Shown: positions 1 to 47,490 of the stretch, one piece after another | How the letters are laid out: each line of letters begins with the position of its first letter | How positions within the stretch are numbered: the first letter of the stretch is position 1 | Assembly (NCBI GenBank): GCA_031409775.1 | Contig: JANNXY010000041.1 | Span: forward strand, 1 to 47,490 | Reading direction: 5' to 3' | DNA from: a bacterium | GTDB taxonomy: Bacteria; Patescibacteriota; Minisyncoccia; Phycocordibacterales; CAIZIN01 | Length of the DNA: 47,490 bases | Notes under the pieces: generated by a model | Seen by the model: the letters and a program-made list of their open reading frames with translations, nothing else | Databases searched by the model: none | Told to the model about the DNA's origin: nothing | Position numbers and translations under genes: made by a program

Positions 1-94
1 ACTAAATGCAACATACTCAACACCTTTCATTTCCTAGGAGTGCCAGAGAGTTATATAGCAACCTGAGATACGGGAAGGTGACTCAATCGAGAGA

Positions 95-1495
95 TTGGGG
101 TTTTTGAAGTGGGTGGGGAGGGTTTTGTGCAACAAAGCCCTGGCCGATGGCACTGTCCAGGACATCAAACTCGAAGATGAGCAAGGAGAATTGGACTTCA
201 TCATGAACCGCTTTCCTTTGCGCATGCGCAAGGCAGTGGCTACGGACAAGTTCACCGATTTCCCGGAGCATCTCGTGAAAATGCGTGAATTCGATCTCGA
301 AGAAGACAGTTTAGATTTGATTCCAGACCATCATGTGATCGAAGTCGGCAAGACCAAGAAAACCAAATTTATCCTCGATAAAGTACCCGCAGAAATGACC
401 GGACTTGAGGAGGGTGATACGGTGCTTATGCCGCTCGGAGGTTCGGGCGATTATTTGGCCTTTGCTATGTCGGTGCGAGCGGAACAGATCGGAGCCAAGG
501 TGCTCCGAATTCCACCTCGCCGTATCAAGGAAGAGCGCGGTAGGCTCGTGAATGTAACTGTCGTAGGTGTTTCCGATGATCATGATATTATCAAAGCACT
601 TTACGACGGCGAACCTGGTAGCTTCTATCCAGTCACCGCTCGGCAGCGGGATATGATTGAAGCCCGAGAAACATTCCGAGCCCGTGAACATATGCAGCAG
701 GAGCGCAAAAGCTGTGCCATGCGTGTGCGTCAGAGGGGTATCGGTGAGACATTTGTCCGTGCTGATGGCCTGTTCCCACAAGGATCGATCGAGAAACGCT
801 TCGACGAATTGCTCGCTGATGACGATCTACTCGATCTGATTACACGCAAGGAAAAACGACTTGAAACAGAGTTAGCGAAGTTTCTCGAAAGGATCCCCGT
901 ATATAACAAAGTCTTTGGATCGATCGAGGGTGTGGGCCCAGTTATTGCGGCTGGCATCATCTGCACCGTTGGCGACATCAGGCTCTTTGTGCGGAGCGGG
1001 GGCAATCTCCGTTACCGTGCAGGCAAGCTAAAGAAGTATTGCGGTGCTTGTCCGGGGCCAGATGGGAAGCTTCTCAGGAAAACAGCAGGGAAAACCTTGC
1101 CTTATACTCCAGGACCTCGGCAGGCGATATACAAATTCGCCCAGCAGATGATCAAGCGCCCAGGTTCTGATTGGGGAGTGCGTTTAGTAGCCAACAAGGC
1201 GTATTATGCTGCGAAGCATCCAATCGAAACTTTGGTTATCAAATTGCCTGCAGGAAGTACCAAAGAGTATTTGATCGATGGCGTTACTTGTCGCAAGGCA
1301 GGTACTGGTCATGAGCTTTGGGATGGTGCCGAGTGGCACAAAGTCGTTGGCAAGCGTAAGCATTTCAAGGGTCACCTGCACAAGATGGCCATCTGGAAGA
1401 CGCTGACCGAGTTCGTCGAGCATCTGTATGATGAATGGACGAGGCTCGAGGGGATCATTCCCGGTCAAGGTGGTGGTGAGGCTGCAGCGGCCTAG
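95..1495 (+). CDS. Tas-like (TIGR-associated) RNA-guided protein: IS110/Nop-family RNA-binding domain preceded by a putative RuvC-like (TasR-type) region; start codon uncertain
   Basis: C-terminal half has IS110 Transposase_20/Nop-like motifs (IEGVGPVIAAGIICTVGDIRLF, KLKKYCG, RQAIYKF, GHLHKMAIWK) after a predicted coiled coil (REHMQQERKSCAMRVRQ). No P-x-x-x-x-S-G catalytic-serine loop after YCG (reads YCGACPGPDGK). Directly followed by a dual 9-nt-spacer array. TTG start at 95 with an in-frame stop at 56-58. Confidence 0.8.
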   Translation: MGFLKWVGRVLCNKALADGTVQDIKLEDEQGELDFIMNRFPLRMRKAVATDKFTDFPEHLVKMREFDLEEDSLDLIPDHHVIEVGKTKKTKFILDKVPAEMTGLEEGDTVLMPLGGSGDYLAFAMSVRAEQIGAKVLRIPPRRIKEERGRLVNVTVVGVSDDHDIIKALYDGEPGSFYPVTARQRDMIEARETFRAREHMQQERKSCAMRVRQRGIGETFVRADGLFPQGSIEKRFDELLADDDLLDLITRKEKRLETELAKFLERIPVYNKVFGSIEGVGPVIAAGIICTVGDIRLFVRSGGNLRYRAGKLKKYCGACPGPDGKLLRKTAGKTLPYTPGPRQAIYKFAQQMIKRPGSDWGVRLVANKAYYAAKHPIETLVIKLPAGSTKEYLIDGVTCRKAGTGHELWDGAEWHKVVGKRKHFKGHLHKMAIWKTLTEFVEHLYDEWTRLEGIIPGQGGGEAAAA

Positions 1496-1509
1496 GTTTG
1501 GAAAAATTG

Positions 1510-2499
1510 GAGTGTCCTTAGATGAACATGCTACTATGCTGCTTCTGAACACCTCTTCCCGTAGTGTGCAACAACCACGCTACGGGACCCTTTCAAAGTA
1601 TTTAATTATTATTGAATCTTTTGAAAGGGTGGGCGGTCTAATGAATATATGTTTCTATGGTGGGTCTGACCACTCATCCCCAATTTCGCCTCGGCGAGTG
1701 CCGGTGTTCTAATAGCCGCCTGTTTCTATCCGCGCATTGAACACCAGCATCTTTTTCAGTTCTTTATACAATTTGGTGACGTAGGCTTGGTTAGAAATGT
1801 TTCTATTTGGTTCCTGCTTACGTTACCAACTACTTTGGCGATGTGGTCTATGACGTGCCTGTTTCTACCTGGCCCCTGACCACACCGTCAGAAATTTGAG
1901 ATGGGCTAACAGCAGCATGATTCTAAGCGGATTCTGCCCATCTCACCGCGACGACTCACCTCGTCGCGGCCTCTTTAGAGTATTTTTCGTCAAGAATTTT
2001 CTGAAGAGGATGTGTGCTTATGGACCAATGTTTCTAGATATTGTATGCACACATTCCTCTTTGCTCTTTGTACAATTTGGTAACGTAGACTTCTCGCCGT
2101 CTGATTCTATTCGATGACTGTTTACGTTACCGACTACTTTGGCGGTGTGGTCTTTCGGGGGCTTGATGCTTAAGTAAAAATGACTACACCGCCAGAAATT
2201 TGAGATGTTTTAACAACATCGTGTTTCTGAAGTCTGCGTGAACACCTCTCCTCCAGCATTTTGAGTAATCGACGTGCTGGAGGCCCTTTCAAAGGATTCA
2301 ATACGGATTGAGTATTTTGAAAGGGTGGGTGGTCTAGAGAAAGCTTGTTCCTAGAGGGCGATTGACCACCCATCCGACCCTTTGCTGGTGTTCTATGTAG
2401 ATCGTGTTTGTAAACATGAAGTGGACACCAGCATCCCTTTCAGTTCTTTGTGATTTGGTAGGCTTGTGCCGTAGTGTTTCTGTATATGGGCTGCTTATC
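1510..2499 (+). ncRNA. TIGR-like stem-loop guide RNA array, 13 units, each with two 9-nt spacers
   Basis: Each unit: 5' stem, CTA/CTT (TTA once), 9-nt spacer A, 8-nt loop repeat (TGTTTCTA consensus), 9-nt spacer B, TG, reverse complement of the 5' stem. Spacer A starts at 1520, 1641, 1712, 1789, 1851, 1909, 2020, 2093, 2155, 2213, 2337, 2396 and 2466. The 3-9-8-9-2 spacing holds in all 13 units. Confidence 0.9.
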
Positions 2500-2502
2500 T
2501 CC

Positions 2503-2536
2503 GCGGAGCGGGAAGTTTTCTTCCCGCTCCGCTTTT
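2503..2536 (+). terminator. Intrinsic terminator closing the array
   Basis: Perfect 13-bp stem GCGGAGCGGGAAG-tttt-CTTCCCGCTCCGC followed by TTTTGTATTT. Confidence 0.9.
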
Positions 2537-2597
2537 GTATTTATGTCTTTTCTTAAAATTTGCCAAAAAATCCATAATAGGTTAGTATTTGGGAACT

Positions 2598-2807
2598 ATG
2601 GTAAACCACATGAGACATACGCGGGCACATACCGCGAATCGCAGAAGCCACCATGCCCTGTCCAAGCCAGGCTTGGCTATTGACGATGCAGGCAATGCTA
2701 CACTAAGGCATCATATGAACCCTGTTACCGGCATGTACCGCGGCAAGCAGATCATCGATGTGAACAAGAAGACCGCAGTCAAGGCAAAGGCAGAAAAGGT
2801 TAAGTAA
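2598..2807 (+). CDS. rpmF: 50S ribosomal protein L32
   Basis: MVNHMRHTRAHTANRRSHHAL...LRHHMNPVTGMYRGKQII; L32 pattern without Zn-ribbon cysteines; upstream of nusB-rnc; ATG at 2598 preferred over TTG at 2589. Confidence 0.9.
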   Translation: MVNHMRHTRAHTANRRSHHALSKPGLAIDDAGNATLRHHMNPVTGMYRGKQIIDVNKKTAVKAKAEKVK

Positions 2808-2877
2808 CCTTGCTGCTTGTTGGTAATTAGATTGTTGCCGTATTTGTTTTGTGATACACTCTTAGCAAGCTATAACT

Positions 2878-3816
2878 ATGGCAAACAGGCACCTTTCCAG
2901 ATCAGTGGTTCTCCAAACACTCTTTGAGTGGGATTTTATGAGTCTCACGAGAGATAGAGCGCTGTCTGCCCTCACTCGCAATATCGTCGAATTCGCACCT
3001 GATATGGGCGATGAGTCGTTTATGACACATTTGTTCGACGGTGTCGTTTCCAAACATTCTGACTTGGACAACATAATATCCAAAGCTGCACCAGAATGGC
3101 CTCTGGCCAAGATATCGAACGTGGACCGCAACGTGCTCAGGCTTGGACTCTATGAGCTGCTGTTTGCAGAGCGCAAAGAAGTCCCACCCAAGGTTGCGAT
3201 AAATGAAGCGATAGAGCTTGCGAAGACATTTGGCGGAGAGAATTCTGGCAAATTCGTCAACGGTGTACTCGGTGCTGTGTACAAAGAAATAGGTGAACCC
3301 GGCAAAGAAGAGGTCTCTAAACGTAAAAAGATCGAGGACATTCCATTTGAAAAGATGCCGATACAGAAGCTCGTAGGTGGAGTCATATACGCCGAACACG
3401 AAGATCAGATCTACCTCGCACTAGTACATGATGTGTTTGGACATTGGACTCTTTCCAAAGGTAAGGTCAGACCAGAGGAAGATGTCTATGATGCGTTAGT
3501 GCGCAAAGCCAAGGAGGAGACAGGTTTAGAAGTTACAAGGGAAGACGAGCTTGGTAACAACGAATATGTTGCCTCTGACCCAACACTCGGCAAGATCCGC
3601 AAGCAGGTCCACTACTTCCTCGCCAAAGCTGAATACAAAGAACTGCATTTGGAAAAGAAAGGCGGACTCGACGATGCCAAATGGTTCCTAATGTCCGAGA
3701 TAGTTGACCTAAATCTATACAATGATATTGTGCCTATATTTACCAAAGCCGTAAACATATTACTAACGAAAGACCATGAAAGAAATCAAAGAATTCGAAG
3801 CAACACTGCAGAATAA
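2878..3816 (+). CDS. nusB: Transcription antitermination factor NusB fused to a C-terminal NUDIX-fold domain
   Basis: RHLSRSVVLQTLFEWDF, DRNVLRLGLYEL, AINEAIELAKTFG...KFVNGVLG; C-terminal WTLSKGKV...EE...LVRKAKEETGL Nudix-box-like motif. Confidence 0.93.
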   Translation: MANRHLSRSVVLQTLFEWDFMSLTRDRALSALTRNIVEFAPDMGDESFMTHLFDGVVSKHSDLDNIISKAAPEWPLAKISNVDRNVLRLGLYELLFAERKEVPPKVAINEAIELAKTFGGENSGKFVNGVLGAVYKEIGEPGKEEVSKRKKIEDIPFEKMPIQKLVGGVIYAEHEDQIYLALVHDVFGHWTLSKGKVRPEEDVYDALVRKAKEETGLEVTREDELGNNEYVASDPTLGKIRKQVHYFLAKAEYKELHLEKKGGLDDAKWFLMSEIVDLNLYNDIVPIFTKAVNILLTKDHERNQRIRSNTAE

Positions 3817-4468
3817 ATTTACAGACAAGAATCTACTAGAACAGGCCTTTATCCATAGGTCATATTTGAATGAGAACAGAAATGTAAGCAGGGAGCATAA
3901 CGAGCGCCTAGAATTCCTGGGTGATGCAGTGCTCGAGCTAGTAGTCACTCGCTACCTATACGACAGATATCCCGAAAAGCCCGAGGGAGATCTCACCGCA
4001 CTCCGCTCGGCTCTCGTAAACGCTGTAACACTTTCCCAAGTAGCAAGCGAATTACGTGTTAACGACTATATACTGCTTTCCAAAGGCGAGGCCAAGGACA
4101 TGGGTAGGGCTCGCAACTATATACTCGCAGATGCGCTCGAAGCGATCATCGGGGCGATTTACCTGGACCAGGGCTACGACAATGCAGAGAAATTTATACA
4201 CAAGAATATAACTGTGCGTATCGATGAAATAGTAAAGAAAAAGTTGTGGATCGATTCTAAAAGTAAATTCCAGGAAATAGCTCAGGAGCGCGTCGGTATC
4301 ACACCAGCGTATCGCACAGTGCGGGAATCAGGTCCAGACCATGACAAGATTTTCACAGTTGGACTCTACCTCGCGGACAACCTCGTATCCGAAGGGTCTG
4401 GTAAAAGCAAGCAAGAAGCCGAACAAGAAGCCGCGAGGGTTGCGCTGCATGATAGCAAATGGAAGTAG
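3776..4468 (+). CDS. rnc: Ribonuclease III
   Basis: NERLEFLGDAVL signature, ADALEAIIGAIYLDQG, C-terminal dsRBD (SGPDHDKIF, GSGKSKQEAEQEAA). Confidence 0.98.
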   Translation: MKEIKEFEATLQNKFTDKNLLEQAFIHRSYLNENRNVSREHNERLEFLGDAVLELVVTRYLYDRYPEKPEGDLTALRSALVNAVTLSQVASELRVNDYILLSKGEAKDMGRARNYILADALEAIIGAIYLDQGYDNAEKFIHKNITVRIDEIVKKKLWIDSKSKFQEIAQERVGITPAYRTVRESGPDHDKIFTVGLYLADNLVSEGSGKSKQEAEQEAARVALHDSKWK

Positions 4469-4475
4469 GTCGCTC

Positions 4476-4569
4476 GGATTATTGTCTCGCGGAACACGAA
4501 AATTATTTGCTAATAATTTTCTCTGTCCGGCGCCGTCGCGCCTCCCAGGTTTCCGCTCGACAACAATCC
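4476..4569. repeat. Intergenic nested inverted-repeat element (REP/MITE-like or structured RNA)
   Basis: GGATTATTGTCTCGCGGAA (4476-4494) pairs imperfectly with TTCCGCTCGACAACAATCC (4551-4569); inner hairpin GAAAATTATT-tgct-AATAATTTTC. Confidence 0.55.
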
Positions 4570-4615
4570 TCGCTCAGATGTAAAAACTACAGAGGTGCTG
4601 TGTTATAATCATCTT

Positions 4616-4912
4616 ATGAATAACAAAAGATATTGGTTGAGGGGAGGAATAGCAGGACTTGTCTTTAATGCGATATTTACTTTACCTGGAATTATTATTG
4701 GCATTTTTGCGCATGATGTCAGCGATGCATTCGGAACGGTTGCCGAAAAGATCTTCAATTTCTTTGGTACGATTTTACTCTACATTCCTTTAGGAAAAGA
4801 AGGTTTTCAGTTTCCTCTTTTGTTTGTCATTAGTTTCGGGTTTACCTCTATTGTCGGAGCGGTTATTGGCTGGATTTACGGAAAGATTAAAAATAGAAAC
4901 AATACTAACTAA
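4616..4912 (+). CDS. Small membrane protein, unknown function
   Basis: ATG 4616 a few nt after TGTTATAAT; 2-3 hydrophobic segments; KRYWLRGG...GAVIGWIYGKIK. Confidence 0.7.
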   Translation: MNNKRYWLRGGIAGLVFNAIFTLPGIIIGIFAHDVSDAFGTVAEKIFNFFGTILLYIPLGKEGFQFPLLFVISFGFTSIVGAVIGWIYGKIKNRNNTN

Positions 4913-4940
4913 TTTAAAGGGATCGAAATCGACCACTTTA

Positions 4941-5015
4941 AAACCCATCGAATTCGATGGGTTTATCCCTCTCCTGCATTTAGGAGAGGGATCGAGACGT
5001 AGTCCGAGGGTGAGG
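4941..5015. repeat. REP-like palindromic element
   Basis: Perfect 24-bp palindrome AAACCCATCGAATTCGATGGGTTT, then hairpin ATCCCTCTCCT-gcattt-AGGAGAGGGAT and tail TCGAGACGTAGTCCGAGGGTGAGG similar to 33894-33916. Confidence 0.65.
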
Positions 5016-5035
5016 TAGTATGGTATTATTATTTC

Positions 5036-7279
5036 ATGTATCTCAAATCCCTCGAAATCAACGGCTTCAAGTCATTTGGCAAGAAAGTGGCCTTGGAATT
5101 TACTTCACCCATTACATCTGTGGTGGGGCCGAATGGTTCCGGCAAGAGTAATGTTGCAGAGTCATTTAGGTTTGTACTCGGAGAGCAGTCGATGAGGTCC
5201 ATGCGTGGCAAACGTGGAGAGGATCTGATATTTAATGGGTCGGATGCAGGTCAGCAGAGTCTGTCTAGACTGAACCGTGCATCGGTCAAGCTTGTTTTCG
5301 ACAATAGTAAAAAAATCCTACCAATCGATTTCGACGAAGTATCGCTCGAGCGCGTTGTGCATCGAGATGGCGTCAATGAATATTTCCTCAACGGATCCCA
5401 GGTTAGACTCAAAGACATTCAGGAATTGCTCTCCCATGCCCATATCGGGTCATCGGGACATCACATCATCTCCCAAGGTGAAGCAGACCGGATACTGAGT
5501 GCCAATACCAAAGAGCGCAAGAGTATGCTTGAAGACGCTCTGGGGTTGAATGTATTCCAGAACAAGAAGCTAGAGAGTCAGAGGAAGCTAGAGAAGACTA
5601 CAGAGAACATAAAGCAGGTAGAATCCCTACGAAGGGAGCTCGCACCACATTTGAAATTCCTCGGCAAACAGATGGAAAAGGTGGAGAAAGCCGAGACACT
5701 CCGAGCCGACCTCCGCCAGATCTACAAAGAATATTTGAAAAGGGAAGAATTGTATTTAATGAATTCCAAATCCTCTATCGAAGCTGAATTGTCTAACCCC
5801 GAATCAGAATTAGCAGAGCTTGCGGGCAGGATAGAAATGATCCGCAAATCGCTAACTGTATCCGAAGGTGAGAATGCCCCCAAACTCGAGCTTATAGAAG
5901 CAGAGCGCAAGTTCCGTGAGAAGCAAAATGAAAAGCAAAAGCTGTCGCACTCTATAGGACGTCTAGAAGGTGAGTTGTCATCATTACATAGGATGATCGA
6001 ACGCAGTCAGAGGCAGGTAGAGGAAGAGAGTCACCACATAGTTCCGCTAGTAGAGATAGAGAAAATAGTAAGAGAAATAAACCAAGATTTCGAAAAAGCC
6101 GAGAAGGAAAACTCTATAGAATTGTTTAAGTCTGCATTTGGCAAGATGCGTGATGTATTCAACAACTTCATAAGTAATCACAAAGTAAAACCAGTCGTAA
6201 GCAGTGGAGAGAATTATCAAGAAGAAATGGATAAGCTGCAAAAAGAGAAAGAAAGAACACTTCTAGATCTAGAGCGGGTAGGTAGCGAGGAGCAGGAATT
6301 GCAATCGAAGATAAGGTCGCTCAATCATGAAATAGAGGTAAAAAGTAAAGACAACCTCGATGCTGAGCGAGAAATGTTCCAGATCATGTCTAGACAGAAC
6401 GAGCTACAGAGCCAGACCAACCTGCTCCGATCCAAAAAAAACCAGCTCGCTCTCGAACACGACGAATGGAAAAGGGAAGTGAACGAGGCGTATGTGCTCA
6501 TCGGTCGGGAGATTATGGAATACGAATCATTGCAGATCGAATACTCTAACGAGGATCGTAGCATCCAGCACGATAGACGTAGACAGATAGAGAAGGTCAA
6601 GATCCGCATAGAAGAGCTAGGTATCGGTGGTATAGAAGAGCTGACCAAAGAATATAGAGAAGCGCAGGAGCGTGATGGATTCCTAGCGCGCGAAGTGGTA
6701 GATCTGGTCGCTTCGGGTGATGATCTCCAGATACTCATAAAGGACCTCGAAGAAAAGATAAATACAGAGTTCAAGTCAGGTATAGAAAAGATAAATACAG
6801 AATTCCAGAAATACTTCGAGCTCCTGTTTGGTGGAGGCAAGGCATCTCTCAAGGTTGTAAGGGAAGAAGCCTCCGACGCTGAAGCTATGGAGGCCGAGGG
6901 AGGCTTGCCCGCCGAAGCTTCAGCGAAGGCGGGGATTGATATCTCAGTAGATCTGCCAAAGAAGAAAGTGAAAGCACTTATGATGCTCTCTGGCGGCGAA
7001 AGGGCACTGACGTCTATCGCACTGCTGTTTGCCATGTCGCAGGTCAATCCTCCGCCGTTTATAATCCTCGACGAGACTGATGCCGCGCTCGACGAGGCCA
7101 ATTCCAAGAAATATGGCGACATGATCGAAGCTCTAGCCAAGTACTCCCAGCTCATCGTGATCACCCACAACCGCGAAACTATGTCTCGCGCGGGCATTAT
7201 CTACGGAGTTACTATGATGTCTGGGCTTTCCAAGCTCCTCTCTATCAAATTCGACGAAGCTGTTGCTGTAGCTAAGTAA
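5036..7279 (+). CDS. smc: SMC-family chromosome segregation ATPase (short form)
   Basis: MYLKSLEINGFKSF, Walker A GPNGSGKSN, Q-loop IISQG, signature LSGGE, Walker B FIILDETDAALD, VITH; long coiled coil; only 747 aa. Confidence 0.95.
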   Translation: MYLKSLEINGFKSFGKKVALEFTSPITSVVGPNGSGKSNVAESFRFVLGEQSMRSMRGKRGEDLIFNGSDAGQQSLSRLNRASVKLVFDNSKKILPIDFDEVSLERVVHRDGVNEYFLNGSQVRLKDIQELLSHAHIGSSGHHIISQGEADRILSANTKERKSMLEDALGLNVFQNKKLESQRKLEKTTENIKQVESLRRELAPHLKFLGKQMEKVEKAETLRADLRQIYKEYLKREELYLMNSKSSIEAELSNPESELAELAGRIEMIRKSLTVSEGENAPKLELIEAERKFREKQNEKQKLSHSIGRLEGELSSLHRMIERSQRQVEEESHHIVPLVEIEKIVREINQDFEKAEKENSIELFKSAFGKMRDVFNNFISNHKVKPVVSSGENYQEEMDKLQKEKERTLLDLERVGSEEQELQSKIRSLNHEIEVKSKDNLDAEREMFQIMSRQNELQSQTNLLRSKKNQLALEHDEWKREVNEAYVLIGREIMEYESLQIEYSNEDRSIQHDRRRQIEKVKIRIEELGIGGIEELTKEYREAQERDGFLAREVVDLVASGDDLQILIKDLEEKINTEFKSGIEKINTEFQKYFELLFGGGKASLKVVREEASDAEAMEAEGGLPAEASAKAGIDISVDLPKKKVKALMMLSGGERALTSIALLFAMSQVNPPPFIILDETDAALDEANSKKYGDMIEALAKYSQLIVITHNRETMSRAGIIYGVTMMSGLSKLLSIKFDEAVAVAK
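6869..6933. repeat. Pair of GC-rich palindromic units in frame within smc
   Basis: GCCTCC-gacgctgaagctat-GGAGGC and CCCGCC-gaagcttcagcgaa-GGCGGG, translating as ASDAEAMEA...LPAEASAKAG just upstream of the GIDI...LSGGE region. Confidence 0.65.
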
Positions 7280-9248
7280 TTTTATTTGATTCAGACTGCA
7301 TTAGCTCAAAATCCAGAGACTTCTTGTCGAGGTCGGCCTTGATTAGCTTCATGCGGACTTTGTCGCCGAGAGTGATCTTGTTACCGGTTTTCTCACCTAT
7401 AACCGCATAGATCTTCTGATCGAGGAAGTAGCTATCGTCTTTCATGTCTTTTAGCCTGATCATACCTTCGGCCTTGGTTTCGTCCTCCTCGACATATACA
7501 CCCCATTCGGTCACACCTGATATCACACCATTTAGCTCTGCACCTATTCGTGGTGCCCAGTATTCTACTTGCTTGTATTTGATACTCGCTCTCTCGGCTT
7601 CGCTCGCAGATATCTCGCGTTCGGTAGATGATGCAGCATCTGCGGCAAACTGTGCCACGTCTCCGTTGTCGAACTTCTCTCCATGTAGATATCCGTATAG
7701 GATTCTGTGCACTAGTAGGTCAGGGTACCTGCGGATCGGGGAGGTAAAGTGGGTGTAATATTCGAATCCCAGTCCGAAATGTCCGCTGTTCTCTGTAGAA
7801 TAGATAGCCTTGGACATGGACCTTACACCGGCGGTCTTTATGAGGTTTTCCTCGGGCTTGCCTTCGACTTGCTTGAACAATACATTCAGGTCCCTGCCGT
7901 TTACGTTGCCTTCTTTGTCTGTGGGTAGGTTGTAGCCGAGTGCGCGTACAAGTGATATGAAGTCTTTGATCTTGTCCACATTTGGAGACTCGTGGATGCG
8001 GTACATGAGTCCTTCTATCTTGTCTTTGACATGGGTATCTTTCTCAAATATATACTGTGCAACTTCCCGGTTGGCGAGTAGCATGTATTGTTCGATCATC
8101 TTGTGAGTATCTAGCCTCTGCTTCTTTACGACACTTAGCGGAACGCCTTTATCGTCTAGTACGAACCTAACTTCGTCCTGCTCGAACGATATCGCTCCGG
8201 CTTCTGCGTTCTGTTTGATATAGATCTTGGCGATCTTGTTCATGAGGTTCAGAGTGTCACTATACTCAGCTGCAGGATTATCGATAGATTCCTGAGCGTT
8301 TTCATATGTAAATCTCTTGTCAGAGTAAATGACGGTTTTCGTAAATCTCCTGCTGTAGACTCGGCCACTATCATCGATCTCAAATATCGCACCAAATGCT
8401 AGTCGGTCTTCGTGTGGGTTCAGTGAGCAGATACCGTTCGATAGGGCATGTGGAAGCATCGGGATTGTGCGGTCGACTAGGTATACCGAGCAGCCACGCT
8501 TGCGGGCTTCGTCATCGAGGTGGGTGCCAGGACGTACGTAGTGTGATACATCAGCGATGTGTACGCCGATCTCGTAGTGACCATTCTCCAACTTTTTGAA
8601 TGAAAGCGCATCGTCGAAGTCTTTGGCGTCTTTGGGATCTATTGTAAATGTGAGAGTCTCGCGGAAGTCTTCTCGGTTCTCCATATCACTATCTTTGAGC
8701 GGGAATGCATTTTTCTCGAATTTGTCTGCCTCTGCTGCAACCTCTCCTGGGAATCCAGAGTCGAATCCTTTCTCGAGAATGATAGACTCCATCTCAGTAT
8801 TGTGTTCTCCGGCCTTACCTATTATTTTCACCAGTTTGCCCACAGGGCTTTTCCCAGCTACCCATTCGACTATCTCTACCTGGACTTTGTCACCTTGGAA
8901 TATCTTGGGCAGTCCAGGGGAGAGGAATATATCCGTATACATTTTCTTGTCATCGGTCACTACCCAGACGGCCTTGGGGTCAGATACATCGGCAGTGCCT
9001 ACGAACACGGTCTTGGCTCTGTTTACTATCTTTGTGACTTTGCCTTGGGATCGGTTAAATATCTTTTCTTTGAGTATTTCTACTTCGACTGTGTCTCCGT
9101 GGAGAGCGGTGTTGAGGCTCTCTGTCTGGACCATGATGTCTTCATCTCGGTCGCGTTTTTCGCCCACTTTGGCAAGTGATACGAATCCTACACCTTTGCT
9201 GTTTATGGCTATAGTGCCCTGTACTGTCGTTTCTTGTGATTTATTCAT
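7272..9248 (-). CDS. rnr: Ribonuclease R (RNB family)
   Basis: TFTIDPKDAKDFDDA, GVHIADVSHYV, YTHFTSPIRRYPDLLVHR, C-terminal S1 domain. Confidence 0.97.
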   Translation of the reverse strand: MNKSQETTVQGTIAINSKGVGFVSLAKVGEKRDRDEDIMVQTESLNTALHGDTVEVEILKEKIFNRSQGKVTKIVNRAKTVFVGTADVSDPKAVWVVTDDKKMYTDIFLSPGLPKIFQGDKVQVEIVEWVAGKSPVGKLVKIIGKAGEHNTEMESIILEKGFDSGFPGEVAAEADKFEKNAFPLKDSDMENREDFRETLTFTIDPKDAKDFDDALSFKKLENGHYEIGVHIADVSHYVRPGTHLDDEARKRGCSVYLVDRTIPMLPHALSNGICSLNPHEDRLAFGAIFEIDDSGRVYSRRFTKTVIYSDKRFTYENAQESIDNPAAEYSDTLNLMNKIAKIYIKQNAEAGAISFEQDEVRFVLDDKGVPLSVVKKQRLDTHKMIEQYMLLANREVAQYIFEKDTHVKDKIEGLMYRIHESPNVDKIKDFISLVRALGYNLPTDKEGNVNGRDLNVLFKQVEGKPEENLIKTAGVRSMSKAIYSTENSGHFGLGFEYYTHFTSPIRRYPDLLVHRILYGYLHGEKFDNGDVAQFAADAASSTEREISASEAERASIKYKQVEYWAPRIGAELNGVISGVTEWGVYVEEDETKAEGMIRLKDMKDDSYFLDQKIYAVIGEKTGNKITLGDKVRMKLIKADLDKKSLDFELMQSESNKIT

Positions 9249-9293
9249 ATTCTAGCTATTATATACTAAATTTGGGGATTAGTTGATGGTATA

Positions 9294-12200
9294 ATGTTTG
9301 GCATGCCCGAAGGTATATCAAAACCAGCCTACCAAGAGATAGAATCTCCGCGATTGCTTACTCCCGAAGAGCTTGCAGCAAAGAAGCAGGAGATGTTTGA
9401 TCATATTTTGCAATCATATCCTAAACTGCAGCATTTAAGATTAAGTTTGATTGAAATGGTGGCAGAGCATTCGATAGACGATGCTTTGGTTTTGCTAGAA
9501 GAAGAAAGAAAGGTTCATGGATTTCATAAACATAGAGATTTTTTCTATACCATTCTTTGTACGGGCGCTATCAAGCATCATAAAGTACTTTTTGATAAAT
9601 TAAAAAATCGAGCAAGTGAGTTGCTGGATGAGTTCGGGCACGATGTCACAGAATTGGGTACACCGGGATTAAATGCTATTTGTGGTACAGTTGACCGAGT
9701 AAAAAATATAGTTTTTAGTCAGAGGTCAAGTGATGAACAAGAATATTTTGAAAAGCATATAAGTCCATACTATTCCGAACTTCTTCGTCAGAAAAAGATC
9801 AAACACATAGAAACGGAAATGCCGAAAATGACAGGAGAGGCAGAGCAAACTGATGCACAGGAGAAGGCTATAGAGCTCCTCGAGCAGATGTATCAGATGT
9901 CGCAGGGCAAGCAGAGACCGCTCGATGTGGTATTTGATATAAAGAAAAAAAGTGCAGAGAAAGGACTAAAGAGCGAAATTGCCGAAGCGATGGAAAAGGA
10001 AGTTTACAGTGATGTAGAGGTATTCTGGGATGAGGAAAGCGAAGAGTATAAGGTGAAAGGGAGGAAAGTGGGTAGTGAGAAGTTGGAAGTGGGTAGAAAA
10101 GAAGAAAAGAAAGAAGGGAAAGTGGATTGGGAAAAAGAGCCAAAGATGGAGGTGTGGCCAGGCATAACTAGAAAGATTTTGTTTAAAAGAGATGATAAAC
10201 CGTCTTTAAGGATGCGTGATCAACAAATTGTAGACTTTATAAACAGTAAAGAATATACAGTCATTGATAATGAGGTTTTGAGCAGGAAATTTGCAATGAA
10301 TATCTATGAATGGGTGTATAGTCCAAAAAAGGGTGAAAAAATCTCCCACCTCACCCTCGTCGGCGGCAAACCGGCGTATGTGGTGGAGGATACGAATGGT
10401 AAATTTAATAAGGTGATGGTTGGAGATAAGGAGATTGCTTCCGGTTCAGAATATAAATATGAACGACTATTTGATCTGAGAGGAAAAGTCGTTATTTCTG
10501 GCGTCAATCATTTATCGAGAGCCTTATCTTTTCCTTTTGGGGATGGTTTAATATATTTCGATCCCACACCTGAATCTGTAATTGATGTCCAGCCCTATGG
10601 CACCGATGACTTCGTGGCGGTGGGGTATCTCGATGGGAAGCCGGTTGCTTATACCAAGGACAAGAAATATGATTTGGAACCGAATATAGGGAAGATAAAA
10701 AAGTTAGAAACTAGCGGGATTCCTAAAGTTCTTTTCGAACATGGCTACCAGTTGCTTGATGGAAACCTAGGTTCAAATGATTGTTGCGATTTTTTCGAAA
10801 ACGGATCAGTTCAAACCAATGTAGATAACGCATATACAGTCTGGATGAATGGTAAAAAGCTTTGCAGAATCCCACAATCTGATTGGGAGTATCATTCTAT
10901 CAAAGTAATAGATGGAATTCCTTTTGTCACATTGATGCCTCGTGGTTTAGGAACCTATTTTGTGACTAGGTTGAATACTGATGATGGTGCAAAAAGCTTT
11001 GCAAAAAAACCTTCATTATCTTTCGATGGTGAGCCCCAAATCATCGAGCAGAATGACAAAGTGGTTTTCGCTGGAATGCAGAATGGGGTTTTCAAGACAT
11101 TTGAATGGACCCGCCCTTCATCTGCTGCCTCAGAAGTGGACGGGCAAGAAGCAAAAAAAGAAGAAAAAGGAGAAGGGGAGATATTGGACTGGAGCGATTT
11201 AACGCAAATAAACCAGCAGGTGGGAATAGACATTGCGGTCTTAGAATTGATAAAGAAACCTGACGCTGAAAAGATTTCGTTTTACTTAAATAATCTAGGT
11301 CGAAATCAAAACTTGAAAGAAAAAGCGAAAAATATTCTTTCTCGCAACCCATACATAGCCAAGATGATGACCGGGATGCTACAGCAAAAGCCAGAAATGT
11401 TTCTAGATACCATGACAGCTGTACCGGACAAGACTGACAGGATCTATGTGGATTATCTCTTGGGACTTCTAGTACCCGAACTCCACCAAGCCAAAATGAG
11501 GGAGAGGAATAGCTTGGGGAATAGTTTATATAGTACAAGAGCATATGAAAGAGAAAGCGCCCTCTCACATCTCGTTAGTAATGAGTATTCAGAGATAGCT
11601 GGTGGAGATCCAACGCACGGATTCGACAAAGAAATATTTAGAGTGAATGATAATTCTGGAGAAATTTATGCTACAGGGATTTATTGGAAATACAATCATG
11701 ATTCTGGCAGGTTCAGCAAAATGCCTATTAACTATGATAATACCAGAGTTGGATCTGCGACTGAAATTACAGCAGAAATTCCGATACCGAGCAATATGGC
11801 ACATACCATAAACCTACCACGTAGAATTGGCGCAAATGTGATCAGAGAAAGAGCAAAGATAATTTATACGGATGGTAAAGAAGAAAAGATAGATATAAAA
11901 ATAAACGAATATGGTGAAGACACTGCGAGGGTGGTATGGAAGCCTGGTATGAAGTCACTCGTCTATAGCCAGGAAGTTCCTGATGCTCCGTATATTCCAT
12001 CAGATATCACTGCAGTAGAATACCAGAGGGAAACAGAAGGTATGGACAAGGAACCGATAGTGGAGCTCGCTCCAGAGGACGAATATTTTGTAAAAAGTTT
12101 GGAGAAGATGACGCCCAGAGAGAAATTATATGCAATAGAATATTATGTACAAACTAATTCATATTATGATTTCAAAAATGGTGAAGTGATGCGGGAGAAG

Positions 12201-13052
12201 ATGGGTTTGAAGCCGGATGAATTGGTCTCATTTATGCAGATTCGCGCCAAAGAATTGGGCCATGATACTAAAATGAACAAGAGATACGCCGGAGTCTGCG
12301 ATGATTTCAAGCTTATCACTACAGCACTTATGAGGAGGGCAGGCTTGGCTTCAGGTGCAATAGATGGATCGCGACCCAAAAACGGTGTTGCAACAATAGG
12401 TGATGCTCACGGCATGTCTGGCGCGCTATGGCCAACAGAAAAAGGATTCAAGGTAGTACCTATCGACGGTACTCCAAGTGAAGGCGCAACTCCAGAAGAA
12501 ACCGAAATGCTAAAGGAGATTAGATTTGCTACGCTCGCGGAAAGAGAAAAAAGAGTAGTTGAGTTAGAAAAAGTTGAAGCAGGTGAAGTATTAAAGATGC
12601 TAGATGAGATCGAAGAGAAGTTGGGTGGTGAAAATGGTGATAAGTTAGAAGGGCTAATAAACGGCGAGCTAGAGAAGATGCTCAATGTAGTGCTCAAGCA
12701 TCAGGTCAAGTCCGAGCATGTGGCGGTTATAGACAGGCTGTTTGGCGCGGCGAGGTTCGCGGGCATACCAGTATTTAGTGATGATTTGGAGGATCAAGCA
12801 AAGGTCAGGAAGTATATAGAATCCGAAGTCAGGTCGGAAAACACTCGAAGGAAAAGACAAAGCGAAAGGGTGTTTGCAGGGACGGATCTCTTTGATATTT
12901 TCCATAAATTCCTAGAGAAGCAGGGCGGAGATATGAACAAAGTTGATACTGTTATCAGGATCATGGAGCCAAGTCTGGGCAAGGTGGAGAAAAGGGCTCT
13001 AAAGCTACTATCTAGGTATCTCAAGGCTGAAAAGATGAAGAGATCAGGTTAA
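9294..13052 (+). CDS. Large protein with a C-terminal transglutaminase-like (Cys-His-Asp) domain
   Basis: 1252-aa ORF; YAGVCDDF...AHGMS...PIDGTP spacing fits a transglutaminase-like triad; beta-rich repeat-like middle region. Start may be ATG 9303 because TATAAT (9290-9295) overlaps ATG 9294. Confidence 0.7.
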   Translation: MFGMPEGISKPAYQEIESPRLLTPEELAAKKQEMFDHILQSYPKLQHLRLSLIEMVAEHSIDDALVLLEEERKVHGFHKHRDFFYTILCTGAIKHHKVLFDKLKNRASELLDEFGHDVTELGTPGLNAICGTVDRVKNIVFSQRSSDEQEYFEKHISPYYSELLRQKKIKHIETEMPKMTGEAEQTDAQEKAIELLEQMYQMSQGKQRPLDVVFDIKKKSAEKGLKSEIAEAMEKEVYSDVEVFWDEESEEYKVKGRKVGSEKLEVGRKEEKKEGKVDWEKEPKMEVWPGITRKILFKRDDKPSLRMRDQQIVDFINSKEYTVIDNEVLSRKFAMNIYEWVYSPKKGEKISHLTLVGGKPAYVVEDTNGKFNKVMVGDKEIASGSEYKYERLFDLRGKVVISGVNHLSRALSFPFGDGLIYFDPTPESVIDVQPYGTDDFVAVGYLDGKPVAYTKDKKYDLEPNIGKIKKLETSGIPKVLFEHGYQLLDGNLGSNDCCDFFENGSVQTNVDNAYTVWMNGKKLCRIPQSDWEYHSIKVIDGIPFVTLMPRGLGTYFVTRLNTDDGAKSFAKKPSLSFDGEPQIIEQNDKVVFAGMQNGVFKTFEWTRPSSAASEVDGQEAKKEEKGEGEILDWSDLTQINQQVGIDIAVLELIKKPDAEKISFYLNNLGRNQNLKEKAKNILSRNPYIAKMMTGMLQQKPEMFLDTMTAVPDKTDRIYVDYLLGLLVPELHQAKMRERNSLGNSLYSTRAYERESALSHLVSNEYSEIAGGDPTHGFDKEIFRVNDNSGEIYATGIYWKYNHDSGRFSKMPINYDNTRVGSATEITAEIPIPSNMAHTINLPRRIGANVIRERAKIIYTDGKEEKIDIKINEYGEDTARVVWKPGMKSLVYSQEVPDAPYIPSDITAVEYQRETEGMDKEPIVELAPEDEYFVKSLEKMTPREKLYAIEYYVQTNSYYDFKNGEVMREKMGLKPDELVSFMQIRAKELGHDTKMNKRYAGVCDDFKLITTALMRRAGLASGAIDGSRPKNGVATIGDAHGMSGALWPTEKGFKVVPIDGTPSEGATPEETEMLKEIRFATLAEREKRVVELEKVEAGEVLKMLDEIEEKLGGENGDKLEGLINGELEKMLNVVLKHQVKSEHVAVIDRLFGAARFAGIPVFSDDLEDQAKVRKYIESEVRSENTRRKRQSERVFAGTDLFDIFHKFLEKQGGDMNKVDTVIRIMEPSLGKVEKRALKLLSRYLKAEKMKRSG

Positions 13053-13100
13053 ATTAACGGTAAATTTGACGCTATAACAACTATCTGTTATCATAACCCA

Positions 13101-13403
13101 ATGTTAAAAATTAGATTACAAAGAGTAGGAAGGAAGCACATCCCGGTATTCCGCGTGGTTCTGACTGATTCCAAAAACTCTACCAAAAGCGGCAAATTTA
13201 TCGAAATCCTCGGTTCCCATGATCCTCGCAAGGAGGGCAGTACCGTACTAAATGCAGAAGCGATCAAGTCATGGATGAGCAAGGGCGCCCAGGTGTCTGA
13301 CACTCTTCACAATTTGCTCATAAGCAACAAAGTGATCGAAGGCAAGAAAGTAAACGCTTTGCCAAAGAAAACTCCCCAGAAGAAAGCTACGGCAGCTGCC
13401 TAG
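13101..13403 (+). CDS. rpsP: 30S ribosomal protein S16
   Basis: MLKIRLQRVGRKHIPVFRVVLTDS...GKFIEILGSHDP...W...GAQVSDT. Confidence 0.98.
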   Translation: MLKIRLQRVGRKHIPVFRVVLTDSKNSTKSGKFIEILGSHDPRKEGSTVLNAEAIKSWMSKGAQVSDTLHNLLISNKVIEGKKVNALPKKTPQKKATAAA

Positions 13404-13841
13404 TTATTGCTCGATAACCATCGGAAGATTCTCTGTGTGGACTTCTTCTATATGCTCACCTGTATGAACTAGCTTGAAGTGGTAGAATGGGTTCGACATG
13501 ATAGCTAGCGCGATAGATGTAGATAGTATAGAAACATTTCTAAATGTAATGTTGATCGAGTGGAAGTCAAATATAAATATACCAAGTAGGAGCCCAGATG
13601 CAGCGATCGATGGCAGGAATATCTTCCAGCCTGATATGAGCCACAGACCTATTATGACTTCACCTACACCCCATGTGAGGAGTAGTATGTCATCAGCGAC
13701 CATAGACCGCATGAACCCGGGGAAGTACGCGAGCCATGGATCTGGGTTGATGAATGCAGACACTGCAGCAAAGAGGAATGTGAATGCCACACCGAATCGC
13801 AGGAGAAACCAAACAATTTTTATTTCTTGTGGATTTTGCAT
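13404..13841 (-). CDS. DoxX-like membrane protein
   Basis: LLRFGVAFTFL, GEVIIGLWLISG, FRNVSIL; about four TM helices; start taken at MQNPQ. Confidence 0.7.
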   Translation of the reverse strand: MQNPQEIKIVWFLLRFGVAFTFLFAAVSAFINPDPWLAYFPGFMRSMVADDILLLTWGVGEVIIGLWLISGWKIFLPSIAASGLLLGIFIFDFHSINITFRNVSILSTSIALAIMSNPFYHFKLVHTGEHIEEVHTENLPMVIEQ

Positions 13842-13901
13842 ATGGATAAATATTATCACACGTGATAGAATTATGGAACAGTTATCAAGTAATGAAAAAA
13901 A

Positions 13902-14225
13902 ATGGAAAGAGAACAAGATGCAAAATTTCTAGAATATGTTATCAAAGCACTAGTAGATAATGCTGATGCCGTAAAGATTGGCCGTACAGTGGATGAAATG
14001 GGGGTACTTATGACGCTTACTGTAGACCCTGCTGACATGGGCAAGATTATCGGCAGGCAGGGCAACACCGCCAAGGCTATCAGAACACTTCTCCGCGTGG
14101 TGGGGATGAAAAACAACGCGAGAGTCAATCTCAAGATCAACGAACCCGAAGGCGGCATGAAGATGGAATCCGCTCAGAACGGCTCTAAATCAGTCGACGA
14201 AGCAATGGCGGATTTAAATCTGTAA
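13902..14225 (+). CDS. khpA: KH-domain RNA-binding protein (KhpA/YlqC)
   Basis: DMGKIIGRQGNTAKAIRTLL KH motif; rpsP-khpA-trmD neighbourhood. Confidence 0.93.
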   Translation: MEREQDAKFLEYVIKALVDNADAVKIGRTVDEMGVLMTLTVDPADMGKIIGRQGNTAKAIRTLLRVVGMKNNARVNLKINEPEGGMKMESAQNGSKSVDEAMADLNL

Positions 14226-14256
14226 GATTTAAATCCAATTAAATAGACAACCTGAT

Positions 14257-14290
14257 AAACAAATTCTTTCCTTGCGGAAGAATTTGTTTT
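14257..14290 (+). terminator. Probable intrinsic terminator after khpA
   Basis: AAACAAATTCTT...AAGAATTTGTTT followed by a T-rich tract; a second inverted repeat GGATTTAAATCT-gta-AGATTTAAATCC (14210-14236) spans the khpA stop. Confidence 0.6.
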
Positions 14291-14331
14291 GTTGTAATGT
14301 ATATCTAGAAACAAACAAACCAAAATTAAAT

Positions 14332-14712
14332 ATGGCCAGTGAATTATATCCTGATACCAAACCAGTTTATCCAATAGACTTACCGTTCGATGTGGTCAAC
14401 GCTGCTTTAGCCGAATCCGGATTACATAAAGTTGCAGAAGGAATCTATGCTTTCATCAAAAGAAAAAAAAGTAAACTTAGAGCAAAAGTAATTTACGACC
14501 GAACACTATGGCAACCAGATACAACATTTTCTTCTGGTCATGATCACGAGCTCTATCAAACATTTGAGATGATTATAGAAGCAGATCCTACCAATAAATA
14601 TGAGCTCAGAGCCAGGATTATGCATTTTTTCAAACCCCGTGCAGAGAGCTTGAAAGTTTTGGATTATCCGGTAGGTATTAAGCTCATTGGCCCAGCAGAG
14701 AAAACAGCCTAA
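14332..14712 (+). CDS. Hypothetical protein
   Basis: 126-aa ORF from ATG 14332 between khpA and trmD; no recognised motif and does not look like RimM. Confidence 0.6.
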   Translation: MASELYPDTKPVYPIDLPFDVVNAALAESGLHKVAEGIYAFIKRKKSKLRAKVIYDRTLWQPDTTFSSGHDHELYQTFEMIIEADPTNKYELRARIMHFFKPRAESLKVLDYPVGIKLIGPAEKTA

Positions 14713-14741
14713 TACTGATTCTTGCTGTTGGCATTTTATTT

Positions 14742-15407
14742 ATGACATTTCATGTAGTTACATTATTTCCGACTAGCCTAGACTCATATATAAATGAGTC
14801 TATTTTGGCGCGTGCGCAGAAGGACAAGCTTATTAAAATCAAATTTTATAATCCGCGAGACTTTGTAAAGCCGACCAAAAGCCAAAAAGCAAACGAGAAT
14901 CCCTATCTCCGAGTAGATCACAAGCCATATGGCGGCGGACCAGGTATGATCATTCAAGCGGAACCTATCATCAAAGTTCTGTCCAAAATTCTAAGTAAAA
15001 TAAAAAAGGTAAAGATAATCCATCTAAGTCCAAGCGGGGAAAAGTTCACAACAGAATATGCCAAGTATGCTGCTAAAAAGTATAAGGATATAATCATCAT
15101 CTGCGGTCGCTACGAGGGCATCGATGCAAGGATAAAGAAAATATTTAAGGGAGATGAAATATCAGTAGGGGACTATGTGCTCACGGGCGGGGAGTTGCCA
15201 GCGATGATTATGATAGACTGTATCTCGAGGCAGATTCCTGGTGTCCTCGGGGATATCGCATCACTCGAAGAGTCCCGCGCAGCATCAGCGGATGTCTATA
15301 CCAGACCAGAAGTGATAAAGTATAAAAGTAGAAATTACAAAGTTCCCGAAGTCCTATTATCAGGCAATCATAAACTAATAGAAGAATGGCGAAGAGGTCA
15401 AAGGTAG
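14742..15407 (+). CDS. trmD: tRNA (guanine37-N1)-methyltransferase
   Basis: KPYGGGPGM, LSPSG, ICGRYEGID, ISVGDYVLTGGELPAM, YTRP, VPEVLLSGNH. Confidence 0.98.
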   Translation: MTFHVVTLFPTSLDSYINESILARAQKDKLIKIKFYNPRDFVKPTKSQKANENPYLRVDHKPYGGGPGMIIQAEPIIKVLSKILSKIKKVKIIHLSPSGEKFTTEYAKYAAKKYKDIIIICGRYEGIDARIKKIFKGDEISVGDYVLTGGELPAMIMIDCISRQIPGVLGDIASLEESRAASADVYTRPEVIKYKSRNYKVPEVLLSGNHKLIEEWRRGQR

Positions 15408-15817
15408 GGAAATTCGTCCCCGGCGGATACAGATTGAAAGTAAAAAGAGCAACCCCGGGTGCAGGGCTGGGGCTGTTTGCGGTAGAGGAGATCCCCAAAG
15501 GTAAATGCATCATCGAATACGTAGGCCGGGTGATAAGCAAAGCCGAAGAATACACGATCGTAAGCAAATATTTATTTGAAATACACTCGAGGAAGACTAT
15601 AGACGGCAAGGCCCGCTCCAACACCGCGCGCTATGTGAACCATTCGTGCCGGGCCAATGCCGAGCCAGAGGTGAGGAACCATCGAGTATATATAATGAGC
15701 AAAAGGAAAATCAAACCTGGCGAAGAAATCACTTATGATTATGGCAAGGAATACTGGAAAGAATACATCAAGCCACACGGATGTAGGTGCGAGAAGTGCA
15801 AGGAAAAAATATGGTAA
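15386..15817 (+). CDS. SET-domain protein-lysine methyltransferase
   Basis: GLGLFA, IIEYVG, ARYVNHSC, GEEITYDY, post-SET CRCEKC. Confidence 0.93.
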   Translation: MAKRSKVGKFVPGGYRLKVKRATPGAGLGLFAVEEIPKGKCIIEYVGRVISKAEEYTIVSKYLFEIHSRKTIDGKARSNTARYVNHSCRANAEPEVRNHRVYIMSKRKIKPGEEITYDYGKEYWKEYIKPHGCRCEKCKEKIW

Positions 15818-15826
15818 AATAGCACT

Positions 15827-16681
15827 ATGCACAAACCTACAGACAATTCTCGGGACAAATTTAGTGCGGTGTGGGTATCGCATTCGTCAATGGGGGATTT
15901 CATCAAATGCCCGAGGCTCTATTATCTGCACAATGTTTATAAGAACAGCTCGAGACGCAAGATCAACATCACATCTCCCGCACTCGCGCTCGGTGTCGCT
16001 GTCCACGAAGTTCTGGAACCACTGTCATGGATCAAGTCAGAAGACAGGATGAAGGTGGATTTCAAAAGCGAATTTGATAAGGCTTGGAAGCCAGTCTCTG
16101 GTAAATTGGGCGGCTTCCGGAGTGTCGAGGAGGAAGCCGCCCAGAAAGAGCGCGGTTGGAAGATGATCGAGAGGGTGCTCGCACATCCGGAACCACTTCT
16201 TATTCCTACATTGAGGATGGGGGAGAGTCGCGAAGATCTACCAAATTTCTTCATTACACCAGAAGATAATATTATTTTATGCGGCAAGGTAGACTGGCTC
16301 CAATACAACGCACATGATGACAGCATTACCATACTGGATTTCAAGACTGGCAAATACGACGAGAACGAGGACTCACTACAGCTACCTATCTATACATTAC
16401 TAGTCAGTCATTTCAAAAGCAGACCGATATCAGGTGCCTCATACTGGTACCTCGACCGTGATGATGCTCCCAAACACAAGCCACTGCCCACGAAAGATGA
16501 GGCATTCGAAAAGGTAATAAAAGTCGCTAGACAGGTGGCCGCCACTAGGGCTTCTGGGGTCATGGAATGCCCAAATGGAAAAGAAGGTTGTAGGGAGTGT
16601 AAACCATTCGAAAAGATCCTCCGTGGCGAGGCAGAGCATGTCGGGGTGGGTGGGTATAACCAGGATTTGTATATTATATAA
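15827..16681 (+). CDS. PD-(D/E)XK nuclease (RecB/AddB/Cas4-like)
   Basis: SHSS...CPRLYY, G.AVHEVLE, GKVDWL, ILDFKTG, QLPIY; C-terminal CPNG..GCREC completes a 1+3 cysteine pattern. Confidence 0.88.
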   Translation: MHKPTDNSRDKFSAVWVSHSSMGDFIKCPRLYYLHNVYKNSSRRKINITSPALALGVAVHEVLEPLSWIKSEDRMKVDFKSEFDKAWKPVSGKLGGFRSVEEEAAQKERGWKMIERVLAHPEPLLIPTLRMGESREDLPNFFITPEDNIILCGKVDWLQYNAHDDSITILDFKTGKYDENEDSLQLPIYTLLVSHFKSRPISGASYWYLDRDDAPKHKPLPTKDEAFEKVIKVARQVAATRASGVMECPNGKEGCRECKPFEKILRGEAEHVGVGGYNQDLYII

Positions 16682-16766
16682 GCCTATGCTATAATCTGCA
16701 GGATTGTAATGAATGAGTTATGGGCAATCACATTACCCCTCGCGTGTCTATAATTTAATATTTCAT

Positions 16767-19700
16767 ATGCATAAATCTATCAGTAAATCTTCTGGGGGCA
16801 GAGAGAAGAAGTTTTTCGGTAAATTCAAGAAGCCGTACATCGAGATCCCGAACCTAGTGATCGGTCAGAATAATTCATTCAAATGGTTACGTGAAAAGGG
16901 TCTAAATGACGTACTGTCTGAATTCACTGCTATCAAGGACTATTCCGGCAAGAAATTCGAGCTATCGTTTACAGACTTCACACTTGAAGATGCCAAATAC
17001 GATGAATGGCATGCCAAAGAAAACAAGCTGTCTTTCGAGGCATCGCTCAAGGTAAACGTGAGACTGGTAAACAAGATAGCTGGTACGACCAAGGAGCAAG
17101 AGATATTTATGGCTGACCTACCGCTCATGACGAGGAATGGTACATTTATAATAAACGGTATCGAGCGTGTGATCGTCCCACAGCTAGCTAGATCATTCGG
17201 TATTTTCTTTACCGAGAATGAAGTCCGTGGCAAGAGATACTTCGGTGCCAAGATAATCCCATCCCGTGGAACATGGATCGAAGTAGAAACCGAGTCAGAT
17301 GATGCAGTATATGTACGCATAGACAAGAACCGTAAATTCCCGATCACCACACTACTGCGCGCACTCGGTGCAGCGACAGATGACGATATCCTCGCACTGT
17401 TTGCAGGAGATCCAGAGGCCAAACACGGCATAGAGGTAACCCTGGCCAAAGATCCCGTCAAGACTCCGAACGATGCATATATAGAGATATACAAACGCCT
17501 AAGGGACGGCGACCTAGCTACAGTAGACAATGCGAGAGAGTTTGTTAAATCCATATTTGATGCAGAGAGATACGACCTACACCGCGTAGGACGATACAGA
17601 TTCAACAAACGTTTCGGCAAGTCACTCGAAGAAAAAGACCTCGAGAGATTCACTCTATCTGTAGACGACCTAGTCACCACTATTTCTCATTCGATCAAAC
17701 TCAACCACACTCCTGATGCTGTGCCAGACGATATCGACCATATGGGATCACGACGCGTCCGATATGTAGGAGAAATGCTCCAGGGCAAGATCCGTGTAGG
17801 TATGGCCCAGATGAAGCGCAATATTCAGAACCGCATGTCGACTATAGATACCGACGCGATACTGCCTGTGCAGTTCATCTCCCCACGGCCACTACAGGCT
17901 CGTATCAAAGAGTTTTTCACTACCAACCAGCTTTCACAATTCATGCAGCAGGAGAATGCTCTAGCCGAGCTCGAGCACATGAGGACCATATCTGCCCTAG
18001 GTCCCGGTGGACTATCACGTGAGCGCGCTGGGTTCGAAGTCCGCGATGTACATCCATCTCACTACGGCCGCGTATGTCCAATACATACTCCCGAGGGTCA
18101 GAACATCGGACTTATCCTCCGCCTATCAGCTTATGCTAGGACCAACGAGTTCGGCATGATCGAGACTCCGTATGTCAAGGTAAAGAATGGCAAGATCACT
18201 GGCGAAGTCGTATACATGAACGCTCTCGAAGAAGAGAAATACAACATTGCTCATGCATCTATCAACTACGACGATAAAGGCAATATAACAGACCAGGAAG
18301 TAGAGGTACGTCAGTCAGGCGGCAAGCCGGCGGTAGTTCCTGCTGCAGATGTTCACTATATGGACGTGGCTACGAACCAGCCATTTGCGATCACTACATC
18401 TATGATCCCGTTCCTCAACCACGATGACGCGAACCGCGCACTCATGGGATCCAACATGCAGAAACAGGCAGTGCCGTGTATCATCCCAGAAGCACCATAC
18501 GTGGCTACGGGTATTGAGGAGCGTGCTATCGAAGACACCGGACGTATCATCACATCAGATGCAGATGGTAGCGTATCCCGGGTAGATGCGCGTAGCATCA
18601 CCGTTACAGATACCAAAGGCAAAGACCACAAATACCCACTAGTACGATTCAGTAGAACCAACGGATTTACTTCATTCCACCAGCGCCCTACAGTTGACCT
18701 CGATCAGAAGGTCAAGAAAGGTGACCTACTAGCTGACATGTCGGTATCTGACCACGGCCAGATGTCACTCGGTCAGAACGTACTTGTAGCATTTATGACT
18801 TGGTCTGGATCCAACTACGAGGATGCGATCATTCTCTCAGAGAGACTGGTAAAGGAAAGTAAATTTACATCAATACACCTAGAAGAATTCGTAGTAAATG
18901 TTCGCGATACCAAACTAGGACCCGAAGTCACCACATGTGACATCCCTAACGTAGGTGAGCTCAAGCTAAAGAACCTCGATGCAGATGGAATCATTCGCGT
19001 TGGTGCAGAAGTTCGCGCAGGGGATATACTAGTGGGCAAAGTAACTCCAAAAGGGGAAACCCAGCTCACACCAGAAGAGAGATTGCTCCGATCAATATTT
19101 GGCGAGAAGGCCAAAGATGTGAAAGACACTTCCAAGCGCATGGAATCTGGTAAGCGTGGTCGTGTTATCGGTATCAAGGTATTTTCCAGAGAGCGTGGAG
19201 ACAAGCTAGAATCAGGAATTATCAAGAGAATTCATATTGAAATTGCACAGCTCCGCAACATATCAGTAGGAGACAAGCTAGCGGGACGTCACGGTAACAA
19301 AGGTGTAATCTCCCGTATTCTACCAGTCGAAGACATGCCATACATGGAAGACGGCACACCGATCGACATGATACTTACACCGCTTGGAGTACCGTCTCGT
19401 ATGAATCTCGGACAGATTCTCGAACTTCACCTAGGTATGGCTGCAGCGAAGCTCAACTACCAGGCTATCGTTCCACCGTTCGCAGGAGCAACAGATACCG
19501 AGATCAAGCAGGAGTTGGTCAAAGCGGGTCTCCCAGAAGACGGCAAGATACAGCTCTATGACGGTCGCGATGGACAGGCATTCCAGCAGAGGACAGCTGT
19601 AGGATACATGTACATCCTCAAACTACATCACATGGTAGAAGACAAGATTCACATGCGATCTATCGGACCGTACTCGCTCATCACCCAGCAGCCACTCGGA

Positions 19701-19997
19701 GGCAAGGCGCAAAACGGAGGTCAGAGGTTCGGAGAAATGGAGGTGTGGGCGCTTCTCGGTCATGGAGCAGCATATACACTACGAGAAATGCTTACTTATA
19801 AATCAGATGACATCGTAGGACGCAGCGAGGCATTTGACTCGATAGTCAAAGCAGAGAGGATCGAAGCTCCGAATGTCCCAGCATCATTCCATGTAGTGCT
19901 CAGCACTTTGCGAGGACTAGCACTCGATGTCGATTTGAAACGCGAAGGCCAAATAGTCGAAAGGTCAAAGAAAAAGCGCGAGGATTTCCAAAACTAA
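16767..19997 (+). CDS. rpoB: DNA-directed RNA polymerase subunit beta
   Basis: GTFIINGIERVIV, RAGFEVRDVHPSHYGR, GDKLAGRHGNKGV, GGQRFGEMEVWAL; start taken at MHKS. Confidence 0.99.
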   Translation: MHKSISKSSGGREKKFFGKFKKPYIEIPNLVIGQNNSFKWLREKGLNDVLSEFTAIKDYSGKKFELSFTDFTLEDAKYDEWHAKENKLSFEASLKVNVRLVNKIAGTTKEQEIFMADLPLMTRNGTFIINGIERVIVPQLARSFGIFFTENEVRGKRYFGAKIIPSRGTWIEVETESDDAVYVRIDKNRKFPITTLLRALGAATDDDILALFAGDPEAKHGIEVTLAKDPVKTPNDAYIEIYKRLRDGDLATVDNAREFVKSIFDAERYDLHRVGRYRFNKRFGKSLEEKDLERFTLSVDDLVTTISHSIKLNHTPDAVPDDIDHMGSRRVRYVGEMLQGKIRVGMAQMKRNIQNRMSTIDTDAILPVQFISPRPLQARIKEFFTTNQLSQFMQQENALAELEHMRTISALGPGGLSRERAGFEVRDVHPSHYGRVCPIHTPEGQNIGLILRLSAYARTNEFGMIETPYVKVKNGKITGEVVYMNALEEEKYNIAHASINYDDKGNITDQEVEVRQSGGKPAVVPAADVHYMDVATNQPFAITTSMIPFLNHDDANRALMGSNMQKQAVPCIIPEAPYVATGIEERAIEDTGRIITSDADGSVSRVDARSITVTDTKGKDHKYPLVRFSRTNGFTSFHQRPTVDLDQKVKKGDLLADMSVSDHGQMSLGQNVLVAFMTWSGSNYEDAIILSERLVKESKFTSIHLEEFVVNVRDTKLGPEVTTCDIPNVGELKLKNLDADGIIRVGAEVRAGDILVGKVTPKGETQLTPEERLLRSIFGEKAKDVKDTSKRMESGKRGRVIGIKVFSRERGDKLESGIIKRIHIEIAQLRNISVGDKLAGRHGNKGVISRILPVEDMPYMEDGTPIDMILTPLGVPSRMNLGQILELHLGMAAAKLNYQAIVPPFAGATDTEIKQELVKAGLPEDGKIQLYDGRDGQAFQQRTAVGYMYILKLHHMVEDKIHMRSIGPYSLITQQPLGGKAQNGGQRFGEMEVWALLGHGAAYTLREMLTYKSDDIVGRSEAFDSIVKAERIEAPNVPASFHVVLSTLRGLALDVDLKREGQIVERSKKKREDFQN

Positions 19998-20009
19998 TAA
20001 TATAATTAT

Positions 20010-23000
20010 ATGAGCATGAAAAACACAATCAAAGATCTAAACGATTTCGACTCCATCTCACTCAAAGTGGCTTCACCTGAGCGAATACTCGAATGGTCAT
20101 ACGGAGAAGTCACCAAACCAGAAACGATGAACTACCGAACTCAGCGTAGCGAGAAGAACGGCCTATTTGACGAGAAAATATTTGGACCTGATAAAGACTA
20201 TGAATGTTACTGTGGCAAATACCGTGGCATCAGGTACAAGGGAATTCTTTGTGAGAAATGTGGAGTAGAAATCACACGTTCTATAGTACGCAGAGAGCGT
20301 ATGGGACATATTGGGCTCGCTACACCCGTCGCGCACATCTGGTTCCTACGAAGCATGCCTTCTAGACTCGGACTAATCCTCGGCATGTCAGGAGGGGACT
20401 TGGAGAAAGTAGTTTACTTTGCTGGGTACCTCATCACGGAGGTATTCGAAGACGAGCGTACACGATTCCTCGCAGACCTAGACTCAGAATACAAGTCAAA
20501 GGTAAAATCACTTCAGGACGAGAAGACCAAAGACGCTATCAAAGACCTCCTCCTCGAAACGAGGAAAGAGATAGAGAGCATCCAACAAGGGGTTGTACTA
20601 GACGAAGTCCAGTATCATAAATATTCACTAAAGTACGGCACGCTATTTGATGCATCTATCGGAGCAGAAGCTCTGTACAGGATCTGCAAGAGTCTCAACC
20701 TCGCAGAATTGCTAGGGAACCTCGAAGCTTCGGTAGACAAGTCCACAGCAGGAGAGAGAGACAAATTGAACAAGAGAATAGGACTTATCAAGTCGATGCT
20801 TTCATCAGGTGTTCGCCCAGAGTGGATGTTCCTCACACAGCTACCAGTTATCCCAGCCGGACTAAGACCGATGGTAACACTCGAAGGTGGACGTCATGCT
20901 ACATCAGATGTAAACGACCTCTACCGCCGTGTGATCAACAGAAACAACCGCTTGAAGAAGCTTATTGAAATCCATGCACCAGACGTGATCCTACGTAACG
21001 AGAAGAGAATCCTACAGGAAGCCGTAGATGCTCTAGTCGACAACTCTATGAGACAGGGTGCTGCAGCAACCGCAGGAGCCAACCCCCTACAGCGTCGACC
21101 GCTCAAGTCACTCGCAGATAACCTCAAGGGCAAGCGAGGACTGTTCCGCGGAAACCTCCTAGGAAAGCGAGTAGACTATTCTGGACGTTCCGTGATCGTC
21201 GTGGGTCCTACTCTGGCGCTTGACCAGTGTGGTCTTCCGAAGCATATGGCTCTAGAATTATTCAAGCCATTTGTAATATCAGGACTTCTCCAGCGAGAGT
21301 TGGCATTCAACATCCGCGGAGCTACCAGACTGATCGAAGATTCTGTCCCGGAAGTTTGGGAGATACTCGAAGAAGCGATCCAGGGCAAATACGTATTGCT
21401 CAACCGTGCTCCTACACTTCACAGACTTGGTATACAGGCATTTCGACCGACCCTTATCGAAGGCGATGCTATCCAGGTTCACCCACTCGTATGTACTGCG
21501 TTCAACGCGGACTTCGACGGAGACCAGATGGCAGTACATGTACCACTATCAGAGGAGGCACAGCTAGAAGCACGAGAAGTAATGGCAGCGGATAAAAACG
21601 TACTTAAACCAGGAAACGGAGATCCGACAGTTGTAGCTAAGCTTCTCGATATCGTACTCGGATGTTTCTGGATGACCAAGACACTAGTAGGTGAGAAGGG
21701 TGAAGGCAAGATATTTGCATCACCGAACGAAGCTATCACTGCATTGGATTTCGGTGTGGTTAGCCCTCGTGCCAAGATCAAGGTTCTCGGAACTGACGAG
21801 AGTCGCTATGCCAAGTTCGAAGGCAGGCCGTTCGAGACATCAGTAGGTAGGCTCCTGTTCAACACTGTACTCCCAGAAGACTATCCATTTATCAATGATG
21901 AATTGGATAAAAAACGCATGGGTGTGCTCGTCGACGACATGATATCTATATACGGTGTGAACAAAATTGCTATCATTCTAGACCGTATTAAACATTTCGG
22001 ATTTACTTACGCTACATACGCAGGTATCACATGGGGAATCGACGATGTAGTAGATCCCGAAGAGAAGCAGGAGATCATTGCGAATGCAAAGAAAGAAGCC
22101 GGAACCATCGTAGAACAGTATAGCGAAGGTCTGCTGTCGAACGAAGAGCGATTCCGCAAAGTGATCGAAATCTGGCAAGAAGCCAAGGCTAAAATCGAGT
22201 CAGTGATGGAGAAGGCGTTCAAGGTCCACGGTCCTGTATACGACATGGTGAAATCCGGTGCTAGAGGATCTCTAGGTAACATCACCCAGATGGCGGGTAT
22301 CAAAGGTCTCATTCAGAACACTGCTGGCGAGACTATCGAGTTCCCGATCCTATCTGCCTACAAAGGCGGTCTAACTCCTATCGAGTATTTCATTACTACC
22401 CACGGTGCCCGCAAAGGTATGACAGACACAGCGCTCAACACAGCCAAGGCCGGTTACCTAACCCGCAAACTATTCTCTGTAGCACAGGACGTGACTATTT
22501 CTTCCAAAGATTGTAACACCAAAGAGTTCGTGGTTATCTCAGCTGATAGTGACTCAGGAATCGCAATCCCTATTTCCAAGAAAATCCGCGGTAGAATAAT
22601 AGCTGAAGCTGTCAAAGACGTCAGTGGCAAGACATTGTTCGAGAAAGGTCATCTGATTTCCAAGCTCGATGCCAAGGCTATCGAGGATGCCGGGGTCAAG
22701 GATGTCCATGTCCGATCTCCACTAACTTGTAAAATGCATCAGGGAATCTGCTCTATGTGTTACGGACTAGATCTTGGCAAAAACAAACTTGTTGATCTAG
22801 GAGAAGCCGTAGGAACTGTTGCCGCACAAGCTATCGGTGAACCAGGTACCCAGCTCACTATGCGTACATTCCACGCTGGAGGAGTAGCAGCGGTAGGAGG
22901 AGACATCACATCTGGGCTACCCCGAGTAGAGGAGGTATTCGAGAAGCGTATGCCCAAGAACCCCGCAGTAGTGAGCAAGACTGCAGGTGAAGTAACAGAA

Positions 23001-23705
23001 GTAAAAACTCACGGCAAAGAAAAAATCATCAAGATTCTTTCTGATGTTGGAGACAAATCTCTAAAGGCCAAAGACGCCGAGATCGAATACTCATTCCATT
23101 TCAAACGCACACCTCTTGTCCGTGTAGGAGACAGGGTAGAGAAAGGTCAGATCATTACCGATGGTTCTGCTTCAATAGACGATGTGTTCAAGTATGGAGG
23201 CAAGGAAAAGGCTCAGAACTACATCATCACAGAGGTAAACAAGCTCTATGAACTACAGGGAGAGACCGTATCTAGAAAGCACATCGAAGTTATCGTGCAC
23301 CAGATGTTTAGTCCCCTAAAGATAAAGAACGCAGGGGATACATTGTTCTCTGTAGGTGACATGATAACCAAAGGTGATCTAGAGAGAGTAAACGCTCGAC
23401 TACGTGCCGATGACAAAGAAGTTGCATCAGGCGAGCCTGCAGTACTTGGTATCACCGAGGTGTCACTATCTCGGAGGAGCTTCCTATCTGCTGCATCATT
23501 CCAGCATACAAACCGTGTTCTCATCCAGGCAGCTGTTCGCGGAAGTATCGAGGAGCTGTCAGGACTCAAAGAAAACGTAATCATTGGTCGTCTCATCCCA
23601 GCTGGTACAGGATTCGAAGGAAGTGAGAAACACAAGATGATAAAGACTCTGCAGGACTCACTCAAGCCATTTGAAAATAACTGGGAAGAAACTGAAAGAT
23701 CATAA
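20010..23705 (+). CDS. rpoC: DNA-directed RNA polymerase subunit beta'
   Basis: NADFDGD catalytic motif, Zn finger CYCGKY...CEKCG, GEPGTQLTMRTFH. Confidence 0.99.
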   Translation: MSMKNTIKDLNDFDSISLKVASPERILEWSYGEVTKPETMNYRTQRSEKNGLFDEKIFGPDKDYECYCGKYRGIRYKGILCEKCGVEITRSIVRRERMGHIGLATPVAHIWFLRSMPSRLGLILGMSGGDLEKVVYFAGYLITEVFEDERTRFLADLDSEYKSKVKSLQDEKTKDAIKDLLLETRKEIESIQQGVVLDEVQYHKYSLKYGTLFDASIGAEALYRICKSLNLAELLGNLEASVDKSTAGERDKLNKRIGLIKSMLSSGVRPEWMFLTQLPVIPAGLRPMVTLEGGRHATSDVNDLYRRVINRNNRLKKLIEIHAPDVILRNEKRILQEAVDALVDNSMRQGAAATAGANPLQRRPLKSLADNLKGKRGLFRGNLLGKRVDYSGRSVIVVGPTLALDQCGLPKHMALELFKPFVISGLLQRELAFNIRGATRLIEDSVPEVWEILEEAIQGKYVLLNRAPTLHRLGIQAFRPTLIEGDAIQVHPLVCTAFNADFDGDQMAVHVPLSEEAQLEAREVMAADKNVLKPGNGDPTVVAKLLDIVLGCFWMTKTLVGEKGEGKIFASPNEAITALDFGVVSPRAKIKVLGTDESRYAKFEGRPFETSVGRLLFNTVLPEDYPFINDELDKKRMGVLVDDMISIYGVNKIAIILDRIKHFGFTYATYAGITWGIDDVVDPEEKQEIIANAKKEAGTIVEQYSEGLLSNEERFRKVIEIWQEAKAKIESVMEKAFKVHGPVYDMVKSGARGSLGNITQMAGIKGLIQNTAGETIEFPILSAYKGGLTPIEYFITTHGARKGMTDTALNTAKAGYLTRKLFSVAQDVTISSKDCNTKEFVVISADSDSGIAIPISKKIRGRIIAEAVKDVSGKTLFEKGHLISKLDAKAIEDAGVKDVHVRSPLTCKMHQGICSMCYGLDLGKNKLVDLGEAVGTVAAQAIGEPGTQLTMRTFHAGGVAAVGGDITSGLPRVEEVFEKRMPKNPAVVSKTAGEVTEVKTHGKEKIIKILSDVGDKSLKAKDAEIEYSFHFKRTPLVRVGDRVEKGQIITDGSASIDDVFKYGGKEKAQNYIITEVNKLYELQGETVSRKHIEVIVHQMFSPLKIKNAGDTLFSVGDMITKGDLERVNARLRADDKEVASGEPAVLGITEVSLSRRSFLSAASFQHTNRVLIQAAVRGSIEELSGLKENVIIGRLIPAGTGFEGSEKHKMIKTLQDSLKPFENNWEETERS

Positions 23706-23711
23706 CCATCC

Positions 23712-25418
23712 ATGGATTCACCAGTAGACCAGATCAAATCGCGTCTGCCAATACAGGAATGCATAGGGGGTTACATTACACTAGAGAAGTCGGGCGCAAA
23801 TTGGAAAGCAAGGTGTCCTTTTCATAATGAAAGAACGCCTTCTTTCTACGTGTCTGCTGATAGGGGTAGCTACTATTGCTTCGGCTGTGGTGCCAAAGGT
23901 GATGTATTCAGCTTTGTCCAAGCATTCGAGGGACTAGATTTCGTCGGGGCGCTCAAACTTCTCGCGGAGAAGACTGGTGTTCAGCTCAAGTCTGAGTCGT
24001 ATAGTCATCTGTCCAACAAGGATCGTCAGTGGAAGATTCTGGAATCAGCTACAGCATATTATGAGAAAGTTCTGGAGAAATCAGATGAAGCTAGAAACTA
24101 CTTGCTCGCGAGAGGGCTCACAGAGCATACTATGAAATCTTGGCGAATAGGATATGCACGAGACGCATGGAGAGATATGTATGAGTTTCTGGTACACAAG
24201 GGTGTCTCCAAAGAAGAGATGATATCGGTTGGACTGGTCAAGGAAGGTGACAAAGGAACCGTATATGACAGGTTCCGTGACAGAATAATGTTTCCTATAT
24301 TTGATGGGTCAGGTAGAGTGGTTGGATTCTCTGGTAGGATTCTCCACGACACCCTAGGTGCAGCCAAATACCTGAATTCACCAGAGACAGAATTATTCAA
24401 AAAGTCCGAGATACTCTACGGTCTCGACAGAGCCAAGGCAAGCATCAGAAGCGAAGGTAGAGCAATCCTCGTCGAGGGTCAGATGGATCTACTGATGTGT
24501 CACCAATCAGGGATCACGAGCGCCATTGCGACATCTGGGACCGCGCTTACGAGTCAGCACCTAGACCTGCTCAAGCGCTTCGCATCGGGGGTTATACTAT
24601 GCTTTGACAATGACAAAGCAGGGCTCAGTGCTTCCAAACGTGCATTCCAGATCGCTCTAGAGAAAGATCTAGAAGTCTCTATAGCTAGTCTAGATGCAGG
24701 CAAAGACCCAGCAGAAATATTGCAGTCAGATCCCAAAGGTCTCTCGCAGGCATTAGAAAACTCTAAACATATAATAGAAGTTGTGTTGGATAGTATAGTA
24801 GAGCAGAACATAGACCCCAAGACCCGTGCAGAGGCCGTTTCTAAAAACCTTGTACCACTAGTAGCCTCAATAAGCAAAGCGATAGAGAGGGGTCACTTTG
24901 TCTCGATGATAGCACACATGCTAAATGTAAAGGAAGACGCGATCTGGGAGGATATCAAGTCAATAAAGCGCGATATATATCCGTCCCGCACAAGTCTAAA
25001 TACTACCCTTGCAAAAAAGTCCAGATACGATATTATTATAGATCAAATATGGTCGCTTCAACTATATATAGAAGCCAAAGACCACGTACAAGCGCAAAGC
25101 GCAAAAGACAAAATCAAAAAAATATTAGGCGAAGAATCTTTCCAAGCTATTGCGGAAGCAAGGCAAGGTAGGAAAGATGAACTCATGTTTCAGGCGGAAA
25201 TGTATTATGCAGGCAAGGATTCATTCAAAGAATCAGATGATTTAATCAGAGAACTGGACTTGGAGATATCCAAGGCCGTCTTTGCTAATTGTATAGAGGA
25301 ACTAGCAAGGGCAGAGAAGTTGGAGGACAAACCTCTGGTGGAGAAACTTCTAGCAGAATGTAACAAGCTTACCATTCATATCAATAATTTAAAAACAGGT
25401 TACAAGAGTGATATTTAA
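23712..25418 (+). CDS. dnaG: DNA primase
   Basis: CPFHNERTPSF...CFGCG Zn finger, DRFRDRIMFPI, KYLNSPET, VEGQMD, CFDNDKAG, KDP. Confidence 0.98.
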   Translation: MDSPVDQIKSRLPIQECIGGYITLEKSGANWKARCPFHNERTPSFYVSADRGSYYCFGCGAKGDVFSFVQAFEGLDFVGALKLLAEKTGVQLKSESYSHLSNKDRQWKILESATAYYEKVLEKSDEARNYLLARGLTEHTMKSWRIGYARDAWRDMYEFLVHKGVSKEEMISVGLVKEGDKGTVYDRFRDRIMFPIFDGSGRVVGFSGRILHDTLGAAKYLNSPETELFKKSEILYGLDRAKASIRSEGRAILVEGQMDLLMCHQSGITSAIATSGTALTSQHLDLLKRFASGVILCFDNDKAGLSASKRAFQIALEKDLEVSIASLDAGKDPAEILQSDPKGLSQALENSKHIIEVVLDSIVEQNIDPKTRAEAVSKNLVPLVASISKAIERGHFVSMIAHMLNVKEDAIWEDIKSIKRDIYPSRTSLNTTLAKKSRYDIIIDQIWSLQLYIEAKDHVQAQSAKDKIKKILGEESFQAIAEARQGRKDELMFQAEMYYAGKDSFKESDDLIRELDLEISKAVFANCIEELARAEKLEDKPLVEKLLAECNKLTIHINNLKTGYKSDI

Positions 25419-25427
25419 TATAAAATT

Positions 25428-26675
25428 ATGCCAAAATCAAAACCAACAAAGAAAAAGTCAAAATCTGTATCAAAGAAGCCCAAGCCCAAACCAACAAAGA
25501 AGCATAAACCTATAGCCAAGAAAAAGCCTGTCGCAAAGAAGCCTGCAACCAAATCCGTTGCCAAACGTCCTACAGTGACCAAACGCACTGCCAAATCCGA
25601 TGATCAGGATCGCAGAGCAGAGAGGCTGGCTATAAAAGGTAAAGAAAGAGGATTCGTCACTTATGATGAGATTCTCCGCGAATTCCCAACTATAGAAGAA
25701 GACATTCTATTCCTAGATTCACTTTATGAGAAGCTCCAGGGAGCGGGGATCGATATTCTAGAGGGAGGGGGACTCCTAGACATCAAGTCAGAAACAGAAG
25801 ATGTGAAGCATTATTCATATGGAGGCCGCTCTAGTGACTCGTCATACGACTCTATACAGATGTACCTACGCGAGATCGGTCAGTATCCACTTATTCATGC
25901 TCACGAAGAGAAAGAGCTCGCCAAGCGAATACTCGCAGGTGATGACGAAGCGAAGAACCTGCTCGCCAAGGCGAACCTGCGTCTAGTTGTTTCTATTGCC
26001 AAGAAATACGTAGGTCGCAGCCCTGACCTAACACTACTTGACCTCATACAGGAGGGTAATCTGGGACTATTTAAAGCAGTAGACAAATTTGACTGGACCA
26101 AAGGTTTCAAATTCTCTACCTATGCTACATGGTGGATCCGCCAGGCCATCACTCGTGCTCTCGCTGACCAGAGTCGTACTATCCGCGTACCAGTTCATAT
26201 GGTAGAGACTATTGCCAAATACAAACAAGTTGTAAGGAGACTTAGTCAGGACCTCGGTCGTGATCCACTACCAGACGAGATCGCTGTAGAGATGGGACTA
26301 GATGTAGAGAAAGTCTACATGATCGAGAAGATCGATCAGACTACTATATCACTAGAGAGTCCAGTAGGTGAGGATAGTGACGATGGGAAGTCACAGCTCG
26401 GTGACTTCATCGCCGATGACAAAATCCTTTCCCCAGATCAGGAATCATCTCGCCGTATACTATCTGACCAGGTCCGCGAGATCCTCGATGATCTATCGGA
26501 GAAAGAAAGGAGAATCCTAGAAATGCGACACGGACTCACCGATGGCGTTCAGCATACACTCGAAGAAGTAGGCAAGAAATTCGGAGTCACTCGCGAACGC
26601 ATCCGCCAGATCGAAGCCAAAGCTCATGAGAAGATCAGATCCCATGACAAGAGTAATAGGTTGAAGAATTATTAA
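25428..26675 (+). CDS. rpoD: Primary sigma-70 factor with Lys/Pro-rich N-terminal extension
   Basis: [61 protein letters not shown]; follows dnaG. Confidence 0.96.
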
Positions 26676-26769
26676 CACCCTCCGCCCTCGTACCTCGGGC
26701 ACCTCCCTCGAGGGAGGAATTAATTCTCCTTTTGAAGGGAGCACTGCCTTCTGAGGCAGGAGGGATGTT
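26674..26769. repeat. REP-like composite palindromic element after rpoD
   Basis: Outer AACACCCTCC...GGAGGGATGTT with inner hairpins CCTCCCTCGAGGGAGG, CTCCTTTTGAAGGGAG and CTGCCTTCTGAGGCAG. Confidence 0.6.
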
Positions 26770-26780
26770 TGAAATAAAAG

Positions 26781-26819
26781 AAAACCCCGCCGCCTGCAAT
26801 GCAAGCGACGGGGGGATTT
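26781..26819 (-). terminator. Probable terminator between convergent genes
   Basis: GC-rich imperfect stem CCCCGCCGC...GCGACGGGG preceded by an A-run (U-tract on the minus strand). Confidence 0.55.
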
Positions 26820-26828
26820 GCTAAATGT

Positions 26829-27044
26829 TTACTTTGTTGCTAATTGCTTCTTTGGTCCCTCAAGTCCAGAGATGATGCATCCAAGTAAGACGAATGCCAT
26901 CTCGAGCGAGAGGAAGAACTGACGAGATTCGATGCCGGCGAAATGCGTAGTTCTGGTGACAAAATAGTAAGGCACCAAGATCACATACGACATTACGACA
27001 ACAATAATCAACAAAACGCACAAGGACTGACAGAACGATTTCAT
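26829..27044 (-). CDS. Small membrane protein, unknown function
   Basis: 71 aa, two hydrophobic helices; TATACT 6 nt before the ATG on the minus strand. Confidence 0.55.
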   Translation of the reverse strand: MKSFCQSLCVLLIIVVVMSYVILVPYYFVTRTTHFAGIESRQFFLSLEMAFVLLGCIISGLEGPKKQLATK

Positions 27045-27124
27045 GGATATAGTATACTACACATAAACCCATTTTGTCAACCCACTAATAAAACCTTATG
27101 AAATAAGCTAGAATAGAGGGAATT

Positions 27125-27751
27125 ATGTATATATTTATGGATGAAAGCGGGGATATGGGATTTAGTCATAAATCAAGCAAATGGTTTCTATTTACGCTAG
27201 TTATAGTGGACAATGAAAAAGTTTTGGGAAGTATCGTGAAGAAAATATGGAAGGCGATATATAAAAAGCATAAGCATGTGGGAGAATTGCACGCTTCCCA
27301 CGAGAAGGATATTACTAGAACGAGAATGCTTCAAAAGTTAGCCGGGATTGAAAATCTTAAAATTGTTACAATTATTCTGAATAAAACAAAAGTTCACGTA
27401 GATTTGAGAAACCAAAAAAATTATTTATACAATTATACTGCAAATATTATTCTAGATCGTCTGATCAATACTAAGATTATCGATAAAGACGAGGAGATTT
27501 CACTCATTGTTGATAGGAAGGATACAAAGAAGAATCTAAGGGAAAATTTCATTTCCTATATTACTAATGCCATGCACAAGCGCAATCACAAGAAGTTTAA
27601 AATGACCCTGGTAGCATCACACGAAGATAAATGTCTTCAAGCTGTGGACTTTATTTCATGGGCAATTTTTAGAAAATACGAGAAAGGGGATTTCGAATTT
27701 TATGAAATAATAAAGAATCAAATCATTGATGAAAAGCTTCTTTTTCCATAA
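27125..27751 (+). CDS. DUF3800-family protein (RNase H-like fold)
   Basis: N-terminal YIFMDESG and C-terminal LQAVDFISW (QxxD) motifs; AT-richer than its neighbours. Confidence 0.85.
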   Translation: MYIFMDESGDMGFSHKSSKWFLFTLVIVDNEKVLGSIVKKIWKAIYKKHKHVGELHASHEKDITRTRMLQKLAGIENLKIVTIILNKTKVHVDLRNQKNYLYNYTANIILDRLINTKIIDKDEEISLIVDRKDTKKNLRENFISYITNAMHKRNHKKFKMTLVASHEDKCLQAVDFISWAIFRKYEKGDFEFYEIIKNQIIDEKLLFP

Positions 27752-27816
27752 AAGAAAGCCTCTTGCTTTAACGGGTTACCATCCGGTAACCCAACGCAAG
27801 AGGTCTTACTTCTTAT
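27750..27816 (-). ncRNA. Candidate DUF3800-associated small structured RNA, convergent with the gene
   Basis: Nested stems CCTCTTGC/GCAAGAGG and GGGTTACC/GGTAACCC; has its own minus-strand promoter and ends in UUUCUUUU. Confidence 0.65.
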
Positions 27817-27822
27817 GCGATT

Positions 27823-27851
27823 AATATATCATTTTATTATAAAAAAGTCAA
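27823..27851 (-). promoter_or_regulatory. Sigma-70 promoter facing the DUF3800-associated hairpin
   Basis: Minus strand TTGACT-17 nt-TATATT with extended -10 TG. Confidence 0.7.
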
Positions 27852-27853
27852 AG

Positions 27854-27862
27854 TTATCCACA
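27854..27862 (+). promoter_or_regulatory. Consensus DnaA box
   Basis: TTATCCACA just upstream of the helicase-nuclease gene; single copy. Confidence 0.4.
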
Positions 27863-27876
27863 TCTAATCCTTATCT

Positions 27877-30783
27877 ATGAAAACTATATATAATCAGGAA
27901 TTTGAAAAGAGGTACAACAGGCTAAATGCAGCACAGAAGCAGGCAGTGGATACTATAGAAGGCCCCGTGATGGTTGTGGCGGGTCCAGGTACTGGAAAAA
28001 CTACGATACTCACACTCCGCATCGCCAACATCCTCCAGAGGACGGACACACCGCCGTCAGGCATCCTCGCTATCACATTTACAGACGCTGGGGTCAAGTC
28101 GATGAAGCAGAAGCTTACAGAGATCATCGGCAACCGTGCGCTCGAAGTGAGAATCCATACATTTCACGGCTTCGCAGCGTCAGTCATAGCAGAGTTCAAA
28201 GACCATTTCGTGCATCTATACGGAACACGACAGATCACAGATATAGAGTCAGAGTCTATAGTGAGAGGTGTTATTGACCATGCAGATTTCGTAGACTTGC
28301 GTCCATTTGGCAACCCCGAGTTCTACATACGTCCTATACTAGAGGCGATAAGGGATAGCAAGAGAGAAGCTCTGTCGCCAGAGATGGTGGCGAGCTTCGC
28401 AAGTGGTGAAATCGCTCGGATATCAAGCGACGAATCATCTATCTCTACACGTGGTGTGACCAAAGGCGAGCTAAAGGCAGATGTGAAGAAACGTATAGAG
28501 AAATGTGAGAAAACAATACTATTCTCCCAGGTTTATGACAAGTATGAGAAAGCCAAGAAGCTCGGAAGTCAGATCGACTTTGACGACTTGATATTTGAGC
28601 TTCTACTCGCGCTAGGCAGAGACGAGCTACTACTGCGCCAGATTCAGGAGAAGTATCTGTATATCCATATCGACGAGCATCAGGACACGAATGATGCACA
28701 GAATCTGATAATAAAGATGCTTGGTGACTTCTTCGACGTACCCAACATATTTATCGTGGGTGATGAGAAGCAGGCTATATACAGGTTCCAGGGAGCTTCG
28801 ATAAGCAACTTCCTCCAGTTCAAGAAATCGTTTGCTGATATGCAGATCATCTCTCTCGAGCATAATTATAGGTCAGGTCAGTCACTACTAGATGCAACGT
28901 TTGGCATGATAGAGTCCAACTACGACGGTGATGAGCAGAGTGACTTGCGAGTGAGGCTGCGGTCAGGATCTACCAAGCCAGACCAGCCTATACAGATCGC
29001 TACCGCACCCGATGTCGAGTCTGCTGAGCTTTACCTAGTATCCCAATTAAAGCAAATCCAACTAAACCACCCAACGGACACCGTCGCGATAATCTCAAAG
29101 AACAACAGAGACATAGAGCGTATAATCCGCCTCTGTGAATCACATGGCGTACCTATATCTGCAGAGAGGTCGATAGATATATTCTCGCATCCGGTGGGAA
29201 ATCTGTTCTTTTCACTTGTAGAATTTATAAACGACCAGAGTCAGGTGGGTGCGCTAGGCCATACTATAGCGAGTGGACTATGGGGACTCGAATTTGCACA
29301 GTCGGTGGCAATGAACAAAGAGCTCCGTGCTGGTCATGTCGAGCGAGTCCTAGCAGATATTCCTAGCTTGCCCAATATAGTCCGCGAGATGCTCGATGAT
29401 AGTCCGATGATATTTATTATGAATCTGGCAGAGTATTCTGGATATAGGGAGCTCGTGAGTAGGGATCCGGCTTATGTAGAAGTCTGGAGGGCGATAGTGA
29501 ACCTGTGTGCAGATATAATTACCAATTCAGATCTGACAGACCCCAGGATACTGTTGCAGAGATTGGCTGATTACAAGATATCTTCTACAACGAAAAGTGT
29601 AAAGATCCCCGTAGGTGTTTCAACCTGCAATTTCCGCGCCATGACAGCTCACTCGTCCAAGGGTCTAGAATTCGATCATGTATTTATTCCGTATGCTACA
29701 GAGGATTCATGGGGGAGTAGGAGGAGGAATTCTTATTTTATTATGCCTATCGATGCCCAGGTCGGTGAGGAGGACGAGATCAGGGATGCACGTAGGTTGT
29801 TCTATGTAGCCATTACTCGCGCTAGAGAAAACGTTACAATAATAATACCCAAGTCAGATTCTTTAAGCAGAGAAATTCTGCCACTGCGATTCGTGTCCGA
29901 GCTCGGTGATGTAAATACATCACTGCTAGATGTCCCCAAGTCAGAAGTAAGCTCGATCCTAGCCCGACATAGTGGTCAGAGCAGGCAGGGCAAGCTACTA
30001 GACTATATCAGGTCCACACTAGAGCATAGTGGTCTATCTGTAACCGCACTCAACCATTTCCTAAATTGCCCCAACGAATTTATATATAAAAGCATACTCA
30101 AAGTCCCAGAGCTCCCCAATGCAAATAGTGACAAAGGTAATGCGATGCACCTAGCTATGGATCGAGTCTGGCACCTAGAGCATAGAACTGTCGAGGCTAT
30201 CGAATCCACTATCGAGTCTGCTGTACATGATCATATGAGCAGATCCATGCTCCGCAAGCTAGAGAGGGAAGTGATAATGAGAGATCTGATCAGTCGAGCT
30301 AGGGAAGTCGCTACCAGTCTCTACGGACACTTCCAGACTGATGGCGCCGTGTTCTCCGAACATTGGGTAGAGAATATTTCTGGAATAAAAATCCACGGCC
30401 GCACGGATGCTATCGTTGTCGGTAGCGACTCAATAAATGTCTATGACTACAAGACTCGTGGCAAAATGTCAGAGAAACAGATCAAAGATGGTGGATATTT
30501 CAGACAGCTAGTATTCTACAAACTCTTGCTTAGTGGTAGTAGCAACCTTCGATCTGTCATAGGGGATCGCACAGTCACACCGTCATTGGTATTCCTAACA
30601 CCAGATACCAAAGGGGTTTGTAGAATAGAAACCCTGCCCATAACGCAGGAGGACATAGAGACTCTGCAGTCAGAGATAGCCGAGCTCGTTGTGAGCGTTG
30701 AATCAGGTAGGATTATGGATGGATTCTGTAGTGAACCCAAATGTGAATTCTGTGCCAAGAAGAAATTACTTCTGTCCGAGTAG
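27877..30783 (+). CDS. UvrD/REP-family ATP-dependent DNA helicase with C-terminal PD-(D/E)XK nuclease
   Basis: AGPGTGKT, DEHQD, VGDEKQAIYRFQGA, NYRS, TAHSSKGLEF, RRLFYVAITRA; C-terminal CPNEF...GRTD...DYKT...QLVFY...CEFC. Confidence 0.93.
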   Translation: MKTIYNQEFEKRYNRLNAAQKQAVDTIEGPVMVVAGPGTGKTTILTLRIANILQRTDTPPSGILAITFTDAGVKSMKQKLTEIIGNRALEVRIHTFHGFAASVIAEFKDHFVHLYGTRQITDIESESIVRGVIDHADFVDLRPFGNPEFYIRPILEAIRDSKREALSPEMVASFASGEIARISSDESSISTRGVTKGELKADVKKRIEKCEKTILFSQVYDKYEKAKKLGSQIDFDDLIFELLLALGRDELLLRQIQEKYLYIHIDEHQDTNDAQNLIIKMLGDFFDVPNIFIVGDEKQAIYRFQGASISNFLQFKKSFADMQIISLEHNYRSGQSLLDATFGMIESNYDGDEQSDLRVRLRSGSTKPDQPIQIATAPDVESAELYLVSQLKQIQLNHPTDTVAIISKNNRDIERIIRLCESHGVPISAERSIDIFSHPVGNLFFSLVEFINDQSQVGALGHTIASGLWGLEFAQSVAMNKELRAGHVERVLADIPSLPNIVREMLDDSPMIFIMNLAEYSGYRELVSRDPAYVEVWRAIVNLCADIITNSDLTDPRILLQRLADYKISSTTKSVKIPVGVSTCNFRAMTAHSSKGLEFDHVFIPYATEDSWGSRRRNSYFIMPIDAQVGEEDEIRDARRLFYVAITRARENVTIIIPKSDSLSREILPLRFVSELGDVNTSLLDVPKSEVSSILARHSGQSRQGKLLDYIRSTLEHSGLSVTALNHFLNCPNEFIYKSILKVPELPNANSDKGNAMHLAMDRVWHLEHRTVEAIESTIESAVHDHMSRSMLRKLEREVIMRDLISRAREVATSLYGHFQTDGAVFSEHWVENISGIKIHGRTDAIVVGSDSINVYDYKTRGKMSEKQIKDGGYFRQLVFYKLLLSGSSNLRSVIGDRTVTPSLVFLTPDTKGVCRIETLPITQEDIETLQSEIAELVVSVESGRIMDGFCSEPKCEFCAKKKLLLSE

Positions 30784-31470
30784 TGTGTCGATGACTTGTT
30801 TGACCGTTGTGTACGGCTGAGCTCCGTTTATCGGAACTACAGTCGATGAGCCTTTGAGCGCTACAAAGCTGTATGGAGTACCTTCTACACCAGCAGCTAG
30901 GCCGTCTTGGTAATCCGCTTCTACAGTAGTTGCGTGTCTGCCGGAGTCTAGACATGTTGTAAACTCTGCTCGATCTAGACCTATGTCTTCTGCGATTTTT
31001 GGAAGCTCTGCTGGATCTAGTCCGTCATTGGACTCTGTGAGCTCAAATATCATATCCAAGTATTGCCAGAAAGAATCCGTACCACCGAGCTCTGCTGCGC
31101 ATTCTGTCGCCTCGGCTTCCTTGCGAGCGTATTGGTGCATAGATAGTGGGAAGTGTCTGTATACCCATGCCACTTTGCCGTCTCTGCCGTATTCACTCAT
31201 GATCTGGTTCATACTGTTGTGGAAGTTCTTGCAGAATGGGCATTCAGTATCAGAGTATTCTACGATCACTACATCAGCGTCAGCTGAACCTCGGATATGG
31301 TCAGCATTAGATACTGGAGCGATAGGTTGTGACGGCTGTGCTGCACTATCACCGACCGCAGCTACTCCACCAGATGTACCGCCTCTTGTAAAGAAAATTG
31401 CCCCTGATATCAGTCCGCCAGCGATTACTATCGCAAGTGGGATTGCTATAATGCTTTTTGTATCTTTCAT
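30766..31470 (-). CDS. DsbA-family thiol-disulfide oxidoreductase
   Basis: N-terminal TM anchor, EYSDTECPFC, YRHFPL, GVEGTP. Confidence 0.92.
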   Translation of the reverse strand: MKDTKSIIAIPLAIVIAGGLISGAIFFTRGGTSGGVAAVGDSAAQPSQPIAPVSNADHIRGSADADVVIVEYSDTECPFCKNFHNSMNQIMSEYGRDGKVAWVYRHFPLSMHQYARKEAEATECAAELGGTDSFWQYLDMIFELTESNDGLDPAELPKIAEDIGLDRAEFTTCLDSGRHATTVEADYQDGLAAGVEGTPYSFVALKGSSTVVPINGAQPYTTVKQVIDTLLGQK

Positions 31471-31515
31471 AAATGTATTGTGTTAATTATGAATAAAGTA
31501 TAACATATATTATCA

Positions 31516-32319
31516 ATGACAACAGTCCATTCGATAGTTCTAGGTATAATACAAGGCTTAACAGAATTCATACCTATTTCTTCGTCTGGCCATTTGATTA
31601 TCGCAAGAGAATTTCTAGGAATAACATCTATAGATGGGCTCGCATACGATGCTGTGCTCCAGCTCGCCACAGCACTAGCAGTGGTAATGTATTTCCACAA
31701 GGATATAAAAAGGATGTTGCTTGCTGCGCTCGGTCTATTTACAAAGAAAGAAATATCTATAGCAGATGAGGTGCTGGTCAAGGCACTTGTGGTGGGTACC
31801 GCTCCAGCAATAGTTGCAGGGCTTATACTCGAGAAATATATAGAAACTGTATTTCGCAATACATGGCTCGTTGCGGTCGCGCTCATGTTCGGCTCCTTAC
31901 TCATTTATATGGCAGAGTACGTGAGTCGCAAGCAGAGCTACGAAGAGTCGCTCACACCGATAAAGGGATTCGTGATAGGTCTGTTCCAGTGTCTCGCACT
32001 GGTTCCAGGCATGTCTAGATCGGGTTCTACTATATCAGGGGGATTGTTCTCGGGGCTTTCTAGGGAGATGGCTGCCAGATTTAGCTTCCTGTTGTCTATA
32101 CCCATACTCGTTGGAAGTGGTGGCAAGAAGCTCGTCGATGTAGTGATGGACGGAGCGGACTTTGATTTACTTAATCTATTTGTCGGTTCAATCACGTCAT
32201 TTCTAGTTGGCCTTGTTTCAATCTATTTCTTGATGAATTTCTTAAAGAAAAATAGTATGATGGTGTTCGTGTGGTATCGGATCGTGGTGGCAATTGTGCT
32301 ACTTATTTATTTTGTTTAA
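31516..32319 (+). CDS. uppP: Undecaprenyl-diphosphate phosphatase
   Basis: QGLTEFIPISSSGH, PGMSRSGSTI, AARFSFLLSIP. Confidence 0.97.
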   Translation: MTTVHSIVLGIIQGLTEFIPISSSGHLIIAREFLGITSIDGLAYDAVLQLATALAVVMYFHKDIKRMLLAALGLFTKKEISIADEVLVKALVVGTAPAIVAGLILEKYIETVFRNTWLVAVALMFGSLLIYMAEYVSRKQSYEESLTPIKGFVIGLFQCLALVPGMSRSGSTISGGLFSGLSREMAARFSFLLSIPILVGSGGKKLVDVVMDGADFDLLNLFVGSITSFLVGLVSIYFLMNFLKKNSMMVFVWYRIVVAIVLLIYFV

Positions 32320-32895
32320 TTAAAAGGGTAGAGAGAAAGTGATAGCAGAGTTTTCTTTCTTTAGCCAGCCTTTAGTCTTTATAAGGATTTCCTTTAGCTC
32401 GTTGCCGTCTTTGTATTTGAGGTGTTTGTGTAGGAGGGCATAGTCGAATACTTCTTTGGTTATCTTTACGTCTTCGAGGCAATACTTTATGATCATGTCG
32501 ACCTTGCCTTCACGCCACCATTTTACAGCTTCTAATCCGTGGGCGATCTTTTTGGTACCCAGTGTCGCTTCGGCTATGGTATCGAGCTTGAGCCTTCTTC
32601 CTAATACATTTTTTACTTCCTTTAATAAATCCAAACTTTTTATATTGCTTAGGTTACCGTGATAGTATTTGTTTAGTATCGGTATGTCGAAATGCTCACC
32701 ATTAAATGTAACCAGCATGTCTGCTCGCTCCAGTAGCGGCCAGAGCTTGCTTAGATCGCTTTCTAGGTAGCTTGTGTATTGGTCAGTCTTGGATTCGTAG
32801 GCACATAAGACAGACAGGTCTAGCATGGCCGGGTCGTTGCTTTCTACTTCGTCGAAAGTGTTTTTGGTTTCTATATCAAATACTACGTAGTTCAT
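32320..32895 (-). CDS. DEDD/RNase H-like 3'-5' exonuclease domain protein
   Basis: VFDIET, TFNGEHFD, YCLEDV exonuclease motifs. Confidence 0.85.
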   Translation of the reverse strand: MNYVVFDIETKNTFDEVESNDPAMLDLSVLCAYESKTDQYTSYLESDLSKLWPLLERADMLVTFNGEHFDIPILNKYYHGNLSNIKSLDLLKEVKNVLGRRLKLDTIAEATLGTKKIAHGLEAVKWWREGKVDMIIKYCLEDVKITKEVFDYALLHKHLKYKDGNELKEILIKTKGWLKKENSAITFSLPF

Positions 32896-33790
32896 GTGTT
32901 TCTAGGAAATCACGGATAGTTACATCGCCCATGCCGAAGCCGACTGTAGGTAGTGGCTCAACACCGAACATCTCTAGTAGGTTGTCATAGCGTCCGCCGC
33001 CGAACAGGGATCGTCGATTTTCTGGGTTAGTATCGAACACTTCAAATACCATCCCGGTATAATAATCAAACCCGCGGGTGATAGTGGCATCAAAGACTAC
33101 ATTATTGACCCCATTCATTTTTAATTCATCAATAATTTCAGTAATTTTTTCGGTCTGTTTTATTTTTGACAAATCAAATGGCTCGCCTAATATTCCTTTA
33201 GATTCAGCTTCAAATTCCTCCTGTGAGATTTTTGATCTTTTATCCAGAAGCCTCATCATTGGTTTATCTAATCCTTTCAAAGTTTCTCTATCATTGATCT
33301 TAATTTCAAAATCCTCATCTTTCGCGCCAAATTCTTTCATTATTTTGTATGCCAAAGAAATTATTTCTATCTCCGCTTTAGATTCAGCGATACCCATGAT
33401 GTCGCAGTTGAGCTGCCAGTGCTCGCGCTTGCGGCCACGCTGGGGTTTCTCGTAGCGGAATACGTTGGGGATAGAGAACCATCGTAGCGGTAGCTTGAGC
33501 CCCTTGCGGCGGGCAGCGACCATGCGGGCGAGTGACGGGGTCATCTCTGGACGTAGGGCTACTTCGCGGTCACCTTTGTCTATAAATGTATACATTTGGT
33601 CGTTGACGATCTCGTCGCTACCCTTGCTCCTATATAGCTCTGCGTATTCTAGTATAGAAGCGGTGTATTCTAGGTAGCTGAACTCTGTTGCCACCTTGCG
33701 CCATGTAGCAAATATATAATTCTGTATAGCCATGTCTTCGGGGTAGAAGTCACGGACACCTTTGTAGGGGTCTGTTCCAATTTTCTTCAT
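32876..33790 (-). CDS. hisS: Histidine--tRNA ligase, catalytic core only (304 aa)
   Basis: KGVRDFYP, LRPEMTPS, FRYEKPQRGRKREHWQ, RGFDYYTG, GGGRYD, GFGMG; ends shortly after motif 3; start at MKKIG. Confidence 0.9.
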   Translation of the reverse strand: MKKIGTDPYKGVRDFYPEDMAIQNYIFATWRKVATEFSYLEYTASILEYAELYRSKGSDEIVNDQMYTFIDKGDREVALRPEMTPSLARMVAARRKGLKLPLRWFSIPNVFRYEKPQRGRKREHWQLNCDIMGIAESKAEIEIISLAYKIMKEFGAKDEDFEIKINDRETLKGLDKPMMRLLDKRSKISQEEFEAESKGILGEPFDLSKIKQTEKITEIIDELKMNGVNNVVFDATITRGFDYYTGMVFEVFDTNPENRRSLFGGGRYDNLLEMFGVEPLPTVGFGMGDVTIRDFLETHELRSI

Positions 33791-33824
33791 GATGCTATTG
33801 TATATTATTATACTGAAAAATACA

Positions 33825-33916
33825 CCCCACCCCCTAGCCCCCTCCCCGAAGGGAAGGGGGAATCGATGCATCTACTCTTCCTTTCGGGAAGGGTCGAGAC
33901 GAAGTCCGGGGATGGG
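33825..33916. repeat. REP-like palindromic element between divergent hisS and truB
   Basis: CCCCCTCCCCGAAGGGAAGGGGG and CTCTTCCTTTCGGGAAGGG hairpins; tail TCGAGACGAAGTCCGGGGATGGG resembles 4992-5015. Confidence 0.65.
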
Positions 33917-33935
33917 AGTATTGTATAATGAATTA

Positions 33936-34643
33936 ATGCCCATCATTTTCTACAAAAACCGGTTTGAAACCCCGCTCGAGTCGTTAAACAGGCTTCGTCT
34001 CGAGCGGCCCGAGCTCGCTACAGAGACGCTTTCGTACGCCGGTCGCCTAGACCCTATGGCCGAAGGTTTACTTTTGGTATTGGTAGGAGAAGATGAGAAC
34101 AGAGACAGACAGAAATACCTGCATTTATCTAAAACTTATGAAATCGAGATTTTATTTGGTCTCGAAACGGATACCTATGATTTGTTGGGAGTAGTAAAAA
34201 GCGCGAAAGAATTAAATACAGAATTTAGCAGAGAAAAAGCCCAATTAGAACTGAACAAATTTATCGGCGAGCATGAATTCCCATACCCGCGATTCTCTTC
34301 GAAAGTTTTTTCACTTCAGCCTACTGACGAAATCCCAACTCGTGTGATGAAAATCAATTCAATCAAATCTCTAGAATGGAACGAAGTAAAGGGCGATAAA
34401 GTAAAAGCAGAAATACTAGAAGCATGTGAAAAAGTAAAAGGCGATTTCAGGCAGGATCTGATTTTAAATTCCATAATAAATATTCCAAAAAATATTAGTT
34501 TTCAAATATTAAAATGCTCCGTGGCTTGCGAGTCTGGCGCGTACATGCGCACGCTCGCCCATGAGCTCGGTCAGAGGCTCGCAACTGGGGCGATAGCATA
34601 TAGGATCAAGAGGGTGCAAATTGGCGAGAATGTGCTAGTATAG
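33936..34643 (+). CDS. truB: tRNA pseudouridine synthase B-like protein
   Basis: YAGRLDPMAEGLL (catalytic Asp), KTYEIEILFGLETDTYD, CESGAYMRTLAHELG; ATG 33936 follows TGTATAAT. Confidence 0.85.
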   Translation: MPIIFYKNRFETPLESLNRLRLERPELATETLSYAGRLDPMAEGLLLVLVGEDENRDRQKYLHLSKTYEIEILFGLETDTYDLLGVVKSAKELNTEFSREKAQLELNKFIGEHEFPYPRFSSKVFSLQPTDEIPTRVMKINSIKSLEWNEVKGDKVKAEILEACEKVKGDFRQDLILNSIINIPKNISFQILKCSVACESGAYMRTLAHELGQRLATGAIAYRIKRVQIGENVLV

Positions 34644-34668
34644 TCGGCAGTAAAACAGTTCACCAAAT

Positions 34669-35139
34669 ATGAAAAGCCGAAATCTACTTGCAGTTTTTTC
34701 TTTAGTTTGCATTGCTTCTGTAGGATTTGTTATTTTTATCAATCCACATAAGTCTGATGCTGTGGCCACACCCCCACAGATTATCGACCGTGTTGTCAGA
34801 GTCGAGGTTCCGATGCCACCACGGATCCTAAACGAGATCCCGTACCCATCTGACCAGAGTGCCTATAGCTTCTATATCCATTCCAGGATCTGTGACAGAT
34901 TCGAGACGCCTCTGCCAGTCTACCAATATCTGATTGAAGATCTGAAAACCGGCATACATTACAGGCTCAATACCGATGAGCCCAACTGGCCTACCGGCAG
35001 GGTGATGAAGACTAGTATCACCACAGAATCCAATGACACCGAAACTAGATCCTACGCTATCGAAGACTACACTCATAGCATTATAACGCTCGCCAATCAT
35101 CGGAGGCGGTTTATGCCGCTTCCAGATTCTACGAACTGA
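34669..35139 (+). CDS. Hypothetical exported or membrane-anchored protein
   Basis: 156 aa with an N-terminal hydrophobic segment. Confidence 0.6.
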   Translation: MKSRNLLAVFSLVCIASVGFVIFINPHKSDAVATPPQIIDRVVRVEVPMPPRILNEIPYPSDQSAYSFYIHSRICDRFETPLPVYQYLIEDLKTGIHYRLNTDEPNWPTGRVMKTSITTESNDTETRSYAIEDYTHSIITLANHRRRFMPLPDSTN

Positions 35140-35174
35140 AATGTTCGTTTTTATATAATTAACTGTGGATTAAT

Positions 35175-35251
35175 TGCTGAGGGTAGTGACTGAAGTTATA
35201 ACCTATTTTAAGACTACAAATAAGCACCACTACATCCCGAACTTTGCTTAA
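35175..35251 (+). other. Candidate left att junction carrying the displaced 3' end of the recombinase gene
   Basis: TGCTG core, then an open frame RVVTEVITYFKTTNKHHYIPNFA-stop in the register of the recombinase CTG codon; its stop overlaps that of the convergent AlbA_2 gene. Confidence 0.6.
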
Positions 35252-36441
35252 AACGTTGCCAAATCACCATTTTCATCATATCCGTAGGAACGACTAGATC
35301 CTGAAGCATTCCACACCATATCAAAGACAGGTCTCAATGCTTTCGCTACATCCTCATCTGAGTCGCTCAGAATAACCTCCGGCAGATAGATGTCATTTTC
35401 AATAATTGGATCATGATCCAATATCCTATTAGGAATGTTTGACTTGATTACATAACCCTGAATCCCCGTTAGTGTGATGAAAACAAAATACGGAGGTTCA
35501 ATCTCTAGGAGTTTTAATAAAGTGACGTTTGCTTTTACGAAGTCAATCAGCTTCCTTTCTACAGCAACCATTGGGATACCCTTTTCAACATCATCGCTTC
35601 CGTAAGCAGATCGCGGGGCAACCATAAGAGAATCAAAGCCTTCAATAGCTCCATTCCTAAAGATTTGGGTATAGCTAGTCGTTTTGCCATTATTAAAAGA
35701 ATACGCACAGACGCCATCTAAGTTGATTCGCTTATTCCAGCCAGAGGCATACAGAGGTCGAAATTCAATCCGCGACTCATTAAGGTCAGCAAGTTGCTTA
35801 CTGGTTATCTGGCTAGAATTAAGTACGCCTGAAAGCGGCACTATGTGGACCGTAAGAAAATTATCGACATTTTCTAACCTAACCGGACCACTATTCGCTT
35901 TGAGATCGAACACTCGCTTTTTACGAAAGTCTTTTATGGTGTCGATTAAGTTACCGTGCGCCCCAAAGGCGGTCTTCAGTTCAGACACATCCATCTCGTA
36001 TTTTCCGTTACTGTTTCGCTTAAAGAAGCGATTCGAGTTCTTAAAAATAACTCTGTGGGGACTATTCAAATTTGGCTTGACTCTAATTACCAGAATACTC
36101 TTCTTATCATCCACTGCTATTACATGAATGTTGCTGTCTATTCTAGGAGATATTCCATCTCGTATAACGTTTTCAATTCGTTGTAGCTCTGTATCAATAT
36201 TGGGTACTTCAATACCGTATTCTTGTTTGATTTCTTTCTTGTCTTCTAGCACCCCAAAGACTAAATCCCCACCGTCAGTGTTAGCGAGCGATGACAGGTC
36301 TGCTAAAAATTCCTTTTTATCGTCATCGCTATTTCCAGGAAGAGCCGACTTGTATTCCAGAGTTTTACCCTCAAGAACCTGGTTATCAACCAGTTGCTGG
36401 ATATCATCCTTTGTTATTTCAGATAGTTTCTTTTGAATCAT
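35248..36441 (-). CDS. AlbA_2 (Schlafen-like) domain protein
   Basis: EGKTLEYKS...FLADLSSLANTDGGDLVFGV...SPH...FFKR. Confidence 0.85.
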   Translation of the reverse strand: MIQKKLSEITKDDIQQLVDNQVLEGKTLEYKSALPGNSDDDKKEFLADLSSLANTDGGDLVFGVLEDKKEIKQEYGIEVPNIDTELQRIENVIRDGISPRIDSNIHVIAVDDKKSILVIRVKPNLNSPHRVIFKNSNRFFKRNSNGKYEMDVSELKTAFGAHGNLIDTIKDFRKKRVFDLKANSGPVRLENVDNFLTVHIVPLSGVLNSSQITSKQLADLNESRIEFRPLYASGWNKRINLDGVCAYSFNNGKTTSYTQIFRNGAIEGFDSLMVAPRSAYGSDDVEKGIPMVAVERKLIDFVKANVTLLKLLEIEPPYFVFITLTGIQGYVIKSNIPNRILDHDPIIENDIYLPEVILSDSDEDVAKALRPVFDMVWNASGSSRSYGYDENGDLATF

Positions 36442-38257
36442 GGTCTATGTTTCCTTTACCGCCCTTCTTGGACACCAAAAACTCGTGAACTTTCTCAAAG
36501 TTAGCGAGAGTTTCCTTGCTTAGCTCAATCTTTTTACGCTCAAAGAGTAGTGTCTGAATCGCTTTATTAAATCTCTCCTTACCAAACACTTTATTCTGAT
36601 CGTAATCTTCGAGAATCTTTTCCTTGTCACCATCAGTAAACAAAGACTCTGTGGTCTTTCCATCAAAGGCGATGTCGCAATCCTTGAGTGTGAAAACTCT
36701 GTCTGAAGCCAGAATTCCTAGCTCGTCAGTGTATTTCTTTTTCCCTTTTTGACCTGCAACATCTGAGTCCTCCATTACAGTAATATCTTTACCCCACGAA
36801 AGATAAAGCCTGATCACTTGGTCATTCTTTCCCGCTCCACCTCCTGGGTACAAATTCAAAGTATCCGTCTTTCCTAGAATCACTTCGAATAGATACTTAA
36901 AAGAATAGAAATCATTTTTACCCTCAACAATCGTTAGGCTCGGCACTAACTCCAACTTGCTAGGCTGATAATCCAATCTATCCAAAATTGGCTGGAAGTA
37001 TGACTGCTGGTTCGGTGAACTTTGAATAAACTGTCTGTAAGGCGAGGCTACGATATCTGTCTTTGTAAGTTCAGCCTCTGCCTCATTGTCATAATCGATT
37101 GCATTGTTTTTCACAATGTAAGCGGCTTCAAGCCACTCTGGGTTAATAAGATGGTGACTGTGTGTAGTGTAAAAAAGCTTACTTTTCTCAGAAATTGAAC
37201 TGAAGCTCTCAAGAAGTTTCTTTTGAGCTGTTGAGTGAAGATTTGACGCTGGCTCATCAAGCAAGAAGAGAATCTCACCACGTTCAGTTGATCTGTTTTT
37301 TCTGAACTCAGTAAAAATCAGGTACGCAAAGAACCATCGGAAGCCTAGACTTCTTTCAGAAATCTCATACTCGTCCGAACCGTGCTTCACTTTAATCTGT
37401 AAGTAATATTTCTTTACAGCAGGATTCTGAACACTCTCTTCCACTCCAGTTCGTGCAGTTATTTCAAGTTTCTTTTTACCAGGGAAAATCTTATGCCAAG
37501 AATTTGAGATAGTCTCAGTGATTTTTGACTCCATTTGTCTCAAGGTACTTTCAAGAGACTCTCTCTGTTCTTCGTCAGTACTCTTAATTCTATTTAAGAT
37601 GTGATCTTCAAGGTAATAATCGGGGTCAATAGTGTCCAGTATGTCTTGCAATACATCCCTGTAGGTTTCTTGTCGGCTAGACTCACCAGTGTATTCCTCG
37701 AGATATATTTTTGACGGAAAATCAAACAAAAAGTTTGGGTAGTAAATAATTGGCGGGATCAGAGTATTTTTAAGATGTTTTAACAATTCAACATAAGCAG
37801 GGTCTGTCTCAGAAAGCGGAGAATCTTTTTTTGCCTTCGAACCCTTAGGTTTTCCATAAATACTGAAGACCAATGATTCAGTCTTAGTTTGGAAACTTGA
37901 GCCTTGGAAGCTATACGCTTTTCCAATTACCAAGGTCTCGGGGATCACATTCGCGGTATATCCTTTCTTTGTTAAAAAAGCACCTATATCTTTAATATCA
38001 GCTTCATCCAAAGTTAGGGTTGCCTCAATAGAAACTTTCTCGTTAAAAATACCCTTCTTGTTTTTTGGTATCAGAGTATGTTCTTTGCCCGATGGTTGGT
38101 CTGTCTCCAGGAAATTAATAGCATCGAGAATGGTTGTCTTGCCACTCTCGTTCAAACCTACAAAAGTAAAAACCTTTGCGTTGGGAGTTTTTGAAAGATC
38201 CAGTTCAAGATGCTTAATACCCTTGTAGTTCTTTATTACAAATTTTGAGTATTTCAT
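36419..38257 (-). CDS. OLD-like ABC/AAA ATPase with TOPRIM nuclease domain
   Basis: IKNYKGI, Walker A GLNESGKTT, SLGFRWFF, LLDEPASNLH, TTHS, TOPRIM IVEGKND...EDSD. Confidence 0.85.
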   Translation of the reverse strand: MKYSKFVIKNYKGIKHLELDLSKTPNAKVFTFVGLNESGKTTILDAINFLETDQPSGKEHTLIPKNKKGIFNEKVSIEATLTLDEADIKDIGAFLTKKGYTANVIPETLVIGKAYSFQGSSFQTKTESLVFSIYGKPKGSKAKKDSPLSETDPAYVELLKHLKNTLIPPIIYYPNFLFDFPSKIYLEEYTGESSRQETYRDVLQDILDTIDPDYYLEDHILNRIKSTDEEQRESLESTLRQMESKITETISNSWHKIFPGKKKLEITARTGVEESVQNPAVKKYYLQIKVKHGSDEYEISERSLGFRWFFAYLIFTEFRKNRSTERGEILFLLDEPASNLHSTAQKKLLESFSSISEKSKLFYTTHSHHLINPEWLEAAYIVKNNAIDYDNEAEAELTKTDIVASPYRQFIQSSPNQQSYFQPILDRLDYQPSKLELVPSLTIVEGKNDFYSFKYLFEVILGKTDTLNLYPGGGAGKNDQVIRLYLSWGKDITVMEDSDVAGQKGKKKYTDELGILASDRVFTLKDCDIAFDGKTTESLFTDGDKEKILEDYDQNKVFGKERFNKAIQTLLFERKKIELSKETLANFEKVHEFLVSKKGGKGNIDHDSKETI

Positions 38258-40872
38258 AGGCTTATCGTTGAACTGAATTGCTGGTAATTCTCTACCTCTT
38301 TGTAGTTGACCTGAATCACTTCAAAGTGTTTCTTGGCTGATTCAATCTTTGCTTTTTCAGTAGGACGCAGGTTGTTTACATCACCCTTAGTTTCAATCAC
38401 AAAGTAGACCTTTTCGCTCTCTACTCCCTGCAAGTCGCGCTTTACTGTGACAATAGCCCAGTCCGGATTGTAACCACCTACAGGAGTTTCAACCTTGTAC
38501 CAGTTCGGCATCTTGATAAAGAGTTTTATGCGCTCATCTTGCTCGAGGTTTAATGCAAAGTTCTTTTCAACGTCTGAGTCATGAACGATTGCATCGTAGA
38601 TAGACCGAGTGACCAGCAAAGCAGAGTCCTCATAACTCTCAATATCTTTGAAGTCTTCAGTCTTGTATGAATCAGGAATAACCTCGTAGCTTACTTGCTC
38701 GACATAGGTCTTTACGAGTTCTTGTTTGATGATTTTGCTTGCCTCAACTACAAACCGATCAGGGTTATTGTAGAAAGCTTCCCAGTTATTTGCCGCAAGG
38801 ACAATTTCAGCGATTGTGGACCGCGTAAGTCGGGTATGTGCCTTGATTTCAGAGATGCAGTCGATCGTTCGAGCTTGTCTTGCCCCCGTGTCGCCCGTTT
38901 CAGCCCCCAGGACCAGAGATGTGATGCCTTCCGCAGAGATGTTGATACCTGCGCGTTCAATGCGAATGTGAGGCTTTTGTAGCCGAATCGCAGATATAGC
39001 CTTTGACGCATTGGTTACCAGTGATTCTGTATCCACCTTTACGAGGTAGCGAGTCTTCTTTGAAATGCGGTCCCATAGCTCCTTAAAGTTCTCGTCTTTT
39101 TGGAATCCAGGTTTGAGCGCAATCTTGCTTCGCTGTTTTGCGTTGTGTGGAAGCTGAGGAGTTTTGTAGATACCGTCCTCCTGGAACTCTGCCTGCAGAC
39201 TGGCGACGTAATCCGCATAGCTGATGTTCGCCACCACTGAGAGCAGGTTAATTCGTCTATCGAAAATACGGTCACCTTCTTGGTTTACACAAAGGCGCAT
39301 ACCACGACCAATCTCCTGACGCTTCTTCATCGATGACGTAGTCTCATTCAAAGTACAGATATTGAACACGTTCGGATTATCCCAACCCTCACGGAGTGCT
39401 GAGTGAGAAAAGATAAACTCAGTGGGTTCAGAGAATGACAAAAGACGTTCCTTGTCTTTCATAATCAGTTCGTATGCCTCGTCATTCTTTTCAATAGCTG
39501 ATTCCTGTTCTACTAAACTTCCATCCTTTCGCTTGGCGAAGTATCCAGTATGAAGTGAATCAAGGGATTGTTGCGCCGGAGCAAAAGCATCTTTTACTTT
39601 AATTAGTTCCTCGATAAAGATTTGTCTGATCAGACCATCCTCACTCGCATAGTTAGCAACCTTATCAATAAAGAAAAGGCTGAGGACTTTAATATCAGAA
39701 TCCTTGTGCTTTTGTTTCTTCTCGACATGAAGCCTGATTGTCTCAGCGATTTGTCGTCGCCAAATATCTTCCTTGTTTTGATTGATGGCTGTTGCTCGAG
39801 AGAGAATAAAACCATTCATAAAATGCACCTTACCCTCAGAACCAAACTCCGGTGCGTCAGCATCGATGTTTGAAACTACATACCCCTCATAAGCTTTGTT
39901 ACCAGTGACAGCGACAAGGTCGTCACCTCTTTTTACATTTGTCGCTTTTACCTTTCGATTGCCCTCACCATCCATAAAAGCGAGTTCCACCTTTGCTTTG
40001 ATGCCACTAGCGGTCTTAGCTGGCTTAGCTTCAGCAAAAGTCATGTACGGCACTGAAGTACCGCTCTCATCGTCGGTAACGGAGAATACCTCAATCTTTT
40101 TTACAAGCCCGAGCTGATACGCATCGTATGGAGTGAGTTGATAAACAAGGTTGTATGGATTCTTGTGGGTAGCAGAATAGCGCAATCGGAATAGCGAATT
40201 AAAGTTCTCGAGGGCTTTCTTAGTAGCTTCACCCTCCATGTTTTGTGGTTCGTCGAGAATCAGAATGGGATTAGTCTTCTTGATGAAGTCCATCGGTTGC
40301 TCACCCTGCATCTGATCACGCGCACCGTAGAGAACGTTAGCGTCTTTGTTGAAAGCACCAACCGTCATGACCATGATATTGATCACGCTACTGTCTGCAA
40401 AATGTCGTACCTGGGAGATATTCTTTGACTGATACTCGTAGTAGCGAAAAGGAGTGTTGGCGTACAGCTCCTTAAAGTGGTCCTCGGTAATTTTGAGCGT
40501 TTTAATAACACCCTCACGAATAGCAACAGACGGGACCAGGATGATGAACTTCTTCCAGCCGTACTTTTGATTAAGCTCAAAGACAGTTCGCAGATAGACG
40601 TAGGTCTTACCTGTACCAGTCTCCATCTCAACCGACAAATCCATTTCATTACAAGGCTCACATACAACCTCGTTGTTACCCTGTACCTTTTTGATGTTTA
40701 CCTGAATCTCATCATCAGAGAGCGTGAGGATGTTTGGATAGATACCAAACAAACCCAAACCACTACCAGTAACAGTTTGCGCTGTGGTTTTCTCTTGACC
40801 CTCAAAACAGTCAATCACTGATTTGATTGCTTGAAGTTGGAAGTCTTGGTTAGCGTCAAACTTAAATTTCAT
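38254..40872 (-). CDS. res: Type III restriction enzyme, Res subunit
   Basis: EMETGTGKT, ILDEPQN, RYSATH, SALREGWDNPNVF, QEIGRGMR, C-terminal YNPDW...IETK. Confidence 0.95.
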   Translation of the reverse strand: MKFKFDANQDFQLQAIKSVIDCFEGQEKTTAQTVTGSGLGLFGIYPNILTLSDDEIQVNIKKVQGNNEVVCEPCNEMDLSVEMETGTGKTYVYLRTVFELNQKYGWKKFIILVPSVAIREGVIKTLKITEDHFKELYANTPFRYYEYQSKNISQVRHFADSSVINIMVMTVGAFNKDANVLYGARDQMQGEQPMDFIKKTNPILILDEPQNMEGEATKKALENFNSLFRLRYSATHKNPYNLVYQLTPYDAYQLGLVKKIEVFSVTDDESGTSVPYMTFAEAKPAKTASGIKAKVELAFMDGEGNRKVKATNVKRGDDLVAVTGNKAYEGYVVSNIDADAPEFGSEGKVHFMNGFILSRATAINQNKEDIWRRQIAETIRLHVEKKQKHKDSDIKVLSLFFIDKVANYASEDGLIRQIFIEELIKVKDAFAPAQQSLDSLHTGYFAKRKDGSLVEQESAIEKNDEAYELIMKDKERLLSFSEPTEFIFSHSALREGWDNPNVFNICTLNETTSSMKKRQEIGRGMRLCVNQEGDRIFDRRINLLSVVANISYADYVASLQAEFQEDGIYKTPQLPHNAKQRSKIALKPGFQKDENFKELWDRISKKTRYLVKVDTESLVTNASKAISAIRLQKPHIRIERAGINISAEGITSLVLGAETGDTGARQARTIDCISEIKAHTRLTRSTIAEIVLAANNWEAFYNNPDRFVVEASKIIKQELVKTYVEQVSYEVIPDSYKTEDFKDIESYEDSALLVTRSIYDAIVHDSDVEKNFALNLEQDERIKLFIKMPNWYKVETPVGGYNPDWAIVTVKRDLQGVESEKVYFVIETKGDVNNLRPTEKAKIESAKKHFEVIQVNYKEVENYQQFSSTISL

Positions 40873-40877
40873 AATGG

Positions 40878-42752
40878 TTAAATGGTTTTGAGGTCGAGGT
40901 TCAATGCGAGGTTGGCGGCGGTCGTATCATCAAGGCTACTCTCAAGACAGATAAAGATTCGGTCTTTGTGCTCCTTGTCGGTCAATTCTTTAACTGTCTC
41001 TGATGCGAGCTTATCTTCAAGACAAATGAGTAACTGCTGTTCACCATCAACCACCTGATACGCATTGTTTTTACCGACAGTAACCTTTGTTACTTTGCTG
41101 TTTAGTGACAAACCTTCTTTAACGATATTCTCGTATACCAAGCTCATGTCATCGCTTTCATCAAACAGTTTCTTTTGCTTTGCCTTTTGCAGATACCCAA
41201 CGAACTCATTTTGATTTTCCTCTGGTGACTTTTCAGGATCAAGGACAAAATTATTTTCAGGGTAGTTTGACTCAGCAAGAGTAAACAACTTAAAGCCAGA
41301 ATCAACTGGAGGATGTTCGCCATAACCATTAATAACTCGACGAATACGCTCTTTTGAAAGTTCTGCAATATTCTCTTTTTTTCCTATACTTTTCAAGAAA
41401 TTCAAAGCACCGACCTGATCCTTATTATCTGGATTCAATGCTTCAGGCAACTGAACTAAAATAAATTTAGCTTTTACTTCTACATCGGCAAGGTAATTAA
41501 TCACGGCATGACCGGTACTACTAGAACCTGCAAAGAAATCCAGAATTATTTCACCACTTTTAACGTTTGCAACCGAAATAAGGTTCTCGATCAATTTTGT
41601 TGGTTTTGGATTATCAAACAAATCTTTTTGTCCAAATATTTCCGCCAACTCAGTGGTCCCATCCTGGTTTGAACCAAACTGTTCATGGCTCCACCAATTA
41701 GTAGCTGACTGCCCCTCTTGTTCTCTTTCATGTTTGAAATATTTTTTTCTTGGGGAACCTTTTCCCTTACTTGGAAAAATGATGCGGTTATCGGCAAGAA
41801 GTGCCTCGAAGTTTCCTTGCTCACCCATCCAGTCTTCATCATATTCAACACCAGTTGGAGTCGTGATTACATATCTTGAACCAGATTGTCCTGAGCCAAC
41901 TTTCCACGGCTTACTTGCCCAATCTCCTCTTGGATCATTATCTGGATTTGAAAATGTACCAGTTAGACCTACTTTTCCAACGCCATAATTTTTTAAGGCA
42001 ACTGAATCTTTTGCGTAAACAATAATATGCTCGCCAACCAAACCAATCATCTTGGTCGCATCATTTGGCTGGTTATGTCTACGTCTCCAATGAATATGTC
42101 CCTGAAAGTTTTCACCTCCAAAGACCTCATCCATTACCATTCGCAAATGATGGACTTCATTGTCGTCAATCGATACAAAAATTACACCATCCTCACTCAG
42201 TAGATTCCAGGCAAGCTTGAGGCGTGGATACATCATTGAAAGCCAGTCACTATGGTAGCGACCATTGGTTTCCTTGTTTGTGGTAGTACTATCACCATCA
42301 CCGTTCTTTTGACCAGTTTGCTTGAGATAGTTATCAAGCGGCGCACTGAAGTCGTCGTTGTATACAAAGTCATGACCTGTGTTGTATGGCGGATCGATGT
42401 AAATCATCTTCACTTTTTCAAAGTAAGCCTTTTGCAAAAGCTTCAACACTTCCAGGTTATCTCCCTCGATGAAAAGATTCTCAGATTCATCCCATTTAAT
42501 ACTCTCTCCAGGAACTGGATTCAAAGTGAGGTGACTAGGGATCAATACATTCTTGATTGCATTACTCTTGCCAGCCCAAGAAAAAGAAAACTTATCGCCC
42601 CCTTGCACAATGGAGTCGCCTAGAACTGTTCGGAGTTTATCGAAATCAATCTTATTCTCAGCAAAAGCTTCAGGCAAAATGCGATACAGCTCGATGAGCT
42701 TTTCTTCAGAGAGATTTGAGGATGTGAGATTTACTTTTTGTGGGTTTTTCAT
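40878..42752 (-). CDS. mod: Type III restriction-modification methyltransferase, Mod subunit
   Basis: IEGDNLEVLK, IYIDPPYNTG, PKPTKLI, LDFFAGSSSTGHAV; directly upstream of res. Confidence 0.95.
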   Translation of the reverse strand: MKNPQKVNLTSSNLSEEKLIELYRILPEAFAENKIDFDKLRTVLGDSIVQGGDKFSFSWAGKSNAIKNVLIPSHLTLNPVPGESIKWDESENLFIEGDNLEVLKLLQKAYFEKVKMIYIDPPYNTGHDFVYNDDFSAPLDNYLKQTGQKNGDGDSTTTNKETNGRYHSDWLSMMYPRLKLAWNLLSEDGVIFVSIDDNEVHHLRMVMDEVFGGENFQGHIHWRRRHNQPNDATKMIGLVGEHIIVYAKDSVALKNYGVGKVGLTGTFSNPDNDPRGDWASKPWKVGSGQSGSRYVITTPTGVEYDEDWMGEQGNFEALLADNRIIFPSKGKGSPRKKYFKHEREQEGQSATNWWSHEQFGSNQDGTTELAEIFGQKDLFDNPKPTKLIENLISVANVKSGEIILDFFAGSSSTGHAVINYLADVEVKAKFILVQLPEALNPDNKDQVGALNFLKSIGKKENIAELSKERIRRVINGYGEHPPVDSGFKLFTLAESNYPENNFVLDPEKSPEENQNEFVGYLQKAKQKKLFDESDDMSLVYENIVKEGLSLNSKVTKVTVGKNNAYQVVDGEQQLLICLEDKLASETVKELTDKEHKDRIFICLESSLDDTTAANLALNLDLKTI

Positions 42753-42756
42753 AAAA

Positions 42757-42951
42757 TTATTTCTTTTTCTTGGTCACCTTTACGTTTGAGGTCTGTTGCA
42801 AAAATAGTTGCAAGTCGGTGTCCTCGATTCTCCAGTAACCAACCTTCGATGCCTTCAACTTGCCATCATGAATGTACCGGAAGACAGACCGTTCACTCAC
42901 ACGTAAAGCTTCTGCTACTTCTTTAACGCTGAGAAGTTTATTATTTGTCAT
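42757..42951 (-). CDS. Excisionase-like helix-turn-helix protein
   Basis: LLSVKEVAEALRVSERSVFRYIHDGKLKASKVG.WRI; first gene of the mod-res operon. Confidence 0.88.
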   Translation of the reverse strand: MTNNKLLSVKEVAEALRVSERSVFRYIHDGKLKASKVGYWRIEDTDLQLFLQQTSNVKVTKKKK

Positions 42952-43019
42952 AACTCATTTTTACTCTCTCACATTTTACTCCCTCCAAAACAGGGTGTCA
43001 AAGTGTGTCAAGATGTTTC

Positions 43020-43048
43020 TTGCTGTGATAATACGGTCGGTGTATAAT
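43020..43048 (+). promoter_or_regulatory. Sigma-70 promoter
   Basis: TTGCTG-17 nt-TATAAT; predicted +1 near 43055 coincides with the first base of a long stem. Confidence 0.65.
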
Positions 43049-43054
43049 CATTTT

Positions 43055-43238
43055 GCTACCCACACAGTTTGTAATAACCCTAGACGGGCGAACGCCTTAT
43101 TTTTGAGTCACAGTTGTGACCAGAGAAGGGCAGTTTGCGCCTGCCACAACTACTGTCGCCCGAAAGGGTTACAGACTATGTGGGTAGCCAGGTCAGGCTG
43201 CCCCTTTCTTGTATCTGGGCAACCATATAACCGACCTG
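43055..43238 (+). ncRNA. Candidate structured RNA or 5' leader (rod plus second hairpin)
   Basis: GCTACCCACACAGTTTGTAA pairs with TTACAGACTATGTGGGTAGC; inner stems AACCCT/AGGGTT, GGGCGA/TCGCCC, AGTTGTG/CACAACT; then CAGGTC..TGCCC/GGGCA..GACCTG. Confidence 0.55.
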
Positions 43239-43262
43239 AATTATTAAATTTAGGAAAAATAT

Positions 43263-43358
43263 ATGGAACTATTTGATATCGTCATCAAAGTTGTCGGCAT
43301 AATTTTGTTAGCCGTAATTGCGTATTGTGTCTGGAGTAATTGGTACTACGGATCTTAG
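43263..43358 (+). CDS. 31-aa single-TM peptide (not in the ORF track)
   Basis: AGGA before ATG; MELFDIVIKVVGIILLAVIAYCVWSNWYYGS-stop. Confidence 0.5.
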   Translation: MELFDIVIKVVGIILLAVIAYCVWSNWYYGS

Positions 43359-43416
43359 AGTTATTTGCTCCGGCGCAATATTCGATAAGTGCAGTCGAAA
43401 AGAGTAAAATTATCAA

Positions 43417-44247
43417 ATGGATGTCACCAAAAAGCCTACAATTAGGCAAGTTGCTCTTGGCGCAAGAAAAATAATCGACCGCCTCGATCGCAAAAGAATT
43501 GACGCTAAGCGTTTGATGTTTTTACTCAACGAGACTGATTTTTTTGATGATATTTCCAAAGCTCGTGAACATTTTAATACTCCAAACCTCATCCGTAAGG
43601 ATGACATAAACAAAGGTGAATCTCAGACTATCGAGCTTCCCCACAGAGTAGGTATCAATTCAAAATATCTTGCGTCACTTACCGCAAAACAGCGAGATAA
43701 TATCGAGAAATATATCTACAAGAACGTATTGCAGAAATGGAACCTAAACTTTAATTTTTACACCTACATTGAGTGGTATTTTCTGTACAAAAGAAAAGTG
43801 GCGGCTGACTTTGTACTTGTACCAAACCCCCACATGTATTTCCTATACAAGAAGTATCCACAGGAATACTTACGCAATAGCCATACGACCAGTGATATCA
43901 ATTTCATGATGCAACAAGTGCGCTTGTACTGTGGCTTTTACGCACCAAAAGACAGTGACGGTCTCTTGCAAGACATCAAGACAATCATGTCCGTAAACAA
44001 GAATAAGGAACGTGGTTCAACGGATTTGAAGAAGTATGCAGATGATAACGTAAGCTTACTTGCACTAGGTACTGAGTGTTACGGCTCGAACTTCAAAACC
44101 ACCACAAGGTACATAGCGACTGACAAGTTAGAGCGTGAAATTAATCCAGATTTGGTAACAGAAAAGATGGTGGAGACTGAAAGAGAGCGACTGAAAAAAC
44201 GTTTGCAGAGACTTAAAATCAAACACCTCACAGGTCTGAAAAAATAG
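43417..44247 (+). CDS. Hypothetical protein
   Basis: 276-aa ORF with a basic C-terminus; no recognised motif. Confidence 0.65.
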   Translation: MDVTKKPTIRQVALGARKIIDRLDRKRIDAKRLMFLLNETDFFDDISKAREHFNTPNLIRKDDINKGESQTIELPHRVGINSKYLASLTAKQRDNIEKYIYKNVLQKWNLNFNFYTYIEWYFLYKRKVAADFVLVPNPHMYFLYKKYPQEYLRNSHTTSDINFMMQQVRLYCGFYAPKDSDGLLQDIKTIMSVNKNKERGSTDLKKYADDNVSLLALGTECYGSNFKTTTRYIATDKLEREINPDLVTEKMVETERERLKKRLQRLKIKHLTGLKK

Positions 44248-44277
44248 TGTCCCCAGCACTATTCCCAGTTCTTAGAT

Positions 44278-44307
44278 AATAGCCTCAATAGAAATATTGA
44301 GGCTATT
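44278..44307 (+). terminator. Perfect hairpin, probable terminator
   Basis: AATAGCCTCAATA-gaaa-TATTGAGGCTATT. Confidence 0.55.
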
Positions 44308-44739
44308 GCTTTGATATTTCTATGGATGTCAAACCTGTTCCTCTTCTGAGGCGGTTGGTGACATCCAAACCGTTCTCGGGGGTGGAACAGGTTTTGTTTT
44401 TAAGAAGCTCCTCTGGTGGAAAGGTTGGCGAATCCATGAGCCTCCACTGGTTGCCAAATTAAATCATGGAAAGGGTGATTACGTGCCATACGGGGATGTT
44501 GTCGCCATCTATCAATATCGTTTTGCTTAAAGGTTTCTGGCGATATTGGGATTACCGGACTGAGGGTAGCGAAAATCAAGTCAGGCTCACAAAAGCAAAC
44601 CTTGTAGCTAATGGAGGTCTGAGAGTGGAAACCCAGGGGACTCCGAGAGAAAACGGAATCAAGTCTCTAGCAAAAAGCAGTCTTACTGACGGCTAAGGGC
44701 TCCCCCGTGCAACCAGGGATGTTGTCGACGAACAAACAC

Positions 44740-44934
44740 ATGATAAGCAATCAAGCATTACAAGAGTTCAAAACAATCTACGAAAGAGAGATTGGACCAG
44801 CCCCAGACGAAAAAGTCTTAGTCGGTTTTGCTTGTGACTTGTTGACGCTCATGGATGTAACTTACCGCCCAATCAAAAAAGAGTGGGCAGAAAAAACAGA
44901 AAATGAAAACTCTACTGACAAAAAGCGCGTATGA
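44740..44934 (+). CDS. Small hypothetical protein of the integrative element
   Basis: MISNQALQEFKTIYEREIG...LLTLMDVTYRPIKKEW; helical, upstream of the recombinase. Confidence 0.65.
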   Translation: MISNQALQEFKTIYEREIGPAPDEKVLVGFACDLLTLMDVTYRPIKKEWAEKTENENSTDKKRV

Positions 44935-45199
44935 GACGGACGGGGACTTCGAGGAGCGGTTGTACCCCTTACTTCACGGTAGATATCGGGATGGAACGTT
45001 TGCTTTCGGGAACCCAGGTGGTCCAGGCAGACCACGTATCGACTTCCTTGGTCGCGCTGGGGTTAGGTTCAAAAGAAACATCGAGGAAATGCCGCCTGAA
45101 GTTCAAGAACTCATTCGACAAGCACAGGGAGGCAACTACTCTGCACTCCGCACAATAATCGATGCAATCAATAAGAAAATTGCGCCAGTGCAAAAATAA
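44903..45199 (+). CDS. Small hypothetical protein
   Basis: 98-aa ORF overlapping the previous gene; contains GTFAFGNPGGPGRP. Confidence 0.5.
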   Translation: MKTLLTKSAYETDGDFEERLYPLLHGRYRDGTFAFGNPGGPGRPRIDFLGRAGVRFKRNIEEMPPEVQELIRQAQGGNYSALRTIIDAINKKIAPVQK

Positions 45200-45286
45200 A
45201 CGGTGAAAATGGGTGATTTAACAAATTAACCCCTCAAACCAATAGACTTATCAGAGAAATTAAGGCTGTATGTAGTAACAAAATCT

Positions 45287-46966
45287 ATGCAAAACCCTGG
45301 AAACAAACCAATTAAATATATTAGTTACGCTCGCAAATCAAGTGAAGATAAAGAGCGACAAGTTGCTTCAATTGGTGACCAGGAAGAAGTTCTATCGGTT
45401 ATAGCTAAAAAAGCAGGACTAGACGTAGTAGACACTCTTAATGAAGCCCAATCAGCCAAGAAGCCAGGTCGACCGAAGTTCAACGAGATGGTGAACAGAA
45501 TATACAACGGAGAAGCTAACGGCATTCTTTGCTGGAAGCTTGACCGATTAGCCCGTAATCCAAGGGATGCTGGGACAATTAGCGCAATGTTGCAGGATGG
45601 AGTACTCCAGGTAATTAAAACAAACGAAAGAGAATACTACCCCACCGATAATATCCTCATGCTGACATTGGAACTGGGCATGGCGAATCAATACATCCGT
45701 GACTTGTCATCAAACGTAAAACGAGGTCTAGCAAAAAAAGTCCGTGACGGCTGGTACCCTAGTAAAGCACCTGTAGGGTATTTGAATAAAACTCATGACG
45801 ATGGAAGTCGTACAATAATCAACGATCCTGAGCGGTTTGAGTTAGTCAGGAGAGTGTGGGACATTGCCCTTACCGGAAACTTCACCGTCCCTCAGATTTG
45901 GGACAAGGCGCGAAATGAGTTAGCCCTAACAACACAAGTGAGAAGAAAAAGCGGTGGCAAACTCATTACTCGAAGTGCCATGTATTCTGTTCTCACGAAT
46001 CCCTTTTATTACGGTGTAATGAGATACCCTGAGAAAAGTGGCGAAATCCATCCAGCTAATCATAAAGCTATGATTACGGTCCAGGAGTTTGATCGTGTAC
46101 AGGAAATTATAGGTACACGAGCGGCGGCTCGTCCTAAGCGTGAAGTCTTTGCATTTACCGGACTGATGAAATGCGGTAATTGTGGATGTGCGATCACGGC
46201 TGAAAGTAAGGTTAAAAAGCAAAAGAACGGCAATATTCATTACTACACGTATTATCACTGTACTCATAAGAAAGTGAACTTCAAATGCGATGAAAGTGCT
46301 GTTGAGGTTAAAGACTTGGAGATCATGTTTGCAGAGAAACTCTCTGAACTCAAAATATCAGACGACTTCAAAGATTGGGCGATCAAACATCTGCACGAAA
46401 TACGGACTACAGAAGCTGACAGCAACAAAATCAGCATGAATACTGCTTCAAAGGAGTTACAGCGTGTCTCAGACCAAATACGAGAACTTACATTGAACTA
46501 TACCTCTGTTGAAAACAGCGACCGGCTGATAATGACTCAAGCTGAATACCTTGATTTCAAAAACGACTTACTCAAGAAAAAGGAATCAGCAGAAAGCAGA
46601 GTATCAAGTACATCAAAAGAATTAGAGTCCTGGATGGAATTAAGTGAAAAAACTTTTAACCTCGCCTACTACGCATCTGTTTGGTTTGAAAACGGGACCG
46701 ATGAAGAACGGAAAGCAATAATGTCCTGCCTTGGCTCGAACCTTACGATTAAAGACAAAAAAGTTCAGGTTTACCTACATCCTTTCTTAGAAACCTTTAT
46801 CCAAAACAAAAATGCCATCACCACAGAAATGGCTAAGGTTAGAACCTCTGAAAACTCAATGAATTCAAGGCTAATTGGTCAAAATGACACTCAATTGTCA
46901 ACAGTGCTGCGGGACTTGGACTCGAACCAAGATGAAACGCTTCAGAGGCGTCTATCCTACCATTAG
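45287..46966 (+). CDS. Large serine recombinase (resolvase, recombinase and Zn-ribbon domains)
   Basis: YARKSS (catalytic Ser), KLDRLARN, APVGY, LTNPFYYG, CGNCG...YYHC...C, coiled coil; last ~20 codons are antisense to tRNA-Gln. Confidence 0.95.
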   Translation: MQNPGNKPIKYISYARKSSEDKERQVASIGDQEEVLSVIAKKAGLDVVDTLNEAQSAKKPGRPKFNEMVNRIYNGEANGILCWKLDRLARNPRDAGTISAMLQDGVLQVIKTNEREYYPTDNILMLTLELGMANQYIRDLSSNVKRGLAKKVRDGWYPSKAPVGYLNKTHDDGSRTIINDPERFELVRRVWDIALTGNFTVPQIWDKARNELALTTQVRRKSGGKLITRSAMYSVLTNPFYYGVMRYPEKSGEIHPANHKAMITVQEFDRVQEIIGTRAAARPKREVFAFTGLMKCGNCGCAITAESKVKKQKNGNIHYYTYYHCTHKKVNFKCDESAVEVKDLEIMFAEKLSELKISDDFKDWAIKHLHEIRTTEADSNKISMNTASKELQRVSDQIRELTLNYTSVENSDRLIMTQAEYLDFKNDLLKKKESAESRVSSTSKELESWMELSEKTFNLAYYASVWFENGTDEERKAIMSCLGSNLTIKDKKVQVYLHPFLETFIQNKNAITTEMAKVRTSENSMNSRLIGQNDTQLSTVLRDLDSNQDETLQRRLSYH

Positions 46967-46977
46967 ATGATCCCGCA
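46907..46977 (-). tRNA. tRNA-Gln(CUG)
   Basis: Acceptor TGCGGGA/TCCCGCA, D arm, anticodon arm GACGC-ctCTGaa-GCGTT, T arm CTTGG-TTCGAGT-CCAAG; CCA not encoded. Confidence 0.95.
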
Positions 46978-47074
46978 ATATTTAACTGAATGCGTAATAT
47001 ATTACCTTAAAACCGCTAATTTTACCAGCGCCTATTTAGCTTTAATTACATCCATTTTCTGCTATAATCTGAAC

Positions 47075-47239
47075 ATGAAAAAACTTATCATGTGGAATGT
47101 GGTGACGCTCGATAATTGCTTCGAAGGGGAGAAGCCTTGGGATCTTTCTTTTCATGAGCTTGTCTTGGGACAAGAACTCGAATCAAAACCGCTTGCAAGT
47201 GGCGGGGTGATAATGAGGTATGGGGTCATTATACTATAA
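47075..47239 (+). pseudogene. Internally deleted dihydrofolate reductase/RibD-C family gene
   Basis: Family-like N-terminus MKKLIMWNVVTLD..FEG joined after ~35 aa to a family-like C-terminus KPLASGGVIMRY; only 54 aa. Confidence 0.65.
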
Positions 47240-47275
47240 AAAAACGGATGAGAAGACTGATTCTTCTCATCCGTT
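47238..47275 (-). terminator. Intrinsic terminator (minus strand, possibly bidirectional)
   Basis: AACGGATGAGAAGA-ctgat-TCTTCTCATCCGTT preceded by an A-run. Confidence 0.7.
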
Positions 47276-47361
47276 CGATGTTACTTCCTAGCCACATGAC
47301 TAGGATTGCTTGCGGGATCGTAGATTCGCATTTCTCTGTCCATGCAATAAGGCCCCTTCCA

Positions 47362-47490
47362 TTAATTACTAGCAACACCAACCCTCTGCGGTCTAATCGT
47401 ATAGTTCCATTCGGGATGGAACTCATCTCTTTGAATATTTAGCCGACTCATTTCTTCATCTGATACCTTGGTACCTGTTGGGTAGATATT
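47362..47490 (-). mobile_element. 3' end of an ISAzo13-family transposase gene (partial, runs off the window)
   Basis: Minus-strand frame not in the ORF track: NIYPTGTKVSDEEMSRLNIQRDEFHPEWNYTIRPQRVGVASN-stop; YPTG.KVSD and FH.EWNYTI.P match the ISAzo13 transposase C-terminus as I recall it. Confidence 0.8.

Follow-up and report, generated by a model that had tools for sequence, protein, structure and literature searches.

What is encoded by the row of short paired spacers that follows a split gene at the start of a patescibacterial contig, and which DNA, if any, do these pairs specify? In the window, the whole stretch of 47,490 nucleotides that was analysed (contig JANNXY010000041.1 of assembly GCA_031409775.1), 13 units are found at positions 1520-2491, bounds that correspond to the first base of spacer A1 and the last base of spacer B13. 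Each unit contains two 9-nt spacers, A and B, which are separated by a loop of 8 nt. The original prediction had joined spacer A of each unit to the reverse complement of its spacer B and proposed the resulting 18-mers as contiguous double-stranded targets, and our script returned the same joined words, identical letter for letter in 13 of 13 cases. In the reading that we consider likely, and that accounts for the feature as a whole, each unit specifies one tigRNA with two spacers as its guide halves (26 spacers for 13 tigRNAs), and the units form a stem-loop TIGR array located just downstream of a tas gene of the TasR type. The TIGR-Tas locus described here is an ordinary further case of a system that was described in 2025-2026.

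The split tas gene and its arrays

The features of the locus, some of which reside on a second contig of the same genome (C20), are as follows, with units listed from the start of spacer A to the end of spacer B:

1..139, plus strand: right end of an insertion sequence (IS), with the 3' end of the transposase gene at 1-66 and a terminal inverted repeat at 127-139, assigned from reading frame 1 and the end motif
140..148, plus strand: 9-bp target-site duplication CTGGCCGAT, with its second copy at C20:3102-3110, just before the left end of the IS
140..1495, plus strand: tas from about codon 29 to the stop, encoding a TasR-like protein whose N-terminal part resembles RuvC and which also has a Nop domain
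1517..2493, plus strand: predicted downstream stem-loop TIGR array with 13 tigRNA units, U1-U13, assigned from boxes, spacers and folds
1520-1545, plus strand: U1
1641-1666, plus strand: U2
1712-1737, plus strand: U3
1789-1814, plus strand: U4
1851-1876, plus strand: U5
1909-1934, plus strand: U6
2020-2045, plus strand: U7
2093-2118, plus strand: U8
2155-2180, plus strand: U9, whose joined 18-mer is shaped like the descending arm and T-tract of an intrinsic terminator
2213-2238, plus strand: U10, a hybrid unit whose 5' flank resembles that of U6 and whose 3' flank resembles that of U1
2337-2362, plus strand: U11
2396-2421, plus strand: U12
2466-2491, plus strand: U13
2503..2542, plus strand: intrinsic terminator closing the array, with a stem of 13 bp, of which 10 are G-C, and then TTTTGTATTT
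C20:2317-2905: upstream stem-loop TIGR array of 7 units, identified in a genome scan by the same unit build
C20:3017-3110: tas codons 1-31, the start of the gene, following the 7-unit array

The relationship of the encoded protein to TasR is reflected in its sequence and in its predicted fold. A comparison of the Tas ORF to the PDB with phmmer identified TasR (9MTY, E 4e-6), and a Foldseek search with an AlphaFold2 model of the protein (pLDDT 88.2, built on 22 homologues) returned 9mty first (E 1.8e-10), followed by TasH complexes, IS621 and, weakly, Nop5. The matches to 9MTY and TasH show that the gene next to the array encodes a Tas protein, which contains a coiled-coil and an RNA-binding domain of the Nop type. 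The protein also shows a weak Pfam match to Transposase_20, and its named homologues come from records of Parcubacteria, Buchananbacteria and Campbellbacteria. Close homologues with an uninterrupted gene show 61-65% identity. About 15 of the 22 homologues end in at least two alanines (AAAA, KAA or QAA), which follow a poorly conserved tail. The family consensus begins with RxIGIRHRIK, and the stretch encoded on C20 is IIAIIHRVK; neither of them contains an acidic residue. [quoted passage not shown] Since the relatives of the protein belong to a group with a reportedly dead RuvC, binding without cutting appears likely also in the present case and, by analogy, this Tas would probably act as an RNA-guided repressor that binds DNA and does not cleave it.

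The gene is interrupted at about codon 31 by an IS with a length of 1,101 bp. Frame 1 of the window encodes the last 21 residues of a 314-residue DDE transposase located on C20, which matches the Pfam families PF13737 (E 1e-28) and PF01609 (E 6e-21), and the end motif GGCTTTGTTGCAC is found on the minus strand at position 139. From this motif and the 9-bp duplication, we would place the element in the IS5 family and, within it, in the IS903 group. A profile of the 22 homologues connects both parts of the gene, as it matches window positions 143-1486 with its positions 31-455 and C20:3021-3119 with its positions 3-35, and the first 15 residues of the ORF listed at 95..1495 are derived from the IS. 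The sequencing depth of the IS contig exceeds that of the genome by about 9.5-fold (151.8 versus 15.9) in the two runs that contain this contig in full. IS ends are located at the ends of several contigs (C12, C37, C31, C40 and C59), and C20 itself looks joined through the IS repeat, since the sequence flanking it on the right is the same as at the end of C12. As read from the assembled contigs, the true order of the locus is an array of 7 units, tas (split at about codon 31) and an array of 13 units. We infer that the TIGR-Tas system would be impaired at present, because its tas gene is split by the element. Neither an IS-free tas allele nor any joint was found in the contigs compared, which drop rare variants, and the guides may thus be idle.

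The conserved build of the units is apparent in both arrays. A box C (CTA/CTT) is followed by spacer A, the loop, spacer B and a box D (TG), and the whole is closed by a stem. The loop consists of TG, three nucleotides and a triplet resembling box C, with TGTTTCTA as its commonest form, and the triplet preceding spacer B is CTA in most units and CTT, CTG or GTA in 4 of the 13 units of the window. All 20 units (13 in the window and 7 on C20) carry two 9-nt spacers with CT(A/T/C) 5' of spacer A, and TG follows directly on every spacer. In minimum-energy folds, the flank 5' of box C pairs with the flank 3' of box D in 19 of the 20 units, forming closing stems of roughly 6-15 bp, and thus variable palindromic flanks rather than an edge repeat delimit these units, which defines the stem-loop subtype. 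The single unit lacking this pairing is the hybrid U10, which looks as if it had arisen by a deletion from one loop to another and which, judged by its flanks, is probably a product of recombination and not a working guide. As a consequence of this origin, its spacers A and B were probably never a pair. Tandem Repeats Finder did not detect the array at this locus, since the constant parts of its units are only 2-8 nt long. The array is stable between samples, as in a run of a second study (X4) U7 and U8 were unchanged and U9 differed by a single base, an A>G change at position 2176 inside spacer B.

Stem-loop TIGR arrays with box C and box D elements were introduced by Faure et al. (2025, Science; PMC12045711), and CUU/UG boxes and arrays on both sides of tas were described by Xu et al. 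(2026). The closest known systems are those of the CPR proteins PateTasR and CsTasR, which share with the present locus a Tas protein combining a Nop domain with a RuvC-like N-terminal part, two 9-nt spacers between a box C (CUU/CUA) and a box D (UG), variable palindromic stems instead of edge repeats, arrays 5' and 3' of tas, a terminator after the array and a very small host genome. In contrast to these systems, the present one contains a tas gene split by an IS, about seven recurring stem types and the hybrid U10. The dual-repeat arrays of TaTasR and SpTasH share the tandem-spacer logic, the 18-bp target and the box C/D anchors. However, their edge and loop repeats are fixed, their tigRNAs are 36 nt long and they come with a Y/H processing loop at the C-terminus, whereas the edge in our case is formed by a variable stem of the length described above. 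The RNA-binding fold and the use of split guides also extend to the bridge RNA recombinases of the IS110/IS621 family and to archaeal box C/D sRNPs with Nop5 (8wt9, 8wt6 and 3id5), but the locus shows no DEDD recombinase function, donor loop, K-turn/L7Ae elements or rRNA complementarity.

Among 60 relatives, a full-length Tas homologue was found in only one genome, of another family (E 7e-144), three others gave only weak partial matches, and two genomes of the same genus showed no match to the Tas profile. A scan of species-genome contigs with the single Tas protein found no related locus, and a scan of metagenomes identified 80 loci with 28-41% identity, whose arrays carry other forms of boxes and loops and among which a simple unit finder recognized a single array. 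The related locus in genome G028 contains loop hairpins. The exact unit pattern tested was absent from other species genomes and from viral contigs.

Recurring stems and possibly replaced spacers

A second pronounced property of both arrays concerns the recurrence of their stems, which form an ordered series of about seven types. With V denoting the units of the array on C20, this series relates U2 to U11 and V3, U3 to U12 and V4, and U4 to U8 and U13, with further kinship between U5, U9 and V5, between U6 and V6, between U7 and V7 and between U1 and V2. In such paralogous units, identity amounts to 67-75% in the flanks, 86% in the loop and 91-100% in the boxes, whereas it is just 29-31% in the spacers, compared to 27% for any two spacers, which are thus exchanged like cargo. 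The stems of these units differ by compensatory changes. These features suggest that, in both arrays, the duplication of blocks was followed by the replacement of spacers. The 20 joined words share 7-mers and 8-mers at chance level only.

That blocks of about seven units appear to have been copied with their scaffolds kept and with spacers that look random has led us to propose a more specific reading, which we regard as speculative and rather unlikely to be correct, in which the 20 spacer pairs would be records of contiguous 18-bp stretches of foreign DNA, written into conserved scaffolds by a spacer-exchange process. If true, the locus would offer a natural before-and-after case of guide acquisition by TIGR arrays, which is an open question in the field. 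Independently of this proposal, studies of array evolution may profit from the locus, given its duplicated scaffolds with unrelated spacers, its hybrid U10 and the IS inserted into its effector gene.

Geometry and composition of the joined spacers

The way in which both spacers would define a target can be deduced from the work on other members of the family. TasR was reported to act on an unwound contiguous stretch of 18 bp, leaving 8-nt 3' overhangs upon cleavage; tigRNAs with swapped spacers A and B still work, gaps of 0-2 bp between the half-sites are tolerated by TaTasR and the action of the protein is blocked when mismatches fall close to the centre of a spacer (Faure et al., 2025). Similarly, CsTasR, with its stem-loop array from CPR bacteria, was described to engage 9 + 9 nt of a contiguous 18-bp target (Xu et al., 2026). 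Since the cut is located beside the nucleotide paired with spacer base 5 and since the overhangs are 3', the target strand should read A followed by the reverse complement of B, or rc(B). Only this order on one strand would yield 3' overhangs, whereas rc(B)+A would yield 5' overhangs. In the mechanism that follows from the published rule, a dimer of Tas would hold one tigRNA, whose spacer A would pair with one DNA strand and whose spacer B would pair with the opposite strand over the neighbouring 9 bp. The target would consist of A followed by rc(B), with a length of 18 bp and no PAM, and the joined 18-mers would be the correct predicted targets for intact units, with U10 probably excluded. 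The contiguous, gap-free A+rc(B) geometry that had been proposed for this array is thus supported by the published work on TasR rather than by searches for targets. As target predictions, the 18-mers apply a published rule and add little.

The same 18-mers had also been taken to look natural, in that several would read as plausible coding text. This impression did not hold in a comparison with shuffled pairings, as a stop-free frame was found in 20 of 20 true and in 380 of 380 shuffled pairs, with a mean of 4.75 open frames out of 6 in the former and 4.71 in the latter. Because every shuffled pairing contains an open frame, the coding-like appearance carries no information. An ATG or CAT occurs in 12 of the 20 true pairs compared to a fraction of 0.51 of the shuffled ones, and the GC contents of spacers A and B are uncorrelated (r = -0.05) and thus give no sign of a shared source. 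The recognition of a terminator in U9, by contrast with the coding text, was borne out, since true A9+rc(B9) has 8 near-matches with 3 mismatches in the genome and other pairings in the U9 row and column of the 13x13 matrix have 0-3 each. Four of these 8 sites (on contigs C3, C7, C19 and C51) are clear terminators composed of a hairpin and a T-tract. It is suggestive from this one case that A9 and rc(B9) could once have been contiguous in natural DNA. For the most part, the natural look of the 18-mers is not evidence.

Target searches and competing explanations

The TIGR-Tas family comprises RNA-guided proteins that bind DNA, and its natural targets are described as not known in Faure et al. 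(2025) and Xu et al. (2026). Our searches started from a guide set that had increased to 20, owing to the 7 extra units on C20. The own genome (807,706 bases or 0.81 Mb, 92.9% complete) was searched with 13 and then with 20 guides in the orders A+rc(B), rc(B)+A, A+B and B+A, with gaps of 0-2 and derangements of the pairings as null. With 20 guides, in the A+rc(B) order with gap 0 and with the window included, there were 0 sites at 0, 1 and 2 mismatches; for shuffled pairings, the mean number of sites with up to 2 mismatches was 0.6. This agrees with the initial remark that the window holds no exact match and extends it to 2 mismatches and to the whole genome. In gapped settings, the few matches with 2 mismatches remained at the level of shuffled pairs. 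Since a genome with a completeness of 93% permits a clean test of self-targeting, whose outcome is negative at 0-2 mismatches, the result points away from self-regulation by perfect matches and towards foreign or unknown DNA, and we infer that the natural targets would be foreign.

The comparison of true to shuffled pairings, which had been suggested as a check of the joined words, gave no decision at 0-1 mismatch, where both counts are 0, and revealed a modest excess for the true pairing at 3-4 mismatches in the own genome. There, 23 near-matches with up to 3 mismatches compare to 13.6 +/- 3.7 for shuffled pairs (p = 0.014) and 202 with up to 4 mismatches to 159 +/- 17.7 (p = 0.009). The excess is confined to one of 12 settings of geometry and gap, with three thresholds tried, and the other 11 orders and gaps yielded no result with p < 0.05 in this genome. 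Of the 23 near-matches with up to 3 mismatches, 8 are due to U9; upon removal of this unit, the excess is gone at this threshold (15 versus 12.3, p = 0.25) and weaker at up to 4 mismatches (178 versus 144, p = 0.025). In two genomes of the same genus (G001 and G002, 1,355,044 bases, with four contigs of G002 covered to 20 kb and a few small contigs possibly absent), 0 sites were found at 0-1 mismatch for true and shuffled pairings alike, matches with 2 mismatches remained at the shuffled level and the near-match excess was not repeated (272 versus 285, p = 0.59). In 0.52 Mb of related Tas loci from CPR bacteria, the comparison was borderline (142 versus 117, p = 0.07). The excess of near-matches in the own genome is thus weak and unconfirmed.

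For the few guides with which wider collections were scanned, matches were absent or remained at chance level. When five guides and one control with swapped order were scanned for exact matches to viral contigs, U5, U13, U11 and U3 had none, and the 16 matches of U8 compare to 18 of the control. The matches of U8, considered as candidate targets, were rejected as background, since all of them encode FDDDGE in phage genes of high GC content and are surrounded by unrelated sequence. Of the two guides scanned for exact matches to species-genome contigs, U13 had 1 match and U11 had 14, distributed over unrelated taxa; 9 of these 14 matches encode EKAIAL in the frame of genes that are unrelated to each other. 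One match of U11 extends over 18 of 18 positions within an open frame, on a contig with 779 kb and 42% GC from a metagenome-assembled genome (L124), which is within chance expectation. At up to 1 mismatch, U7 had no site in any of 301 genomes of the same order.

Among the competing explanations, the one that fares best, although we consider it improbable, proposes that in this clade the half-sites are ordered as rc(B)+A, or separated by a fixed gap of 1-2 bp, in which case the listed 18-mers would not be the targets. It draws on the tolerance of TaTasR for such gaps (Faure et al., 2025), on the circumstance that the geometry assumed for this Tas would be carried over from other proteins and on a single site in rc(B)+A order with up to 1 mismatch in the 0.52 Mb of related Tas loci, where 0.1 were expected (p = 0.05). 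However, the published 3' overhangs fit the A+rc(B) order only, CsTasR, a protein of the same CPR clade, is reported to bind 18 contiguous base pairs (Xu et al., 2026), and no alternative geometry was found in excess in the own genome or in those of the same genus.

Of slightly lower standing still is the proposal that the guides regulate genes of their own genome through imperfect sites and that the near-matches would thus be the true targets. In the autoregulation of CRISPR systems, guides of the scaRNA type tolerate several mismatches. The fact that the near-match excess for the true pairing appears in the A+rc(B) order with gap 0 only would be in line with such a role, as would the repression of transcription by dead TasR and by TasA described by Xu et al. 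(2026). This is countered by the lack of own-genome sites at 0-2 mismatches, by the twelve settings and three thresholds from which the excess emerged and by its disappearance at up to 3 mismatches once U9 is set aside, whose sites are explained by the generic shape of terminators. Moreover, mismatches in the middle of a spacer block action in the published data (Faure et al., 2025). The existence of same-genus genomes that lack the system and the splitting of tas by the IS both argue against an essential regulator.

Finally, we give very little credence to the idea that the units guide the modification or binding of RNA in the manner of box C/D sRNAs, with each 9-nt spacer pairing alone and the joining of spacers being meaningless: although the Nop fold is common to Tas and Nop5 in the Foldseek comparison and the dead-RuvC clade of CPR bacteria was speculated to be perhaps a step towards box C/D RNPs (Faure et al., 2025), the TasR of CPR bacteria binds DNA in structures and assays (Xu et al., 2026), and a role of the spacers as rRNA guides was rejected for want of complementarity in the own 16S (C59) and 23S (C37) rRNA, to which 0 of 40 spacers are perfectly complementary, compared to a mean of 1.0 for shuffled spacers. 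At up to 1 mismatch, the rRNAs contain 17 sites compared to 30.8 +/- 5.0 for shuffled spacers, a lower number that may reflect avoidance or chance. The 23S gene itself, at C37:493-4622, spans 4,130 bases compared to a model of 2,925 positions and thus contains about 1.2 kb of extra sequence, which may be an intron or an insertion.

Follow-up and report, generated by a model that had tools for sequence, protein, structure and literature searches.

A stem-loop TIGR array in a Patescibacteria genome is composed of repeated cassettes, with spacer turnover inside conserved scaffolds in related loci

Stem-loop TIGR arrays, as described in the text of Faure 2025 (PMC12045711), carry two spacers of 8 to 12 nt, boxes C and D and variable palindromes. 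The text of Xu 2026 (10.64898/2026.09.09.750476) reports a CPR clade of TasR proteins that has an expanded, catalytically dead RuvC domain and performs RNA-guided repression, with arrays to either side of tas and with CUU and UG as boxes. The CPR TasR proteins assayed in that work bind DNA and repress transcription, and the clade has been the subject of speculation, in Faure 2025, that it represents a step towards box C/D systems. The means by which TIGR arrays gain spacers is stated to be unknown in the text of both papers.

On sequence grounds, the array at positions 1510 to 2501 of the DNA examined here (the window, 47,490 nt of a Patescibacteria, or CPR, genome) is a stem-loop TIGR array of this published class with an adjacent TasR gene, and it is the downstream half of the locus. 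The system is already known and the locus by itself is no discovery. The array occupies the interval between the stop codon of the open reading frame at 95 to 1495 and a terminator-like hairpin that starts at 2503, and is filled by 13 hairpin units in three blocks, all on the + strand. Each unit has the layout stem, CTW, 9 nt, an 8-nt loop, 9 nt, TG, stem, with a stem of 7 to 14 bp. In tigRNA terms a variable palindromic stem surrounds box C (CTW), spacer A, a loop that carries box D and a further box C, spacer B and a final box D (TG). The central loop is conserved among the 13 units (consensus TGTTTCTA) and starts at 1529, 1650, 1721, 1798, 1860, 1918 and 2029 in U1 to U7 and at 2102, 2164, 2222, 2346, 2405 and 2475 in U8 to U13. 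In 13 of 13 units it is flanked by two variable 9-nt stretches, with CTT, CTA or TTA on the 5' side, TG on the 3' side and the stem around the whole, so that the boxes read CTT/CTA/TTA, 9 nt, TG, then CTA/CTT/CTG/GTA, 9 nt, TG. None of the genome's 20 units departs from the 9 + 9-nt spacer length or lacks the flanking boxes, and the spacers have no indels. Folding with ViennaRNA gave a hairpin closing on the boxes for 12 of the 13 units; U10, when folded in isolation, takes another form owing to one A-C mismatch.

Layout and stem comparison placed the units in stem families as follows. Block 1 opens with U1 (1510–1555, family a) and continues with U2 (1627–1680, b), U3 (1699–1749, c), U4 (1773–1829, d), which comes after a linker motif GTTCTTT..TTTGG at 1757–1776, and U5 (1834–1892, e). 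Block 2 comprises U6 (1897–1945, a'), U7 (2003–2061, b'), U8 (2077–2133, d) and U9 (2138–2196, e). Block 3 opens with U10 (2201–2249, a), followed by U11 (2323–2375, b), U12 (2383–2433, c) and the last unit, U13 (2455–2501, d), whose outer stem is shortened and partly lost.

Each block-leading unit (U1, U6 and U10) is followed by two spacer-free hairpins, H1 and then H2, recognized as inverted repeats and by folding. The G+C-rich H1 differs in sequence from block to block: it lies at 1557–1587 in block 1, with 12-bp arms, at 1946–1969 in the same position of block 2 and at 2250–2283 in block 3. In the A+T-rich H2 the 3' arm overlaps the following unit's stem, entering the 5' stem of U2 in block 1 (1587–1630) and doubling as the outer part of the U7 stem in block 2 (1970–2009); the block 3 copy, an inverted repeat, lies at 2284–2326. 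Pairing in H2 is maintained across five copies through three both-sided changes, and RNA folding of block 1 gave z = −6.3 relative to shuffled sequences. A CUU motif at the stem base or in the linker is a processing mark according to the text of Xu 2026, and CTT is present in most, not all, linkers of the window array. The array ends at a strong intrinsic-terminator-like element (2503–2541), a hairpin at 2503–2532 of 13 pairs, 10 of them G-C, followed by a T-run. A scan for sigma-70 promoters returned 3 candidates where 1.9 were expected, which is not above shuffled sequence.

The gene beside the array is, judged by profile and predicted fold, a tasR. Positions 149 to 1495, within the open reading frame at 95 to 1495 (466 codons) and upstream of the array, hold the 3' part of the gene, which begins near codon 32 and runs to the stop. 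Pfam alone gave for this protein a weak match, below the cut-off, to Transposase_20, the IS110 C-terminal domain (E 0.018). A profile built from the window protein and eight homologs matches TaTasR (9MTY) with E 1.4e-21, the Nop region being covered. An AlphaFold (AF2) model of an intact, full-length homolog, P0004, has a pLDDT of 88.2, and a Foldseek search with this model returned 9mty_A as the best match (E 6.6e-12); chains of TasH and the bridge recombinase of IS621 ranked next, and weak matches to Nop56/58 and archaeal C/D RNPs came at E 0.02 to 0.2. The N-terminal strand reads I-A-I-[I/K/R/H/Q/L]-H-R in the eight homologs and in the 5' piece of the gene described below, and an acid is absent there. 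The text of Xu 2026 describes replacement of the canonical RuvC acids in CsTasR (R8, V126); our comparison to those positions is by motif and published description, at a level short of residue-by-residue superposition.

The tasR gene is split in the assembly by an insertion sequence (IS). The right end of this element, an IS of about 1.1 kb, occupies positions 1 to 139 of the window, outside the array, and its transposase matches Pfam DDE_Tnp_1_5, of the DDE_Tnp_1 type, with E 9.9e-29. Contigs C31, C40, C41 and C59 each begin with an identical right end, C20 has one in its interior, and the IS contig has a depth of 151.8 compared with 15.9 for the window contig, corresponding to about nine copies. 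The 9 bases that follow the right end in the window (140–148) are the same as those directly before the IS left end on C20 (3104–3112) and make up a 9-bp target-site duplication in tasR; another pair of left and right IS junctions (C37/C59) likewise shares 9 bases. The first 31 codons of tasR lie on C20 at 3018–3110, and the encoded piece is identical to the N-terminus of P0004 at 20 of 23 residues (E 2e-11). The junction sequences thus give the real order as upstream array, tasR 5' piece, IS, tasR 3' piece, downstream array. Because tasR is interrupted by the IS after codon 31, the system may recently have been switched off and the array may be a relic. The neighboring genes encode L32, NusB-Nudix, RNase III (1.2 kb downstream), SMC, RNase R and IS transposases. 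Among the six open reading frames downstream and five upstream we found no integrase, reverse transcriptase or Cas1-like gene, only IS transposases.

Of the described systems, the arrays of the CPR TasR clade (CsTasR and PateTasR, from the text of Xu 2026) are those that share the expanded RuvC-like TasR, the CPR host and the flanking arrays of this locus, together with two spacers of 9 to 10 nt, a CUU-like box C and a UG box D, stems that vary within one array and CUU-containing linkers. They differ in that their loops are mostly 9 nt, compared with 8 nt and no hairpin inside the loop here, and in that tasR is split by an IS here; recurring stem classes, multi-unit cassettes and H1/H2 hairpins, all present here, are not described in that text. 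The TIGR-TasA array from the gut of Peromyscus leucopus (PMC12045711) likewise has 13 stem-loop units with dual spacers in three subarrays, boxes C and D and variable palindromic stems, and each of its units is processed into one hairpin RNA. Its effector, however, is a TasA that has no RuvC domain rather than a TasR, its subarrays lie about 450 nt apart whereas the blocks here are contiguous, and cassette homology, seen here, is not reported in the text of that paper. The dual-repeat TIGR systems (TaTasR, SpTasH) have in common with the stem-loop class two short spacers per guide, box C/D anchors, a Nop-domain dimer and the pairing of each spacer with a different DNA strand. Their guides are 36 nt long, their edge and loop repeats are fixed and their proteins are active nucleases with a Y/H processing loop, whereas in the window array stems that differ by unit take the place of edge repeats. 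CRISPR arrays resemble the locus in having tandem guide units, variable spacers and an effector gene alongside. Unlike them, the array has no identical repeats, no Cas1/Cas2 and two 9-nt spacers per unit, and shows no sign of polarized addition, with unrelated spacers in the same scaffold at fixed positions; a repeat search found no conserved repeat beyond the 8-nt loop, and there are no cas neighbors. The IS110/IS621 bridge RNA and the archaeal box C/D sRNAs share with the locus dual-guide loops and a Nop-like domain. However, the bridge RNA occurs as one RNA per element and guides recombination, and the box C/D sRNAs have K-turn boxes (RUGAUGA/CUGA, compared with boxes of 3 and 2 nt here), need L7Ae and fibrillarin and target RNA.

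The first-pass annotation had described a three-block architecture organized around H1 and H2, with stems that recur and spacers that do not, and self-comparison of the array bears this out for the 13 units. A repeat search revealed two long internal repeats, one at an offset of 304 (1761–1924 and 2065–2228, 77–89% identical) and one at an offset of 684/696 (1588–1765 and 2284–2449, 75–78% identical). Inside these two repeats the spacers are identical at only 17 of 54 and 16 of 48 positions, and the stems at 107 of 126, the central loop at 35 of 43 and box D at 10 of 10. Stem comparison over 24 positions gave 21 identities for U2–U11, 20 for U3–U12, 20 for U4–U8 and 21 for U5–U9, which confirms the links proposed from the letters alone, and 13 to 14 for U4 and U8 with U13, compared with a background of 7 to 14 between units. 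The proposed grouping of U1, U6 and U10 held in part: U1–U10 and U6–U10 share 17 of 24, and U1–U6 shares 12, which is background. U7, previously placed in the same slot as U2 and U11, has a stem type of its own, with 10 of 24 identities to U2 and 22 of 24 to unit V7 of a second array.

This second array, of seven units, came to light when all 808 kb of the assembly were scanned for the unit pattern, and it lies on contig C20, upstream of tasR. The contig carrying it and the window contig have similar depths (18.3 and 15.9; 33 and 30.8). All seven units fit the tigRNA layout, boxes included. The order is V1, then a-H1-H2-b-c-(hairpin)-e, then a'-H1-H2-b', so that from V2 on the array (V2-H1-H2-V3-V4-V5-V6-H1-H2-V7) keeps the unit order of the window's blocks 1 and 2, with a hairpin in the d slot. 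Stem likenesses extend across the two arrays, U6 going with V6, U7 with V7 and U10 with V2, the last two at 22 of 24. The three copies of the a-to-c segment are 74 to 83% identical in non-spacer columns and 26 to 37% in spacer columns, and the upstream copy is a mosaic that carries the H1 of block 3 but the small hairpin that follows unit b in block 1.

Over the 20 units of both arrays, 17 within-family pairs have stems that are 80.6% identical and spacers that are 29.4% identical (90 of 306), compared with 44.4% and 26.5% for the 173 other pairs. The spacer likeness within families is not above random (p = 0.16, family labels shuffled 20,000 times), and the closest paralogs in the window keep partial spacer identities of 6 of 9 and 5 of 9. 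It had been claimed that paralogous stems differ in ways that preserve pairing; this is true of about half of the changes: among within-family stem base pairs 127 are unchanged, 14 have one-sided changes and 3 both-sided changes with pairing kept, and 27 are unpaired in one copy. Register shifts in families a and a' account for part of these 27 pairs. The stem order with H1 and H2 is seen three times over in the window and also upstream of tasR, and growth by duplication of multi-guide cassettes, as had been proposed, is well supported by this comparison of sequences. The repeats are colinear both inside the array and across tas, and the simplest explanation of this is that non-allelic recombination copied the cassettes.

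The cassette pattern is not particular to the genome of the window. From 88 related loci we scanned 75 on the + strand, after dropping 12 that were duplicates or the window itself and one, L003, from the same genome; 39 of the 75 have at least four detectable units with 9 + 9-nt spacers, and 32 of these 39 contain at least one pair of units with at least 16 of 20 identical stem bases, counts that are not independent, the loci being kin to one another. Among the 276 same-stem pairs the mean spacer identity is 30.2%, compared with 25.9% for 2127 other pairs, and the distribution is bimodal: 265 pairs share at most 10 of 18 spacer bases, 11 pairs share 13 to 18, presumably as young copies, and none shares 11 or 12. 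L026 carries five copies of a five-unit cassette of about 400 nt, two of them upstream of tasR and three downstream, and every copy closes with a hairpin and a T-run. L081 and L083 have a repeated three-unit cassette with H1- and H2-like hairpins, the 3' arm of H2 again being common to the next stem. The a-H1-H2-b arrangement is seen in L048, and the GTTCTTT linker motif that stands before d-type units in the window is found again in L048, L026 and L052.

We found no close ortholog of the window locus in genome or metagenome contigs using a single-protein scan. Profile scans gave loci at about 29 to 40% best-segment protein identity, plus one 25-residue fragment at 68%; TasR is present in 1 of 40 related genomes, at 35% identity, and proteins 62 to 66% identical to the window TasR exist. 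No spacer variants were seen in the contigs of three runs of one study, two of which are the likely source, contigs being a form of data that drops rare variants, and the third run contained low-depth pieces of the stretch with no other letters.

Orthologous loci for the comparison of spacers were taken from among the relatives. Loci L052 and L087 are syntenic and about 78 to 80% identical in nucleotide sequence, with stems, loops and inter-unit hairpins nearly unchanged. Their spacers are identical at 24 of 107 positions (22%) and their stems and boxes at 142 of 162 (88%), compared with 149 of 292 (51%) at four-fold degenerate sites of two genes (Fisher p = 1.6e-7). The second pair, L081 and L083, gave 29 of 108 (27%) for spacers and 159 of 180 (88%) for scaffolds, against 112 of 199 (56%) at the four-fold sites of tasR (p = 5e-7). 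Both pairs belong to other TasR lineages, 30 to 40% identical to the window TasR, orthology judged by position can mislead in repeated cassettes and is secure for no units but those with unique flanks as anchors, and four-fold sites are an imperfect neutral yardstick for spacer divergence. Within these terms, the comparison supports the view that in the relatives spacers change inside fixed scaffolds and faster than silent sites. The pattern is the opposite of the one that the first-pass annotation had named as contrary to its proposal, in which whole units are gained at one end while stem and spacer remain linked. The earlier suggestion that spacers are rewritten in place is thus upheld for L052/L087 and L081/L083 as regards turnover in place, but the data do not establish a dedicated mechanism, and the partial identities that remain between some close paralogs fit stepwise substitution. 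In a third pair, L040 and L075 (96.7% identical overall), one spacer has 5 of 9 bases changed and the rest of the array is identical, a change that looks more like a burst or patch than steady substitution.

We assign a probability of roughly 75% to an explanation of the whole in which a TIGR locus grew by cassette copying and its spacers diverged by ordinary mutation under selection. By analogy with the biochemistry of the class, the array would be transcribed with or behind tasR, the transcript ending at the 2503–2541 terminator, and would be cut between the stems to give single hairpin guides. A TasR dimer would hold the guide, with spacers A and B pairing with opposite DNA strands over an 18-bp site, and because the RuvC-like domain of the CPR clade is without catalytic acids the complex would be expected to bind and block instead of cutting. 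Non-allelic (unequal) recombination would have copied a cassette a-H1-H2-b-c-d-e, and then a'-H1-H2-b'-d-e, within the array, and the cassette would also have been copied to both sides of tasR. After copying, selection would have kept the stems, boxes, loop, linkers and H1/H2, and the two 9-nt spacers would have diverged to randomness: diversifying selection for new targets would have fixed ordinary substitutions and short patches, and no enzyme dedicated to adaptation would have been involved. Partial spacer identities of 5 to 8 of 9 in close paralogs fit such stepwise substitution.

A rather unlikely but serious alternative is that spacers are actively rewritten in place, by a spacer-directed process that replaces or hypermutates the 9-nt spacers within an unchanged hairpin, with no gain of units at one end; candidate routes are templated short-patch repair from target DNA and mutation where the loop of an extruded hairpin is single-stranded. 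Spacers that outpace four-fold sites in both orthologous pairs, the bimodal distribution over the 276 same-stem pairs and the single changed spacer in L040/L075 would all be accommodated by it, as would one orthologous spacer pair of L081/L083 in which, by eye, 7 bases are common in a register shifted by 2, and the gap in the published accounts of TIGR spacer gain leaves room for a process of this kind. However, the open reading frames around the locus offer no candidate enzyme, the RuvC-like domain of the clade is reported inactive in the text of Xu 2026, and the conserved 8-nt loop between the spacers means that two separate 9-nt patches would be needed. Young paralogs with 5 to 8 of 9 identical spacer bases (among them an L083 pair at 6/9 and 8/9 by eye) fit ordinary substitution, and the bimodality has other explanations, stem identity being under selection and no clock. 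Selection on ordinary mutations and a directed spacer process are not told apart by the data, and the latter may yet contribute. We hold as similarly tentative the combined proposal that the arrays are modular, with an H1/H2-bounded cassette copied within the array and across tas, and that a spacer-directed process creates new guides inside existing scaffolds at more than the synonymous rate; if true, guides could be renewed with neither an integrase nor the addition of units, unlike in CRISPR adaptation.

Concerted evolution offers another, doubtful, account, in which cassettes and spacers are both old and short-tract gene conversion homogenizes the stems and linkers, the spacers being the borders of the tracts. 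Gene conversion works well on arrays of near-identical short repeats, and the mosaic upstream copy is of the kind this process would produce; so are the genome-specific 3' flank variants carried, by eye, by units of one stem class in L081 and in L083. It leaves unexplained, however, why anchored orthologous spacers fall below four-fold sites, and the homologous stretches between spacers, only about 8 to 40 nt, are short for recombination. Concerted evolution may act alongside spacer turnover and add to the contrast between scaffold and spacer.

We regard as improbable a neutral decay in which unconstrained spacers drift, the remainder is constrained and new guides are not selected. Paralogous spacers at random identity and the broken tasR would agree with it, as would the result of a search of the genome's own 808-kb assembly, which found no target for the composite 18-mers with at most one mismatch in either arrangement; the 2 matches at 2 mismatches and 39 at 3 are at the level of five controls with mispaired A and B spacers (25 to 33 matches at 3 mismatches). 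Drift, however, predicts that orthologous spacers should be about as alike as four-fold sites (51–56%), and the observed 22–27% in the two orthologous pairs excludes pure drift; the 9 + 9-nt length and the boxes are moreover retained in 20 of 20 units. Least probable is that the units guide RNA modification or RNA binding in the manner of box C/D sRNAs rather than DNA binding, a reading suggested by the same dual-guide layout and Nop-domain protein, by the speculation in Faure 2025 and by the weak Foldseek matches to Nop56/58 and C/D RNPs, but at odds with the DNA binding and transcriptional repression of the CPR TasR proteins in the text of Xu 2026 and with an Rfam scan of 1400–2700 (E ≤ 1), which gave no snoRNA or sRNA family and only a chance miRNA match on the terminator.

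The preferred reading, of cassette copying followed by selected divergence of spacers, bears through this locus and its relatives on how TIGR arrays grow and acquire new guides: arrays would grow by the copying of whole cassettes, after which the 9-nt guides would change where they stand, at a pace above that of silent sites. Such a picture argues against a polarized, CRISPR-like record of encounters. Stem classes that recur, cassettes and H1/H2 are described nowhere in the TIGR-Tas papers that we searched, some of them by title and abstract, and supplements and figures may also bear on this; duplication goes unmentioned in the text of Xu 2026 and Guan 2026, and in that of Faure 2025 (PMC12045711) it appears once, in reference to CRISPR repeats. 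The H1/H2 cassette may mark units of transcription or processing, which could be used by array finders and guide designers.

Two short matches between spacers were treated as chance: an 8-mer shared by spacer A of U5 and spacer B of V3, where about 0.1 such matches are expected, and a 7-mer reverse-complement match between spacer B of U1 and spacer A of U6, where about 0.9 are expected. The two long repeats of the array meet within the central loop of U10, and we considered U10 as a recombination hybrid of a 5' half from U6 and a 3' half from U1; yet its stem matches that of V2 at 22 of 24 positions, and from this likeness U10 may be a standard a-type unit rather than a hybrid.

The source organism carries a second TIGR array, of seven units, upstream of tasR at about 2301-2920 of another of its contigs (G000:C20, locus L003), and the two arrays have stem families and the spacer-less hairpins H1 and H2 in common, whereas their spacers differ. 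The d slot of the upstream array is occupied by a plain hairpin and holds no unit. The tasR gene itself is interrupted after codon 31 by a DDE_Tnp_1 insertion sequence of ∼1.1 kb (window 1-148; G000:C20 (L003) 3018-4211), with a target duplication of 9 bp and a copy number of ∼9 as estimated from contig depth. C20 is a chimeric path through the insertion-sequence repeat, and its right flank matches up with the left junction on the contig C12.

The 3' arm of H2 has two possible partners, namely the 5' arm of the same hairpin or the sequence 3' of the next unit, with the latter pairing extending that unit's stem outward. This alternative pairing (window 1587-1637, 1970-2016 and 2284-2333; related locus L081 at about 5660-5710) is retained in all five copies of the source genome, as well as in the orthologous pair L081/L083, and it might act as a switch of processing or transcription. 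A linker motif, GTTCTTT followed by a few bases and TTTGG, lies 5' of certain units (window 1757-1776, 2061-2080 and 2441-2458), and is also found at the related loci L048, L026 and L052; it is kept across loci whose TasR proteins are only 30-40% identical. The motif contains CUU, which a preprint ties to processing (Xu 2026, bioRxiv 10.64898/2026.09.09.750476). Immediately after the window array, Pfam assignments identify genes for ribosomal protein L32, a NusB-Nudix fusion protein and RNase III (window 2589-4468). The RNase III gene is 1.2 kb from the long-hairpin array, a closeness that may be coincidence, or the gene may encode the array's processing enzyme.

Among the related loci, spacer A at L081 5817 and its counterpart at L083 5820 share seven bases with the register offset by two, both being 9 nt, which would take a pair of mutually compensating indels or a renewed derivation from a single target. 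L040 and L075 are 96.7% identical overall, with their differences concentrated in two regions of tasR, one N-terminal and one central (L040 3900-4000 and 4600-4900); because the differences cluster there, mosaic recombination or selection on the TasR protein is suggested. In L087, from an Uhrbacteria MAG, tasR (3884-5700) appears to be frameshifted, with ORFs of 403 aa and 202/260 aa against 633 aa for the ortholog in L052.

Follow-up and report, generated by a model that had tools for sequence, protein, structure and literature searches.

The window, i.e. the whole 47,490-nt stretch of DNA that was analysed, carries near its start a setting of a known kind: a stem-loop TIGR array of 13 dual-spacer units, lying behind a Tas gene in a CPR bacterium. 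Arrays of this stem-loop type are described in the text of Faure et al. 2025 (PMC12045711) and of Xu et al. 2026 (bioRxiv 10.64898/2026.09.09.750476). The main features of the locus, part of which lies on another contig of the same genome (C20), are the following.

1-139, strand not given: right end of a multi-copy IS interrupting tas, with the terminal inverted repeat GTGCAACAAAGCC at 127-139
140-1495, + strand: 3' part of tas (Tas, Nop/IS110-like domain; Pfam and family profile)
1512-1552, + strand: U1, first unit past tas, 'a' stem type, somewhat degenerate (R1, 38.2 bits)
1627-1679, 1698-1750, 1773-1829, 1834-1892 and 1897-1945, + strand: U2 to U6, stem types b, c, d, e and f (unit map and R1)
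2008-2056, 2077-2133, 2138-2196 and 2202-2248, + strand: U7 to U10, stem types g, d, e and a (unit map and R1)
2323-2375, 2383-2433 and 2457-2499, + strand: U11 to U13, stem types b, c and d (unit map and R1)
2503-2542, + strand: intrinsic terminator closing the array (stem region 2503-2532), a 13-bp GC stem followed by TTTTGTATTT
3776-4468, + strand: rnc, RNase III with catalytic domain and dsRBD (Pfam Ribonucleas_3_3, E 8e-42; dsrm, E 3e-16), a candidate enzyme
C20:2272-2299: promoter heading the joined locus
C20:2307-2916: upstream array of seven units, holding two more H1-H2 pairs (see below)

An interrupted tas gene between two arrays

The tas gene is not intact: it is split after about codon 32 by an IS that has terminal inverted repeats and has duplicated its target. 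The left end of this IS lies on C20, where it is closed by the same inverted repeat as positions 1-139 of the window and is followed by a DDE transposase ORF. The target-site duplication CTGGCCGATGG, at 140-150 in the window, is present at both IS junctions, and positions 1-139 are covered by a 1101-nt contig at a depth about 10 times that of the rest of the window. The conserved N-terminal 30-45 residues of the Tas family are missing in the window ORF; a Tas N-terminus (roughly the first 30-32 codons) is encoded in the same genome at C20:3018-3113, and its codons directly adjoin the IS end. Since C20 bears both this N-terminus and the IS junction, window and C20 form one locus, made of a promoter, an upstream array, the IS-interrupted tas and a downstream array. 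The C20 array had been taken for an orphan second array, a view that we dropped upon this finding.

The Pfam family Transposase_20 matches the window Tas weakly (E 0.018, under the family cut-off), and a profile of 18 Tas homologues matches PDB 9MTY with an E value of 1.8e-27. Faure et al. 2025 (PMC12045711) are the source of this structure, which is that of TasR. An intact effector gene is required for function, not for classification as TIGR-Tas. As tas is split by the IS here, this particular locus may now have lost selection.

The 13 units of the downstream array (unit map, 1510-2500) each consist of a 6-15 bp stem closing exactly 29 nt, with an interior that reads T[AT], 9-nt spacer, TGTTTCTA, 9-nt spacer, T. 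This suits the stem-loop type, whose tandem units contain two variable spacers of 8-12 nt, bordered by short conserved motifs round a loop. Unit model R1 recovers all 13, including U1, which has a 6-bp stem with a mismatch and the loop TGCTACTA. U10, once suspected of being a chimera that combines types f and a, fits type a, and the idea was abandoned. The stems vary yet stay palindromic (91.5% of cells paired, versus 65.1% in shuffles): eight of the 10 pairs have changed on both sides, and the covariation score was reached by none of 500 shuffles. When the spacers were searched for self-targets in their own genome with up to 3 mismatches, the published geometries gave 28 + 17 and the control geometries 14 + 23, that is, no signal.

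The terminator scan yielded a sole strong site, at 2503-2532, of canonical form. The promoter scan gave nothing promoter-like between tas and U1, so that co-transcription of tas and the array would be the simplest reading. Among the 12 junctions between units, nine have linkers of 4-23 nt and three have long linkers of 74, 62 and 74 nt. Single-stranded linkers of the window carry a CUU-type motif (CTCTT, CTTTTTCAG, CTCTTTG, CCCTTTCAG).

Paired hairpins in the long linkers

The three long linkers, after U1, U6 and U10, consist exactly of a hairpin H1 followed by a hairpin H2:

1557-1587, + strand: H1a, GC-rich spacer-less hairpin, 12 bp, -19.4 kcal/mol, z -5.96
1588-1629, + strand: H2a, AU-rich, 5' base CCCUUUC, 11 + 7 bp round a 1x1 mismatch, tetraloop, -17.1 kcal/mol, z -5.88
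1946-1969, + strand: H1b, GC-rich hairpin, 9 bp, -15.7 kcal/mol, z -5.17
1970-2009, + strand: H2b, 5' base CCUCUUU, 11 + 6 bp, -15.9 kcal/mol, z -4.50
2250-2283, + strand: H1c, GC-rich hairpin, -21.0 kcal/mol, z -7.02
2284-2325, + strand: H2c, 11 + 7 bp, -18.9 kcal/mol, z -5.28

All six hairpins listed in the initial annotation are indeed there: for each of them, 0 of 200 dinucleotide shuffles folded as well (z -4.5 to -7.0). An inverted-repeat search lists five of the six; the absent one, H2b, has, as we read it, several G.U pairs in its stem. The three H2 of the window share a common design, in which 11 bp are followed by a 1x1 mismatch and then by 6-7 bp capped with a tetraloop. Their stems had been put at about 18-20 bp, which is right in that they are long and slightly too high for the window, where they measure 17-18 bp (19 bp on C20). 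H1, H2 and the stem of the next unit are contiguous, with zero free bases between them, and the last bases of H2 are, as had been claimed, common to the 5' stem of the next guide unit (3, 2 and 3 bases for H2a, H2b and H2c).

Lying in line with the units, and with stems of similar size, H1 and H2 might be remnants of decayed tigRNA units whose spacers and loop are gone. This is scarcely credible: the interiors are short (7 nt in H1a, 6 nt in H1b, 4 nt in H2) and hold no spacer-loop-spacer motif, no trace is left of the T[AT]-N9-TGTTTCTA-N9-T interior, and R1 has no match on H1 or H2. For H2, the idea is refuted by a conserved sequence of its own, found across loci with differing unit loops. 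The spacer self-target signal is absent from H1 and H2 as well, and no Rfam family was matched in window 1-5000 at E values up to 1.

It was also considered whether H1 could be a weak intrinsic terminator or attenuator, and H2 a hairpin associated with a promoter or anti-terminator, which would make the sub-arrays separate transcription units. Related arrays do offer such arrangements, as in the same-order genome G028, where a unit is followed by a true terminator, an AT-rich promoter-like stretch and more units, and in locus L009, whose array has internal terminator-promoter pairs. At the window hairpins, the promoter and terminator scan detected no such site at any H1 or H2. An intrinsic terminator calls for a GC stem directly followed by a U tract; at H1a, H1b and H1c there is no U tract, and CCCUUUC or CCUCUUU is found downstream instead. 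With the real terminator of the array (2503-2532) being canonical, this explanation is most unlikely.

In total, the genome contains five H1-H2 pairs, three in the window and two in the C20 upstream array, and these occupy the same stem-type slots, a/b three times and f/g twice, between units with differing spacers. H1a and H1c have identical flanks (GAACACCTCT ... CCCTTTCAAAG) and unrelated sequences, both forming strong hairpins, and H1b differs from its C20 counterpart (9 bp versus 12 bp). Pairing reaches 97.7% across the five H2 copies, with three pairs changed on both sides, five changed on one side and nine invariant. The early remark that structure is kept while sequence drifts was therefore apt. 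H2 is AU-rich, with a pyrimidine 5' base CCYUUY, and it abuts or overlaps the stem of the next unit in all five copies; its loops differ from copy to copy (UAUU, CGUC, ACGG, AUAA, GCUU). On C20, one linker has an additional GC hairpin at the place of the window's unit type d.

A second model, R2, was built from these five H2 copies alone. In the 0.8-Mb genome of origin it finds the five array copies only, the next match having an E value of 0.3. Its scores are higher on the + strand than on the - strand for all five copies (61.3 versus 49.5 bits for H2a, 52.4 versus 32.4 for H2b, 58.4 versus 46.2 for H2c).

H2-like hairpins beside tas in relatives

We then compared 160 loci round Tas homologues at 30-41% identity, plus two from same-order genomes. 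Fifteen of these 162 loci were dropped for identical tas DNA, leaving 147 non-redundant loci; rows L001-L006, which overlap the window, L007 and L008, were also dropped. Tas homologues at 52-65% identity exist (P0003-P0007); the locus comparisons cover the 30-41% range only. A search of contigs with a single Tas protein as query gave no match. H2-like hairpins were defined as having at least 14 bp, a loop of at most 16 nt and a 5' arm starting with at least 6 pyrimidines.

Such hairpins were present within 2 kb of tas in 115 of the 147 loci, and absent from 32. Their density near tas was 0.51 per kb (256 in 505 kb), as compared to 0.056 per kb in the far flanks (23 in 409 kb) and 0.059 per kb within the gene (10 in 169 kb); the mirror-image control, with a purine 5' arm, gave 77 near tas and 36 far from it. 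They concentrate 200-300 nt 5' and 100-300 nt 3' of the tas match, and in 49 loci they flank tas on both sides. Stem length has quartiles of 17/19/20 bp and overall length quartiles of 42/45/48 nt, and the median loop is 4 nt. Compared to other hairpins of the same loci, H2-like hairpins reach at least 17 bp more often (69% versus 17-23%) and have a longer median stem (18 bp versus 15 bp). Of the 256, 211 have a CTT in the opening 10 nt of their pyrimidine run. The initial annotation had named absence of the hairpins from homologous arrays as an outcome that would speak against a function; with H2-like hairpins in 115/147 distant loci, and H1 before H2 in 74/256 cases (see below), they are far from absent.

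The orientation of the structure was assessed with a strand-symmetric detector, by counting G.U against A.C appositions. G.U exceeded A.C on the tas strand in 170 hairpins, the reverse was seen in 63, and the two were equal in 40; by locus, 79 favour the tas strand versus 32. As related loci are not independent, this strand bias is to be read as a tendency and not as a probability. An earlier count of 852 versus 129 was discarded, because its detector allowed G.U on the scanned strand only and was biased. Altogether, the sequences support selection on RNA structure, in the orientation of the array.

Model R2 had matches on the tas strand (E at most 0.01) in 26/82 loci and in 34/80 loci, and none in the same-order Tas-bearing genomes G028 and G098. 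It also matched in 5 of 100 related genomes without a detected Tas, at a 23S rRNA helix, between tRNA genes, at two intergenic sites and in one ORF, so that the H2-like element is not specific to TIGR loci. Some of the H2-like matches may be ordinary hairpins. The unit architecture itself was found by R1 in few loci, the clearest being L034 (identical to L099), L045, L054, L060 (identical to L119) and L038. For the remaining loci, a looser unit detector gave 799 units on the tas strand versus 177 on the other strand, with a high background that makes the distances from H2 to the nearest unit rough.

These matches outside TIGR loci, among them an rRNA helix and intergenic sites in 5/100 relatives, could mean that the hairpins function as DNA or are selfish: either a small insertion element of palindromic form or a palindrome bound by a protein would have spread to the arrays and to 23S helix 45. 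GC hairpins are also gained or lost in linkers, as with the additional one on C20 versus unit type d of the window. Four observations make this very unlikely. G.U is commoner than A.C on the tas strand, which speaks for RNA; covarying arms are unlike a sequence-specific protein site; no target duplications surround H1 or H2 in the window and C20 sequence; and in the own genome R2 matches the five array copies only.

The order of the pair was then examined in the same loci, an H1-like hairpin being defined as a GC-rich hairpin of at least 6 bp. Such a hairpin ended 0-4 nt 5' of the H2-like hairpin in 74 of 256 cases. On the 3' side, one started at a distance of 0-4 nt in 17 of 256, and randomly chosen positions nearby gave 108 of 1280. 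In L013, L016 and L107, H1 starts with (T)CCCG and ends with CGGGA, as H1a does. Locus L136 mirrors the layout of the window, with tas, one unit, H1, H2, and a unit whose stem overlaps H2. In L158, H1-like hairpins lie directly 5' of H2 and the next unit overlaps H2; there, the 3' arm of H2 is the 5' stem strand of the next unit, so that the two structures are mutually exclusive. In L009, two units and one long hairpin alternate regularly along the array.

One may ask whether H1 and H2 are passive folding insulators, never cleaved, that prevent mispairing between similar neighbouring stems. The minimum-free-energy fold of the whole array does pair related stems of distant units, H1 conserves pairing alone, and H1, H2 and the next stem abut without free bases, all of which would suit an insulator. 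It would need, however, neither a conserved base sequence nor a fixed length across Tas proteins at 30-41% identity, nor a fixed order of H1 before H2, and most junctions do without one; we regard it as unlikely.

Proposed role of the pair in guide-RNA processing

The roles first put forward for the hairpins were processing signals, stability elements or a scaffold. The part that holds is that RNA structure appears to be selected in the orientation of the array, whereas the specific role is a proposal. Since it recurs beside tas in most distant relatives, the longer hairpin probably serves as an in-built signal by which the long precursor of the guide RNAs is cut or stabilised. In the reading we prefer, to which we give a probability of about 0.4, H1 and H2 are RNA elements of the CPR stem-loop TIGR array architecture, and not decayed guides or chance palindromes, H2 being the entry point of an endonuclease, most likely RNase III, and H1 a 3' cap. 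What we observe are the structures of the hairpins, their conservation, strand, order and position; that H2 is cleaved, by which enzyme, and what H1 and RNase J do in the route below, we infer from them.

Under this proposal, tas and the array would be read as one long + strand transcript, in which H2 would admit an endonuclease specific for double strands, RNase III of the cell being the most likely one. H2 is a stem measured at about 19 bp, with a tetraloop, and its 5' base bears the pyrimidine motif of CUU-type linkers. A cut at H2 would split the precursor into sub-arrays, and would release the tas mRNA flanked by a single unit on either side. The 5' end so created would lie a few bases ahead of the next unit, back to which an RNase J-like 5'-to-3' trimmer would proceed; since the stem of this unit abuts or overlaps H2, the trimmer could stop at the unit. 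The new 3' end would be capped by H1, GC-rich and conserved in its pairing alone, which would block 3' exonucleases. H2 is found at only 3 of the 12 window junctions, the other units being 4-23 nt apart, and it cannot therefore be the general maturation site.

With regard to the enzyme, stems of 17-19 bp are near the lower end of the range for efficient RNase III cleavage. Set against the two or so helical turns of RNase III substrates, H2 stems measure 17-18 bp in the window and 19 bp on C20, with family quartiles of 17/19/20 bp. The genome encodes RNase J; neither RNase E/G nor RNase Y was found in it (93% complete). R2 also matches an extension of about 50 nt of 23S rRNA helix 45 in a same-order relative, each arm of which matches H2a at 17 of 20 positions (counted by eye). 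Extra 23S rRNA stems are known to be excised by RNase III (text of PMC8708148), and intervening sequences have been studied in the helix 25 and helix 45 regions of 23S rRNA (PMC2801512). The tight stem length, the complete rnc, the failure to find RNase E/G and Y and the helix 45 stem are all compatible with the RNase III reading of H2. The rnc gene lies 1.24 kb from the terminator (2532 to 3776), a proximity that had been floated as a hint; as rnc is within the flanks of only 2 of the 147 tas loci, its nearness here is a coincidence.

The mature ends of stem-loop tigRNAs lie at a single-stranded CUU according to the text of Xu et al. 2026 (bioRxiv 10.64898/2026.09.09.750476), which, like that of Faure et al. 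2025, leaves the nuclease open, and which reports a benefit of flanking sequence without explaining its cause. H2 could display or mask the CUU-type linker motif for this maturation nuclease, or for Tas: either CCYUUY stands at the stem base as in the units, or it is hidden so that the junction is uncut and two units stay linked. The presence of CTT near the base of 211/256 H2-like hairpins, the same motif in the single-stranded linkers of the window, and the reported tigRNA ends at CUU and stem base (same preprint) would agree with this. What it leaves unexplained is the tight stem of about 19 bp, the tetraloop, and an H1 partner on the 5' side only, and we hold it to be rather unlikely. We know of no nuclease with a specificity for CUU at a stem base.

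The RNase III reading could be extended further, in that CPR bacteria would employ H2 as a portable RNase III cassette, in 23S helix 45 as well as in TIGR loci. The pair of H2 bracketing tas would then couple guide maturation with tas mRNA stability, and perhaps with self-loading or autoregulation of Tas, and H1 would be a rapidly replaced cassette. We consider this extended version doubtful. If it is true, one processing step would excise the effector mRNA together with a guide unit on either side and a cap formed by H1, and the turnover of H1 would mirror how arrays gain and lose elements.

Known systems offer partial likenesses to this proposal. The inter-cistronic hairpins of phage T7 are RNase III processing stems. 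Those of pre-rRNA and of 23S intervening sequences (text of PMC8708148) resemble H2 in that roughly two turns of dsRNA separate functional RNAs within one transcript; if H2 is cut, the upstream product would likewise have a stable hairpin at its 3' end. H2 does not reach the length of typical rRNA stems, nor that of the intervening sequences, which run to 100-200 nt. Polycistronic box C/D snoRNA precursors, processed by Rnt1 (refs 62, 63 and 71 as cited in PMC12045711), likewise hold several box C/D-like guides in one precursor with spacer-less hairpins between them. These hairpins are described as endonuclease entry sites, from which exonucleases trim up to the bound protein, much as is proposed for H2. 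This system is eukaryotic, and whereas Rnt1, an RNase III homologue, reads AGNN tetraloops, none of the five H2 loops given above is AGNN. In type II CRISPR (as cited in PMC12045711), the host RNase III matures a guide array via dsRNA, as would be the case here; the pre-crRNA:tracrRNA duplex is however formed in trans and at every repeat, and the H2 duplex in cis and at some junctions only.

Within the TIGR family, the closest comparison is with the published linkers of stem-loop arrays, which belong to the same system, occupy the same place between units and have a CUU-type motif at the stem base. In the text, they are described by their length and CUU content, with the CUU analysis bearing on linkers under 20 nt only, whereas the long linkers here are two ordered hairpins, one of them conserved in the clade. 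The text of Faure et al. 2025 (PMC12045711) judges TIGR arrays to be without extended RNase III-type duplexes, and does not single out stem-loop arrays in doing so. Hairpins of the H1 or H2 type were not found in the text of the TIGR literature examined; its supplements, figures and web catalogue may show more. The array with its Tas is hence a further case of a known system, and the new part is the H1-H2 module, whose structure and conservation are well supported and whose function is a proposal.

Array finders now treat long linkers as unannotated gaps, and the module is relevant to them, as well as to the engineering of compact multiplexed tigRNA arrays. In about three quarters of the sampled loci, a conserved, strand-specific element of measured length adjoins tas. 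For the question of how stem-loop tigRNAs are excised from their precursor, H2 offers a concrete and cheaply testable handle.

Interruption of tas and the upstream array

A multi-copy insertion sequence (IS) splits the tas gene after roughly 32 codons. The interruption is seen at window positions 1-150 and at positions 3018-4138 of L169, the locus on contig C20 of the same genome. This IS carries a DDE_Tnp_1 transposase gene, ends in the terminal inverted repeats GGCTTTGTTGCAC, and its insertion in tas duplicated the target CTGGCCGATGG. Contig C20 holds the N-terminal piece of tas and an upstream array, with the following features:

L169, 481-1617: second DDE transposase gene
L169, directly before the seven units of the upstream array: promoter-like site (TTGACA, 16 nt, TAGGAT)
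L169, 2272-2916: upstream half of the TIGR-Tas locus

The seven units of the upstream array are accompanied by two pairs of spacer-less hairpins, the GC-rich H1 and the long AU-rich H2, and the order of stem types is the same as in the window. All its spacers are different from those of the window.

Separately, a single ORF of the window (2878-3816) fuses NusB and Nudix domains (Pfam NusB, E 3e-34; NUDIX, E 5e-14), and the last 41 nt of this ORF run into the beginning of rnc.

Similar hairpins in a distant locus and in 23S rRNA

In L158, the tas locus of a distant relative, the 3' arm of a long hairpin (AGAGGGTAC, within 5480-5580) also forms the 5' side of the stem in the following unit, pairing there with a strand 38 nt downstream. 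Only one of these two structures can form at a time, which suggests that they fold in a set order or that the RNA refolds once it is cut.

In a genome of the same order, helix 45 of 23S rRNA is extended by about 50 nt (locus L177, G010:C4:13336-15101, minus strand). The arms of this extension closely resemble H2a, and it looks like an intervening sequence. The organism's own 23S rRNA gene (contig C37, 2515-3293) has about 780 nt where that of this relative has about 226 nt, a difference in length that suggests a large insertion. Insertions of this kind are often reported in CPR rRNA genes.

Turnover of hairpins and spacers

A small GC hairpin (TCCGCC...GGCGGA) is inserted in a linker of the C20 array, around 2650-2676 of L169, where the window has a unit of stem type d (1773-1829). 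Arrays of this type therefore both acquire and lose spacer-less hairpins. Units with homologous stems carry unrelated spacers, both between the window array (U1-U13) and the C20 array and between duplicated blocks (for example U2 versus U11), and spacer turnover is therefore much faster than that of stems and linkers.

Follow-up and report, generated by a model that had tools for sequence, protein, structure and literature searches.

The stretch of DNA that we analysed (the window) is 47,490 nucleotides long, and an intact tRNA-Gln(CTG) gene lies near its right end on the reverse strand (46906..46977; found by ARAGORN and by Rfam RF00005 at 46907-46977 with 55.6 bits). The gene of a 559-aa large serine recombinase runs into it on the forward strand (45287..46966), and the pentanucleotide TGCTG is present on that strand both where the two genes meet (46905..46909) and at 35175..35179. 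The left copy is followed at once by 23 open codons, RVVTEVITYFKTTNKHHYIPNFA, and a TAA at 35249-35251 (35180..35251, forward strand), which overlaps the stop codon (35248-35250) of a convergent gene. This gene encodes a 397-aa protein with a Schlafen/AlbA_2 domain (35248..36441; PF04326, E 4.5e-18) and is the first of four cargo genes on the reverse strand, the others encoding a 612-aa AAA_15 ABC-type ATPase resembling AriA, OLD and GajA (36419..38257; PF13175, E 1.1e-22; PADLOC AriA, E 2e-25), the 872-aa type III restriction enzyme Res (38254..40872; PADLOC REase_III, E 3.3e-235; ResIII and RE_endonuc domains) and the 624-aa type III methyltransferase Mod (40878..42752; PADLOC MTase_III, E 1.2e-171). 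The cargo thus consists of defence genes: a type III restriction-modification pair, an AriA/OLD-like ATPase and an AlbA_2 protein. On the forward strand follow three ORFs of 134, 276 and 76 aa (42872..44696) with no Pfam, PHROG or PADLOC match, a conserved small protein of 75 aa that we call o75 (44707..44934; probable start M12) and a 98-aa ORF of no known family (44903..45199). Homologues of the 134-aa and 276-aa ORFs are present in the element at a related locus, L023, where the only homologue of the 98-aa ORF was also found. Searching the small ORFs against Pfam at E values up to 5 gave nothing usable, and a Pfam search of the island ORFs revealed no second ORF with a Resolvase domain.

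The recombinase is a large serine recombinase (serine integrase). Its catalytic domain matches PF00239 at residues 12-155 (E 1.2e-20), and further matches to PF07508 (E 2.2e-08) and PF13408 (E 3.7e-09) complete a set of Resolvase, Recombinase and Zn_ribbon_recom domains; the PHROG integrase match has an E value of 6.3e-68. The residues S18, R16, R87 and R90 and the zinc-ribbon cysteines C296, C299, C325 and C334 are invariant in an alignment of 22 sequences (A1). Sequence matches in the PDB were the catalytic domain of TP901-1 integrase (3bvp) and a putative conjugative transposon recombinase (3g13). A long coiled coil is predicted inside the zinc-ribbon domain, with helices at 359-406 and 418-469 in the window protein (P0001) and, by AlphaFold2, at 357-404 and 416-467 in a homologue with a native tail (P0051). 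Foldseek with the model of this homologue, rather than of the window protein, retrieved the SPbeta integrase entry 9y66_A (E 8.8e-22), Bxb1 9iu2_A (3.1e-16) and LI 4kis_C (6.7e-13).

At the right junction the recombinase reading frame ends ...STV-L(CTG 46907-46909)-RDLDSNQDETLQRRLSYH-stop, so that residues 1-541 belong to the element and residues 542-559 are read off the antisense strand of the tRNA gene. Given the tRNA coordinates, codons 541-559, about the last 20 of the gene, are antisense to the tRNA. A preliminary description of the locus had noted this ending, and ORF reading, ARAGORN and Rfam all bear it out; the peptide that follows the left TGCTG in register and stops at the end of the AlbA_2 gene is likewise present in the sequence as described. 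The TGCTG core that the description proposed stands, while its start at 35174 falls on the T ahead of TGCTG, the core beginning at 35175. The description had set a check beforehand, namely whether the left-hand peptide resembles the C-termini of homologous recombinases, and we ran it with a profile made from the non-tRNA tails of 21 relatives, no sequence from the window being included. Of the 2110 fragments in a six-frame translation of the window, 35174-35248 scored highest (14.3 bits, E 0.004), the runner-up having an E value of 2.7 or worse, and across the entire 808-kb genome this peptide was again the top match. It is homologous to the C-termini of recombinases not ending in tRNA, and joining the two sides at the core would give a gene encoding 564 aa with the conserved tail.

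Could the left TGCTG and its peptide be a coincidence, the true left end of the island lying elsewhere? The core is just 5 nt long, and by our estimate the chance of a 5-mer recurring in a 108-nt spacer is about 1 in 10; GC content shows little contrast at the island borders, including 35.2 kb, and no empty site was found among relatives. Against this, the tail-profile match is unique both in the window and in the genome, and its frame continues that of the recombinase across the core. The L023 element has the same layout, with an orphaned tail 65% identical and a recombinase body 67% identical to those of the window. Moreover, the only two places in the 47.5-kb window that match GTTMKAACY lie near the two junctions, flanking both, a count that is itself not above chance (4 strand-matches against 2.65 expected). 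We consider coincidence close to refuted. The best explanation as a whole, which we hold with high confidence, is an integrative island of 11,730 bp (35180-46909) that the large serine recombinase put in at the 3' tip of tRNA-Gln(CTG), with attP inside the last codons of the recombinase gene.

The arrangement recurs in relatives. Among species-representative genomes there are at least 574 loci with a relative of the recombinase; of the 574 confirmed matches on genome contigs we examined the best 80 locus by locus. The gene end lies inside an antisense tRNA, or no more than 10 nt from one, at 47 of these 80 loci, and at one more (L044) it lies in a tmRNA. The 47 targets cover 16 anticodon species, Asn being the commonest (14). 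A native-type tail is kept at 10 loci, seven run off the contig and two stop less than 75 nt from a contig end; the remaining 13 are of other kinds and include three tandem arrays. Three 'native-like' tails sit in tandem arrays, where the tail may stem from a neighbouring element. Many of the 80 loci belong to ultra-small Patescibacteria. Judged from these loci, the antisense-tRNA gene end is a family-wide design and is conserved across phyla. In all eight resolved attL/attR pairs the orphaned tail is open and in frame, and joining at the core retains a tail with its motifs; tail identity follows body identity among the eight elements (Spearman 0.50, permutation p 0.009). The in-frame tail and the recurrence in independent elements at other tRNAs support the proposal of the preliminary description that integration inside the recombinase gene swaps its C-terminus. 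Its remark that tyrosine integrases are the more typical users of tRNA targets is in line with the Islander paper (2014), which stated that no serine-family integrase was known to target tRNA genes. On viral contigs the best relative is 39% identical; we looked at the first 21 of 80 such loci, where one (L103) keeps a native-type tail and the others are different, shorter recombinase types. Terminal overlaps were found in none of 19 whole contigs tested, so no copy with a native tail is demonstrated as a free circle.

Comparison of cores places the crossover. The shared cores in eight pairs of relatives are 5-8 nt long and lie at the tRNA tip, all of them containing the 4 nt that complement tRNA positions 74-71, and the G complementing position 74 is present at 45 of 45 junctions. 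In the window this narrows the probable crossover to GCTG within TGCTG (35176-35179 in the left copy). A crossover within the complement of positions 74-71 leaves the tRNA intact. We also found three T-arm-like words at the places given in the preliminary description: Box R (AGTTATAACC, 35194..35203, forward strand) in the element's P' arm, which also holds the orphaned tail, Box L (GGTTAGAACC, 46837..46846, forward strand) inside the recombinase gene 66 nt ahead of the crossover, and the T-arm word of the tRNA itself (GACTCGAACC, 46919-46928), whose acceptor and T-arm form the B' half-site. Box R lies 5 nt further out than the T-arm word does in the B' arm, the first A of its AAC standing 21 nt past the core, and its codon choice is fixed in relatives. 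By script, this first A stands in seven of nine pairs at +16 on the tRNA side against +21 on the element side, or at +14 against +19; L094 (15 versus 20; core GCACG), settled by hand, is an eighth pair with the 5-bp offset, and the L042 pair has no clear core. The left (P) arm showed no mirrored box, and the offset is that of right-hand half-sites, with too few B arms to compare. There is no spare, inverted attP in the window: the longest inverted repeat is 31 nt at 71%, and the tail profile gave no second match. The Box L word is shared with the junction loci of relatives, standing 66-67 nt before the crossover in 21 of 45 and in two reading frames. PMC3783163 describes a zinc-ribbon motif of LI integrase that lies 5 bp nearer the centre in attB than in attP, and the offset of the T-arm-like box matches this shift. 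We infer that the box is the motif of the zinc-ribbon domain and shows the 5-bp shift known for serine integrases.

We then asked what the exchanged tail does, if anything. The conserved tail comprises a predicted helix across the crossover followed by a (Y/F)(I/M)P(N/D) motif, or more broadly (Y/F)(I/M)P(N/D/K/S), which is YIPN in the window. In the AlphaFold2 model of P0051 a helix at 536-551 spans the crossover (block pLDDT 72) after a disordered segment at 515-535. In the weaker model of the integrated form (pLDDT 69.6 overall), built from a shallower alignment, residues 514-559 all have pLDDT below 50, which says nothing on the tail; the two models come from unlike alignments (62 versus 22 rows) and their tails are not fairly comparable. 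Conceivably neither tail matters, and the swap is a by-product of packing: the right half-site needs a T-arm-like box, and the gene happens to run through it. This reading has a substantial chance of being right, though below an even one. The codons of the first tail motif are fixed (the Arg/Ile codon is CGA, AGA or ATA in 22 and the Thr codon ACC or ACT in 23 of 23 matches of at least 9.1 bits), the window's own group has Ile in place of the Arg, and this motif can be explained through DNA constraint alone. The length of native tails ranges from 17 to 32 aa and that of integrated tails, arbitrary in sequence, from 1 to 37, the segment ahead of the crossover is predicted to be disordered, and McMurdie et al. 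doubted a coding role of the ssrA-antisense part (PMC3146451). However, the second tail motif lies 52-63 nt past the crossover in the window, outside the roughly 25-bp half-site of known enzymes, and its spacing is fixed at 36 nt in seven of eight loci although synonymous sites vary, its Pro codon being CCG, CCA or CCT; such a pattern suggests constraint at the protein level. The orphaned tails that are open and in frame in 8/8 cases and the helix predicted across the crossover also speak against a mere by-product, as does a report, cited in PMC11722253, that the extreme C-terminus of SPbeta SprA affects directionality (Abe et al. 2021). A functional tail, being that of the integration-competent enzyme of the circle, whose loss on insertion alters activity or the response to a directionality factor, is a tentative proposal that we would doubt sooner than rely on.

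The small protein o75 bears on this question. In 11 of the 80 related loci a homologue precedes the recombinase gene, at about 0.3-2.5 kb from its start. The predicted complex of o75 with the recombinase scored 0.76 in three runs, a mark that 116 of 157 solved complexes and 2 of 215 mismatched pairs attain; the best control had 0.08. The three runs have at least 92% of contacts in common, with a partner pLDDT of at least 74. On the recombinase side the predicted interface covers residues 358-373 and 448-483, which form the base of the coiled coil, and known directionality factors bind near this base according to PMC11722253. The o75 protein is therefore a candidate recombination directionality factor on the strength of a modelled complex. 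The prediction may pass through likeness to solved integrase-factor complexes. With a candidate conventional factor on the island, the tail swap need not be the directionality or stability switch that the preliminary description put forward as a possibility. That the swap is itself the directionality switch, the native tail permitting only attP x attB and the swapped tail attL x attR without a separate factor, would suit a design conserved across phyla and the title of Abe et al. 2021 (as cited in PMC11722253), which points to a C-terminal toggle in SprA. Yet the conserved neighbour o75 is predicted to bind at the directionality-factor site, and the integrated tails are so arbitrary in sequence and length that loss of function fits better than a specific gain. 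We consider such a switch improbable. If the elements excise, integrated forms with arbitrary tails must still do so, and thus the tail is not needed for catalysis as such.

Public data were searched for the circle and for the empty site. No joint at 35179/46909 was present in the Logan assembled contigs of four public runs, in which coverage of the island is even (depth 32 and 15.5 for the two runs that are the likely sources). One contig of run X3 begins at 46907, the tRNA tip, which at a depth of about 4 is a hint at most. A joint of 33863 to 47350 was set aside; its short side has only 22 letters and touches repeats. At the DNA level the relatives are too divergent for an empty site to be recognised, the tRNA alone matching, and the left flank stands beside tRNA-Gln in no relative. 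By protein synteny, the TruB-like and 331-aa neighbours are kept in three order-level relatives, with no adjoining tRNA. A genome of the same genus (G002) has a near-identical tRNA-Gln(CTG) with the flank TTGCTG|CGGG and no recombinase within 1.5 kb; it was rejected as the empty site, for it fits the predicted attB at one discriminating base only and its flank is not syntenic.

Taken together, we propose a model in which the circular form of the island carries attP within the last codons of the recombinase gene and encodes the 564-aa enzyme with its conserved tail. Since the integrase cuts inside its own last codons, insertion would exchange this tail for antisense-tRNA residues, stranding 23 tail codons 11.7 kb away and leaving a gene that runs 18 codons into the antisense tRNA. 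The zinc-ribbon domain would read the universal T-arm word in the chromosomal half-site and the T-arm-like copy 5 bp further out in the half-site of the element. Recognition of the T-arm would account for the use of at least 16 tRNA species and a tmRNA by relatives. Excision probably requires o75 as directionality factor. The element might then signal its integration state through gene structure: the helix and YIPN tail, available in the circle only, would act at the coiled-coil base, the site of action of directionality factors and of SprA's extreme C-terminal element, to favour integration or blunt o75, and the inserted form, lacking that tail, could be switched to excision by o75. We regard this last part of the model as rather unlikely. 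Were it true, T-arm mimicry and a state-reporting tail would define a large, barely described clade of serine integrases for which nearly any tRNA gene could serve as a target. From the T-arm box and its 5-bp offset follows a rule, open to testing, by which a single enzyme family would locate many tRNAs; as serine integrases are used in genome engineering, such a rule has practical interest. The odd antisense-tRNA endings of such proteins, of the 'DSN(L/P)RP' type, mark attR junctions, and short orphan peptides at the far ends of islands mark attL junctions; together they give exact island boundaries without long repeats.

In mycobacteriophages with integration-dependent immunity, attP reportedly sits within the repressor gene, a tyrosine integrase is at work and the outcome is that a degradation tag is lost. 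We identified no such tag in the present case. This immunity (Broussard and Hatfull, PMC3694055) resembles the present case in that the properties of a protein hinge on the integration state. The ssrA islands of Dehalococcoides, which use the serine integrase DsiB, are closer (McMurdie et al. 2011, PMC3146451). Compared by description, DsiB too is a serine recombinase encoded at the edge of its island, about 540 aa long, and its gene, like ours, reaches across the att site at the 3' end and has its stop codon beyond the island. The islands there occur in tandem, and their authors suggested that DsiB may be fully functional only on the circle or beside an island that supplies the 3' fragment. 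The target in Dehalococcoides is the tmRNA gene ssrA with a direct repeat of roughly 20 bp, unlike the tRNA-Gln(CTG) and 5-nt core here, though one relative (L044) is likewise at a tmRNA. A second, small serine recombinase, DsiA, is co-transcribed in a six-gene integration module there, whereas this island has none, and PMC3146451 reports divergent C-termini and no conserved tail. In print there are only brief mentions of such gene ends, in these tmRNA islands and in phage Mx8 with its tyrosine enzyme, and the present locus adds a well-supported case with family-wide counts.

In phage Mx8, which targets a tRNA-Asp locus, a much longer part of the integrase is replaced. As in our island, attP of Mx8 (IntP/IntX) lies within the integrase coding sequence, and integration yields a recombinant gene with a new 3' end whose product is still active with changed properties, according to PMC6070905; unlike the serine recombinase here, Mx8 Int is a phage tyrosine recombinase. 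The domain set and predicted fold of our recombinase are those of LI/A118, SPbeta SprA, phiC31 and Bxb1. For these enzymes attP typically lies outside the integrase gene, and the targets are protein-coding genes or intergenic sites. A 5-bp offset like that of the zinc-ribbon motif (PMC3783163), here in right-hand half-sites, and a candidate factor predicted near the coiled-coil base, where directionality factors bind (PMC11722253), would be further likenesses to the phage-type large serine integrases. Unlike in those systems, the box here occurs in right-hand half-sites only, and the chromosomal half-site is the acceptor and T-arm of a tRNA gene.

The gene for the large serine recombinase (45287..46966, plus strand; 559 aa, with Resolvase, Recombinase and Zn_ribbon_recom domains) meets at its 3' end a tRNA-Gln(CTG) on the minus strand (46906..46977), called by ARAGORN and agreed by Rfam, so that the antisense strand of the tRNA, over its acceptor stem, T-arm and beyond, supplies the gene's last codons, L-RDLDSNQDETLQRRLSYH. 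At the left end of the island the core TGCTG (35175–35179) is followed in the same codon register by RVVTEVITYFKTTNKHHYIPNFA-TAA, and this TAA overlaps the stop codon of the convergent AlbA_2 gene. The core, the in-register left peptide and the antisense-tRNA tail had all been noticed in the preliminary description and were confirmed by sequence, ARAGORN, Rfam and a tail profile; its left boundary did carry TGCTG but, set at 35174, lay one base too far left. Between the cores are encoded the AlbA_2 protein, an AriA/OLD-like ATPase, a type III Res and Mod pair, the recombinase, and five small ORFs that match no known family. The genome comprises 0.8 Mb in 59 contigs, and its relatives among the matches are Patescibacteria.

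Comparison of the C-termini of the 120 best recombinase homologues revealed three kinds of ending. Many homologues have a conserved ...(W/G)L followed by R(G/D)QDSN(L/P)RP-type residues, such as a tRNA T-arm gives when read in antisense, many terminate two or three residues past ...(W/G)L, and a minority carry non-tRNA tails, such as PLVNDVITYFRTNPEYIYIYKPNENV in the homologue P0051. A profile built from 21 non-tRNA tails (9 proteins and 12 loci), with the window sequence excluded, was run against 2110 six-frame window fragments, and the top match was 35174–35248 (14.3 bits, E 0.004), the next having E 2.7 or worse. The same fragment ranked first in the whole genome, so the likeness to homologous recombinase C-termini, on which the earlier proposal of a tail exchange depended, was indeed found. 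The second-best match in the genome (contig C33, minus strand, 8456–8382, IVDAARTYF, 11.3 bits) carries the word AGA ACC TAC TTT and may have been orphaned from one of the genome's two other recombinase elements.

In integrated relatives, too, the profile picked out a tail-like peptide, upstream and on the same strand. A common core of 5–8 nt at the tRNA tip was identified in eight attL/attR pairs, of which the window is one: TGCTG in the window and L083, TTGGCTC in L023, TTGCGCGG in L087, TGGCTCCG in L046, TTTGCGG in L097, TTGTGC in L037, and GCACG in L094, the last assigned by hand where the script chose another 7-mer; a ninth pair, L042, showed no clear core. The paired elements measure 3.8–11.7 kb. 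Joining at the core brought a motif-bearing tail into frame in all eight elements, giving circle-form recombinases of 503–593 aa (564 aa for the window). Tail identity tracks body identity (Spearman 0.50, permutation p 0.009), and the window and L023 are 67% identical in the body and 65% in the tail. All cores overlap in 4 nt, the complement of tRNA positions 74, 73, 72 and 71, which would place the window crossover within 46906–46909 / 35176–35179 and leave tRNA-Gln intact. All 45 junctions scored have a G opposite tRNA position 74; of the 48, three did not match the T-loop pattern and were left out. The anatomical reading, in which integration inside the gene swaps its tail, is supported and very probably correct.

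The arrangement extends across the family. Contigs from one genome per species gave at least 600 pattern matches, 574 of which encode relatives, and the best 80 loci were examined. In 47 loci the frame terminates inside an opposite-strand tRNA gene or no more than 10 nt from one, and in one locus inside a tmRNA gene; 10 have a native-type tail by profile, seven run off the contig, two stop less than 75 nt from a contig end, and 13 end otherwise. Sixteen anticodon species are represented at the 47 tRNA junctions, Asn most often (14). The tmRNA case (L044:11558-11937) terminates within the opposite-strand gene as in the Dehalococcoides ssrA islands. L024, L030 and L032, counted among the 13 that end otherwise, prove to be tandem arrays: 8–10 kb downstream a second recombinase abuts tRNA-Asn, and the 'native-like' tails of these three may therefore come from the element next to them. 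In a Bacteroidota locus, L099, one recombinase is accompanied by four tail copies in 9 kb; from this locus and the tandem arrays, stacked elements may exchange tails. The window's genome holds two further large serine recombinase paralogues, 34% identical (C23:285-1856 and C8:205-1794), whose 3' ends overlap antisense tRNA-Ser(GCT) and antisense tRNA-Val(GAC), respectively, and both elements are cut by contig starts.

How such varied targets might be recognized is suggested by the half-sites. Measured from the core to the first A, the T-loop word ...TCGAAC of the tRNA half-site is 16 nt away (14 in two pairs), and its look-alike in the element's right half-site (GTTCGAACC, GTTAGAACC; GTTATAACC in the window) is 21 nt away (19). 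The offset between the two arms is exactly 5 in seven of nine pairs by script, plus L094 by hand. We infer that the zinc-ribbon domain of the family reads the tRNA T-arm, which would account for the wide choice of tRNAs and a tmRNA. Among profile matches of at least 9.1 bits, the codon under the look-alike word is CGA (13), AGA (5) or ATA (4) in 22 of 23 and the following codon ACC or ACT in 23 of 23; judged from these sequences, the word is constrained at the DNA level. No mirrored T-arm-like word was found in the left arm, where the symmetry expected in such sites would call for one.

A further word, Box L (GGTTAGAACC, 46837–46846), is contained in the coding sequence of the recombinase, 66 nt ahead of the crossover, and 21 of 45 junction loci have the same 10-mer at 66–67 nt. 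It is translated as VRT in four loci and (F/L)E(P/L) in 17 with fixed codons, which implies constraint on DNA or RNA; it is the same word as the P' box (GTTMGAACCT) and may be an accessory binding site. At 12–40 nt before the crossover, an A-run, hairpin and T-run often occur in element arms (L023, L026, L027, L029, L048, L080, L085, L093, L094 and L097) and native tRNA flanks (L023, L046, L087 and L094) alike. The element-arm stretch falls in a poorly conserved, predicted disordered part of the recombinase, and the window has a weak AT-rich hairpin only. The inserted element may supply the tRNA with a new terminator in place of its own.

Contigs assembled from four runs cover the island evenly, with no joint at the predicted junctions and hence no evidence of excision; no native-tail copy lay on a demonstrably circular contig, and the genomes compared contained no syntenic empty site. 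In a same-genus genome (G002, contig C6, 1471–1573; locus L007), a near-identical tRNA-Gln(CTG) has the flank TTGCTG|CGGG, no recombinase within 1.5 kb, and neighbours unrelated to the window's left flank; its flank matches the predicted attB at just one discriminating base. The last ~140 nt of the window (47348–47490) are found again, 99–100% identical, at an end of each of seven further contigs in this genome, with a depth ~18x that of the island in run X1, and are a multi-copy repeat that breaks assembly. The start of a TruB-like ORF (33820–33921) resembles parts of contigs C53 (79%) and C23 (95% over 37 nt), and it is a point at which the contig graphs from both X1 and X2 are broken.

Whether the exchanged tail matters to the protein was weighed from several sides. 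A second tail motif, (Y/F)(I/M/F)P(N/D/K/S), keeps a fixed 36-nt spacing in seven of eight loci while its proline codon varies (CCG, CCA, CCT); lying 52–63 nt past the crossover, beyond the usual half-site, it suggests that the peptide itself is under selection. For P0051, AlphaFold2 (62-row alignment, mean pLDDT 81) modelled residues 515–535 as disordered and, at moderate confidence, a helix at 536–551 across the crossover. Past residue 514 the integrated form of the window yielded nothing confident, in a weaker model built on a shallower alignment, and the two models do not allow a fair comparison. A small protein of the island, o75 (44707–44934, plus strand, 75 aa), is conserved with the motif YRPIKKEW, matches no known family, and has homologues ~0.3–2.5 kb before the recombinase start in 11 of the 80 best loci. 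Complex prediction of o75 with the zinc-ribbon/coiled-coil part scored 0.76 in three runs (at least 92% of contacts in common, partner pLDDT at least 74) against 0.08 for the best of three controls, where the score mark is reached by 116 of 157 solved complexes and two of 215 mismatched pairs, although likeness to solved complexes may contribute. The predicted interface (recombinase residues 358–373 and 448–483) is the coiled-coil base, making o75 a candidate recombination directionality factor. Should this binding be real, the island would carry a standard module of integrase plus factor, leaving the tail swap no more than a modulating part. The tail may have a state-dependent regulatory role, or its exchange may be a by-product; both are tentative possibilities, the second held only slightly likelier.

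Among known systems, Abe et al. 2021 reportedly found that the extreme C-terminus of SPbeta SprA affects directionality. Our literature search, mostly outside subscription journals, returned no paper on a clade of serine integrases that target tRNA genes and have a conserved swapped tail or mimic the T-arm in attP. The Dehalococcoides islands (McMurdie et al., PMC3146451) are a known precedent, and in Mx8 (PMC6070905) attP lies within the integrase gene and integration creates a new 3' end. The gene-spanning attP design is known in print in outline only, and the Mx8 integrase is of the tyrosine type, whereas the enzyme of the window is a serine recombinase.
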